A DNA stretch of 64,000 nucleotides from Narcine bancroftii (lineage: Eukaryota). Positions 1 to 64,000 of this stretch are shown one piece after another. Numbering within the stretch: position 1 is the first letter of the stretch; the number at the start of each line of letters is the position of its first letter. A model generated the notes under the pieces. The model saw nothing but the letters and a program-made list of their open reading frames with translations. It was not told the DNA's origin and did not search any database. The stretch covers positions 64,542,001-64,606,000 of the forward strand of contig NC_091470.1 in NCBI RefSeq assembly GCF_036971445.1, written 5' to 3'. The position numbers and the translations under genes were made by a program.

Positions 1-12
1 CTTAATTTAATG

Positions 13-1121
13 CAGGGGTGGCCAAACCTTTTTTTCGTTGTGGACCATATACAGAAAAATGTAAGGAGTCACCTGCCAAACAATATTAAACCCAACATTT
101 TCAACCAGTTACACTGCTAGAAAAAAGGCATTTTTAGACCAGAAAATCCCAGTGCCATCAAAATTTCATTTTTTATCAAAACTATCTATATGACGCTACT
201 GAACCATTTAACTAGGGCGGCATGGTTGGCGTAGTGGTTAGTGCCACACTGTTACAGTGCCGGCAATCAGAACCAGTGTTCCAGTCCCACACTGTCTGTA
301 AGGAGTTTGTTTGTTCTCCCTGTGTCTGCGTGGATTTTCCCCGGGGGCTCCCGTTTCTTCCCACTGTTCGAGACGTACCTGGGGTTTGGGGTCATTGGGC
401 AGCATGGACTTTTGAGCCTAAATGGCCTGCTACCATACTGTATGTCTAAATTTAATTTTTATTTTTAATGTAAATTTAAAAATTAAAAAAATTGTTGACA
501 TAGTAGTTTATTAATGTGCTCATGTATTACAGTGGGTATTTCTATATATATTATATATATAATGATTAAATTAATAAACTCTTTAAAACTCTCATTCAAA
601 AGACAGTGCAAAATAAAAAGCTGGATGCAAAATTAAGAACAGGAGAAAAGATTAAGGGGACAAGCCAGTCTCTAAGATTCCTCCACAACTCTCAGTGAAT
701 GCAGTTCATGGTCCAAGATTATGATGCAATGTGTAAATCTGTAGATAGGCTATTAAAGTGAAATGATTCCTTGCAAATCAAACAAACACATTTCCCCTTG
801 ATTTCTGTGGAAAAAAATATTAATTTTTCCATTGTGTCTGAAATTTTCATCACACTCTTCTATTTTCTGTCTTTTAATTAACTGAGGTCAACATTTTCAT
901 CAATGAACAACATTTTAACAGTCAGATGAGTAGATGTTCAAAATGGCAGCAACATCCTAGTGTTGAAACTAAGAAGTGCAATGTACATACAGTCCAATTT
1001 ATTGCTAGAGACTATGCTCTAACAGGCCGTATTCCATTTTATTTTTAAAATTCACCCTGGACCACTTAAAAATTGGCAACAGACCAGTTGGTTATGGGGT
1101 ACTGTAGTTTGGTCACCCCTG
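13..1121. mobile_element. Non-autonomous hAT (Charlie-like) DNA transposon
   Basis: TIRs CAGGGGTGGCCAAAC (13-27) and GTTTGGTCACCCCTG (1107-1121) match 14/15; 8-bp TSD ATTTAATG at 5-12 and 1122-1129. Confidence 0.85.
215..455 (+). mobile_element. tRNA-derived SINE (HE1/V-SINE-like), nested in the hAT element
   Basis: tRNA-like head GGCGGCATGGTTGGCGTAGTGGTTAG, core TGTCTGTAAGGAGTTTG..TTCTCCCTGTGTCTGCGTGG; sister copies at ~11430-11628(-), ~27154-27405(+), ~54490-54680(-). Confidence 0.75.
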
Positions 1122-1508
1122 ATTTAATGGACTATGGTAGTAAAACAGTGAAAGTAACATTCAAGATATCCCAGATGTACCTTTGACCTACATGACCACA
1201 CTTGTATCAATGTACACATATTATTAAGTCATGCAGCACAGAAAGAGTTCTTTTGGCTCACCATGTCAATTTTGACCATCAAATGCCAGTTCATCAAGCA
1301 GTTAGATTGTAATCTTCTTATTGTTGGCAATACAAGAGCTCCTCTAGATACTTAAATATTGTGAGAATGTCTGCCTCTGCATGTCCAGAAATACATGTGC
1401 TGAGCCACTACATTTTATTTTTTTTTAAATCAGTATCAAGACTAAAAGATGTGAATGCATGTTTAGCTACACCATGTAAACATTTATTCTACTAATCAAT
1501 TTCATCAG

Positions 1509-1661
1509 CCAGATCTAAAATCAATGTTGTCTACAATACGGAATGGTATCTTCCACCAAGTTAAAAATACTGCTGAACAATTGAAATTGCTTGAAGTGGA
1601 TATTTATGAAACAGATCGAAGACTTGAATTTGCTGAGATAGAAAACTGCAAACTGAAAATG
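1509..1661 (+). CDS. CCDC175: Coiled-coil protein, probable CCDC175, internal exon (PDLKSMLSTIRN...ENCKLKM)
   Basis: catcag acceptor, 153-nt open exon, gtaagt donor; coiled-coil-like; joins in phase to the next exons; syntenic position convergent with JKAMP. Confidence 0.65.
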
Positions 1662-1695
1662 GTAAGTATAAGCTGATTGCCATTGATCTACTTTG

Positions 1696-4623
1696 GCTTG
1701 GCTTGGCGGACGAAGATTTATGGAGGGGGTAAATGTCCACGTTAGCTGCAGGCTCGTTTGTGGCTGACAAGTCCGATGCGGGACAGGCAGACACGGTTGC
1801 AGCGGTTGCAGGGGAAAATTGGTTGGTTGGGGTTGGGTGTTGGGTTTTTCCTCCTTTGTCTTTTGTCAATGAGGTGGGCTCTGCGGTCTTCTTCAAAGGA
1901 GGTTACTGCTCGCCGAACTGTGAGGCGCCAAGATGTACGGTTTTAGGCGATATCAGCCCACTGGCGGTGGTCAATGTGCCAGGCACCAAGAGATTTCTTT
2001 AGGCAATCCTTGTACCTCTTCTTTGGTGCACCTCTGTCACGGTGGCCAGTGGAGAGCTCGCCATATAACACGATCATGGGAAGGCGATGGTCCTCCATTC
2101 TGGAGACGTGACCCACCCAGCGCAGCTAGATCTTCAGCAGCGTGGATTCGATGCTGTCGGCCTCTGCCATCTCGAGTACTTCGACGTTAGGGATGAAGGT
2201 GCTCCAATGAATGTTGAGGATGGAGCGGAGACAACGCTGGTGGAAGCGTTCTAGGAGCCGTAGGTGATGCCGGTGGAGGACCCATGATTCGGAGCCGAAC
2301 AGGAGTGTGGGTATGACAACGGCTCTGTATACGCTAATCTTTGTGAGGTTTTTCAGTTGGTTGTTTTTCCAGACTCTTTTGTGTAGTCTTCCAAAGGCGC
2401 TATTTGCCTTGGCGAGTCTGTTGTCTATCTCGTTGTCGATCCTTGCATCTGATGAAATGGTGCAGCCGAGATAGGTAAACTGGTTGACCGTTTTGAGTTT
2501 TGTGTGCCCGATGGAGATGTGGGGGGGCTAGTAGTTATGGTGGGGAGCTGGCTGATGGAGGACCTCAGTTTTCTTCAGGCTGACTTCCAGGCCAAACATT
2601 TTGGCAGTTTCCGCAAAGCAGGACGTCAAGCGCTGAAGAGCTGGCTCTGAATGGGCAACTAAAGCGGCATCGTCTGCAAAGAGTAGTTCACGGACAAGTT
2701 TCTCTTGTGTCTTGGTGTGAGCTTGCAGGCGCCTCAGATTGAAGAGACTGCCATCCGTGCGGTACCGGATGTAAACAGCGTCTTCATTGTTGGGGTCTTT
2801 CATGGCTTGGTTCAGCATCATGCTGAAGAAGATTGAAAAGAGGGTTGGTGCGAGAACGCAGCCTTGCTTCACGCCATTGTTAATGGAGAAGGGTTCAGAG
2901 AGCTCATTGCTGTATCTGACCCGACCTTGTTGGTTTTCGTGCAGTTAGGTAACCATGTTGAGGAACTTGGGGGGCATCTGATGCGCTCTAGTATTTGCCA
3001 AAGCCCTTTCCTGCTCACGGCGTCGAAGGCTTTGGTGAGGTCAAGAAAGGTGATGTAGAGTCCTTTGTTTTATTCTCTGCACTTTTCTTGGAGCTGTCTG
3101 AGGGCAAAGACCATGTCAGTAGTTCCTCTGTTTGCGCGAAAGCCGCACTGTGATTCTGGGAGAATATTCTCGGCGACACTAGGTATTATTCTATTTAGGA
3201 GAATCCTAGCGAAGATTTTGCCTGCAATGGAGAGCAGCGTAATTCCCCTGTAGTTTGAGCAGTCTGATTTCTCGCCTTTGTTTTTGTACAGGGTGATGAT
3301 GATGGCATCACGAAGGTCCTGAGGCAGTTTTCCTTGGTCCCAACAAAGCTTGAAAAACTCATGCACTTTGACATGCAGAGTTTTGCCGCCAGCCTTCCAG
3401 ACCTCTGGGGGGGATTCCATCTATACCTGCTGCTTTGCCATTTTCAGTTGTTCAATTGCCTTATATGTCTCATCCCGGGTGAGGACCTCATCCAGCTCTA
3501 GCCTTAGGGGCTGTTGAGGGAGCTGGAGCAGGGCGGAATCTTGGACTGAGCGGTTGGCACTGAAAAGAGATTGAAAGTGTTCTGACCATCGGTTGAGGAT
3601 GGAGATCTTGTCGCTGAGGAGGACTTTGCCGTCTGAGCTGTGCAGCGGGCTTTGGACTTGAGGTGTGGGGCCGTACACAGCCTTTAGAGCCTCGTAGAAA
3701 CCCCTGAAGTCGCCAATGTCCGCGCTGAGCTGGGTTCGCTTGGCGAGACTAGTCCACCACTCATTTTGGATCTCCCGGAGTTTGCGCTGAAGATGGCTGC
3801 ATGCGCGACGGAAGGCTTGTTTCTTCTCTGGTCAGGACGGCTTTGTAAGGTGAGCCTGGTGGGCAGCTCGTTTCTTTGCCAGCAGCTCCTGGATTTCCTG
3901 GCTGTTATCATCGAACCAGTCCTTGTTTTTCCTGGAGGAGAAGCCCAGTACCTCTTCAGTGGATTGCGGTATGGTAGTCTTCAGCTGATCCCAGAGGGTT
4001 TCAGGGGACGAGTCCGTGAGGCGGATTGCATCCTCGAGCTTTGCTTTGAGGTTTGCCTGGAAGTTTCCTCTCACTTAGTCTGACTGCAGGTTTCCAACAT
4101 TGAACCTCTTTCTGGGGTCTTTACTGTTCCTGGGCTTTGGCTTGAAGTGAAGGTTGAGCTTTCAGCGAACCAGCCGGTGGTCAGTGTGGCATTCCGCGCT
4201 GGGCATGACCCTGGTGTGGAGCACATCTCGTTTGTCTCTTTCTCACACCAGGGTGTAGTCCAGGAGTTGCCAGTGTTTGGATCGGGGATGCATCCAGGTA
4301 GTCTTCAGGCTGTCCCTCTGCTGAGAAAGGGTGTTTGTAATGACAAGCCGCTGCTCTGCGCAGAGCTCCAACAGGAGGTGCCCATTGTCATTGCACTTGC
4401 CGACACCATGCTTGCCCAGGATTCCTGGCCATGTTTCTGAGTCTTTGCCAACGCGAGCGTTGAAGTCGCCAAGGAGGACAACCTTGTTGGCTGTAGGGGT
4501 GCGTCGAATGAGGTTGCGCAGGTCAGCGTAGAACTTGTCCTTTTCTGCTGGTTCCGCCTGGAGGGTTGGAGCATAGACACTGATGAGGGGGATGCAACGC
4601 TTGTTTTGAAGGGGGAGTCGCAA
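1696..4623 (-). mobile_element. 5'-truncated young RTE-clade LINE (AP endonuclease + reverse transcriptase, few disablements)
   Basis: ORF fragments VYAPT/LLGDFNARVG (APE), YRGITLLS, QCGFR, KQGCVLAPTLF, LLFADD (RT); (GCCAA)n 3' tail; 11-bp TSD GATCTACTTTG at 1685-1695 and 4624-4634. Confidence 0.92.
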
Positions 4624-5768
4624 GATCTACTTTGTATTGACTGGAAAACCAACACTGCAAATTTAATATTCCAAACACTTCTACAGGAGTATAAGCATTT
4701 AGCAAAATTTAACTAGCTGAAACTTGTTTATATTTACTTTATTAGATAATTGTTCAATACTGGAATACGATTTTATCCAAACATTAGATTTAAATTTTCG
4801 CAATATTCCACCAAGTGCTTCAGTTTACATTTCTTAACCAGTCTGAAGCAAGAGGGTACATAATCAGCAGCTTTGTACATCACTGTCCTAGTGGGACCAT
4901 CATGTACCTTGAAGATCCCTGCCTCTGGTCAACATCTGATCTTTGCATGAAATTCCTTTCACAAAAATGAATGAATATTAGCCACTGCAAAGGTAATTTA
5001 GACACAGCAGGCTTGTTATTCTTAGAAGTGACCATCACATTTAACTGCCTTGTCCCTTGACATGCATTTTTAGTTTACCTCAAGAACAAAATTACAGGTG
5101 CTATTGATCTTTGGAGCTTCACATTCTTTGATGTAAATTCTATTCTGTAAAATCATGGCAAAGGCTTTTGACTCCAAATGTTACCATGTTTACATCCTCG
5201 AGCTAATCAAAGTTTCAGAATGACTGCCATAATTGTGTGGTGATGAGAAGTTATCTTTCAAAATGTTCAGATGGTTTCTTTCTTTTTGTCAGCTGAACCT
5301 TCCATCTGTGCAAAACAAGTCCGGATTTTGTGGGCCAAGTACACAGAAAGTGATATTGAAGTATATTTTAAAGGCCATTCCCTTTGTCCAGATTTTTGAA
5401 TTTTGATTGTTATCATTGAAATTTATCTTCCATTCACCAACACCTACAACATGAATATAATTTCAGGTTTTGTGATTTTGACAACCATCTATGAGTGTCA
5501 AACCATCCAAGGAAATCTTCTGGACTGGTTAAGAAAGTAGCTGTACTTTAAAAAAAAATTGCTGTGCAGCACAGGGTCTCATCAATTTCCATTAACTCAA
5601 GAAAGAATATTCCTGTATTTAAAAAAAGAGCTATTGAGAAAATTCCCAATACAATGCTTGTTCTTAATTCCTGCTCCTTATCTGTGCATCTTTTAGAAAA
5701 CAAGATACTGTAGGTATTTTTAAAAATCCAATACAACTGATCTTGAATCACTTTATTTTCATTGGTAG

Positions 5769-5871
5769 TGCAATTTACAATTGATGAGAGATCTTGCTTC
5801 ACTGGAAAAAGAAGGAGAAAGGCAAAAAATCGAAAAGGAAAACCAGGATCAAGAGCTGCAAATCATCTACG
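5769..5871 (+). CDS. CCDC175: Probable CCDC175 internal exon (CNLQLMRDLASLEKE...LQIIY)
   Basis: tag acceptor, gtacat donor, phase 0 to 1, open and charged/helical. Confidence 0.6.
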
Positions 5872-6248
5872 GTACATGCATGGGAAATGTGTCTTTGTTT
5901 CAAATTAATAAATATTTTAATAGCTTTGTTCTAAGATTAACATTCAAACTAAAATAAAAATACAGGTATTTCTTAGCACCCAAAAATCTTGCATTAGCAA
6001 AATAATCGCAAGCAGTGATCATCCGAATGTTAGCATTGAAGTTGTAAAACCCAATGTAGATATGTTAGTTATCTGAGGCCTAGCATATTTTGTTTAGCTT
6101 TAAATTATTGTACCACATAATCCATTTCAACTACTATCTTTAAGAATTAAGCAGCAATTATTTTTTCTTCACACCTTCAGCTCTAACTTTAAAGTACTTG
6201 AATTTCTTGTCTAGATTATACCACTGCTTATTATCTTCTTTATTTTAG

Positions 6249-6292
6249 ATAACCTTATAAAAAGCTGGGCACTAGATTTCAGTGTTCAAAAG
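6249..6292 (+). CDS. CCDC175: Probable CCDC175 penultimate exon (DNLIKSWALDFSVQK)
   Basis: ttttag acceptor, gtaact donor; 44 nt restores phase 1 to 0 exactly between its neighbours. Confidence 0.6.
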
Positions 6293-6391
6293 GTAACTGG
6301 CAAAAGTATTTTTTTTTACTCATTTTTTATTCTGTACTTAATGACATAAGAATATTAGGTACATTTGTTATTGCTTTGTATCACTTTGCAG

Positions 6392-6565
6392 GAGTTTGCA
6401 GCATGTGATCAATGTATTTTGAATGCCATAGAAAAACTGAAAAACAAAATACAGCTCAGAGAGATAAAGCTCGGCAGCATCGGTGATCAGCTCAAAGAAC
6501 ATTTAAGTAAATTGCTCTCATTTGTGGGAAGCACACATTCTGCTGGTAGGCCAAGAACGACATGA
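6392..6565 (+). CDS. CCDC175: Probable CCDC175 last coding exon (EFAACDQCILNAIEKLK...RTT*)
   Basis: tttgcag acceptor, part of ORF 6365..6565, TGA stop; AATAAA at 6964-6969. Confidence 0.6.
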   Translation, partial: EFAACDQCILNAIEKLKNKIQLREIKLGSIGDQLKEHLSKLLSFVGSTHSAGRPRTT

Positions 6566-7320
6566 GCTTTGAATGAGTTGAACATGCTTTAAAACTTTCA
6601 ATTTTTCTGTGACAAAACCATCCCTATGACTGTACATGAGGTAGGATATTTAATGAATAGTATCACAACATGTATTTTGATCAGAATTGGAATATTTACA
6701 ATGGCTGTTGATCTTGTATGATACACTGCAAAAGTCTGCTCCTTTTGATTTAAGAAGCCTTTTGGAAAAATTCACGTCTTCAGATTTGCAAGCCCCTGAT
6801 AAGTGTTGAACTTTAGACCTGGAAGGCCTATGCTCAACTTTAAAAGTCATGATTAATTCTGATAAAATGTTGTCACCTTGCAAATACTGTAAAATGTCTT
6901 AAATACCAATGTAGTTTTGGCCAATGGAATTTAGGGGACAAAAAGCAACTCAGCAGAATATGAAATAAATTGATGTTTTATCTTTAAAAGGTGCCAATTT
7001 CTCATATGATTAGCTCTGTATTGGTGGTGTGTGTGTTACAAAAAATGAAGATAGTAATATTAGATTTAATGTGGCTTAGTTCAGTTCTCTGAGCCTTCTA
7101 TGTATTACCCATTCTTTGTAATGTTGTGACTGAGCGTGATAGAATTATACTTAAATGTCATCTCGCACTGATATTTCAAGAATGGTTTTTATTATCTTTC
7201 TCACCACAGGATGCCAAAAAAACAAAGTTATTCAGTGTGCAATATTTTCAACTTTATTACAAGCATCTGAAGAATATAAATAAAATGTTTCTGCCCAGTT
7301 TACAATGTGATTTTTATCAT

Positions 7321-7539
7321 TTAATGTCCATTACCACTTTCTGACAGTATCCTGGAAGGTTCTGTATATTTAGCAGTTAAAAGATAGAAAAGTGCTGGAG
7401 TAGGTACTAGAGCCAAGAGAGGTAAGTCTTGGTCCAGCTTATCCAGTCTGGAAATCGAAATTATTCCATAAGCATGAAGTATCCAGTGACTAAACAAAAC
7501 AATTAGTCTCTTCTTTTTGGTGATCAGATCCTTGTAAGT
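7321..7539 (-). CDS. JKAMP: JNK1/MAPK8-associated membrane protein, exon 7 (last; TYKDLITKKKRLIVLFSHW...SESGNGH*)
   Basis: Close match to the known JKAMP C-terminus; caacag acceptor; TAA stop; seven exons sum to 933 nt = 310 aa. Confidence 0.95.
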   Translation of the reverse strand, partial: TYKDLITKKKRLIVLFSHWILHAYGIISISRLDKLDQDLPLLALVPTPALFYLLTAKYTEPSRILSESGNGH

Positions 7540-7703
7540 CTGTTGAAGAGGAAAAGATTTTTTTAAATCAATTATATACAATTTTTCTTTATATTTGGCA
7601 TCTTAAACAACATTTAATTGTTTATCATCAAACTGGATTTCAACATTGTAATTTCATACCATCATGCAATTTGCATTAGTATTATTTTGAGCATTTGAAT
7701 TAC

Positions 7704-7780
7704 CTGTATTTCTGAAGCAGACATGTACACTGCCAAGGTGACCAAGGACAAGACAAGTATAATGTATGGAAAAGCGTAAT
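7704..7780 (-). CDS. JKAMP: JKAMP exon 6 (YYAFPYIILVLSLVTLAVYMSASEIQ)
   Basis: ttttag / gtaatt sites, phase-consistent, JKAMP sequence. Confidence 0.95.
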
Positions 7781-8309
7781 CTAAAAAAAAGTGCAAAGTC
7801 ACCCTTAAATTCTTTATAGGCATGTGGTAAATACACAAAATATCAACTTTTCCTTGCCATAACAGGGACACAAAAAGAATGTGTCCATTGATATTCATAC
7901 ATCTGCCAGCACCTCTTTTAGATCTTATCCACAACCGCATAGGCACCAACTTCCATGGCTTAGTAGATTTTTAGAAAACATCTGCAGGGTAAAGGTTCAT
8001 CACATGCAGGCAGTCAAATCTTGCAGAGGAGTGCTGTGTCTCCACTCTCCCAGGCCCAGAGCAATGCCATGATTTGTTCTTTGACAAACTCAAACATACC
8101 ATTGAATATATATTTTGCACCTATTTGAATGCTTACAAAGTTAATTTTATAGTGAATTAAACTAGTTTGGGAACCAGAATGAGAGGGCAGAATATACACA
8201 AGTAGCAATATTGTGAGGAAGGCTAGGCAATCAATAGGGTAAAAATGCACATGTAAGATTTAAGGATTTAACCTGGGGTACTTTGGAAACAAAATTGAAA
8301 ATGGTGATG

Positions 8310-11035
8310 AATACAACACTAAAAGTCTTGGATGTAAATATCCAGTGTAAGAAACAAGGTTGATGATCTTGCAGCTCAGCTGGAACTTGGCAAGTATGAC
8401 ACTGAGGCCATCACAGTTGTGGCTGAAACTTGATCATAGTTGGGAACTAAATATTTGTGGATACACTGTATCTGAAGGACAGGAAAATTGGGGGTGGGTT
8501 GGTCCTGCTGCTTAAAAATGGAATTCAATCTTTCGAGAAGAAACATTGGATCAGAAGATATAAAATCCCTGTGGGTAGAATTAAGAAATTGTAAAGATAA
8601 AAATACCCTGATGGGAGTTGGATACAGGCCTCCAAATAGTAGCCAGGATATGGCTTACCAACTCGATGGAGATAGGGCAATATTACAATAGTCATGGGTG
8701 ATTTCAATATGCAGGTTGGTTCTGGATCCAAAGAGATGGAATTTATAAGATGGCTCCTTAGAACAGGATGTGGTTGAGCCAAGCACAGAAATGACAATTC
8801 TGGATTGGATATTGTGTAATGAACCATAGTTGATAAATGAACCCTTAGAAGGCAGTGATCATAATATGATGAACTCCATCTGCAATTCGAAACTAAAATC
8901 AGAGGTGATAGGTGGAATAAAGGGGACTACAGAGGAAGTGGCACAAGTTAAATGGAAAGGTACACTCGCAGGGAGGATGGCTGAAGTTTCTGCAAGAAAT
9001 AAGGAAGATGCAGGACAAGTATATTCCAAAAAATAAATATTTGAATGGAAAAATGACAACTGTGGCCAATAAAAACTCAAAATCCAAAGTAAAAGCAAAT
9101 GAAAGAACATACAAGGAAGCAAAATTTAGTGGGAAGAAAGAGGGCGGGGAAGTCTATAGAAGGCAACTTACAAGGTCACTAGGAAGGAAAAAATGAATTT
9201 TGAAAGGAGGCTAGTAAATAATATCAAAAAGGATACTAAAAGCTTTATTAAGAGTTATTAAAAAAAAGTAGATATAGGACTGATAGAAAATGATGCTTGA
9301 GAAATTGTAATGGGAGACAAGAAATGACAGGGAACTGAATGAGTATTTTGCATCATTCTTCACTGTGGAAGATATTAGCAGTATAACTGACTTTTAAGGG
9401 TGCCAGGGAAGAGAAGTGAGTGTAGTAATGACCACCAGAGAGAAAGTGCTTGGGTAACTGAAAGGTCAAAATGTAGTTCAATCTCCCAACCACATGAAAT
9501 GCACCCTCACGTTCTGAAAGAAATAGCAATAAAGATTGTGGAGGCATTGGTAATGATCTTCCAAGAATCGAGAGACTGGAAAACTTCAAAGGTCATTCAG
9601 CTATTTAAAAAGGGAGGAATGCAATAGAAAAGAAATTGTAGACCTGTTAGCCTAACATCGGTGGTTGTCAAGATTGAGGTTACAGGGTACCTTGGAGGTG
9701 CATGATAAAGTAGGCCAAAGTCAGAATTGTTGCCTTAAGGGAAAATCTTGCCTGATAAATCTTTTGCAATTTTTGAGGAAACCACAAGGACATTCAGTGG
9801 ATATTTGGACTTTCAAAAGGCCTTTGTCATGAGGCTTCTTAACAAGATGAGAGCCCGTGGAATTACTACATGGATTGAGCACTGACTGATCGGCAGGAAA
9901 AAGAGAGTGGTAATAAAGGGATCCTATTCTGCTTGGCTACCATGAGGTATTCCGCAGGGGTCTGTGTTGGGGGTCATTTCATTTTACACAGTATGTTAAT
10001 CATTTGGATTGCAAAATAAATGGCTCTGTGGCTAAGTTTGCAGTTGATATAAAGATAGGTGGAGGGACAGGTAGTGAGAAGGAAATGAGAGGCTGGAGAG
10101 GCTTAGACAGATTAGGAGAATAGGTAAAGAAGTGGAAAATTAAATACAGTGCAAAGTGAATAGCTATGCACTTTAGTAGAAAGAATAAAAGGGCAGACTA
10201 TTATTTTGATGGGAAAAGTTCAAAATTTGGTGGTGCAAAAGGATTTGATTCACTAAAGGTTAACCTGCTGGTTGAGTCAGTGGTGAAGAAGGTGAATGCT
10301 GGGTTTAATGTATTGTATATGTTGAACATTTAGTGGGTAGGGAAGGGAGGGGGGGTGAAAAGGGGAGAAAATGACACTGTGTAATGACTCTGAGGGAAAT
10401 GTTTGTGTGTATTTTGGTTAATATGGTTCATAGTGTGAAAATTTTTTTTAAATGTGAATGCAATGTAGGTTATAAAAACAGGCATGTGATTTTGAGGCTT
10501 TATAAGGTACTGGTGAGACCTCTCGGAGTATGGGGTATGGTTTTGGGCTCCTTATTTAAGAAAGGATGTACTAACATTGGAGAGTTTTGAGAACATTTTG
10601 CAAGAATGATTCCTGGAATGAAGAAATTAGCATATGAGGAATGTACTTCTTGGAGTTCAGAAAAATGAGTGAAGACATCATAGAAGCATTTTGAATGTTG
10701 AAAGGCCTGGACAGAGTAGATTTGGCAAAGTTGTCTTCCATGGTAGAGGAGTCTAGGACAGAGGGGTCAATTTCAAGACTGAAGGGTATCCATTTAAAAC
10801 AGAGAAGCAGAGGAATTCTTTAGCCAGAGTGGTGAACCTCTGGAATTTGCTACCACAGGTGGCTGTGGAGGCCTGATGATTGGATGTATTTAAGACAGAG
10901 ATGGATAGGTATCAGAATAGTCAGGGTATCAAAAATGATGTGGAGAAGGCAGGGGAAGGTGGGAGAGTTGATCTGCTCAGGTGGAGCGGTCTCGGTGATC
11001 TGAACAGCCTACTTCTGCTCCTTTATCTTACGGTA
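8310..11035 (+). mobile_element. Degenerate CR1 LINE (endonuclease to RT 3' end) in JKAMP intron 5
   Basis: Fragments SLWVELRN..GVGYRPPNS, EGSDHN, HPHVLKE, LRLYKVLVRP, DVFKTEMDRY with many stops and frameshifts. Confidence 0.8.
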
Positions 11036-11175
11036 TCAGTGACAACTCAAAATGCAAAGTGCAAAATTAAATTTCCATCAACTCTACAAATCCTTAAATG
11101 CTCAAAGATGTCCTTTCCTCTCTGATTAATTAAAAATCATGTTCTGGCTGAATTTTACAAAATAATAATACTTAC

Positions 11176-11357
11176 AGAGCAGACCTCCACCAACTGCCTG
11201 AATCACTGTAAGAATTGGGAAAAAGTAGAGGGCTGCATAAATACTTTTAAATCGATCCGACTTTCCAAGACCACAAGCGATCTTTTTTACCAGGAGCGGA
11301 CGAAGCAGCATCATGAAAACCAGGCAAAAAGCATAGTATATAAAGACAATTGTGTAT
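11176..11357 (-). CDS. JKAMP: JKAMP exon 5 (YTIVFIYYAFCLVFMMLLRPLLVKKIACGLGKSDRFKSIY...GGGLL)
   Basis: ttccag / gtaagt sites; near-identical to vertebrate JKAMP. Confidence 0.95.
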
Positions 11358-11429
11358 CTGGAAGCAAACAGACAACAGACTCAGGTAATCATAGCAATGA
11401 AGTTGAAAATTCAGTGTTTGTTTCTTTAA

Positions 11430-11628
11430 TTTAAAAAAAATTAGACATACAGAACATCTGTAACAGGCCATTTCAAACAGTGGGAGGAAACCAGAGACCA
11501 CAGGGAAAACCCACGCAGAAGCAGGGAGAACACACAAACTCCTTACAGACAGTGTGGAATTCGAACCCTTGTCCCAATTGCTGGCCCTATAAAGGCATTG
11601 CGCTAACTACTATGCCAACTGTGCCACA
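11430..11628 (-). mobile_element. tRNA-derived SINE (same family as 215-455)
   Basis: Reverse-complement similarity to the SINE head and core. Confidence 0.7.
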
Positions 11629-11881
11629 CCTAATGTTAAATTCCAATTATCTGCTCATAAACCTCACGTCCATTATTCTGCACAGAGTGTTTACGGAAAA
11701 GTTTTCTCACAAAAATTCCAATGATTGCTTTTAATTTTATGCAAACCAGGTAAGGGCATAGAGAATACATCTGTATCTAAAAAGAATATTTTATGTCAAA
11801 TGTATTTACTCAATGGCTGTGAATAAATTAATGCACTAAGAAACTGAACATCATTGTACTTATCGAAAATCATATACTTAC

Positions 11882-12088
11882 AAAGGAAATACAGCTTCCT
11901 GCGTACAGTGCAAGGTAGTTATATAATCTGGACTTGGATTATATAACATTGTATACCAATCCGAAAGCATCTTCACATGGCAGGATCGGATCTTAAGCTC
12001 TCCCACTGGATCATTCACCAACAATGTGATAATGGCTGCAACAGCACATTCTAATAATGCAGTCACATGCTGAAAAAGTGCACTCGAA
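11882..12088 (-). CDS. JKAMP: JKAMP exon 4 (SSALFQHVTALLEC...CTQEAVFP)
   Basis: gtacag / gtaagt sites; LSDWYTMLYNPSPDY motif. Confidence 0.95.
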
Positions 12089-12658
12089 CTGTACAAAAAA
12101 AAAAGATTTTTCAGATGAACGTTGTTAAAAACTTTCAGATTGATTATGATGCACATGATTGTCCTTTAGACCCTCAATCTTTATTCACTTATTTTGTGGA
12201 TCTAACAACACTTTCTCTTGAATATGGTTTCCGTGGTATTTTTCACTTTGTACAAAAATCTTACCAGTCATATGTACAACTTTGCTGTGTAAAGAACAAT
12301 TGCCGATGAATTGAAAGAGCTGCAATTTCTATTTAATGAAAATAGAATTACTTGAGCACCAACCTCTGTTTTATTTCTTCAAAGCCCAATTTAGATATGC
12401 CTTTGGCCATAAACTCATCTGGACTCCATAATAAATGTTCAGTTCTACCCACGAAGCAAATTAAATGAAATGCAAATGAACAATCTTAATTCATTTACTT
12501 CCAGCCCCATAGATCGTACTGGATAAAATTTTGTGATCCAGCAAAAAAAAGTATAAGATTGAATCTATTATGACATTTATGACAATCAATTCAATAATGA
12601 ATAAAAATAGATTCAACCATATCCTATTATAACACAATGTTTCTCTAATAACACAAAC

Positions 12659-12813
12659 CTCTTTTTGCCCGAGTACCATTCAATGAAGAACCAGTGCAAA
12701 ACCAAAGGTAGAACTGCCATAAAGCCAAGATAGAGCCAGTCATACAACTCCGGTGATTCCTCACATTTACGACAAATCTTCAAGGCATCTGACCTTTCCC
12801 CTCTTGGGCATAC
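12659..12813 (-). CDS. JKAMP: JKAMP exon 3 (VCPRGERSD...WYSGKK)
   Basis: caacag / gtttgt sites; ESPELYDWLYLGFMA motif. Confidence 0.95.
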
Positions 12814-13936
12814 CTGTTGAGCAAAGTACAAATACATGTTCTGCTGATATAGGTTTAATACATTTATTGGACATCTTCAATAATGTTCCCTATCTAAGTT
12901 GGTAGAACTTCTGTTTTAATCAGAAAAATGTCAAGCTGGTTTAAAATTAGATTCGGGACGATAAACAGGGCCACCATTACTTTATTATTGGATATGAACT
13001 GCAAATCTGTTCATAAGTACAGGTTCACGTACTTCCAACAAAATTTGGGCATCAATCAAAGTTGGCTTACACCTCGATAAATAACTTCCATTCATTCTGT
13101 AAGCATTTACAATGCACTTATATGTGTACTAATGCTGCTTTGAAATCAATAAAGGACCCCATGACCCTGGTCCCAAATTCCTTTCACTGCTACCTTCAGC
13201 CAGAAGGTACAAAAGCCTGAAGTCCAGCACCAAGAACAGTTTTCTTTCCAACAACTGTCAAACTCCTAAACCTCTATCATGACACCACAAAAGGACAGTC
13301 TGCAACACTGCAAGTCATATTTTTGCACTATGTAAATGATACTAAAACCGCCCAACCAAAATTCTCAGTTGACCGAAAAATTTTTTGGCAAAAGACAAGT
13401 TGAAAAATAAAATGATCTTTTCTTAAATTTATGCATTTATCTTATTTTTTGGACAGAAATCATGATTTTTGGTCAGAATTAAACATTGTATCATGTTTGA
13501 AAAACTTTCCGTTGTTTTCTCTTGTTGTTTAACCACTGATACAAGTATTAAGCAATTTCTCAGTTATCTGAAAAATCTAGTTAACTGAAAAATGTCCGGT
13601 CCCAAGCATTTTGAATATTGGAAACGTACTATATTAATATTTATTACCTATCTTGTGTATCTATTTATTTATTTTCTCCTTTAATTTAATTAGTTTACTA
13701 TCAGTTTTTCTTTACATGTATACTCTAGGCTGCAGCAAGGAAGAATTTCAATATGTTCATTGTAAAATGTTATAAAATGTTATAATTGCCACTGAATATC
13801 TGTTTATTGAATAACATAAAATACAGAATACTGGATAATAGTTTGCATCCAATTACCCATTTCCAGAGTATTCTCTAACCTTCTTACTAATCAAAGTTCA
13901 CTCTCTGTAAGAAATGAAAATCAAACAGAGACTTAC

Positions 13937-14025
13937 CCCACATTCTCCATAGAGTAGCTGACTATCATTTACACTTTTTTTAAATTGTTTTCCACAATAT
14001 AATCCAGGGCACATTAAATCAATAT
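13937..14025 (-). CDS. JKAMP: JKAMP exon 2 (DIDLMCPGLYCGKQFKKSVNDSQLLYGECG)
   Basis: tttcag / gtaagt sites; CxGLYCGK...YGECG motif. Confidence 0.9.
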
Positions 14026-17000
14026 CTGAAATTAAACATTTAAAAACAACTTGCATTTAGGATTAAATCAATTCAGGCAATTTGTTTTAACCCACATCAT
14101 TGAAATAATTGTTACACAAAATTGAAACCCATTTAAATGAAATTGATTATAAAAATAGAATGAAACTGCATGGAATCAATCCCAGCAAAACTAAATTCAG
14201 CGACTGAACAGAAAACCCTGCAGTGGCTGAAATTATATCTTGCACATTAAGATAGGATGGTCAGAGGCATCTCATCACACCCCAAGCCAACATGACAAAC
14301 TGCAAGGATTTGTTCATCCATTTGCACAAAACCATAATAGGAGCTGTTAGCTGGGATTCTATGTACCTCTGCTATTGAGGCTGCACATGTATGTATGCTG
14401 CAGGATCCCGAGTTACTCTAACCTGGACTGTCGTTCTGGTTTCCGTCACTCCCAATGCAATTAGGCGCAGCACTCAGTAATTTCTTTATTAACTACCTGG
14501 GAGAGCCCTCCCCTGCTCTCCAGTGGAAGCAAGTATTGCAGGGTCTCCGTTGGACAAGAGATGCACCAGATATTTATATACACATATGAGGTTGTTACAG
14601 CAAAAGTTCATCAGCCACAGACACATGAGATCTCAAAGTAGAACATTACATGCACTTGAACAGAAGACCCTTCCCCCAAGCCTGTAGCCTTAAAGATTAT
14701 CATACTAAGTTGCAAAATATATCTTAGAACAATTTACAATTCTCAGACTCAACAAAAAAGCCAGAATATCTTTTTTTGCACCATCTGTTTTTGCTCACCT
14801 CTATTGTACCAGAGACCTCAAACTTCCAGGCACCAACACCACACATCATGACAAGCAGCTAGTTCTCTTTTCCACCACTTTTGATTCAAGCAACTAGAGT
14901 TTCCCCTTGAATATATTCATTGCTGCTGGTGTTCTGCAAGCTGAAATACTGCTTTCATATTCACAGTAATTTATTAGTTGTACAAGTAAACCTTTATGTA
15001 TTATACAATACTTGTATTACTAAAATACCAGGAAGTTAACTCAAGAAAAAATCACAGATCACTCTCAACATTCCAACATCTCATCCAGTACTGAGAATGC
15101 TATCAAAGTGGGAATCACCAATGACCAGAAACTGAGCAAGACAATAACATTATCAGACAACTCCAAGAGGCTGGGTGTTCTATATAGAGAGGCTTACTTC
15201 ATTCTTCTCAAAGCATTCTAATTTTTATAAGATGTGATAGGGGAGAATAACATTCATATATTGCCTTTAATGTTTAAATACATTTCAAGAAGGGTTAAGC
15301 CACAAGAAGAATTTAAAAACCAGTTATCTTTGGACATGGAATTAAAACTGGAGAATTACAGGTTTTGGATGAGCTCAAGTTGACATGAAGAGAAAGTTTG
15401 GAAGCCACTCAGAGTATTTGAATAGTTGATTGCAGATAACAGGGCAGGGGGAAGGTGAAAGTGTTGATGATAAGAGTAATGAATAGTATAAAAAAAATAA
15501 AAAGCATTGAAAAATAAAGTCCTTAATGAAGGGCTAAAGCCTGAAATGTTGGTTATGAATGTGTTTATCTTTGACCTGCTGAGTTTCTCCAGCATTGTGC
15601 TTGTACAATAACATCTATATGTATCTAAAATGGGAAAATATTAGCAGAGATGGGTGATGGAGAATTAGAACAGGGAATGAGAAAATAGCAGAATTACTGC
15701 ATATGCACGTCTAAAGGGAGCACATAAGTATCAGTAATTTGGAGAAGAGGCTGCGCCAGCCCAGCTGTTGATGTCTTTTCGCATCTCTTACTCCTTGATC
15801 GCAACAAGCGGCCACCCTTGCAGTCTGGGGCGCTGGAGGAGAGCGTCTCAGAGCCGTGGAGTGGGACGAGGGCAGGAAGGAGTCAGACCAGTATTCGGTT
15901 ACGGGTGGAGCTCCCTCCTCCCGGGGGGGTGGATCTGTGGGTTCAAATCACCTGCTGCCATGCAGGTTTTGCCTCTTCAGGCAAAGGCTAGGAGAAGGTA
16001 ATTGCCTTCAAATTCCAGGGTCTCAGCTCATCAGTCTAGCAGCAGGGGCTGGCAGCTGTGACAGAGCGTGGGAAACAGTTTCCCTAGCAGTCTGCAGCAG
16101 CAAACTCAGTGGGCAAAGGATCCGTCAGGACAACGGCCAGCGAGCATGGTCTTGGAACAGACCAGCAGGGCAATCCCGCGTCACACTGGCTGTCATGCCT
16201 CGCACTCCACCAGGTCCAGTGGTGAGGGACCCAGAGGGAGGTGTTTGTCCTGGACATGCACGCCTCCAAGTCTATGCCCCAACACATGGAGCCTAAAGCT
16301 CCATGGAAAACAGAACAAAAGTTCTCTGAGGACAGAAGAGCTACAAGGCATCGTGTTCATCTTCGCTTGGGAAAGGATGGGCCATGAGAGAACAGTCAAA
16401 TTTTGTGGACTAATTTTAGGGTAAAATTGAGGGGGTCGACTATTACATACTACTTTCAACTGTGCTAATGCATTGGGAGCTCTGGATGAGTGGGCGGCCA
16501 GAACCGAGTGGTTGTCCGCATTCGGGGCATTGGGAGGGCAGGCAGACAGGCGGTGCATCAGGAGCTTGGATGAGTGGACGTCCAGGGCCAAAGCGAGAGT
16601 CTGTCAAGAGCTCAGATGGGAGGACAGCAGGGGTGTCTGGAGCTCTGATAGGCGAGTGGTTGGGGCCTGTGCAAGAGACAGCGGTGGGGGTGTCTGGAGC
16701 TTGGATGGGTGGGCAACTATGGCCAAAAATAGGGGTTCAACTTTTGCGCACGATATATGGAAAATATCAGATTTGGGGGCCAAAAATAGAGGGTTGGCTT
16801 TTACATGGTATCTTCAGAGGTAGAGGAATCCAGATTAGAAACACTGAATGTAGTAAATGACCCCAATGGATTCAGAAGTGGTGTTGCCTCACTTGGAAGG
16901 ATTGGGGCCCAAAATAGTAGTGAGGGAGGAGGTGAAGGTGTGTATAGCATTTCTTCATGACACAGGGGTAGCACCAATCGGGCCATTTAGGGAGAAGGGA

Positions 17001-17260
17001 TGAGTTCCTTCATCTCCGCCGCCTCTGGTCTGTAATGGGCTGTTGCCACCATAACAAATGCGTTGGTCGGAGGAGAACAGGGCTGGCAGCTCAATGTTAC
17101 AGGTGCGATCAGGTCGTCAATGAAGTCATCTTTCTAAAGGCCCTCTGGCTCGACGTTGGTCATGGAGGATGGTAGAAAGTGCAACTGCCGAGCAGGCAGC
17201 GCTTCACAGAACTCTCCCTGCAGGTAGAAAACGTCTTCAATCTAGACAATTCGCAGCGGG

Positions 17261-17618
17261 TGTAAGGTAAAAACATCATGAGATGGGACCGGAGAAGGAG
17301 TCACCCAGTACTAAGGAGTAACAGAATGCAGATGTGACCTTGTACACTCAAGATAAGCTTGGCACTAACAAGCTGATGAGCAGCAGACTAACAGTGAAGG
17401 ATAGCAACAGCTTATTCATTGGACAGTGTAATGGTATGATAATTTACTAAGTATGTGTCCTGAGGTATAAAAAAAACACCACTTGCTGATATCAGGAGAA
17501 TGCGCCTTCTCCAACTAACACTGTTAGTTGCAAGTGTTACAATCCGGTAATAAAGAACCTTGATTTCGACTCAGTCTGGTGTCTGACTCACTCATTCTCG
17601 AACAAAGCAGACCTAACA
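17261..17618 (+). mobile_element. Solo LTR (Gypsy/ERV type), 358 bp
   Basis: TG...CA ends (TGTAAGG / CCTAACA), 4-bp TSD CGGG at 17257-17260 and 17619-17622, TATAAAA at 17466, AATAAA at 17549. Confidence 0.75.
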
Positions 17619-17866
17619 CGGGGCAGAACAGAAGCTGCAGATCTCTCCGAAGGGAGGGCCTTCGCTTAATTCCAGAGCCCACCTATTCGGCGGGATGAGT
17701 TATGGACAGAGATTCCATCTCCCGCAACCGGACAAGGGCGACAGTTAACGTCAGTCCCTGGCCGTCCCCCAATTCACCCTCTGTTCTTCGGAAAACTGCT
17801 CGTAAAATAGTTAGGCGCCAACATACTTTCGCCAGGACAGCCCCACCCCGCATAGCGCTGCCTTAC

Positions 17867-17870
17867 CCAT
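17867..17870 (-). CDS. JKAMP: JKAMP exon 1 coding part (ATGG)
   Basis: ATGG|GTAAGG on the minus strand inside the CpG island; phase 1 fits exon 2 (ATG GAT ATT). Confidence 0.75.
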
Positions 17871-18003
17871 ATCGAAGTCCAGCGAAGCTCCAAACGCCGC
17901 CGCGCCCCTCCACCGGAACACAGCCACCCACTTCCGATTGACCCTTGGGACGCCACCCACCTCCGGTTGACCCCTCCGGTCGCTCTGGAGAGCCCGATGC
18001 TCG
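17871..18003. promoter_or_regulatory. Bidirectional CpG-island promoter shared by JKAMP and L3HYPDH
   Basis: 133 bp between divergent start codons; CpG-rich; opposed ETS-type motifs CCGGAA (17913-17918) and ACTTCCG (17930-17936). Confidence 0.7.
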
Positions 18004-18490
18004 ATGGCGACGGCGCTGGCGCGGACGCCGCCGGGCGATGGCTCCGTGCTCTCGGTACTCGACATGCACACGGGCGGGGAGCCGCTGCGCATCGTCACCG
18101 GCGGCTTCCCACCCGCGCTCGGAGGCGACCTCCTGAGCAAACGGCGCTACGTGCGCTCCAAGCTGGACGGGCTGCGGCGGCGACTGCTCTTCGAGCCCCG
18201 AGGCCACCGCGACATGTACGGCGCGCTGCTGGTGGGCTCGGAGCGGCCTGACGCGCACCTCGGCGTCCTCTTCATGCACAACCAGGGCTACAGCACCATG
18301 TGCGGCCACGCCATCATGGCACTTGGCCGCTACGCCCTAGACTACGGCCTGATCGCCGAGCCCAGCTCCCCCGAGACGCAGGTCAACATCCACTGCCCCT
18401 GCGGCCTGGTCCGGGCTTTCGTTCACTACAATAGGGGCAAGAGCGGCCGCGTCCGCTTCCACAGCGTCCCTGCCTTCGTCTTCGCTGCAG
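18004..18490 (+). CDS. L3HYPDH: L3HYPDH (proline racemase family) exon 1
   Basis: DMHTGGEPLRIV, EPRGHRDMYGA and MCGH (Cys100 at 18301-18303) motifs; gtaggg donor; five exons sum to 1044 nt = 347 aa. Confidence 0.95.
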
Positions 18491-19625
18491 GTAGGGGCCA
18501 GAACTGCACGGGGGGGGGGGGGGGCACAGACCGCCAACATGACAGCTCCAAGAGAAACTCAAGAACTGCGATACTGCTGCAATCATTAGTTAACAACGAG
18601 CTACTGAGGGGTTCACTGTGTCCCTGGAGAGGGATGGTCGCAATACAGGGTCCCGGTCGAAAATGGTGACTGACCATTTCTATCCATGGATGCTGCCTGA
18701 TCCAATAAGTTCCTCTACTGTTCATGACAGCCTCATTATTGCCAATTCCACTGGTTTCCTGTTCATTGGGAGCTCATAGCCAAAGTTTGGTTAAACAAGA
18801 AAGTCTGCAGACTGTTTTTGTAGTTTAAATTACTCTGGCCACTGTCCGTCAGATGCCATTAACATCGACTTCTCCGGTTTCCGTTAAGCCCCTCCTCAAT
18901 CTGTCCGGGATCTGACTCACTTCCCAGTTCCTATAATAGTTTATAATCTATGATCTAGCTATTCAGTAGCGTGAAACAGTGTAAAAAGTTTCATTGTGTT
19001 GCTTTTGCAATCAGTCAAAGCCTAAGTTATGTCACTTTGAAGGGCAAAAGAAGAAAAAAAATGTTTGTATATTTTATTGACTTGACAATAAATGGAATCT
19101 TGAAATCCATTCCAAACCTCTTGGCTTTGGGTGGGGTACCATGGCTGGGAATTCCATGTTAATGGAGACTCTTGTTTTCTAGTAAGTTTGTGTTTAAGGT
19201 GCCATTTTGTTTGTGCACAACCAATTTTTGGTAGGGTTGATTGTAGCTTCACCTTTGGCATCAGAATGCCCATATCTGCCCAGTAATAGTCAGCTGCATA
19301 GCGTAGAAAAGCTGCTACAGTGAAAACAGAACTAGTGATAGCTAAGATGCTAGTCGTAGTAAATGGTCATTTAGCACAGAAATAGGCCCTTACTGAACAT
19401 TCTTGAAAAATGGTCATGTGAGTGATTCCATCAGTCCCTTAGACTTCCTCGAGTTAGTGGACTGGAGAGTGTTCAAGGTGCTGAGAATGTGAACTAGTAC
19501 ACTGAGGCTGTTACGTACTTTATCCAAACAGCTGTGGAAGATGTGTCCCAACCAAATCATTCAGGGTTTTCCCCAACGAGAAGCCCTAGATGAACAATGA
19601 AATCTGGAACCTGCTGAGAGCCAGA

Positions 19626-22165
19626 TCACAGGCATTTAAGTCCAGAGATCCAGATCAGTACAGCGGGAGCAGGTATGACCTGCAGAAAGCTATTTCCCAT
19701 GCGAAGGGAGATTCTGGATGAAAATGGAAACAATGAGTAACAACCGAAATCTAGTAAAGTAGCAGATGGCAAAGCTCCTCCCCCAGGGGAACTCAATGTC
19801 CTCTCTGCCCGATTTGACGACAGTAACAGTGAACATGCACCCCTCCCGACCCCCACATCTCCTGATGATCCCATCCTGTCTATATCTGAGGATGACGTGC
19901 ATGCTGCCTTCAGGCGAGTTAATCTGAGGAAACCATCTGGCCTGAATGGAATACCAGTACCTGGACGAGTATTAAAAATCTGTGCTGACCAATTTAGCAA
20001 GGTATTCACGGATATTTTCAATATCACACTCCAGCAGGGCATGATACCCACCTGTTTTAAACTGGCTTCAAGTGCTCAAGAAGGGTGTAGAAACTTGCTT
20101 TAATGACTATCGACCTGTAGCACTTACTTCAACAGTGATGAAGTGTTTTGAGAAGCTGGTAAATAAGCATATCAGCTCCTGTCTGAGAAGTAACATGAGT
20201 ACATTCCAGTTCACCTATTGTAATATCAGGTCTACAGCAGATGCCATCTCTTGCCTCTACACAAAGCCCTGGAGCACCTGAATATCAAAGATGCATATGT
20301 GTACATCAGGATGCTCTTTATCGACCACAGTTCTGCACCATCATCCCCTCAAAACTGTTCAGCAAAGTCCAAGACCTGAGAGTTAACACCCCACTGTGTA
20401 ATTGGATCATGGATTTCTTCAACTCCAGACCACAATCAGTGAAGATTGGTAAGAATAGCTCCTCCACAATCCCCATCAGTACCAGAGCACCACATGGCTG
20501 TGCTCTTAGCCCCTGCTTTACTCACTTTACACATATGACTGTGTGGCTCGGCACATCAATAACAGCATCTACAAATTTGGCATGTTAGCATCACACTGGT
20601 GGCGCTATTGGAGTTCCAGGAGACTTTGGGAGTACTTTAACAATAATCTGTGAAGTTGTTTTGATTATCCCAAGACTAGACATGGCCACACAGGTGAAAT
20701 TAACGGACTCAAGGGCACTGTTAAGATCGAGAATATTGCAGCCAATAGGTATGTCACCTTCTAAGGTCGTCTTCACTTCTCAGCATCTACATAAGGCATG
20801 GGGAAGCCCACGGCAACACGAGTGATGTTCACACTTCCACCTGGCACAATCTCTTGGCTGAACAGAGGATTGATGGAGAATCTAGATGGAACATGATGAA
20901 TTTTCACATATAGATTAACAGGAGGAGAGTACTGCACCCCAGCATTGTTCAATGCCACAAATTCATTTTTCCCTTGGTCAGTTTCTTCACTGTCCTCAAT
21001 CTGCAGAGCATCTGACCGCAACCACTTGATGTGCATGATGGAGCTGGGGTCGACAGGCAGGTAGTCATTGAACTAGGTGATCTGGGTTCCCACTGGCGGC
21101 ATGGTAGCTGTACGCGTGCACTCCACCACCTTCAATTGGGGGCCCTTGTCTATGTTGGGGAAGCCCAAGGGCAATTGGTCCTCTCTTAGCACTGAGCTTT
21201 GCCGTCACAGTGACAGCATTAAGCGCATTGGTGGCTTGATACTCAGACTGCCTCGTCCCTGGGCAGTCTGAGTGACCATAACACCATCTACAAATTTGGT
21301 GACGATACTATCATAGTGGGTTGTATAAAGGAAGGAGATGAGTCTGCACACAGGAGGGAGATTGAAAACTTGTCTGAATGGTGCACCAACAACCACCTTG
21401 CACTCAATGTCACCAAAACTAAGGAGCTGATTGATGACTTCAGGAAAGGAAAGCCAGAGGTATTCAATCATTGGGTGATCAGTGGTGGAGAGGGTGAGCA
21501 AATTTAAGTACTTTGGAGTCACTGTCTCAGAGGATCTTTCCTGGACCAAAACACCAATGACATCGTGAAGAAAGTATGTCAGCGCCTTCCTCAGGAGTTT
21601 GCGGAGGTTTGGGATGACTTCAAAATCCCTGGCAAATTTCTACAGAGATGTGTTGGAAAGTATGCTGACCGACTGCATCACAGTCTAGTAATGGGAACAC
21701 CAATACCCCTAAGCGTAAAGCCATCCAAAAGATAGTGGACAGAGATCAGGACATCACAGGCAAAACCCTCCCCACTGTTGAGTACATCTCCAGGGTACGC
21801 TGCTATCAGAGAGCAGCAGCAATCATCAAAGACCCACACCACCCAGCACATGCTCTGTTCTTGTTGCTACCATCAGGAAAGAGGTATAGGTGCCAGGTTC
21901 AGGAAAAGCTGCTCCCCCTCCACTATCAGACTCCTCAATGACATACTCATTCAGAGACTCATTTAAGGACTCTTGTGCACTTTTATTGATTTTCTTTTTG
22001 TTCTCTCTGTATTGCAGTCAATTTGTTTACATGTTTTACACTGTGTACAATTTATTTTTTGCATTACCAATTAGTGGTAATTCTGCTGCAGCATCCAGGA
22101 AAAAGGAATCTCAAGGTTGTATGTGATGTCATGTATGTGCTCTGACAAGAGATCTGAAATCTAAA
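19626..22165 (+). mobile_element. Degenerate Rex1/Babar-like LINE in L3HYPDH intron 1, interrupted by an insert at 20581-21277
   Basis: Fragments RVNLRKPSG..GRVLKICADQ, NDYRPVALTSTVMKCFEKLV, LCNWIMDF, WCTNNHLALNVTKTKEL, IIKDPHHP. Confidence 0.8.
20581..21277 (-). pseudogene. Processed (intronless) fragment of a LAR-family receptor tyrosine phosphatase (PTPRF/PTPRD/PTPRS type), end of Ig1 through Ig2 and Ig3 to start of FN3
   Basis: [85 protein letters not shown] are collinear without introns; frameshifts and stops; 22-bp flanking direct repeat. Confidence 0.85.
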
Positions 22166-22226
22166 GCAGAGCAGGACCATGACACAGATGTACAACATAG
22201 AGTCCTGGTTTGCTGATCTTTTTCAG

Positions 22227-22396
22227 ATGTTCCTGTTGATGTACCAGGATATGGGAAGATTGTGGTGGATGTTGCATATGGTGGCGCTTTTTATGCATTT
22301 GTGAGTGCAGATTGTTTTGGTTTGGATGTTTCTTCCTCCAGGACCCAACACCTTGTAGATGCAGCAGTGGCTGTCACTAATGCTGTGAAAGTGCAG
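22227..22396 (+). CDS. L3HYPDH: L3HYPDH exon 2 (DVPVDVPGYGKIVVDVAYGGAFYAF...AVKVQ)
   Basis: tttcag / gtgcgt sites; DVAYGGAFYA motif; phase-consistent. Confidence 0.95.
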
Positions 22397-23258
22397 GTGC
22401 GTACATTTAAAATAAAAACCTTATGATTCAGCAAGCAAATCTTTCATCTTGCCACAGTGTAATTGTAAATTATAATTAGTAATGGTGTTTTACTGCTCCA
22501 TTTTGCAACTCTCACCAATCCTTCCCCACAAAAATAACCTCTTCAGAGGCTGGTAAAATAAGCAAACCATTTTTACCTTGCAGATGCAACAGTCCCAACT
22601 GTAGGGCAAATAAATCACCTTAAAGAAAGTTAGGGAAAACAATACAAAGATCTAATGCAGGGTTCTGTGTTCAACCTGCCCCAGCTAATGCAGCTGTGAA
22701 ACTTCAATAGGAGAATGACAATTTATGTGAACTTCTTGGGTGAAAAATCTAATGTAATTAGTTCCTCTTCGGAACCTGGTTTGGAATTTGGCATAACTGG
22801 ACAAGCAGTTCTGTAGTCCTTGCAACTTTGAGGCAATAACAGGTTTATGATCGGTGGTCATTTGGCTACAAGAAATTCAAGAAAATAATAGTTTAAAAAT
22901 ATCATCTTCCTCCTCACTCTTCCAAACTATGTAAAGGAAGAAACTTTATAGTTGTATTAATTCCTTAAAAATGATACAAAGGTTAGGTATGCTGCTTTGG
23001 TTGGCTTCTAGTTCTTTGAACTAGCTTTACAGTGGCTAACTTGTTCACTTAGTTCCATCACTATCAATGAGTATCTGCCACAGGGAGGAATTGCCCAGTA
23101 AGTGATTCACTTGGCATTCACACTGATTAGTGTAGGCTGTTATTAGGTATAATGACAAGTAACAATTCAATGCATTATCTGTGGGTATGGACAATTGCAA
23201 CTCCTGCAACTGGTTCAATAAGTTAACATTGTACCTAACTTCGTTTTTTGATCACCAG

Positions 23259-23381
23259 GTCCAACTGCATCACCCTGACAGTGAAGATCTTGCCTTCTTA
23301 TATGGCACTATAATAACTGATGGCAAAGATGCATTTTCTGAAGAGCCAACAGCAAATATTTGTGTTTTTGCAGATGCTCAG
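23259..23381 (+). CDS. L3HYPDH: L3HYPDH exon 3 (VQLHHPDSEDLAFLYGTII...VFADAQ)
   Basis: accag / gtagaa sites; 123 nt in frame. Confidence 0.95.
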
Positions 23382-23828
23382 GTAGAAAATTTATTTGTAA
23401 ACTTATTGTAATGAATTTGAATACTATAGATATTTTAACAGTTCTTGAAAGCAATCTACTGTATAATTAAAACAATATAAAACAACCTTGTTCTTTTAAA
23501 TTCTGACCTGGAAATGTTCAGACATTAATAGGTATTAATTTACTTGATTAGTCATGTTTAAACAGCTTTCAGTGATAGACAATGAACATGCAGGGGAGGG
23601 ATGCAAATCATGTGCAAGCAGCAAAGTTTAAATTGAGCATCAAGTTTGGTGCAAGCGTAGGGGCCTGTTCCTGTGTTGTAGTGTAATATGTTATTTTGAT
23701 TAATGTGTGTGTTATATTCTTACTAAATTATATAATTTGATAATTTTGACATGTCATTTTCCTGGGTCTAGTTCATCTAATCCCTGGATGTTTCAACTGA
23801 GATGATTTTGAATTGAATTAATGATAGA

Positions 23829-24614
23829 CAGTACAATTTCCATTATCCAAAATGGTTGGGACCTGCCCTATGCTAGAAAAACTTTTTTTTCCAGATAAAT
23901 GGTAATTTTTTAAAAAATACAGCCCAGTCGCAACAGCAAATCTCTTGTATCAATGTTTAAACAACAAGGGAAGGCTTTTTAAACATTAAAAGAATTTTTA
24001 ATTCTCACCAAAAAATACTGGCCTCCGCCAATCCCCTCATGTCCCCAACATCGCCACTGATCCCTGGGGAGACTTCCCAGCCCGAGGTAACACTCAGTGG
24101 CGAGCTGGCAGGCTCCTGTCTCCCTGGTCACGAGCTCCTGACACCCAACTTCCAACTCCAAACCCTCCCCTAGGCCTACCGCATACACACACTGGGGAGT
24201 CCGGTGTGCCGAGGGGAGGGTTCAGAGTTGGCACCGGGGGCTCTGGTGTGCTGAGGAAGGGGATAGGAGGGAACGCCACTGAGCCTGAGGTCCTGCTCCT
24301 GCCCAGGAGGCTGCCCTCCTTGATGATGCCGGGACAAGGGATTCTTCTAACCATTTGCAGCTGGGAGACAGCGGCACGCAGTTTGAAAGGGAGAGAAAAG
24401 TCAATAGGGGAAGGTAAAGAAGAAATGGAAAGAGATGGGAGGGAATTACCTGAAACTCATTCTAATTTCATGTCAAGTTAATTTTTTTCAACCTTTGTAG
24501 TCAATTCAGCTCCGAAAAAAAATTCAGATAAATGAGGATTTCTGATTGTTTTAGATATTTGAAAATTTTTTTTAAATTCTGATAAATGAGGATTTTGGAT
24601 AATCAGTTGTACTG
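23829..24614. mobile_element. Probable non-autonomous Tc1/pogo (Tigger-like) element with GC-rich interior
   Basis: Imperfect inverted ends CAGTACAA..TTATCCAAAAT / ATTTTGGATAAT..TTGTACTG followed by TA. Confidence 0.45.
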
Positions 24615-24661
24615 TACATTTAAAGGTTTGGAGATATTTTTGTTCATCTTATCTTAAATAG

Positions 24662-24799
24662 GTTGACAGAAGTCCCTGTGGTTCAGGCGTGACAGCTCGT
24701 ATTGCACTGCAGTATTATAAAGGATTGATTCTCCTGAATCAGACTAGAACATTTCAAAGTGGTCCGACAAGCTCATTATTCACAGGAAAAGCTATTGAA
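24662..24799 (+). CDS. L3HYPDH: L3HYPDH exon 4 (VDRSPCGSGVTARIALQYYKG...GKAIE)
   Basis: aatag / gtgagt sites; second catalytic motif DRSP-C-GSG with TGT at 24677-24679. Confidence 0.95.
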
Positions 24800-24889
24800 G
24801 TGAGTAACCTACTGTATAAATATTGCTTTTAGGCACATTATACTGCAGTATGTTTTGATCCAAAGTGATCATGAGCAACAAGATTGGGA

Positions 24890-26330
24890 TTTTTTTTGGA
24901 ATATTTTTATAAATTTTAACCACCAAATAAAATTGACAATACAAGTCTTTAAAATAATATAATCCATTTTATTATACCGCCACCCCCTTTCCCTAAAGCC
25001 CCAAGAAGGAAGGAAGAATGAATGAAAAAGATACAAGATGTAAGAAGAAAGACTGGAGATTATCGAGAGAGTCCTTTTTCAGAGATCATATTTACCATCA
25101 AATAAAGGAGGTCAGCCAGGATTGAGGTTACTAGAGAAATTATTAAATATTCATTTCAACACGCTCCAAACATGGGTGCCATATTTTTCAAAATATATGA
25201 TATCTATTCCTATGTATGTAATTTTCTCAAGTGGTATACAACTACAAATTTCCGCATTCCATCTCTCCATTCCTTCGCCTATATCTGATTTCAAGTTATT
25301 GCAATGCATTTCTTAGATATTGCTAAGGCAATTTTTACACTTTATTTGACATATTTAATTTTAATTTAGGTGTAATGCTTTTAATATTATCTAACAGAAA
25401 TAACATTGGATCCTGTGGGAATTTGATCCCTGTTATTCATTGTAATAAATTACTCACGTCAAGCCAATCTTACTCCAGATTTCAATCAAATGTTTCAAAA
25501 TAGTGGAATCTCTAACCCAAGTCAACAATTTGGAATTCCATTTATAAATAAAATCTTGTGAATTTTTCCTATTTTATTGAGTTCAGTACCCACCCATGCA
25601 GATTTTTTCTCTGTCAAATAATACATTAATAAATCTCAATTGAGCAGCCCTATAATAATTTTTTTTAAATTAGAGACTTGAAAGCCTACCAAATCAAACT
25701 TCCAAATTAATATTTCCAAAGAAACCCTGGCCATTTTAGCTTCCCATAAAAATGTCCTTATATTCATATTTAAATCATTATTTTTTTTAGGAATTGGAAT
25801 TGATTAAAAAAGATATTGTATTCTAGGAAAAATATTCATCTTAATACAATTTACTCTACCAATTAAAGTACTTCATCTATTCTAATCGTCTAGAATTTTC
25901 TTAAGTAATGGCAAATAGTTTAACTCGTACAAATTATTTAAATCTTTGTCCACTCGAATACCTAAGTACTTAATTCCTGTATCTGGCCATTTAAAATTAG
26001 TAATTTATAGTGTGTATAATTTCCAATCACTAAAGGCATAATTTCACTTTTATCCCAGTTAATTTTATAATCTAATATTTCACCATATTCCCAACCTTAA
26101 ATGTAATTGGCGCAGTGAATTCAAGGGATCGGTCAAATATATTAAGACATCGTCTGCATATAAATTTATTTTATATTTCTCTGGATTAATTTTAATACCT
26201 TTAATATCAGGATCTGACCATATTAATCCAGCTAAGGGTTCTATCACTAAAATAAATAAAGTTGGCAATAAAGAGCAGCCTTTAATCAACCTGCCTGGTT
26301 CATATGGATTAATTTCGTTAAGTATTTGGC
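24890..26330 (-). mobile_element. Degenerate L1/Tx1-clade LINE 3' fragment
   Basis: GCSLLPTLFILVIEPLA..KINLYADDVLIYL RT motif in ORF 26080..26289; T-rich end on + near 24890. Confidence 0.75.
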
Positions 26331-26395
26331 TAGTCTATTTGCTAAAATTTTGTAATCAAGATTGGGATGTTGATAAGAATATGATTTTTTTTCAG

Positions 26396-26521
26396 GAAAC
26401 AAAATGTGGTGATTTCAAAGCTGTTATAGTGGAAATATCAGGACAAGCACATTACACAGGAACAGCCAACTTTTATGTGGAAGATGATGACAATCTCAAA
26501 GATGGGTTTCTTCTCCAATAA
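26396..26521 (+). CDS. L3HYPDH: L3HYPDH exon 5 (ETKCGDFKAVIVEISGQAHYTG...DGFLLQ*)
   Basis: tttcag acceptor, family C-terminus DGFLL, TAA stop. Confidence 0.95.
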   Translation, partial: ETKCGDFKAVIVEISGQAHYTGTANFYVEDDDNLKDGFLLQ

Positions 26522-27153
26522 AGTATATGAAACAAAAGATGAGGATATGAATATTTTTTAAAGCCCGATCTCTGAATATAATTTAGCTCTCTACATATTA
26601 TTTGAAGGCACTTAGCTGTGAATTATTCATATATAATTACATTTTTATCACGTATATTCTTGGTAGTCTGAAAGATCACGTTTAAACAGATGAATGCGGA
26701 AATAAGTTTAATTCTTTCATTCTGAGTCTTAAACTTTGATATTTCAATCTAAATCAGATATGTAATTCGTTCAGTTGTTAATGTACAATAACATTATCTG
26801 ATGGTAATTGTAAAAACACTATTATAGAGAAAAGTCTGTTTGGAACTAGATATTTACTTTCATGAATCACACTGCACAGTCAAGTTAGCAACAGTTTTCT
26901 TTCTAATTATATACACATCAGCCGTCTGTGAGATGGTTTGAGTGAATGAAATTGTGCACCAACAGCTTAAGGACAGTTTCTTCCCCATAGGCTCCCGAAT
27001 GAACCCCACAGCAGTACTCTCATGTTGGCCTTGTTTTGTACTAATTAATCTTTCTCATTGTGATTCTATACTCTGTAATTATGCTCTTGCCCTTCTACTT
27101 TTAGAAGACCCTCTGACAGTTTGTCAATGGATCCCTGAGTTTCAATGCATTTG

Positions 27154-27405
27154 AGGCAGCACAGTTGGTGAAGCAGTTAGTGCAACGTCTTTACAGTGCC
27201 AGCAATCGTGACCAGGGTTCAATTCCTGTGCTGTCTGTAAGGAGTTTGGACATTCTCCCTATGTCTGCGTGGGTTTTACCCAAAGGCTCTGGTTTCCTTC
27301 CACCATTAGAAACCTACTCGGTGTGTAGGTAAATTAGGTGTAAATTGGGCAGCATGGACTCAGGGGCTGAAATGGTCTGATACCATGCTGTATGTCTAAA
27401 TTTAA
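27154..27405 (+). mobile_element. tRNA-derived SINE (same family as 215-455)
   Basis: Shared head, B-box-like GGTTCAATTCC, core and tail TATGTCTAAATTTAA. Confidence 0.75.
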
Positions 27406-28579
27406 ACATCTGCTTTTAATTTTGGAAGTGTCCAGTCGGCTCTCAAACCTCACAAACACAAAAAAAATAGTTGTAGAACTGGCCTCTCAATCCAACCCCC
27501 CCATTCCGTACGATCATTGCTGATCTGCCCCAGTCCTCTTAGAGATAAACAAAGTTTACAGATGCTGTGAATGAGTGCAATGCACAAAAATGCCTGTCCT
27601 TTGTCAAGGTAGTAACCAACTTTTCAGGCCCGATCCCTTTGTCAGGGAATGGTGAGGGCTCGGGCCTGAAACATTGATATATCCCTTTGCTTCCTATAAA
27701 CGCTGTGTGATCTGTTGAGGTTCTCCACTTTTTGGGTATGCCCCAGTCCTCAACTCTTTTTTTCCCCAATGTGTAAAGAAAATATTCCTCTTCACATTGA
27801 ACATAAAAGAGGACATGAACACATATCTGTGGTGAATATGATGTCGAGATCAAACTAAACTTTGATGTTTGCACTTAACATATCCTTCCACCTCTTTCAT
27901 ATTCATGTGTCCATCTAGAAACCTCTTAAATGCTACTATAGAATCTGCTTCCACCACTTCTGGAAGCCTGTTCCAGACACTTATCACTCTCTGTGTGATA
28001 CATTTACCTTAAACATCTCCCCCTCACCTTAAATACATGTCTCCTGTGTATGACATTTTATCTGTGGCTATGAAAATACACAAAATTGCTGGAGAAACGC
28101 AGCAGGCCCCACAGCATCCATAGGAGGCAAAGATATATAACCAATGTTTCGGGCCCGATCCATTCATCAAGGAGTGAGTTAGAAGCAGTCAAGCACATGA
28201 ATAAAAGGTTAGGGTAATGGTTCTCACCCTTTTTCTTTCCACTCACGTACCACTTTAAGTAATCCCTATGCCATCGGTGCTCTGTGATGAGTGAGGGATG
28301 GCATAAGGTTCTATGTGACTGGGAAGGGAAGGTTGAGAATCACTGCTCTAGACCCAATTGTTAACTGAAATATTTTGAGAAAAAATGTCATTGGCCCATT
28401 TCCTTTGGAGTTAATGAAACTGCACATAACGAGTCAATTAAGTACAATTGAAACAGTGGTTTTCAAACTTTTTCTTTCCACCCACATGCCACCTTAAGCA
28501 ATCCCTTACTAATCGGACCACCTAGGCATAAAGAACACTGAAAGTGGTATGTGAGTGGCAAGAAAGAGGTTGAGAGAGG

Positions 28580-29090
28580 AGGGAAGAAGTAGCAGGGAGG
28601 ATGAGCATAGGCCAACAGCTAAGAGGCCATCGGCAAACAGTGATAGGACAAAAGACATAGCTGAGAGTTGATCAGGGTGGGGGTAGCTCGAAATGCAGAG
28701 ATGGAAGAAAGGAGACAGAGGGATAGGGAAAGAGACAGAGAAGAGGGGAGGTGGAGAAAAGGGCCAGGGAATGAGAGGGAGGCCTAACAGAAACTGGAGG
28801 TCAAAAGTAAATACCATCCAGTTGGAGGGTGTCCAGATGGAATATGAGGTGATGATCTCTAATTTGCAGGTGCTCTCAATTGGGCAGTGCACGAGACCAC
28901 GGACAGGTATGTCCGCATGGCAATAGGGTGGGGAATTGAAATTGGTTGCCACTGGGAGATTCCCACTATTACAGCAGACAGATCAAAAGTACAATCTCCT
29001 GATCTGCGTCCAATCTCTCCAATGTAAAGGAGATCACAATGGGAGCACCAGGTGCAGTATTCACAAGTGAAGTGTTGCTTCACTTGGAAA
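28580..29090 (-). mobile_element. Penelope-like element fragment (GIY-YIG region)
   Basis: CSHCDLLYIGEIGRR and ATNFNSPPYCHAD fragments. Confidence 0.65.
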
Positions 29091-29099
29091 GCCTCTCAT

Positions 29100-31010
29100 A
29101 ATTTGATTCAAGTTCAAGTTAATTGTTATTTGACCTCATCAGATGAAACAAGGTTTCTCCAGACAATAGTGCACACACATAATAATCATACATGCATAAA
29201 AATATAAAACAAATGTATAAATATTGTGGAATAATTTACTCAATTTCATTAATAAGAGGCCTAAGCTTATAGCATACCCTTCATCAATCTGACAGCCTGA
29301 GGGATTAAACTATTTCCCAGCCTGATGTTCCTAATTTTAATGCTCCTGCACCTCCTACCTCGTGGTTGTAGGTTAAAGACACTGTGATGAATGTTAAGAA
29401 TTCTCAATAATTCTTTGACCCCTATTTCAGCAACATTCCCAGTGAATGTCTATTAGAGAAAATGAAATCCCAATGATTTCAGTCATTTTAATAATCCTCT
29501 GTATTGACTTCTGGGCTGATGCAGCCAAACAGGACACTCTCAGTTCCTCATTAGGATATGTAAGCATTACTGCGTCTTCCTGACTGATAAGGAAGTGCTG
29601 TGGGTCCAGGATAGATTGTCTGTTACATTGACACCAATAAAATTTTGTACTCTCAAATCTCTCCATGACAGAGCCATTAATGTGCAGTGGACAGTGGTTG
29701 GCCTTCATCCTGAAGTCCACAATCATCTCCTTTGTCCACGTTGAGACTCAGGTTATTGTTTATTTGACAAGCTTCCCAACCTCCTCTCTGTAAGCTGTCA
29801 TCATTGCTGTCAATGAGGCTAACTACTGTTGAATCATCCACAAACGATGATTCTGTTTGAACTGAATCTGACAGTGCAGTCATGAGTCAGCATCATGAAG
29901 AGTAACAGGCTAAGCACATTACCCTGACATGCATTAGTGCTCAGTGCAATGGGACTTGAGATTTTGTTGCCAACTCGGTCTGACTGGGATCTTTCAGTCA
30001 AACCCAAGATCCAGTTTCAGAGAGGGGTGTTGATTAGATTAAATTAGGTTGACAAAATATTGGGCTTATTTACAGAATTTGATCTTCTTTCACTTCATTA
30101 TCAGTGCAAGGATGGGTTATCCATCAACCTCTGGTATAATCATGTTGAAAACTGATCTAAAATCAATGAACTTCAGCCTGGCATTCATACCATCATTCTC
30201 TAGGTGGGTCAGGATGGAGTGGAGGGTAAATGCTCATCTGTAGACCGATTTGGATATTGCTGGAAGGTGTGATTTGATGCGTTCCGAAGCACTTCAACTG
30301 ATCGCTGAGGTCAGTGCCACTGGACGGTAGTCATTTGGACACCAGGTTGATGGTGGCTGCCTTGAATCCTGCAGGGACTGTGAATTGCTGCAGTGAGATG
30401 TGGATATCTATTACAACCTCCATCAGCTGGGCTGCATAGTCCTTCAGCACCTGACCAAGTCTGTTGTCTGGTCCTGTTGCTTTGCGAGGGTTCACCCTGG
30501 ATAGAATCCTCCTCATGTCAGCCACAGCTATGCATGGTGTCTGTCTTTCAGGGGAAGAGCTTTATGAAGCTCTATCGGGTCTCCTCTCAACCTTCTATGC
30601 ACCAGAGAAAACAACCCCAGAGGGTCCAACATCTCCCCATTGCTCATACCCTCTAATCCAGCCAGCATCCTGGCAAACATCTTCTGTACCTTGCCAAAGC
30701 CGCCACATCCTTTGAATGGGCAACCAAAATTGCACACAATATTCGAAGTGTGGCCTAACCAATATATTATAAGAGCTGCAACAGGACTTCCTTACTTTCA
30801 TACTTAACGTCATTACTGATTAAGCCAAGCATACCATATCTAAATGATCTATGTACTTGCATGGCCAATGTCAATGAGCAGTGGTCCTGGATTCCCTGAG
30901 TCCTCTGCATATCAATGCTTTTAAGAGTCCTGCAATTACATTTGCCTTCCCAAAAGTGCAACATCTGACATGTTTCTGGATTAAATTCTAATTGCCATAT
31001 CTTTGGCCAT
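29100..31010 (-). mobile_element. Degenerate Rex1-like LINE (~29100-30520) abutting a CR1 fragment (~30530-31010)
   Basis: RVNPRKATGPD..VLKDYAAQL, MIVDFR; LVRPHFEYCVQFW. Confidence 0.65.
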
Positions 31011-32177
31011 ATAGAAACTATTCCTGCTGTATTCTGCATTGTCCTCACCACCACCCAACTGCAAACCAATACCTCTGAGCAGAAAACCCTGCAAAGGGTA
31101 GTGGACAACGGCCCAGTACATCACAGGCAAAATTCTCCCCGCCACTTACATGGAAGAGCAGCCATGATCAAAAACCCATACCACCGAGGGGCATGCTGCT
31201 GCCATTTGGGAAGAGGTTCATGTGCCACATGACTTGTGCACACAGACTCATTTAAGGACTCTTATTTTGCACATTAGCGAACATGTATTTTATACCATAT
31301 TGCAGTTTGTTAACATTTCTCTCTTCTATGCATACTTTTTTTTTCTTGAGTACAGTACAGAGTTGGGTATAAGTAGAAATTTTGCCTCATCTGTAGAAAA
31401 AAGACCAGGTTGGTTTTTTTTTATTTTTCACACTATGAACCATATTAACCAAAATACACACAAACATTTCCCTCTTGAATATACACAGTCATTTTCTCCC
31501 CCGCCCCCCCCCTCCAAACCCATTAAAACGTTCAACATATACAATACAAGAAACCCATGAAACAATGGCCAGGGTTGTTTTTGATGTCATGTGTACCCTC
31601 TGACAATAAATGTGAACTGTGAACTCACCGTGGATGCCCAAGAAGGAGCTTGTCAGACGCCTACTTAAAGTCCATGTTGACAACGTCCACTGCCCTCCAT
31701 TCATCAAGCAAATCACTCTGAGCCAACACCACATGATGGATTTTTCCAGAGATCTGTGAAAATAACCCTACACGGTTTGAATTAAAATGATGTTGGTTGG
31801 CGGCTCACTTATTCCTGGAAATATCTCAACATCCATTCATTTCTGCTCCCTGAGGGTCCATTATGTTTCTTGATACAGTAGTGGAAGGGGGAGATTGAAT
31901 TCGCTGGCCCACTCGCCACCTTGCCCAGTGTTTGCCTTCCCTGTAACTTTTCCCGAGCCGTTCACTTACTTTTCCCCGTGCGATGAAGGGATCTTGACCT
32001 GAAGCGTCGATTCTGTTTCCAACATGTTCTGTCTTTGATTTCGGATCTCCGTCCCCAACGCTGCTTCGCTGCAACCGCTGGTGTTGCGGGATGCACGAGG
32101 GTCGCGCCCCTGGGTGGAAGGTGACAGAGAGAGAGAGAGCGTCTCGGGATTGGTTGGCAGACGTGGTAACACGCGCG

Positions 32178-34617
32178 CGGCGTTGGACAGGGGAGGGGGA
32201 GACTGACAGCCGGCGTGGTCCGGGGAGACTGACCGGCGGCGTGGACCGGGGAGACTGACAGCCGGCATGGTCCGGGGAGAGGGAGACTGACAGCCGGGGT
32301 GTTCCGGGGAGACTGACCGGCGGCGTGGACCGGGGAGACTGACAGCCGGCATGGTCCGGGGAGAGGGAGACTGACAGCCGGGGTGGTCCGGGGAGTCTGA
32401 CAGCCGGCATGGTCCGGGGAGGGGGAGACTGACAGCCGGGGTGTTCCGGGGAGACTGACCGGCGGCGTGGACCGGGGAGACTGACAGCCGGCATGGTCCG
32501 GGGAGAGGGAGACTGACAGCCGGCGTGGTCCGGGGAGACTGACCGGCGGCGTGGACCGGGGAGACTGACAGCCGGCATGGTCCGGGGAGAGGGAGACTGA
32601 CAGCCGGGGTGTTCCGGGGAGACTGACCGGCGGCGTGGACCGGGGAGACTGACAGCCGGCATGGTCCGGGGAGAGGGAGACTGACAGCCGGCGTGTTCCG
32701 GGGAGACTGACCGGCGGCGTGGACCGGGGAGACTGACAGCCGGCGTGGTCCGGGGTGACTGACCGCCGGCGTGGACCGGGGAGACTGACAGCCGGCATGG
32801 TCCGGGGAGACTGACCGCCGGCGTGGACCGGGGAGACTGACAGCCGGCGTGGTCCGGGGAGACTGACCGCCGGCGTGGACCGGGGAGACTGACAGCCGGC
32901 ATGGTCCGGGGAGAGGGAGACTGACAGCCGGCGTGTTCCGGGGAGACTGACCGGCGGCGTGGACCGGGGAGACTGACAGCCGGCGTGGTCCGGGGAGACT
33001 GACCGCCGGCGTGGACCGGGGAGACTGACAGCCGGCATGGTCCGGGGAGAGGGAGACTGACAGCCAGCGTGGTCCGGGGAGACTGACCGGCGGCGTGGAC
33101 CGGGGAGACTGACAGCCGGCGTGGTCCGGGGAGACTGACCGCCGGCGTGGACCGGGGAGACTGACAGCCGGCATGGTCCTGGGAGAGGGAGACTGACAGC
33201 CGGCGTGGTCCGGGGAGACTGACCGGCGGCGTGGACCGGGGAGACTGACCGGCGGCATGGTCCGGGGAGGGGGAGACTGACAGCCGGCGTGGTCCGGGGA
33301 GACTGACCGGCGGCGTGGACCGGGGAGACTGACAGCTGGCATGGTCCGGGGAGAGGGAGACTGACAGCCGGCGTGGTCCGGGGAGACTGACCGCCGGCGT
33401 GGACCGGGGAGACTGACAGCCGGCATGGTCCGGGGAGAGGGAGACTGACAGCCGGCGTGGTCCGGGGAGACTGACCGGCGGCGTGGACCGGGGAGACTGA
33501 CAGCCGGCGTGGTCCGGGGAGACTGACCGTCGGCGTGGACCGGGGAGACTGACAGCCGGCATGGTCCGGGGAGGGGGAGACTGACAGCCGGCGTGGTCCG
33601 GGGAGACTGACCGGCGGCGTGGACCGGGGAGACTGACAGCTGGCATGGTCCGGGGAGGGGGAGACTGACAGCCGGCGTGGTCTGGGGAGACTGACCGGCG
33701 GCGTGGACCGGGGAGACTGACCGGCGGCGTGGACCGGGGAGACTGACAGCTGGCATGGTCCGGGGAGGGGGAGACTGACAGCCGGCGTGGTCCGGGGAGA
33801 CTGACCGGCGGCGTGGACCGGGGAGTCTGACAGCCGGCGTGGTCCGGGGAGAGGGAGACTGACAGCCGGCGTGGTCCGGGGAGACTGACCGCCGGCATGG
33901 ACCGGGGAGACTGACAGCCGGCATGGTCCGGGGAGGGGGAGACTGACAGCCGGCGTGGTCCGGGGAGACTGACCGGCGGCGTGGACCGGGGAGACTGACA
34001 GCTGGCATGGTCCGGGGAGGGGGAGACTGACAGCCGGCGTGGTCCGGGGAGACTGACCGGCGGCGTGGACCGGGGAGACTGACCGGCGGCGTGGACCGGG
34101 GAGACTGACAGCTGGCATGGTCCGGGGAGGGGGAGACTGACAGCCGGCGTGGTCCGGGGAGACTGACCGGCGGCGTGGACCGGGGAGACTGACAGCCGGC
34201 ATGGTCCGGGGAGGGGGAGACTGACAGCCGGCATGGTCCGGGGAGGGGGAGACTGACAGCCGGCGTGGTCCGGGGAGACTGACCGGCGGCGTGGACCGGG
34301 GAGTCTGACAGCCGGCGTGGTCCGGGGAGACTGACCGGCGGCGTGGACCGGGGAGACTGACAGCTGGCATGGTCCGGGGAGGGGGAGCCTGACAGCCGGG
34401 GTGGTCCGGGGAGACTGACCGGCGTCGTGGACCGGGGAGAGGGAGACTGACCGGCGGCGTGGACCGGGGAGACTGACAGCCGGCATGGTCCGGGGAGAGG
34501 GAGACTGACAGCCGGCATGGTCCGGGGAGGGGGAGACTGACAGCCAAGGTGGTCCGTGGAGACTGACCGGCGGCGTTGGACCGGGGAGTGGGAGACTGAC
34601 CGCCGGCGTGGTCCGGG
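32178..34617. repeat. GC/CpG-rich minisatellite of 26-bp and 32-bp units, often arranged as 84-bp (26+26+32) higher-order repeats
   Basis: Units GACTGACAGCCGGCGTGGTCCGGGGA, GACTGACCGGCGGCGTGGACCGGGGA, GACTGACAGCCGGCATGGTCCGGGGAGAGGGA; roughly 85 units estimated from length. Confidence 0.97.
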
Positions 34618-34852
34618 CAGCGAGGGGTGGGGGGCGACCGATGTTGTGTGTCCTGCTGAGGTTGCGCAATGAGGGAACGGGGTTCGTTGAGATTTGCCGC
34701 CGCGGGGGAGACGATGCAGAGAGACTGGGAAGGAACGGGGGCGAGAGATTGTCGCCAGTGGAGTCTGGGAGCCGCGACCCAAACCAGGGGCCGTTCCTCC
34801 GCCGAGACGACGCCCGTGAGGAGTAGAGACTCGGGCGCGTTGTTCGGACCCC

Positions 34853-36121
34853 ATGGATCTGTTTAGCGGGACAGCGGTGCCGAGTAACCTCACCCTGCTC
34901 GCCAACCACACCGACGCGGCTCCGCGGGAAGGGGCGAACGCGCAGGCCGATGACGGCTCCCCGCTCCACGGCGCGGCCGTGGCTTCCAAGGCTCTGCTGC
35001 TCCTGTTCATCTTCCTGCTGTCCAGCCTGGGCAACGCGGCGGTGATCGCCGTGATCGTCAAACACCGGCAGCTGCGGACCGTCACCAACGCCCTCATCGT
35101 GTCCTTGTCCCTGTCCGACCTGCTCACCGCCCTGCTCTGCGTCCCCTTCGCCTTCATCACGCTCTTCAGCGACGGTGTCTGGGTCTTCGGCGACCGCTGG
35201 TGCGTGGCCAACGGGTTCTTCAACTCCTGCTTCGGGATCATCTCCACCCTCACCATGACCCTCATCTCCTTCGACCGCTACCACGCGATCGTCAGGCAGC
35301 CGCGGGAGAAGATGGGCAAGCGGCTGGCGGCGCAGCTCCTGGCCGGCGTCTGGCTGACGGCCGGCCTGGTCTCTTTCCCCTGGTACCTCTTGTGGCCCAC
35401 CCCGGGGCCGCCAGTTCTTCACAAGAAGGGCTTCTACCACTGCATGGACATCTTGCGCTCGGACACTTCCCGCATGGGCGCCGGCTACAGCATCGCCCTG
35501 ATTGTTACCTGCTACCTGTTGCCCTTCTCCCTGATGTGCTTCTGTCACTACCACATCTGCAAGGCCGTGAGGCTGTCGGAGATCCGAGTGCGCCCGGTCA
35601 CCACCTACGCCCACCTGTTGCGCTTCTACAGCGAGATGAGGACGGCGACCACCGTATTAATCATGATCGTCTTCATCATCGGCTGCTGGGGTCCTTACTG
35701 TGTCCTGGGGATCGTCACGGCCACTGGCCACTCTCATTTCACCCCCGTCCTGGACACGGTCGCCGTCTGGCTGGCCTGGTCTAACGGAGCGCTCAATCCA
35801 CTCATCTACGCGAGCAGAAACCCCAGCATCTCCCTGCTTTGGGGGAGCAAACGGGAAGATGGTTACAGGACGAGAAATCTCGCAGCCTACTTGTCTCAGC
35901 AGAATCGGGACCATGAGGGTCGGGGTCGGGCAGACAGGACGAGGGAGCGCTGCGTCGGCCGACAGGGGACGGGCACCATGTCCTCCTCCAGCCCGGCGAA
36001 TGGGGAGGTGGCCAGGTGGGCCTGCAAGAATCCAGCCGTGCTTTTCTGCCGGGATGGGCAATCGGACACAGGGCCCGAACCTGGGGCAGCCAAATCAGCG
36101 ATTGGAGACACTACCCTTTAA
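34853..36121 (+). CDS. GPR135: Orphan class A GPCR GPR135, single coding exon, 422 aa
   Basis: 7 TM with GN, LSLSDLL, FDRY, CWGPY, NPLIY; GPR135-typical [31 protein letters not shown]; syntenic position. Confidence 0.95.
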
Positions 36122-39100
36122 ATGGGAGGGAAAAGTAACCATTCCGATTGCTCGCCACTTCGTGGAGGGAATGCGCTTGATTTTTTCTTTGCAGGTAGCG
36201 AGAGAGAAGTTGCTGGAGCAAAACTTGACAGAAGCGGGTTCTGCAACTTATATTTGAGATCATTTCATTCGAGATTGTTAATTACAAAGAATACATCAGT
36301 TTCTGGTCATGTCAAATGGACGGTCTTGAATTTAACCTCAATTTCGAGCCTTCACTTTAGAAAACCATGTCAATGTTCCAAAATGCTGAGTGGAGCAAAA
36401 CGGTGGGAAGTGCGAAGCAGCAAATAGCCTTTCCCTAACCCTTGGGACAATGTTCTGTTTGGTTGCTGTGTATTTTCTTTGAAGATAATTGTAGCAGGAT
36501 AATGATTTTCTAGCTGAGACTCGGGTTTTATGCATTTGATTGCTTAAAAAAGGGATGTCTTGTTTTCTGGTTTACGATTGATCCTAATTTTGATTTGGAT
36601 CGTTGTGCAAGAAATTGGGAAATGGACCACAAGTTATTTGAAACTGCATCGCAATTTGTACAGACAGATGGGCTGAGAAGGTACACATTTTCTAAAGGAA
36701 GTTGCCAAGGGCAATTTGATAACCGTGAATTTGCTGAACAGCAGAGAGGTCATCAGACCTTAAAAGGAGTCATTCTCATTGTGAACTCTTCTACAGCTGG
36801 TCTATGGCTCACATGGAGACAAAAAAGAACTCAAGTGAGGTGGGGGAACAATGTGTATAGTCAACACTCAAGAGATCCTTTGCCTGTTGAGGATTGTGTC
36901 TTGAGTAGAACCACATCAATTATAATGATCAGGCATGGCAGAACACAGCTGCAAACAATGGAGCAAGGAAAATTAACTGTACAGATATTTTGACTTGTGG
37001 AATACAAGTCCATTAGGTGTTATGATCAAACTGAATAGAGAAAGTAGACTTAGGTTGTTATATTAGATATTTTAAAGAAAAAATTAACTCCTATGGTGGT
37101 CGTTCTCATCCTCTCAGGACTCCAATTTCAGTTATAAGTAATTAAAACGATTGGGGTGGAAAATGAGTAGAATTACCTGACCCAATTTAACAACAGTCAT
37201 CCTTTCATTTCAAAATGATAGCGAGCTCCAGTGAAACTTTCTTTGCAAAATTAGTGCATTAAAGAGATGCTAATTCAATTTCTAGGCTGGGATGTAAGAG
37301 GTTGCTAAAGGCTTCCTGATCGGGTCAGAGCGTGGGTTGTTGATGTTTTGGACTGAAGGAGTCTTGAATCTTCATCTTTTTTTAAATTAAAAAAAAAAGA
37401 CACACCTCTTTAATAACACTAAAACTTGTTAATGAAAATTGAAATGATCTCCCTTTTAGCACCATGTGTTTCTAGTCTATTCATTAAAAGGTGTTTGGAG
37501 GGAAAATAATGGACAAAATTCCTTAATATTAATATGTTGCAGTTTATTTCACAATTTGTTGGTTTTGACTAAATTTAAAGCCTTGAATATAAAAATGCTG
37601 CAGCAATCAGAATTTCACTCTGTTCTTTTAGGAAGAGGATGGTGAAATGAGACCACAATGGGTGTGTTGCATAATATTGGCAAATTTTTAATGTTTGTAA
37701 AATTTATTTTGTAAACTATTCTATGCATTTTTAATGTTGCTTTATTTTCTAAGAAAATGGTGCAAGAGTATTTTCCCTAACAGATGGCTATTTATTGTAT
37801 GGTGTCAAGACTGAGTTTTGTATTTATCAGTACAGTATACGTTTTGTTGTTAAGATTATTTTAAGAAATATTTAATGTTCATAGCAGTATCAATGTACAA
37901 TGTCAGTCAAATTTTTATTTAAAGTCTACAATTAATTTATTTCTTGTGAGCTTGTGAGCCTTGAATTTTTTTTTAAAAAAGCATGATTAAAATATAACCA
38001 TTTCAATGGTTTGTTAAATGGAAAGCAAAAATAAAATTGCATTTCAAGTATTTTTGGGATATTTTGAGCACAGCTGTTGAAATCTCTGTGATGACTGAAT
38101 ACTATTGGTTCTGCAGCAAGAAATACTGAAGAACATCTACAATTTGAAACCCTTTTATAATTCCAGGATCATTTTTTTAAGTTTCCAATTTATTAACTGT
38201 TACACAAGGACAATTCTCTTTCAGTCTCAGATTAGCTTTAAATTACACTGCCACATTTATTGATCAATATTAAATCCGTAGCCTAAGACTACCATTCTCA
38301 TTATCAATACCACTAATTGTGAGGGTCAGCTGCAAACCTATTAATCACATCCAGGTGGCAAATGTATGAACAAGCAAGGTCCCAGTCCTTATCCCTGGGT
38401 GCACTGTCAGTCACAGACTTCCAATCAGAAAGAGAACACTCCAGTATCAATATTGCAGGTGCTGGAATCTGGCGCCAAAAAAATGGTCAGCGTCAGGGGG
38501 AGGTGTGGGAGGAGGAATTGTCAACATTTCAGTTTGAGATCCTACATCAGGACAAATAATGAAGAGGGGGTAGCCAAAATAAGGAGGAAAGATGAAGGGG
38601 TAAAAGGGCATTTGCAAACCAGAGAAGGTAAAGATTCCATTATTGTCATGTAATACATGAAATTCTTTAATTTTTGTCTACTGTAAGACAGACTAGACGT
38701 TTTTATGGTGTAAGGATGCCTTGAATGCAGCTCAATGAAAATAAATAAATTTGAACTTGCCTTTTTATGGAGAAGGCCTACAAGGTGGATCCAGCGTTGC
38801 TTTCTCACTGAGCAGCATCTGGAGCAGTCTTCCAGAGCTGAGAGAGGAGGGGCGAGTGGTGCAGTAGCTCCGTCCATCATTCGCGACAGCATCCACATGC
38901 ACTGAGGAGGTAAAGTGGCCTACATCCAGAATGGCAACTGAAGAGCAGGTATGAGCGCAGGTGGAAATCTGTTCAAGGGGTCTTAGAACTCCAGGCAGAT
39001 ATCCTGCGCGACATAATTAGCTATGCCTGTATTATGGCATACGGGATTTTAAAAGTCCCACTCCTGGATAACGTCATCGTGATGTCATCAGCCCACCCCT

Positions 39101-39298
39101 TAACAATCACATTCGACGGCATTGCCTTCAGGGAGGAGGTGGAGAGAGATTTACTCCATCTCTGACTCTACCCTCCCCCACCCTGGCGGATCGTTGTCCG
39201 CCTGCTGAATCCGCACTCAGAGCTTTCAACAAGGCAAGTTTAGCCATGTAAAGGCAGAGAATATCTGCCTTTACATTTGCTTTTTCTTGCCCCTCACA

Positions 39299-39415
39299 GA
39301 AACCAACGGCACCTGGTGTTCCAAGGTGGGCTCCCCTCCAAATACTGACTAGGCCTGTGCCTACTTAGCTTCCGAGATCAGGCAATCTTAGGCATATTCA
39401 GGCTATTAGATGGGT
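39299..39415 (-). pseudogene. Degenerate 5S rRNA copy (or 5S-derived SINE head)
   Basis: GCACCTGGTGTTCCAAGG..CTCCCCTCCAAATACTGAC..CTTAGCTTCCGAGATCAG resembles the reverse complement of vertebrate 5S rRNA with many substitutions. Confidence 0.7.
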
Positions 39416-39589
39416 GTAACGTTCAAAAGTAAAACATTCATCCATGCTCTAAGTATACATGAAAGTATTAAAAATAAGGGTGATGAATTTCAAGAACACA
39501 AATCAGAACAAAGAATGACAAGGTGGCCACGAACTGACTCATCTGTCATAAGGGCAGGATTGGCTGCTTGATACTCTGGGGTTAAAATA

Positions 39590-40595
39590 TTTATAACATA
39601 ACATATAACATAACAATTACAGCACAGAAACAGGCCATTAGGCCGTTCTAGTCCGCACCGAACCAAACACCCCTCTCTAGTCCCACCTCCCTGCACAATG
39701 CCCATAACCCTCCATCTTCTTCTCATCCATATACCTGTCCAACCTTTTCTTAAATAATACAATTGACTCCGCCGCCACTATTTCTCCCGGAAGCTCATTC
39801 CACACGGCTACCACTCTCTGAGTAAAGAAGTTCCCCCTCATGTTACCTCTAAACCTCTGCCCCTTAATTCTTAACTCATGTCCTCTTGTTTTAATCTTTC
39901 CTCCTCTTAACGGAAATAGTCTATCCACATCCACTCTGTCTATCCCTTTCATAATCTTAAATACTTCTATCAAATCCCCTCTCAACCTTCTACGCTCCAA
40001 AGAATAAAGACCTAATCTGTCCAATCTCTCCCTATACTCTAGATGCTTAAACCCAGGTAACATTCTGGTAAACCTTCTCTGCACTCTCTCCACTCTGTTT
40101 ATATCCTTCCTATAATTAGGCAACCAGAACTGCACACAGAACTCCAAATTAGGAGTCTTATCCAATCTCAACATCACCTCCCAACTCCTATATTCCATGC
40201 AATGATTGATAAAGGCCAGCATACTAAAAGCCTTCTTCACCACCCTATTCACGTGAGTTTCTACCTTCAGGGAACGATGTACCGTTACTCCTAAATCTTT
40301 CTGCTCTTCTGTATTCATCAATGCTCTCCCATTTACCACGTATGTCCTGTTCTGATTCTTCTTACCAAAATGAAGCACCTCACACTTATCAGCATTAAAT
40401 TCCATCTGCCATTTTTCAGCCCACTTTTCTAAGCAGCCCAAATCCCTCTGCAATCCTTGAAAACCTTCTTCATTATCCACTATTCCACCTATCTTAGTAT
40501 CGTCTGCATATTTACTAATCCAATTCACCACCCCATCATCTAGATCATTAATGTATGTAACGAACAACAATGGGCCCAATACAGATCCTTGAGGA
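39590..40595 (-). mobile_element. Young 5'-truncated CR1 LINE (RT C-terminal part, open frame)
   Basis: ORF 39677..40645: PQGSVLGPLLF, SKYADDTK, WQMEFNADKC, LYSLERRRLRGDLIE; short-repeat 3' tail at ~39595-39620. Confidence 0.9.
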
Positions 40596-42169
40596 AAAAA
40601 AGATTGAGGGATATCTTCAGCATCTTGGCTGTGCATGGTACCCACCTGTTCAAACAGTACCTATGGCCAAGAAGAGCATGATAACCTATCTAAAATGACT
40701 ATTGAACAGCAGCACATCCACAGTGATGATGTGAGGTGGGAAGTGTGCTGACCTGCTGTATCACGGACTGGTATGAGGACACTGATACTCCTGAGCAGAA
40801 AGCCCTGTGAAAGGTAGCTGGCACAACAAAGGGAGAATCCTCTCCATCATTGATGACATCTACAGGATATACTGGTGTCATCACGTTAAAAAAACTCCCC
40901 CATCTCTTTTGGCTCCATACACAGCCGACCACTATGATCTTCAAGGAGACCAATTTTGCACTTAAACATCCTTTTGCTCTTAATATACTTGTAGAAACCC
41001 TTAGGATTTTCCTTCACATTGTCTGCCAAAGTAACCTCACATCTTCTTTTAGCCTTTCTGATTTTTTTCTTTTTTTTTTTGCATTTATTATACACCTCAA
41101 GTATCACATTTGCTTCGTGTTGCCTATACCTATTATACACCTCTCTCTTGTTCCGAACCAGATCCCCAATATCCCTTGAAAATCAATGATCTGCTTGCTT
41201 AACTTTGGATTTAATCCTGACAGAACAAACTGTGAACTCTCAAAATTTCACCTTTGATGGTCCTCCACTTGCCTCGCAAATCCTTGCCGCAAAACAACTT
41301 ATCCCAATCCACACATTCTTGATCCTTTCTCATTTCCTCAAAATTGACGTTTCTCCAATTTAGAATCTCAGCCCGAGGCCCAGACCTATCCTTCATCATA
41401 ATTAACTTGAAACTAATGGCACTGGACCCACAATGTTCCCCATTCTTCTGTTACCTGTCCTGTCTCATTCTCTCATAGGAGATTCAGTATTGCTCCCTCT
41501 CTAGTTGGTACCCCTATATATTGATTTAGAAAACTTTCCTGAACAGGTATCTTTTACCCACTATGGACACAGCGAGACTGGCTGAGTTCCTCCACCATCT
41601 GTGTTTTTGCTACATCAACTGACACCAGCCTTCAATTCACTCCTAACTTGCCTTTCCCACTCCATTCTGCTGCCCATATCCGACCCAGAACCAAACTTAT
41701 TCACCTTCTCTGATCCCAATCTACAATGGATCCTGATTAAGGTTACAATGTTCAAGTTATCCTTGTATTTAAATTCCTCCATTATTGCAAATTCCTTTCA
41801 TAACTCTGTGCTCCTTTAACCTTGTCATTCTGAGATACTGTGCTCCTCTGGGTTCATCCTTCAATATAAATATTTCACCACTAATTCCCAAAGACGTGGA
41901 GATTTAGACTTTAACTGCCTTTCAAAATCTCGTTTCCTTTCACTTTGTGAAAAAGGTTTTCTTACTGAAGCATTTAGCCATCATCTGCAACATTTCTTTC
42001 TGTGAATGTTTTTGGTTTGGTACCAATGGAAAATTTTTCAATGTTAAAGGGCATCATATAAATGGATTTTTTATGGAAAAATATTACAACTCAGTGTTGC
42101 CAATATTTTTTCATTAACATTTTTAAAGTGTGTGATTAAGTCATAATCTCATCCTTTGGTTTTTCCCCT

Positions 42170-45100
42170 TATTCCATTCCAGCAGAAATTTATGAGAATC
42201 ATCTTGTGGCAAAGCTTTCCATTCCAGGACATTGAGATGTCCTCTTTCTTCAGTAAACATGGTTTTCTCTCTGCTATCAACACAGCGATGATCCACATCT
42301 TCTCAATTTCCTGCATATCTGGCCTTGTCCGCCTAACCACCCTCCCTCCGACACAACAGGGATAACATCCCCCTCGTCCTTACTGCATCAAACATATTAC
42401 TCTCCACAATTTCCATTCCTTCAACGGGATCTACCACCAGATACATCTTCCCCTCTCCTCTTTCCACAAGAATTGCTCTCTCCTCAGTCCTACACTCTGC
42501 CGCCACCACACACCACCGCCCCCCCCCCCCCACCCCATCACTTATCCCAGCAATCAGAACAAGTGCTACACCTGTATTTCCTCCCTCACTACCATTCAGG
42601 CCCCTGAACAATCCTTCCAAGTGAGTCAATACATCACTTGGGAATCTGAAGGGATCATTTAGTAATATCGATACTCCCGGTGAGACTTCCTCTACGTCAA
42701 GGAGACTAGATATATATTGTGAGAATCATGAAAACTGCTTTGTAATGGCCAGGATCTCCCAGTGGCTAGCCACTCTAATTCACTTCCCATTCCCATACTG
42801 ACATGTCTGTCTATGGCAGGGATGAGCAATTAGTCTTCCCAAAGGGCCACATGATAAACAGAAAATATTGTGGAGGGCCGGACCAATAGGCTGAACTAAA
42901 TTATGCTTAATATTAATTCTCTCTCTTTATAAAAGCAGTAAATTGCATTGTTTTGACAAGATGTGACTGATAAGAGTAAATGTGATGATTAAGCAATGGA
43001 AAATAAGCTTAGGAAAAACATCATTTATTCAATCAAAATTACCCCAAACAATTGTAAACAAAATGTGCATGTTCAGAAATGTACCATTTTTGAAAGACCA
43101 GCATTAAATCAGCTTTATTCAAATTGTTATTACCATTTTGCTTGTAGTCCAACCACCTCATTTGCTGTTTTTCAGTACTTTTTTCTTGTTCAGTGAGAGA
43201 AATCTAGTCTCTGTTGGGCTTGAACAAGTGCATCGAAGTCTGGCTGAATGTCTGAGGTGGATAGGCGAAGGACAGCTGACAGATGATCATCAGTGAGAGA
43301 GCATCTATACGTGGATTTGTTAAACTTCATCACTGAGAATGTTTGTTCACATATGTAGGTAGAGCCAAAGAGAACCAACATCTTCTGAGCATACCTCCTC
43401 ATGTGTGGAAAGTTCTCCTCCTTGAGAGAAAAGTTAAAAATCCAGCAGTGAAACTGACTTAAACTGCTTTGCCGGTGTCACGTCACATTGCGGGTCGATG
43501 AGTTCCACCTGAATGTCACTGGGTGCAGGTAAAGGGAGAGGAAATCATGTACATTTCACCCTCAACTGTTTGGAAGTCTTGAAAACTCACCATGCAGTGC
43601 TTGTAACATGGATGAGTACCTGCGGAGGTGAACAGCTGATGGTATGACTTCTTTCAGGGTTTGCATGTGAGTGAGTATTGCTCTCCAGTTGACTTGAAAG
43701 AAACTGCAACTTCTCATGAAAGACTTCACTCGGCTGTACATTTCATGAACAAAAAGGCCCCAACATTGCAGTTTGGTATTTAGTTCATTCATCAATGCAG
43801 TCACATCGACAGCAAATGCAAGATGTGCCATCCATTTCCCATCTGTGAGTTCTGGTATGTCTTTGCCTTTCTTCTCACAAAACTCTTGAATCTCTGCTTT
43901 CAGGTCCCAAACTCTTTTCAGCACTGAGCCATCTTACAGTTGTGTGGTAGCCTATGTCACCCTGTTCAATCTCATGCTCCTCCATGAGTCAACAAACTGT
44001 CTGTGATTTAATGCTGTGCTCTGATGAAGCTAACTATTTTAGTTACATCAATAACATGGTTAAGTTTTAGCACTGACTTACACAACACATTCTGATGTAT
44101 GATACAATGTAATACCAATTTCAGTTCTGGGTTGATTTCAGTCACTTTATCTGGCATCTGTTTCAAAAGTCCAATGTTTTTCCCTGTTAAGATTTGGACA
44201 ACCATCCGTTGTAACACCTTCCAGTCTGTCCCATTTCAGTCCCAGCTTGTCCAGGCACTCATTTACCTCCGTGAACAAATCACTCCCCGCCATCGTCCCT
44301 TTCATTGACCGCCGCATTGCCGCCAGCTCCTCCATAATCTTAAAGTCCATTGTTATCCCACGGACAAAGATGAGTAACTGGGCTGTGACTTGGACATCAC
44401 AGGTCTCGTCCAAAGCCAAGGAGAAAAAAATCAATACTGTCCATTTTATTTTGCAGCTGAAGCTCCATATTTCCCGCGATGTCCTCAATCCTTCTCGTCA
44501 CGGTTCGTCTGGAGAGGGGCACGTTCCCGAATGCTTCTTTTTTCTCGGGGCATATTAGCACTGCAGAGTCCACCAAACACTCTTTGATGAACTCCCCACC
44601 CCCCCTCCCCCAGAGAATGACAATGTTTCTGGCAATTTTGTAGGATATTACAAAGCTGGTCTTGGCTGCTGCATCCCTGGATGTATGAAGCTTGATAAAA
44701 AAGCCTTGTTGCTTTTGCAGCTCAACTAACAAAGCTTCAGATGTCTGTGCCCGTTTGGCATCAGTCAGGTTTTTGTATTTCTCCGCGTGTTTAGTCTCGT
44801 AATGGCGATTCAAATTGTAATCCTTAAACACAGCAATCTGCTCTCCACAAACTAAACCCATGGCTTTACCTCTTGACTTCAGTCAATAAATACTTAGTAG
44901 TCCATGTTTTGTTTAAAAACTCTGCATCAATCTTTCTTTTATTTTAAGCATGAGCAGACATTTTTGTGGGCTAACACTCGTAAACTGAGTAAAGGTAAAG
45001 GAGTGCGCACACAGATTTATATACGTAGGCTACGCACATATGTAGCCTACGTACATACATAACTTGCGCAAAAAGGACACCTTCAAAATAAAAGCAATGC

Positions 45101-45740
45101 AGTTTTAATCCATGCATGGGGTAAACTTATTTAAGTTTTATTTTCTAATTTCCGATTAACCTTACGCAGGCTGGTCAGGGACAGCCAAAGGGCCGGATGT
45201 GGCCTGGGGGCCGTACATTGCCCAGGTCTGGTCTATGGCCCACTTTACTGTCAAATTGAGGCCACACTCAAATGAGAACACCACCTTATATTCCATTATT
45301 GTAATTGCCAACCAGACATCAACATCGACTTCTCCAATATCCAGTAACCTTCCCTGCACCACCCCTCATTTTCACTCCATTTCTTCAGTTTTCCCACCCT
45401 CTCAACATGCTCATCACTTTCCTTCCTTTAGCTCCCTATCTCCTTCCTTTCATCATCTACTGTCCTATTAGAGTGTCTCTTCCTTAACTCTCTGCCTTTT
45501 CCTATCACTTCCTTCTTTCCCCATCCACCTTCCTCCTCCATTCACCTGCCAGCTGTGCTCCTCCCCCTGCCCCCACCTTTTTTTAAATTTAGGTTTCTGC
45601 CCTCTTGGTAGTGCCGATGAAGAGTTTTTGGCCCAAAACATCGATTGTCTATTGCAAAAGGTTGAAAGTGTCTACTGCCTTCCATGCACATTGCTGACCC
45701 ATTAGGTTCCTCTGACATTTCATGTGTTGCTCCAGTTTTC
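42170..45740 (+). mobile_element. Degenerate Penelope-like element split by the hAT insertion
   Basis: EMSSFFSKHGF fragment; sequence CATACTGACATGTCTGTCTATGG resumes as GTCTATGGCC after 45230. Confidence 0.6.
42817..45230 (-). mobile_element. Full-length decayed hAT transposon (GTF2IRD2/Charlie-like transposase pseudogene)
   Basis: 8-bp TSD GTCTATGG at 42809-42816 and 45231-45238; imperfect TIRs CAGGGATGAGCAAT / ATTGCCCAGGTCTG; motifs KDYNLNRHYETKH, SLALDETCD, TTDGCP, HCIIHQ, FGSTYICEQTFS. Confidence 0.92.
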
Positions 45741-46746
45741 CAGCATCTATTTGCATCCATGTTGTAACTGGGCTTCATGCATAATAAATAGGAACAGAAG
45801 GAAATTGTTCCTATTCCACGTCATTTAATGTTTCAGTCCCACATCATTTAATTTTGTCTATAAACAGAACACTATAAACCCTTAATTAGAATAAAAATGA
45901 ATAAATGTGAGAAAAAGAATGTGTCAATAATTAGAAACACTTTCAACCTTTAGCAACTTTTGATGTGAATAAAATAACAGCAAAATAATCACTTTCTATT
46001 AACCATTTTGCAAGAATATGTTAAAATACATTTTTCAAACATGCACTTCTTAGCTATACCATATGGTGGCAGCAGTGTACCACACGTTGAAATGAATTTA
46101 CACAGTATTGTTGTACCCTGCAAAACAATTCATAAATTAAGCAAATGCATATAAAAACTCTGTCTTTCTCGTGCAGCAGCGTTAAATGTATATTTCATCT
46201 TCAGTTGAGGCTGAACACAACCTGTGTTTTAAATCTTGGAACTAAACAGGTCCCCCAGCAGCTCTGCACCTTTGATGCATTATGACTCTAGGGCCAACAT
46301 ACTTCCCCTTTTCCAGAGCAAAGTGACCCTTCTGACATTAATTACTCAAGTTTTTGAAACAAAAAGCTAAGCAATTTTTATATGTCCTTGAAAGAATGAG
46401 TGAAAACACTCATCCCAACAAGATAAAAGGTAGCCCAAAACATGTTTGCCTGCCAAGAATCCCAGAAGACATATTGAGAGCAGCTGCAAGGGGTGGAGTG
46501 TGACAGAGAGGAAAAAAAACATGAATGGATCTCTGCAGATGAGGATATGCTGTAGAGGTGGGGAAGGAGTCTGCAGGGACAGAGATTATACTGAGGAAAG
46601 GAAGCACTTATGCATGGTGAAATAAGGAGACAAACAACAATTACTGTATTTTATTTAAAACCCCAGACGAATGTCATAAATGTGATTTCTTGGAGTCAGA
46701 AATAACTATTTATAATTCTTAATAATTTTTTCTGGTGCAAAATCAA

Positions 46747-47574
46747 TTCAAATGAAATTGATTGGAGTAGTGGCAGCAGGGAATATGAGAAAGGGAAAGT
46801 CGAAAGTAGTTGTGATTGGATTGTTGGGAACGGTTGCCCCTAAAACTCTGTGTAATGATTATTACTCATTTGCCTATATCTAAAAGACAGATGGACATAA
46901 AATTTAATGCAGGGAAGTGTTAAGTTATAAAGACTTGGGAAAAAGAATGAGGAGAAGCAATACCAACTAAGCCATTCAATGTCAGAGGGACACTGAATGC
47001 CGAACAAATGTTTAAAACAAAGGACAAGAAAATTTAAATGTGTTAAAACATGTTCGTATTTGATTGAATAAAAGGAACCCATTCCTTTGCCATATCTTTA
47101 AAAGTCGTCGCAACAGCTCAGAACATTCTTTTCAGTTTCCCCAATTTCCTTTTCCAAGCTACTGACAAATCTCCTGTCATGCAAAATTATATTTTTTTTC
47201 ACTGCATCTTTTGCAGCGAGTACCACCCCATTCATAAGTAGAACCAGTCTCCTCCCATTTGCTTGATCAATTTTGAAATTCTCAAAAAAATAGCACCTTC
47301 ATATTCTTAGCACCAAGAAGAAGTCTCTGCTTTCCTATTAAAGGAAGCTGATCATTCGCAGATCATTATGGTAAAATGACTCTGCATCCTTTCCAAGGTC
47401 TTACCATCCTCCCTAATGTGTGTTCAAAACTTCGTCCAATGATGTTCCGTATAATCATTACACAGAGTTTTAGGGGCAACCGTTATAGAGTTCCCAACAA
47501 TCCAATCACAACTACTTTCGACTTTCCCTTTCTCATATTCCCTGCTGCCACTACTCCAATCAATTTCATCTGAA
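46747..47574. repeat. Inverted repeat with ~115-bp arms and ~590-bp spacer
   Basis: 46747-46862 is the reverse complement of 47451-47574 apart from one mismatch near the outer end and an 8-bp indel. Confidence 0.9.
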
Positions 47575-50500
47575 CATTATCCTTCAACACATTTTCAAAT
47601 GCAAATCCAGTTAAAAATGAACAGGCATATGGTTAAAACTATGTAATAAATTAAAAGTAAATATACATTTGAAATTTTTGTTAAATATAATTTTACTCTC
47701 TAACCCTTTGGATTGGATAACAATTCAGCAGAATTTTTTTAAAAATTCTCAACATACTGCAAATTATCAATCCAGTTTGTGCTTTGGCAGGTTCCTGTAA
47801 GATGTTTGCTTCAAACTCCACCAATTGCTCTCAATTCTGAAGATGCTACCAAATGTTGGGTTCATTGCACTTTAATAGAATTTAGTCTCGAATCAATTGA
47901 TTGACAGTTCTTCAGCAGCAGGAACGTCAGTCATTCAGTTTATCATTTCTTTGTGGTAAAAGTTGAAGGTATTTTTTGGTGGAGACTGATAACAATTTAC
48001 CAATTGTCCCCTACTGTTGAACAGTTTCTCTTTAGTCAATGTCATAGATGTGCTCAATCTGACCACATGCAACTGGCTGACTGTTTATAAAGAGGTTAAT
48101 TTTTTTTATTCAGTCAGACAGGACAGAACAGGCCCATCAGCCCAACTGCATTTATTAATTGAACTTATTTTACCCACCCTGAAAAAGAATGTAAATAGCT
48201 ATTCAGATAGTGTGAAATGTTGAACTTTGGGAAGGATATGGTAAATGTCAGTATCTCAGGAGCATTGGTGTACGGGGCGGGGAGGTGGGGGAAACTTGGG
48301 GTACAAGTCCGTTGTTGCTTGAAAGTGGTAACACAGGTAGGAAGGTTGATAAAGCAGGCTGGGGCATTGCGAAAAAAGTGAGCGAGTCACACTGTAGCTG
48401 TACAAAACTTTGGGTAGGCCATATTTGGAGTGCTGTGCACCATTCGCTGCATTACAGAAAGGATGTGGGGGCTTTGGAGGAGGTGTTGCAAAAGTTTACC
48501 AACATGTAACCTGGATTAGAGAGTATTAGCTGTAATGAAAGGTTAGATGCATCTAGATTGTTCTCTCTGCAACATTGGAGCTGAAGGAACTCCTGACAGA
48601 AGGTTATGAGGCATAGAAAGGTGAAATAATCAGTTATTCCAAGGGTGAAAATTTAAAATATTATAGCATACATGTATATTGGTAGACACCAACCATTTCA
48701 ATAGAATTTCTCCACAACACACTTGCCAACTGCCCCAAACCAAGCCAGTGGCAAGAAGTAGTAAACACTGCAATATTGTATCCAGAGCAGTCATATAATG
48801 CTCATACCTACTCCCACACTGTTAGTTTTAAGCAACTGCAAGGGCAGAGTAGGAGGGAAATAAAATGACAAAACAAAATGCTTGTTTGATCAAACCCTCT
48901 GCCAAAGGATCTGAAGAGATCCAAACCTTGCCCTTCAAAGCTGGCTCAGTCACACTTTTTTCAAATTTAAGTGGGGGCGACCAAGCAAAATTCCAATTTG
49001 TGGTCATTTATCATTTGAGCCTTGGACCTCCACGAAGTAATGGCACACAGACGATGATTGTGTGGAGATTCTCAAACATGCAACATTGGATTAAACAGAT
49101 TTATTACACATTACAGTGTAAACCTGTTTGAAGATAAATATCCAAATGGGTAGCAATTCTGCCTCAACTTACTATATTAGATTTCCTTCATAGTCTTATT
49201 GTCCTTCATTCCCCTTTGATCAGACTGAAACTAGATTTAATATTAATTGATCAATACTTGAAAAATAATTATTTTTCCTCAGAATCCCCTTCCAATCTTT
49301 TGTGACACTGAGCATTTTCCCTCTTTCTGCCATTCTTCCCTAAACTCAATTAGTACCTTCTGTTTTTGATTACACTCTTAACTGTTCCATCTGCTGCTCT
49401 ATCAGCTTTAGTAATTTTGCTGACTTCGTACAGACAATTCTAACATTGCCAACTCCCTGATCATGTACAAATGAAATTACCACAATATCCCAAGGCAGAA
49501 AAAGAGATAATAAAAGGATAACTATTTTTCAAAGTTGCAGTTAGTACAAGAAAAAAAGTAATATTTCAATTGTGCGAACAGATCTTTTGGTGGTGTCAGT
49601 AATACTGGGAGGTTCAAGAGACTGATGGCCAATGGAATGAAAACTGTCCCTGAAAGGTACAAAATTCTGTACCTTCTGCCTGAAAGTAACAGTGAGAAGA
49701 GATTGTACTTGGGGTGATGTGGATCTTTTGTGAAATTGGCTGCCTTCTTGAGGCATCTATCACACATAGATGTCATAAATAGACACAAGATCAGTGCCTG
49801 AGTTGGACTTAAATGGGTTCACCACCTTCTCCAAATTTCTGAGTTCCTGGGCACTAAACCGTAATGCAATCAGTCAGTATTCTTCCCATAATCTACCTGT
49901 GGAAGTTCGATTGAAATTTTTTCAGACTTCTTGAAAAATAGAGCTGTTGGCGTGCTTGCTTAATGATCACCTGGGATGTAATGGCTCCAGGAGAGGTCCT
50001 CAAATATGTGAATTCCCAGGATCTTGAACAAACTACCCTTCTCTACCACCATCCCATCAATAAAGATAGGAGTGTGGTCAATAATTCATCATACAGTTAT
50101 GCATATTTTCTGTTTAATAGTCATAAAATTCTTACTTAACAGCTAGCCAATATTTTATTTACTTACTTTTTAATGATGTAATTTGTGCCCCCATCAAGAA
50201 CTGATGTAGCTCCATTCTGAAGAAAGACAGGATGATTCCTCTAATTCCACCAGAAAACAGGAACTCGCTCTGCTATTGGACAAACTGTGTCACATAGATA
50301 ACTGAAAGGAATGTAGTTAACGTTTGTCTTTCTATTACGTAAAACTATGGACTTGTCTCTGGGATATAGAAATAACTGTTTAAACTGGTCAATAAACTTC
50401 AAAATGTACTTTAATCGTATGTCACAAAATCATTAATAGAAATTGATCACTAAAACTTGCTCAGAATTTTATATTAAAATTTATATTATAATTTTTTGAT

Positions 50501-51182
50501 ATTTGCAAATCTGAGTAGGACATTGACAAAAGTCAAAACAACTCACATGTCATTACGGAGTTTTTCCAACAGGGAAGCATTTCAACATTAAGGTACTGCA
50601 TAAAATCAAGGTGACAAAATCTTGATTCAACCTCAAAGACTGTTTTTACATCAAACAAAACTGCACTCACATGGACTTGTACCCACAATTTCAGGTCTCA
50701 TTTAACAAAATTCTTCATTTCTTATTAATCCACATCAACAACACATCCAGATTGTATTGTGCATTTTTGTGCTATTTAGCAGTCACAACACGTCAGCACC
50801 GAAAATGTGGGGGATTTAGTGACAGCTGCACCTCAAACCATTACTTCTCAACACAATGCAGAAAACAATTGTTCAGCTACATTTCTTTATTGCATTTTAC
50901 AATTATGGATTTTACAAGTCAGAAAGGTACACGGCATTTACGACTGCTCACATTTGTTTAAAATGACATCCCACTAAAATTACCAAACAAATGAGATCCA
51001 TAATGTACATTCTGGTTTACAAATATTAGAACCATTTTTGGCATTGTTGAAAATATTTGTCAAATAAACCCAAGAAACAAATGAGTTTCACCTGAACCAG
51101 CACCAATCTAAAACATTCTTATAACAGTGGCACATGGAACTGCTTTCACACTTCCATTCTGAAGAGGAAGTAAAATGATGTA

Positions 51183-51322
51183 NNNNNNNNNNNNNNNNNN
51201 NNNNNNNNNNNNNNNNNNNNNNNNNNNNNNNNNNNNNNNNNNNNNNNNNNNNNNNNNNNNNNNNNNNNNNNNNNNNNNNNNNNNNNNNNNNNNNNNNNNN
51301 NNNNNNNNNNNNNNNNNNNNNN
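51183..51322. other. Assembly gap (140 N), probably in or near the DAAM1 3' UTR
   Basis: Run of N. Confidence 0.99.
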
Positions 51323-52657
51323 AAGTGTTCTCACTCTTTACAGGACCAATCAGAACACTTATTTCCCCCAGCCAATAGTTTAAACTGTACAGTGTCCACA
51401 CAATTTTAAAAGAAAATATCAGAGCCTGTATAACAAAACTTAGAATGAGCCCTATTCATAAACACAAACCTGTTTGCAGGCACTTTGGTAAAAGGAGTAA
51501 ATCACTGTACAGTGAAAAAAAAAGGCTCATCAGTTGCTACCAATTAATGCCTTACAATTTGGCTAGAAAATTTGAAGTATTTGCTACAGTACTTGAATAT
51601 ATATAATATTTGAAACCACTTTCCAAATAGGCCCAAATACAGAGGCTGGAGATTTCAATTGTCTCTAATTATTCACACAGTCCATCTACAATAACTATTT
51701 TCAGACTGTAATTGCCAGTTAGTCAGAAAGACAATGAGTGTCATTTGTTATTCAAGTTTCAAGTACAGAAGTTTTTAAATCTCTTTTTCTTTTCGTCAAC
51801 ACTCCACACCATCCATCCTTCCCTCCCACCCCCTCCTCCACCAATATAACCGAAAAGAATTACTTCAACTATATTTTGTGTCTGGTTATGGTCCTGCTGT
51901 AGAGCTGCCAGCAGCAAGAATAAAGGTTAAATATTTCATTGCCTCGTTCGAGAACTCTTATTTTCATCCCCATTAATTATGGAATGCTTTATATAAAAAC
52001 AAAGGAGATCTGAATATCACCAAGATAACTGTATTTGTTTTCCGTCAAGAAAATATTTTGAGAAAATGTTTAAAATAAAATATTTCCCAACTAGGAGTTG
52101 TTTTATAAATGATCAAGGGATGCTACTAATTCCTTGGAACCAGATCAAAAGCCACAGACGTTTGAGGGTCTTCGGTAATACATACACTTAAACTCTTCCT
52201 CCTAAACTCCACTTACTTAAGTCAATACTGTCTTTCCAGCATGCTTTATTCACTTCAGTCACATCCAAATAATCATCAGTTCCACACATCTTCTTAATGC
52301 ATCAGCACCACCTTTAATCCATTAGGTATCTTGAATGGAAACGTTGGGTTGCAATGCTTACTTAGTACAGCATTTGTGGAAGGATATATTTTACAAAATC
52401 ACAGACACCTAGTTGTACACATCAGTTGTACATATCCTAGGAAGGCTCCAATGTTTCCTGTACTTCAGCACCACGTAAAACAAAGTTCTCATTAACCGTG
52501 GTGCATGCAAAACCCAGCTACAAAGAGGAATAGAAGCCTGCTGTGAAGAGCAGCAACTACTATAGAGCCAGTAGGCAGGATAATTGGTGAATATGATCTC
52601 AACAGGATAGTTACGCATAATCTGCACACCCATAAACTCTGTACTCCTGGGGCTAGT

Positions 52658-52864
52658 TTAATAGTTGAGCTTCGTGGCTGGTCGCTCTCGACTCCCATCT
52701 GTCACTTGGCTGGCGACGCGTTTCCGGCTGCGCTTCAGCTTGAAATCTTTGTCAAAAACTTCTCCAGAACGCAGAGCTGAAACCAGGTCATCAAATTCTC
52801 CTCCCTCCTCACCACCTTCTTTTGCCTTTCTTGCTTTTCGCTCTCTTTCCCTTTGTTCTTTGAG
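52658..52864 (-). CDS. DAAM1: DAAM1 formin, last coding exon with DAD motif ([10 protein letters not shown]...[19 protein letters not shown]...TKLNY*)
   Basis: ccttag acceptor, TAA stop; matches the DAAM C-terminus; synteny with GPR135 favours DAAM1 over DAAM2. Confidence 0.93.
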
Positions 52865-55330
52865 CTAAGGTTTTAAAAAAAAAGAACCTTATGAAAGCTG
52901 CCAACTCATTCAATCTGAGAAGACAGACCATTTTCCATACATTATATATGAACATGGGACAATTTGTAGAATTCAAAGCCAAGCCACAACTTCTTTAAAG
53001 CAAAACAAAAATACTGAAAGTATCACTGAAGAGAGCAGAGAAAAGAACAGAAGACTTGAACCATTGCCCCGGAAGATGCAGTTTCCATTTGAAGTAAATA
53101 TCTAACCAGGAACATCAATACCTAAAGTATCTAAATCACCCATTACCAATCCCATGGCAAAACAAATAGAACCAATGCACAGTTTCATAAATGTATCTGG
53201 TGGTAGGAAATGACTGAAAAACACATTAAATTAAAATCACAAATATTTAATAGCCAAACAAATAAATAACTCTTCTATCTAATGCACATTTGATCAGATA
53301 CTCATTTGATTTTACATACACCAAAGTTTTTCTCTCTCTCTAAACCTTCATTTATAGCTTTCAAAACTTATGCCAGTTTTAAAACAGGAAATTTATAAAT
53401 GTAACATGTGTAAGCTAAGAAAAAAAATACAACTGACACAATGTGCCAAGACATGAACAGATGTGAACAATATGACTGAATTAATCATTTACCACATACA
53501 AATGATCCTAAAACTATAAAATTCACTTGTTCAACATCTGCCTTCAAGCATTTGGTCTTCAAAAATCTAATTTGCAACGGATGGAAAACATCCATGTCAA
53601 GATAGCCAAAGTTTGTTTTTAATCAAACAATATTGCAAATAAGATAGAATTTTGAAAATATCACAGCTGAACTCTCAAAAGTCTTCTCCTACCAGTTCAG
53701 GAAATAGCAGCAAGTGGAAGGGTATTATTTCTTGAACACGTTTTAGTTATTAATGTCCATGTCAGTACAGTAATTAACACTAATTATTTGTGTTTTCCTG
53801 GTATTTCAATGGATACCTTTATTATAGGCAGTTAAGGATCTCTTGTTGTCAACTTTAGTTATGCAAAATATTTGACAAAATCTTGGAATATATATATTAT
53901 GATATTACTCCACAAAACTATTTTTGGGTATTTAACATAAAAAGCAATAAATAAATACAAAATAAGCAATCACACATTGCCACTGATGCATTAAATACAT
54001 CATAGAGTTCTGTCAAAGTGCTGTACTGCTCTGAATTTTGCTGCCTTGATACTGGTATTTATCACAATTTAAATTTCAGTGACAAAATGTGATCTGCTTC
54101 TACTTCTATCATATGAGCTCCATACATTATGTCTAATCTATAACTCTAGTCAATGCCTCATTCAATGAATAGGGTGCAAGTTCATGCCTGTGGCCAATGG
54201 TGTGTTACTTTTAATAATTTAGACATGTCAATCTTGTGTGGCATGGACAACTGATGATTATCAGTAGATGAATGAAATAGTTCCTGAAATTTGGTGGCTG
54301 GTAGAATTGGAAGTCCTGATCTCAACTAACAAGTTTGCAACAGACTCCCTCTCAGTGCAAATTACTTTCAAGGAGGTCTGTATCAACAGCCAACACTTCT
54401 CTCCATTTTGCCCAAAGTAATGTTCTACTTGGTCTCCAACAAACTTCCTGCTGGAATGGAATTAATCCACGTTGATTAATTCATTCATTTTTTTAAAAAA
54501 AGACATACAGCACGGTAACAGATTCTTTCGGCCCTCAAGCTGGTATCACCCAATTGACCAAGAACCCTGGTACATTTTGAACAGTGGGAGAAAACTGGAG
54601 CAATATGGGGAGAACGTACAAACTCTTAACAGCCAGTGCCTGGTCGCTAGCACCATATCCCTACTACACTAATCGTTCCACCTGTGCTGACATCATCAAG
54701 CATCTTCCATTGATGGATAAAATCACCATCTATATTCAAATATGTTCAAGGAAAGTCAGGGATGACTACTTGGTCCCTCCATTAGATGAATTCTGCAGTT
54801 TCTGTCAGATTTATGCCCATGGCACAGATGTTGACCTGCTATCAAGCATTCGTGTGATTGGGAACATTGAAGATACTCATCAATTTTTCCATCTTCCCAA
54901 GGACTTTGTTCAACTCATCAATGACAATTCTAAGATACCATTGCAACTACATCATGCATTTGGTAAAACAAATCAAGAATGAACAGTAATTTTTTGTTAG
55001 AAAGCTACAAAATCTCCATCAGATTTAAATATATATATTGTATTCAAATCCAAACATTTTTAAATGGAGTCGGTTATGTTAACATCATTACTGCAAGAAT
55101 TGTTTTGTTAATAAAGAGATAACATCCAGAATAGCTCAGAATTTAAGGTTTATATGTGGGACTTGAAATAATTAATCATTCCTGCTATCACCTTCCAAAA
55201 ATTAATCTCCTTGGAAGTGGCTACCATTTGATAATATACCAAAGAATGCACACTGAAGTTTTCTTGATTTTTTTTGTGGTGGGGGTTGGGGGTTGGGGGG
55301 GAAGAAGAGGAACCAATTACTCCATCTGAC

Positions 55331-55501
55331 CTGTGCTTCCATTTTAGCTCTTCGTTCTTCTTCCTCCTTTTTCTTCCTCATGTTCTCATTTTCCTGTTTG
55401 GCCTCTGCAAAAGCTTGGAGAAACTGATCAAAAATTCCAAAGAATTCATCAGGCTGTATTTTGCCAGTTTCTTCTCCAAAGTACTTGACAGCTTTATTAA
55501 A
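55331..55501 (-). CDS. DAAM1: DAAM1 exon ([11 protein letters not shown]...[14 protein letters not shown]...MEAQ)
   Basis: accag / gtcaga sites; FH2 C-terminal motif; 171 nt. Confidence 0.93.
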
Positions 55502-57118
55502 CTGGTTTGTTGGAGAAGAGAGAAACAGAAATAGGTTGACAGATCAATATACAAATTTTAAAAACTCAGCAATAAAAATGAGTTTTTCAATAGATTAAAA
55601 AAAAACTGTTCCCCAAATTTATTCTCATATGTAGTTCAGTGTCAGCATGAGATCGGAAACACTTTCCCAAGCATAAAATGCCAACCTATTCTAAAAATAA
55701 CAAAAGTAAATCATCAAAATTGGAAAAATTGAAAAGTTTGCAAAACACCATGACTAAGAAATCATGTTATTTGCTAGCTTCTGCTGGGATTTCCTGTCAA
55801 TCTCATACATCTCCCAGTTCTACTCTGAAGTCAGGTTCAATTATCCAATGTTTCATTGGGCCCATGTACTTTCCGTGAAATACCTCATCCACAACACATT
55901 GAAACCATGCCATGACTGCATCAAACAGTTGTTGGCACAGCCCTGAATCTCCATCCAATAAGAACTTGCACACACATCATTTTTAAATTGTAATGTTGCA
56001 GAAAACTCTAGTTTGACCAGAGCCTATACAACAATGTCGCACACAAAGAATTGTCAACAAAAGACTTAGATGCCAAGTTTAAGTGTGATGAAAAGAAGGG
56101 CAAGAATTCTGTTTCTGATTTCAGCTTTGTTTCTCAACCCCATCGAATCTCTTCTGAGTATCATTCAGTTTCCCACTGCTGCTGCTCAACTTAGTCAAAA
56201 GTGGTTTAAAAAAATTATAGGCAGTAGTGAACACTTTAATTTTGATCATAAAACTGTTGTAAAGATTTTATTGGTAAAATTTTCATTTGTTAAGTCCTTT
56301 GATGTATTCATACTGTTTCACTATTAATTCCACCTGTACATTTTTTTTTAATATAGGTTGAGGTAAATACATTTACTTTATTGAGCACAGGAACCAGGCA
56401 AGTAGTTAATCACTTGAATAAAGCACCCATGACCACAGAAACTGCCAGGTGGTCAAAACAATTCATTACTGAAAAAAAATTCTGTTTGGAATATCTTCAT
56501 TTGGATATTGAATAAAGATGAAATGTTGCTCAAAGGCAAGTCATAGATCCAAACAAACAGATCAAAATTTATAGCAAAAAGCCAATGACAAATAAATATT
56601 TAAAACACACATACAGGAAGCAAACTTCAACCTAACAATTTCTGAATTTATCAGCAAGGACAGAGGAGGTGGAATTTAAATGAGAAAAGGTTACTTTTAA
56701 GCATCTCTGTTGATTTTATACGGGAATTCCTTGACTGAATTGAGACAGAGCTTGACTTGGTGACATTTCTTTCGCCCGAAGTGGACCGTCCAGGAAAAGC
56801 AGCATTCCTGACATTAGTGCAACTCTCAAACTAACCAACTAAAATAGCAGTGCAGCATAGATCCAGTTCAGAATACAAGAAGACAAAAATGTTTGGAAGC
56901 ATCTCTGACTCCTGCTCTTTGATCGTTGGAACAGCAGTCAACATTTGATCAGGAGACAAAGAATCTTCACATGTAGGAGCCATGCCAATGAAGACCATTA
57001 ACAGGAAGCCACTCACACAAATAATCCACAGAATGCCCTACCCCCATCAATAAAACTCAAATACAGGGAAGACAATTCCAACAATTTTGACATTTTGGTG
57101 ATATTTGGTGATATTTAC

Positions 57119-57250
57119 CAGATCTTTAGCTTCCGATAGATGATCATCCACATCAGAGAAGCTAAAACTTGCAACTGCAATGAACTGACTCACTACAGAA
57201 GAAAACTTGTCACCGGACTGCACAGGTTGTGACTTTTGGTATTCCAGCTC
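57119..57250 (-). CDS. DAAM1: DAAM1 exon (ELEYQKSQPVQSGDKFSSVVSQFIAVASFSFSDV...AKDL)
   Basis: cttag / gtaaat sites; 132 nt in frame. Confidence 0.93.
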
Positions 57251-58502
57251 CTAAGAAAAAAAAAGAAAAATATCTTCGCTTCTGATAATCTTTAAAGATA
57301 AATTGTCAAAACATTTTTCCCTCTCCTCACGAACATTGGGTGTTTATCTCAATGGAGAAAACCTAAGTCGTAAGAAGAAAGCCATTCATCTCCTCAAACC
57401 TGTCCTACCAGGGGAGGGGGAGAATTCTGACTTCGGTCAACGAAGACTTCCATGTCATTTTTAAACGGTGCAACCTCAACTCCCTTCACCCCTCCTTCAA
57501 CCTCTTGAAGAAATCATCATCAAACAAACGCAGCAGCGTTACAAAAAAGTAAGAGAATGGTATGTAATCACTGGGTTGTCACAGCAAAAAGACGTTTCCA
57601 CTTCCTCAGTTCTTTTGTGCTTCCTTACCCGGTTTCCAAAGGGAAAAGCAAACTTAAGTAGTCCATGATCTCACCGCGGCTCTTTTATTATCAATTTTTT
57701 TGTCTATTTTCTGCACTCACTCCATTTGTACGGACATGCAGTCACAGACACCAGCACAATTAGCTTTGTGTTCATGTCATAAATTAAATCCCTTACTTCT
57801 TTAAAATAAACACCACCACTGGTAGTGTTTCAAATCCAAACAATGAATAGGAATCAAGATCGTGCTAAAGCAGGATTCTAACAAAGTATGTTTATGCTCA
57901 CCTCTCTAAACTTATCAAAGATCTTAATTAGTTAACCAATTGTAATGCAACTCAGCTCAGGGTTTATGACAATTCCAAATAATATGGTTATACAGGACGC
58001 ATGTACTAAGAAATTCTAAAGACTTGTCATGGTGTCCCTTGCTTCCCTCTTTTTAAATGCCTGTAACAATTGAATTATACAGGAAAGCTAAATAAAAACA
58101 CAAAGCCACCAGCAAAATGTGTTTCCTGCAAGTGAAATGCTGATCACATACAATATTGGTCCCCTCTAGATATTAGCATAGCATTGTATTATTCAAGAAA
58201 TGGTTTGTACAAATATACAAAATCTGGATTCATTGCAAAAGTCTTCTTAGAAAGACACATTGAATAGAAAAAAAATTGGACTGCTCCAATGTAAATTCAA
58301 GTGGACAATATGGAAAGGAAAAGGCATTTTCAGTGGAGGAAGGAAATACGCCTAATGTGAAGGAAAATGGGTTAATACAAATGAATGTGATGGGAAATGG
58401 GTTAATACTAATGAATGTGAAGACTTCCCACCCTGGCTTCCGTAAATATATCATAATAAAGAAAACATTCTAAAAAAGAAACACAATATTGGGAATACTT
58501 AC

Positions 58503-58563
58503 ACTCTCCACAGACTTCAGACCACTTCTCAGGCTACCAAATTCCTTTTCTAACTCTATTAAA
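58503..58563 (-). CDS. DAAM1: DAAM1 exon (LIELEKEFGSLRSGLKSVES)
   Basis: ttgcag / gtaagt sites; 61 nt, phase 2 to 0. Confidence 0.9.
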
Positions 58564-59349
58564 CTGCAAACAAAACACCACACATCTCTGTCAATGTGCA
58601 CAATATAAACATCCTTCAACTGGAAATCTTAAACTGAACTTTAAAATTTTTTTAAATTTTGCTTTTCCAACTCTAGAATTGAACTTTTTGTTAACTTTCT
58701 GAAACATCCTCATCAGGACTATGTATCAATAAACAAACATGTTTAACATGTCATCTTAACATCACTTTAATTTCTTAAATGACCATTAACTGACTAGTGA
58801 ACATTCAGAATATCAGTCTGTGAGGGAGTGCAAATTGGCTCTGAACGAGATTTAGTCCAAATGCCTCAAGTTAGTGATCTGAGATGCACTTTATTTCAGT
58901 CTTCACCCCTCCTCACCTCGAATTTCTGTGCCCTTAAGGATTCTCATGTAACAAATCTTTTTTGTCTAAGTCAATTTCAGATATCAATTCCGGATCTGCA
59001 CCAAGCAGAATAGAGCCAACATCCACCATGAACATTACTAGAGCATTATAGGTGAAGTGTCCACCATCCACAGGCTGTAATGCAGCAAGAGACTTCCTTG
59101 ACAGCACCTCCACATAACAATCTCTATTCACTAAAAGGGTGGTGCTGGCTTTCAATTTAGATAGGTCCCCTGATCCTAAATGGCAGAACTTCTTGCAGAT
59201 CTATTTGTGTTACTTTATCAAAATTCTCTGGATTCTGGGCAGGTCCCAGCAGATTAGGAGACAACAAATGTAATGTCACTTTTTTTTAAAAAAAGTGACT
59301 AAAGACCAGTTTGTTTGACATTCATAGTCAGATAAATGTTTGAAGCTAT

Positions 59350-61073
59350 AATTTAAGAAGCAATTGGCCCAGTTAAATACCTGATGGAATTTAATGTAGA
59401 GAAGTGTGAGGTGTTGCACTTTGAAAGAGCAAATCAGGGTAGGACATGCACAGTAAATGGTAGGCCATTGAGGAGTGCGGAGGAGCAAAGAGATCTGGAA
59501 ATTATATATACATTGTTCCCTGAAGGTGGTGTCGCATGTGGAAAGGGTTCTAAAGAAAGCATTTGGCATTTTAGCCATTATAAATCAAAGTATTAAATAT
59601 AAAAGTTTGAATGTTATGTTGAAGCTATTCAAGTCATTGGTGAGACCACCTTTGAATCTTGTGTGCAGTTCTGGTCGTCCAGCAGCAGGAAAGATATCAA
59701 TAAGATTGAAAGATGGCAAAGATTTACTAAGATGTTGCCGGGTCTTCATGTATTGAGTTACCAGGAAAGATTAAACAGGTTAGGACTATACTCCTTGGAA
59801 CAAAGAAGGATAAGAGGTTTATAAGAATATGAGAGGTATAGACAAAGCAGATGTGAGTAGGATGTTTCTACTTAGATTGGGGGAGATAAATACAAGAGGT
59901 CAAAGCCTTAGGCTGAAAGGGGAGAGGTACAAGGGGAACATTAGGGGTAAGTTTTTCTACTCGGAGAGTGGTAAGAGTGTAGAATGAGCTGCCATCTGAT
60001 GTAGTGATTGCAGATTCAGCCTTGAGTTTTAAAAATAAATTGGATAAATACATGGATAGGAGAGGTCTAGAGGGTTATGGAATAAAGGCAGGTCAGTGAG
60101 ACTGGGTAGTTTTATTAGCCAGCACAGACAAGAAGGATTGAATGGCCTGTTTTCTGTGCAGTACACGTTCTATGGTTCTTCTGGAGAACCATCAAGCAGA
60201 TGCAGCATGCATTCTGGAAGGGCAGGTCATATTTAGCTAAGATACTGTTCAATGAGGATTTAATGGGTGCAGAGCATAGAGAGAAGCAGGTGGATGTTGT
60301 GCTTGGATTTCCACAAGGCCACACAAATGACCTCTGCATATGACAAGGATACATGGATGGAGGATTGTTTAACCAATAGAAGGCAGAGAGTTAGGATAAA
60401 TTAATGTTTCACTGATTGGGAATTAATACTTAGTGGATGGAGTCTGCAGGGCCCATGACTGTTCCAAATATAAATAAATGATTTGAAGAAGGGACTAAGT
60501 GTAGTATATCTAAATTTGCTGCTGCCAGAAAAATTGAGTGGAAAAGCAAATTGTGCAGAGGCCACAGAAACTGCAGAGATAGAGATAATGTAAGTGAGAG
60601 GGTCAAGGATCTGGCTGATGGAGTACAATGTAGGGAAATGTGAGGTCATCTATTTTGGAAGGAAAAATAGTACAACCTGACTAGTATTTAAGTGGTTGAA
60701 AAATTGCAGGATGCCATTGTGCAGAGAGACAAAGGAATGCTTATACGTGAATTGCAGTAGATTAGTTTTGCAGGTGCAGCAGGTAATCAGGAAGGCAAAG
60801 GGGATGTAGAGGGGGATTGAAATTAACAACAGGAAGATTCTGCTGCAATTGTACAGGGTACAGGTGAGTAACATCATTAAAATGCTGGAGGAACTCAGCA
60901 GGTCTTGCAGCAGAGGAAGATATATAACAAATGTTTCGGACCTGAGCTCTTATTCAAGGTATGAGCAAAATGGCCATGGATGGGAGAACAGGAGAGGAAT
61001 CGTGAGAATTGATTGGGGGAGGGATGTGGCTCAGTGAATGCAGAACTTAAGGGAAAGGAGAAAGGGAATGGGA

Positions 61074-61111
<38 letters not shown>

Positions 61112-62150
61112 AACAGAGCTAGAGGAAAGGAGATATAGGGCTAGGGGAGTGAGGGGTGGGTCTAAAGTTGTGGATGTCGATGTTAATGCTACCTGGTTGG
61201 AGAGAATGGGAATTAAAATGGGTTGCCACTGAAATATACCCCCTATTGCTGTGGACAGAGTGAAAGTGCTCAACGAAGCGATCTCCCAATTGGAGAGGAG
61301 CCCACAACGGGAACACTGGATAATCCCTGCAGATTCATAAGTGGCATCTTCCTTCACTTGGAAGGACTGTTTAGAATTCCGAATGCTGGTGAGGGAGGAG
61401 GAATGGGTGCAACTGTAGCATTTATTGTGGCAGGGGAGGGGGGCGGGCAATTGAGGGAAAGGGAGTAGATGAGGGAGGCACACATGGAAGGCAGAGAGAG
61501 AAGATGTGTCTGGTGGTGGGATCACAGGGCATCCCACAGAAATGGCAGATCAATACTTAGAGGAGTCTTCAGATATGTTGCATGCAGAGCTGGTGGGGTG
61601 CTAAATGAAGACAAGGGGGAACTCCGTCCTTGTTGTGCATGGGGTCAGAGGGGGCCTGGAGTGTTGTGTGCAATTCAGGTATCCTTACTTAAAATAGAAT
61701 ATAATGGCTTTGGAGACAGATCATAGAGGAGGTTCACCAGGTTGATCCCAGAAATGAGGGGATTAAACTTGAGTAATATTGGACTACATTCAATGTGGTT
61801 TAGAATGACGTTGAGATCTTATAGAAGCTTTGAAAAAAACAGATAAGATACCAGGAGGGAAGTGGTTTCCACTGGCTGGTGAGACTACAACTAGGGAACA
61901 TAACTGGGGAGAGGGAGGTAGAAGAGAAGTTGCTTCTCCAAGAGAGTAGAAAATTGGGGAATTCTCTACCCAATGAAGCAGTAGAAGCACCCTTTCTTCA
62001 TGGATATATATTTTTAAGAATAGGGGAATTAAGCATCAGGGGAACAGGTGGATAATGGGAATCAAGTCCAGAGCTAGATCAGCCAGGACATTACTAAGTG
62101 GCAGAGGAAGCTTGACAGGCCAGATGGCATAATCCTGCTCCTGTTTTACA
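59350..62150. mobile_element. Cluster of CR1 fragments (+) with a nested Penelope-like fragment (-, ~60870-61680) and a (GA)n microsatellite (~61071-61111)
   Basis: MEFNVEKCEVLHF, LFKSLVRP; LGDRFVEH..ATHFNS on the minus strand. Confidence 0.65.
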
Positions 62151-62410
62151 ATTACAAGGGCAGAGGCTATGCTAAAGAAACATCACCTCAAAGTCATTTA
62201 CTACCTAATTGTGGATGATTTTTATCATTCATCTTTTCCAGACTAAAATTATCTTCACTATACCAACTATAATTCCATTTTAGCAGTCTGTTATGTACAT
62301 GGTCAGCACTGAAGAGAATTACTAAATCCCATTCACTGTTCCACCATAAAAGAGATAGTAAAATCATCAATGAATTTGGCTATTTAATCTTGCAAGTCCA
62401 GAGAACTTAC

Positions 62411-62518
62411 TTTACTTTGGCTGCATTAGGAACACTCTGCAAATCGTCATGGATGTTCACCACTTTTGGATATTTCTTCTCCAAAATTGTAATCAAATAG
62501 TGCAAAAGAGTAATACTC
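62411..62518 (-). CDS. DAAM1: DAAM1 FH2 exon (SITLLHYLITILEKKYP...AAKV); gene continues beyond the window
   Basis: ttcaag acceptor / gtaagt donor; FH2 TLLHYL motif; 108 nt. Confidence 0.9.
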
Positions 62519-64000
62519 CTTGAACAAAAATAAAACTATTAATTGTTTTTAATCAAAAGTGCAAACTATAAAAATCTACAATGCAAAGTCAAATCAGTAA
62601 TTTGGGATCTACAGTTCTGACAAAGGGTCTTTGCCCTGAGAAAATAACCCTGATACTCTTTTCACAGTTGCTGCCTGACCAGTTGATTGTTCCCAGCTTT
62701 TTCTGTTTACACAACTAAGGAGTCAAAATAGGCAATATATTTCTTCAAATCTTCCAAATCAGCACTGAAGATATTAAGCAAACAGTTAAGCATCAGCCAC
62801 ACTCCTCCCTGCAATCATTTGTCATCGTCAGAGTTCTCAAAATCCAACTTTTAACTTTAAACCAGTTCCCGAACCATGCAAAAAATCACTAGAAGCCCAT
62901 GAAAACTAAGCAGGTGAGAGGGTAAGGTTAAACAAAAATTGCATCTGTGAGATTAATATACATTTGAAGTTTTAGGCATGAAAAAAAGAGGTGCACCTTA
63001 ACAATTTAAGAACAGGAATTACAAAAAGCAAGTTACGGCAAGAGTGGTTCAATATGGACATCTGCAAGGTCAGAAATTTTATATTAATATTAAAGAAAAA
63101 CATTTTTTTTTAAGTGAAGGACTAGATGCTATGGGTGAGGAAATTTCAATGTCCAGAAATATACATCATTAAAAAATTTGTGTACAAGTAGAAAAATATC
63201 ATCCTGGGGAAATGGTTCAAAATCTCATTCTGACGTCATCTGGATTGGTTTGGATAGTGATGTTAACAGCAAATCTATTGGCTTGGAGTGGGTACAAGAG
63301 TTTTACCAAAATTTTACCAGTGATTAAAGAGTGTGTTTTGAAGTTGTTACATAAATTGTAGGTTGTATCTTTGTTTTATTTCAAGTTGTGATCAAATTAG
63401 GATATTGAAAGTGTTCAAAGGATTTAGCAGGATCAATAGAGAAATCACCTTTTGGTTAAGTTCAAAACACAAGGATTTAATCAAAAAAAGTGCTAGGCTT
63501 GGTAGGGATGAACTTTGCCAACATGCTTTTTTTCCCCTCCCACTCAATGGTAAATAACAATTCTTGGGTAAGTTGGGCCAAATGCATTTTTCAAGATGAA
63601 GATCAGTAGATTGTTAGTCAAGAGAATAACTTTGAGGCAATGGCAGGTAGACAAAGTACAGATCAGTTATAATCTAACAGAGTGATACAACAGGCTTGAA
63701 CAATTGAAAGCTGACTAAAATTCCAAAGAAAAAGTTACTTAACAAATTAAAGGTACATTTCCCACATTCACGGCCAAAGGGGCATTATTTCCCTGATTTC
63801 TGAGGATTGTGTGGACACTCCCACTTCAAGTTCAGTTTCCATAATGGCCTCTATGGTCAACAAGTGTAAGAGACTGAGAAATATCTTTGATTGCACTTTA
63901 ATGAAGGGAAGAAGGAGCAACACTCGCCCCAAAACTGACAAAGTCACAGCAACATCTAATTTAAAACATAAAAGGTTGATATTGTCTTACTTCTCAATAC

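Follow-up and report, generated by a model that had tools for sequence, protein, structure and literature searches.

Which reaction does a vertebrate L3HYPDH catalyze when both of its catalytic positions are cysteines? The field sorts the superfamily to which this enzyme belongs by its catalytic dyad, with Cys-Cys denoting racemases and epimerases and Cys-Thr denoting dehydratases, and the vertebrate gene has been treated as lacking the second cysteine. We addressed the question in a 64,000-nucleotide stretch of the Narcine bancroftii genome (NC_091470.1, positions 64,542,001 to 64,606,000; hereinafter the window), for which an initial annotation had proposed an intact, syntenic L3HYPDH with a Cys/Cys dyad, acting as a hydroxyproline epimerase or racemase instead of a dehydratase.

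An intact L3HYPDH gene with two catalytic cysteines

The exon 4 codons at 24665-24688 (GAC AGA AGT CCC TGT GGT TCA GGC) translate to DRSPCGSG. Joining five exons across introns that all have GT..AG boundaries yields a 347-aa product with zero internal stops, identical to the NCBI Narcine bancroftii trans-L-3-hydroxyproline dehydratase (P0001). The gene spans 8.5 kb, is the one L3HYPDH copy within the 64-kb window, and encodes the catalytic pair Cys100 (in MCGH) and Cys266 (in DRSPCGSG); the proposed dyad and the intactness of the gene are thus both borne out by the sequence and the exon join (Table 1). The synteny held as well: the neighbors are frames with a JAMP domain, a 7tm_1 domain and, with a weak match, an FH2 domain, which we take to be JKAMP, GPR135, and DAAM1, respectively, in what is presumably also the gene order of the human L3HYPDH neighborhood.

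The Pro_racemase domain (PF05544) covers residues 18-344 of the Narcine protein with 356.5 bits against a cut-off of 27, and a search of the ESM Atlas returned nothing further than PF05544. Of the relatives with a solved structure, human L3HYPDH (7QPO; full-length E 3e-165) is the best match; its chain reads DRSPTGSG, and the fold is certain because of this match. The three prokaryotic NCBIfam models tried (NF045511, NF010576, and NF010578) do not separate functions for these proteins: the dehydratase model NF045511 scored 348 bits, the racemase model 282, and the epimerase model 223, all below their cut-offs, as was also the case for the Thr-type Latimeria protein.

Elsewhere in the window, a GC-rich tandem array of ~83 copies of a 26-base unit (32196-34588) lies just upstream of the GPCR frame and generates spurious open frames of ~1,000 codons on the minus strand. 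Broken reverse-transcriptase-bearing elements, presumably LINE-like, are found on the minus strand at 2129-4626 and 39680-41182 (PF00078 in frames 2531-2944 and 39680-40660), with more fragments of reverse-transcriptase elements within L3HYPDH intron 1; an assembly gap (N run) of 140 bases at 51183-51322 lies far from L3HYPDH.

Table 1. Features of the L3HYPDH locus, in window coordinates.
Feature	Position	Strand	Evidence
Frame with JAMP-domain exon; synteny marker upstream of L3HYPDH	11881..12165	-	PF05571 E 6e-30
CpG-rich stretch across gene start (GC 0.63-0.73, CpG o/e 0.9-1.3)	17800..18400	.	Base composition
L3HYPDH exon 1 (Met1 to codon 163; HTGGEP, Asp70, Tyr72, Gln94, MCGH, Cys131)	18004..18490	+	7QPO match, E 1e-66
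Tyr72 codon, R1/site 1 (Phe in proline racemases, Tyr76 in human dehydratase)	18217..18219	+	Alignments, conservation
Cys100 codon, first catalytic Cys (human Cys104)	18301..18303	+	Exon join and alignment
L3HYPDH exon 2 (GGAFY motif; Tyr185 = human Tyr192)	22227..22396	+	Exon join and alignment
L3HYPDH exon 3 (residues 220-260; pocket Tyr234, Gly235, Phe256)	23259..23381	+	Exon join and alignment
L3HYPDH exon 4 (residues 261-306; DRSPCGSG)	24662..24799	+	Sequence, exon join
Cys266 codon TGT (human Thr273)	24677..24679	+	Sequence, exon join, alignment
L3HYPDH exon 5, through stop codon	26396..26521	+	Exon join
Single-exon rhodopsin-family GPCR (7tm_1); synteny marker downstream	34820..36118	+	PF00001 E 2e-50
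Frame with FH2-domain exon; synteny marker downstream	55205..55543	-	PF02181 E 1e-5, below curated cut-off

Cys266 across vertebrates

Two homolog searches, considered for the best 120 of 5,891 and the best 120 of 379 matches, together supplied 175 rows with a species name, which were kept, and 22 without one, which were left out. Cys266 is present in all 12 chondrichthyan rows from the best 120 matches of each search and in all 21 further chondrichthyan rows from a cluster look-up, giving 33/33 rows from 22 species of rays, skates, sharks, and the chimaera Callorhinchus. By contrast, none of the 163 bony-vertebrate rows has Cys at this site: 158 have Thr, one has Ala, and four are isoforms without the normal motif. 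Cys266 is therefore common to all cartilaginous fishes sampled, which settles for these species whether the state is lineage-wide, a point on which the initial annotation had not committed itself. Its argument that a sequencing error is unlikely stands, and the occurrence of the same Cys in 22 species disposes of both such an error and a single-species quirk. A 343-aa Logan record with 99% identity to the Leucoraja protein likewise carries the two cysteines; its contig is 2,510 bases long, as against the far longer Narcine gene, and it is hence most likely a spliced transcript.

The shark entries examined are named 'dehydratase' or 'hypothetical protein' throughout. In the openly accessible literature searched, including the accessible parts of PMC8779045, PMC4417235, and PMC4141209, we found no mention of a Cys/Cys vertebrate ortholog, nor any work joining L3HYPDH with sharks. 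Separately, the Sinocyclocheilus anshuiensis protein P0079 has Ala at the Thr/Cys site and no recognizable MCGH, and probably represents either a duplicate in decay or an error of the gene model.

The remainder of the pocket is of the dehydratase type

In the bony rows, 134 alignment columns have a constancy of 95% or more, and most chondrichthyans depart from them at just three (V19L, V320I/V, and T266C); in these fishes, Asp70, Tyr72, Met99, Cys100, His102, Cys131, Tyr185, Tyr234, Gly235, Phe256, Asp262, Arg263, and Ser268 are conserved. The residues described for binding and closure in the human enzyme (Asp74, Tyr76, Met103, Cys104, Cys137, Tyr192, Tyr241, Arg270, and Ser275; PMC9309405) correspond, in this order, to chondrichthyan Asp70, Tyr72, Met99, Cys100, Cys131, Tyr185, Tyr234, Arg263, and Ser268, and the seven non-cysteine positions among them are retained in 11-12/11-12 of the chondrichthyan rows that cover each. 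Human L3HYPDH (7QPO) is an ortholog that shares the pocket residues, with Cys104/Cys137 equivalent to Narcine Cys100/Cys131, but it differs in having Thr273 for Cys266 and Glu98 for Gln94; Gln in place of the usual Glu is also seen in 12/144 bony rows. Chondrichthyan branches are short in a 52-row tree, and, there being no long branch, we see no sign of relaxed constraint.

How, then, does the protein compare with the recognized classes? The Cys-Thr class of trans-3-hydroxy-L-proline (T3LHyp) dehydratases is defined by its dyad (PMC4364671); the Narcine protein has the pocket residues of this class but a Cys/Cys dyad. It has the two cysteines in MCGH and SPCG motifs of a proline racemase (EC 5.1.1.4), but Tyr72 and Gly235 where racemases have Phe at R1 (Phe102 in T. 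cruzi) and Cys/Leu at R2. Likewise, it has Tyr72, Gly235, and Phe256 where 4-hydroxyproline 2-epimerases (EC 5.1.1.8) have Ser/Val at R1, His at R2, and Cys/Tyr at site 5; the assignment of Phe at R1 to racemases, and of Ser/Val at R1 with His at R2 to hydroxyproline epimerases, is that given in PMC1964878. In the same source, two Cys/Cys proteins from Bacillus whose R1 residue is Tyr or His were inactive both as proline racemases and as hydroxyproline epimerases. T. cruzi 1W61, clostridial 7PB3, and T. litoralis ProR/HypE 6J7C resemble the Narcine protein in their Cys/Cys dyad, MCGH and DRSPCG motifs, and Phe at site 5 (Trp in 6J7C); however, they have Phe at R1 and Leu/Cys at R2 as opposed to Tyr72 and Gly235, and their matches are weaker (E 1e-55 to 1e-69). 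What the Narcine protein combines, as read from the alignment, is a second-site Cys, the putative proton donor, with a T3LHyp-binding pocket, as would be expected of a T3LHyp 2-epimerase or a bifunctional enzyme.

Same-pocket Cys/Cys proteins in bacteria

When GTDB was scanned with a pattern for the dehydratase-type motif in its Cys form, at least 120 loci (L001-L120) were recovered, 80 of which had flanks; 78 of these were counted, two being left out as their gene was not parsed. Among the loci listed, Tyr234 is found in 113/114 and Gly235 in 112/114 of the parsed genes, Phe256 being fixed by the pattern, and the N-terminally covered genes have Tyr72 in 76/77 and the first catalytic Cys in 77/78. 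OCD/mu-crystallin proteins constitute the pyrroline-2-carboxylate (Pyr2C) reductase family. An OCD/mu-crystallin gene occurs at 46/78 of the flanked loci listed (37 on the same strand), a D-amino-acid oxidase (DAO)-family gene at 16/78 (13 together with OCD and three without), and neither at 29/78, all of these counts covering Cys-type loci alone. Most DAO loci additionally have a second racemase-family gene of the 4-hydroxyproline-epimerase type.

These bacterial proteins have in common with the chondrichthyan enzyme the Cys/Cys dyad, Tyr72, Tyr234-Gly235, Phe256, and membership of a wider clade (SH-aLRT 99), but they are ~33-40% identical to the shark protein and form separate basal branches, whereas the shark gene lies within a Thr subclade. 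The family is spread across Actinomycetota, Bacillota, Acidobacteriota, and Chloroflexota, with ACGH replacing MCGH in 51/78. At one Cys/Cys locus, from Bacillus hominis (L058), the racemase-family gene is followed by a transporter gene and then an OCD gene; both Bc0905 primers and the Bc0906 forward primer of PMC4113996 match this locus with 1-3 mismatches, against 0 matches expected by chance, and its protein is an apparent ortholog of Bacillus BC0905. The Bacilli cluster with OCD neighbors (cluster 5) was assayed as t3Hyp dehydratases (PMC4113996), and BC0905 is probably both Cys/Cys and a member of that assayed cluster. Judged by its motifs and gene neighborhoods, the bacterial family breaks the usual rule that equates Cys-Cys with a racemase or 4-hydroxyproline epimerase.

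History of the second catalytic site

One phylogenetic tree was computed from representatives with a species name (5 + 14 without one were left out) and rows of at least 255 aa; a more careful tree has 52 rows. In a quick tree of 45 rows, Cys lineages are basal in the pocket clade (SH-aLRT 99), and the vertebrate gene falls with Dongia/Bosea proteins into a Thr subclade. As the vertebrate gene nests in the Thr subclade, the shark Cys is, on this tree, a return to Cys at some depth. A second-site Cys is also found in Solemya, Mya, Batillaria, Saccoglossus, Ciona, Styela, and the fungus Paraglomus, and Thr in Macrostomum; several of the Cys-type invertebrate rows also depart from the motifs at other residues.

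In the 52-row tree, in which the long branches of Ciona and Styela are in play, the Cys invertebrates group apart (95/91) and the Narcine protein is nested inside a jawed-vertebrate clade (100/99). Contrary to the species tree, chondrichthyans come out next to tetrapods (95/92); this is probably an artefact, since bony-vertebrate monophyly is not rejected (p-AU 0.40). A single clade of sharks and Cys invertebrates, which would indicate hidden paralogy, is rejected (p-AU 0.0065). Constraining jawed vertebrates together with Cys invertebrates gave a tree 2.1 log-likelihood units above the free one (p-AU 0.57), which undercuts the branch of the free tree that it contradicts. Neither the matches listed nor the 30 proteins looked up included a row from lamprey, hagfish, or amphioxus. 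The chondrichthyan Cys may thus be either a reversion in the shark stem or a retention of an older animal state. The far-reaching proposition that a functional hydroxyproline epimerase, free of cofactors, makes free cis-3-hydroxy-D-proline from collagen in cartilaginous fishes, and that Cys/Cys is the older animal state (seen in molluscs, a hemichordate, and tunicates) with Thr regained solely in bony vertebrates, strikes us as rather improbable.

Several further observations pertain to the rows in these trees. The Dongia-centered search (query P0198) listed Cys/Thr in 119 of 120 rows, and P0198 was rejected as an invertebrate protein, its relatives having proved to be Dongia-like alphaproteobacteria. 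It is 59% identical to the Narcine protein, and the Dongia/Rhodospirillaceae-like Cys/Thr proteins P0428, P0447, P0480, P0497, and P0508 are ~55-57% identical to it; among the rows listed these are equal to or closer than the invertebrates (Solemya 56%, Macrostomum 41%, Styela 40%), a possible lead on a bacterial origin or transfer of the animal gene. The 90% cluster of P0255 (P0255, P0357, P0361, P0365, and P0367) has one Cys and three Thr rows, and the pair compared is 93% identical, which indicates that the second site can switch over short distances. The second Cys is present but the Asp of DRSP is lost in the L3HYPDH-like proteins of Saccoglossus, Batillaria, Ciona, and Styela (P0212, P0277, P0324/P0349, and P0240/P0353), and those of the tunicates have also lost the His of MCGH; the Saccoglossus, Batillaria, and tunicate proteins may form a divergent subfamily in animals that acts on another substrate. 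The 560-aa model P0417 (Solemya velum) holds a complete Cys/Cys copy plus part of another, and is probably a tandem duplicate fused by annotation.

Predicted activity

By alignment, chondrichthyan L3HYPDH is orthologous to the human dehydratase and carries a single catalytic change that is fixed class-wide; because the rest of its pocket is dehydratase-type, it reads as the human Thr273Cys mutant occurring in nature. That mutant is a trans-3-hydroxy-L-proline epimerase according to PMC3958920 and PMC10875296, which cite Visser 2012, in agreement with the initial annotation. The two proteins have the same dyad on the same scaffold, while the shark version differs in being natural, fixed across a vertebrate class, and of predicted activity. 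A further parallel is Pseudomonas aeruginosa LhpL (PaLhpL, PA1255), which performs both dehydration and 2-epimerization of T3LHyp (PMC5144071); its second residue is Cys too, but its first is Ser and it belongs to a different subfamily. Because of PaLhpL, the Bacilli assays, and the bacterial OCD loci (an OCD neighbor being also compatible with epimerase and D-oxidase routes ending in Pyr2C), a second-site Cys would by analogy add epimerization and need not abolish dehydration. From the sequence, its distribution, the pocket, and the bacterial gene context, we infer for both activity and flux that the chondrichthyan protein may be a bifunctional trans-3-hydroxyproline 2-epimerase/dehydratase, a prediction to which we give about an even chance. 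The earlier proposal of an epimerase or bifunctional enzyme accordingly survives as the likeliest reading, while its qualifier 'instead of a dehydratase' is weakened by the OCD context at 46/78 of the bacterial loci listed.

Under the bifunctional prediction, Cys100 would abstract the C-alpha proton, as in the dehydratase, and its conjugate acid could assist the loss of the 3-hydroxyl, these being steps of the dehydratase mechanism given in PMC4113996. The carbanion could then take one of two branches: loss of the 3-hydroxyl would give Pyr2C, which would be reduced to L-proline, and reprotonation by Cys266 from the opposite face would give cis-3-hydroxy-D-proline, whereas a Thr at the second site would have no proton to return. 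Since epimerization is reversible and dehydration is not, the net flux would probably still drain through Pyr2C to L-proline; the D-epimer would form a side pool and an extra salvageable substrate that the shark enzyme could also consume.

Two other readings retain some credibility. In one, dehydration is mostly lost, with trans-3-hydroxy-L-proline being converted to cis-3-hydroxy-D-proline, which is excreted or oxidized by D-amino-acid oxidase. The plain description of human Thr273Cys as an epimerase in PMC3958920 and PMC10875296 is consistent with it, the more pertinently as the shark protein, 71% identical to a primate ortholog, is nearer to that mutant than to any bacterial analog, and the fixation of a two-base change across holocephalans and elasmobranchs suggests selection. 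We nonetheless consider this reading doubtful: a DAO-family neighbor without OCD is found at just 3/78 of the same-pocket bacterial Cys/Cys loci listed, against 46/78 with OCD, which weakens the oxidase route that the initial annotation had envisaged; 13/78 have both, with the second racemase-family gene noted above at most DAO loci; and the literature searched, in its titles and abstract openings, yielded no paper on D-proline or D-imino acids in sharks.

In the other, the swap is nearly silent and the enzyme remains a dehydratase for practical purposes, with Cys and Thr each able to serve as the second ligand-binding residue at a site that toggles over long times. The Tyr/Tyr-Gly/Phe pocket clade, with its basal Cys lineages, its Thr lineages, and three changes on 45 rows, the mixture of one Cys and three Thr rows within the P0255 cluster, the recurrence of Cys in Paraglomus and molluscs, and the Bacilli cluster assayed as dehydratases (PMC4113996) all point this way. 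However, Thr in 158/163 bony rows and in 119/120 of the rows listed from the bacterial search argues that the site is not freely exchangeable, and human Thr273Cys gains epimerase activity (PMC3958920, PMC10875296); hence, this reading too seems to us improbable, though not negligibly so.

A true proline racemase or 4-hydroxyproline 2-epimerase, producing D-proline or cis-4-hydroxy-D-proline in sharks, would account for both catalytic cysteines with their MCGH and DRSPCG motifs and for the match of Phe256 to Phe290 of the T. cruzi racemase. Because of Tyr72, in place of the Phe of racemases or the Ser/Val of 4-hydroxyproline epimerases, either activity is unlikely; Gly235 in place of Leu/Cys or His, Phe256 in place of the Cys/Tyr of the epimerases, and the dehydratase NF045511 as top NCBIfam model, though all models fall below cut-off, point in the same direction. 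The inactivity on proline and hydroxyproline of the Cys/Cys proteins with Tyr or His at R1 (PMC1964878), together with Tyr72, likewise weakens the D-proline product suggested at the outset. As broad specificity does exist in the family, T. litoralis ProR being one Cys/Cys enzyme that acts on proline, 3-hydroxyproline, and 4-hydroxyproline (PMC4364671), this reading keeps a small probability. Finally, a sequencing or assembly error, a pseudogene, or a hidden paralog has next to no likelihood given 22 concordant species, intact splice sites, the transcript-like Logan record, the synteny markers, and the tree tests above, even though a Thr-type second copy could lie elsewhere in shark genomes, the searches having covered the best 120 matches each.

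Implications

Both reactions are already known in the family; what the literature searched did not contain is the natural, class-wide Cys/Cys vertebrate form, in which a whole vertebrate class carries the change once engineered to switch the reaction of the human enzyme. The name 'dehydratase' on the shark database entries is accordingly unverified. The pathway carries a minor flux, and the reach of the finding is limited to that extent. Should the shark enzyme dehydrate exclusively, the dyad rule would be wrong for its clade, as the bacterial loci already hint. Were it active as predicted, it would be a vertebrate amino-acid epimerase, in a family whose known eukaryotic stereo-inverting members are those of trypanosomes, and would add an endogenous origin for a D-imino acid. 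The shark enzyme also offers a test, provided by nature, of whether a single residue decides which reaction takes place, as has been claimed.
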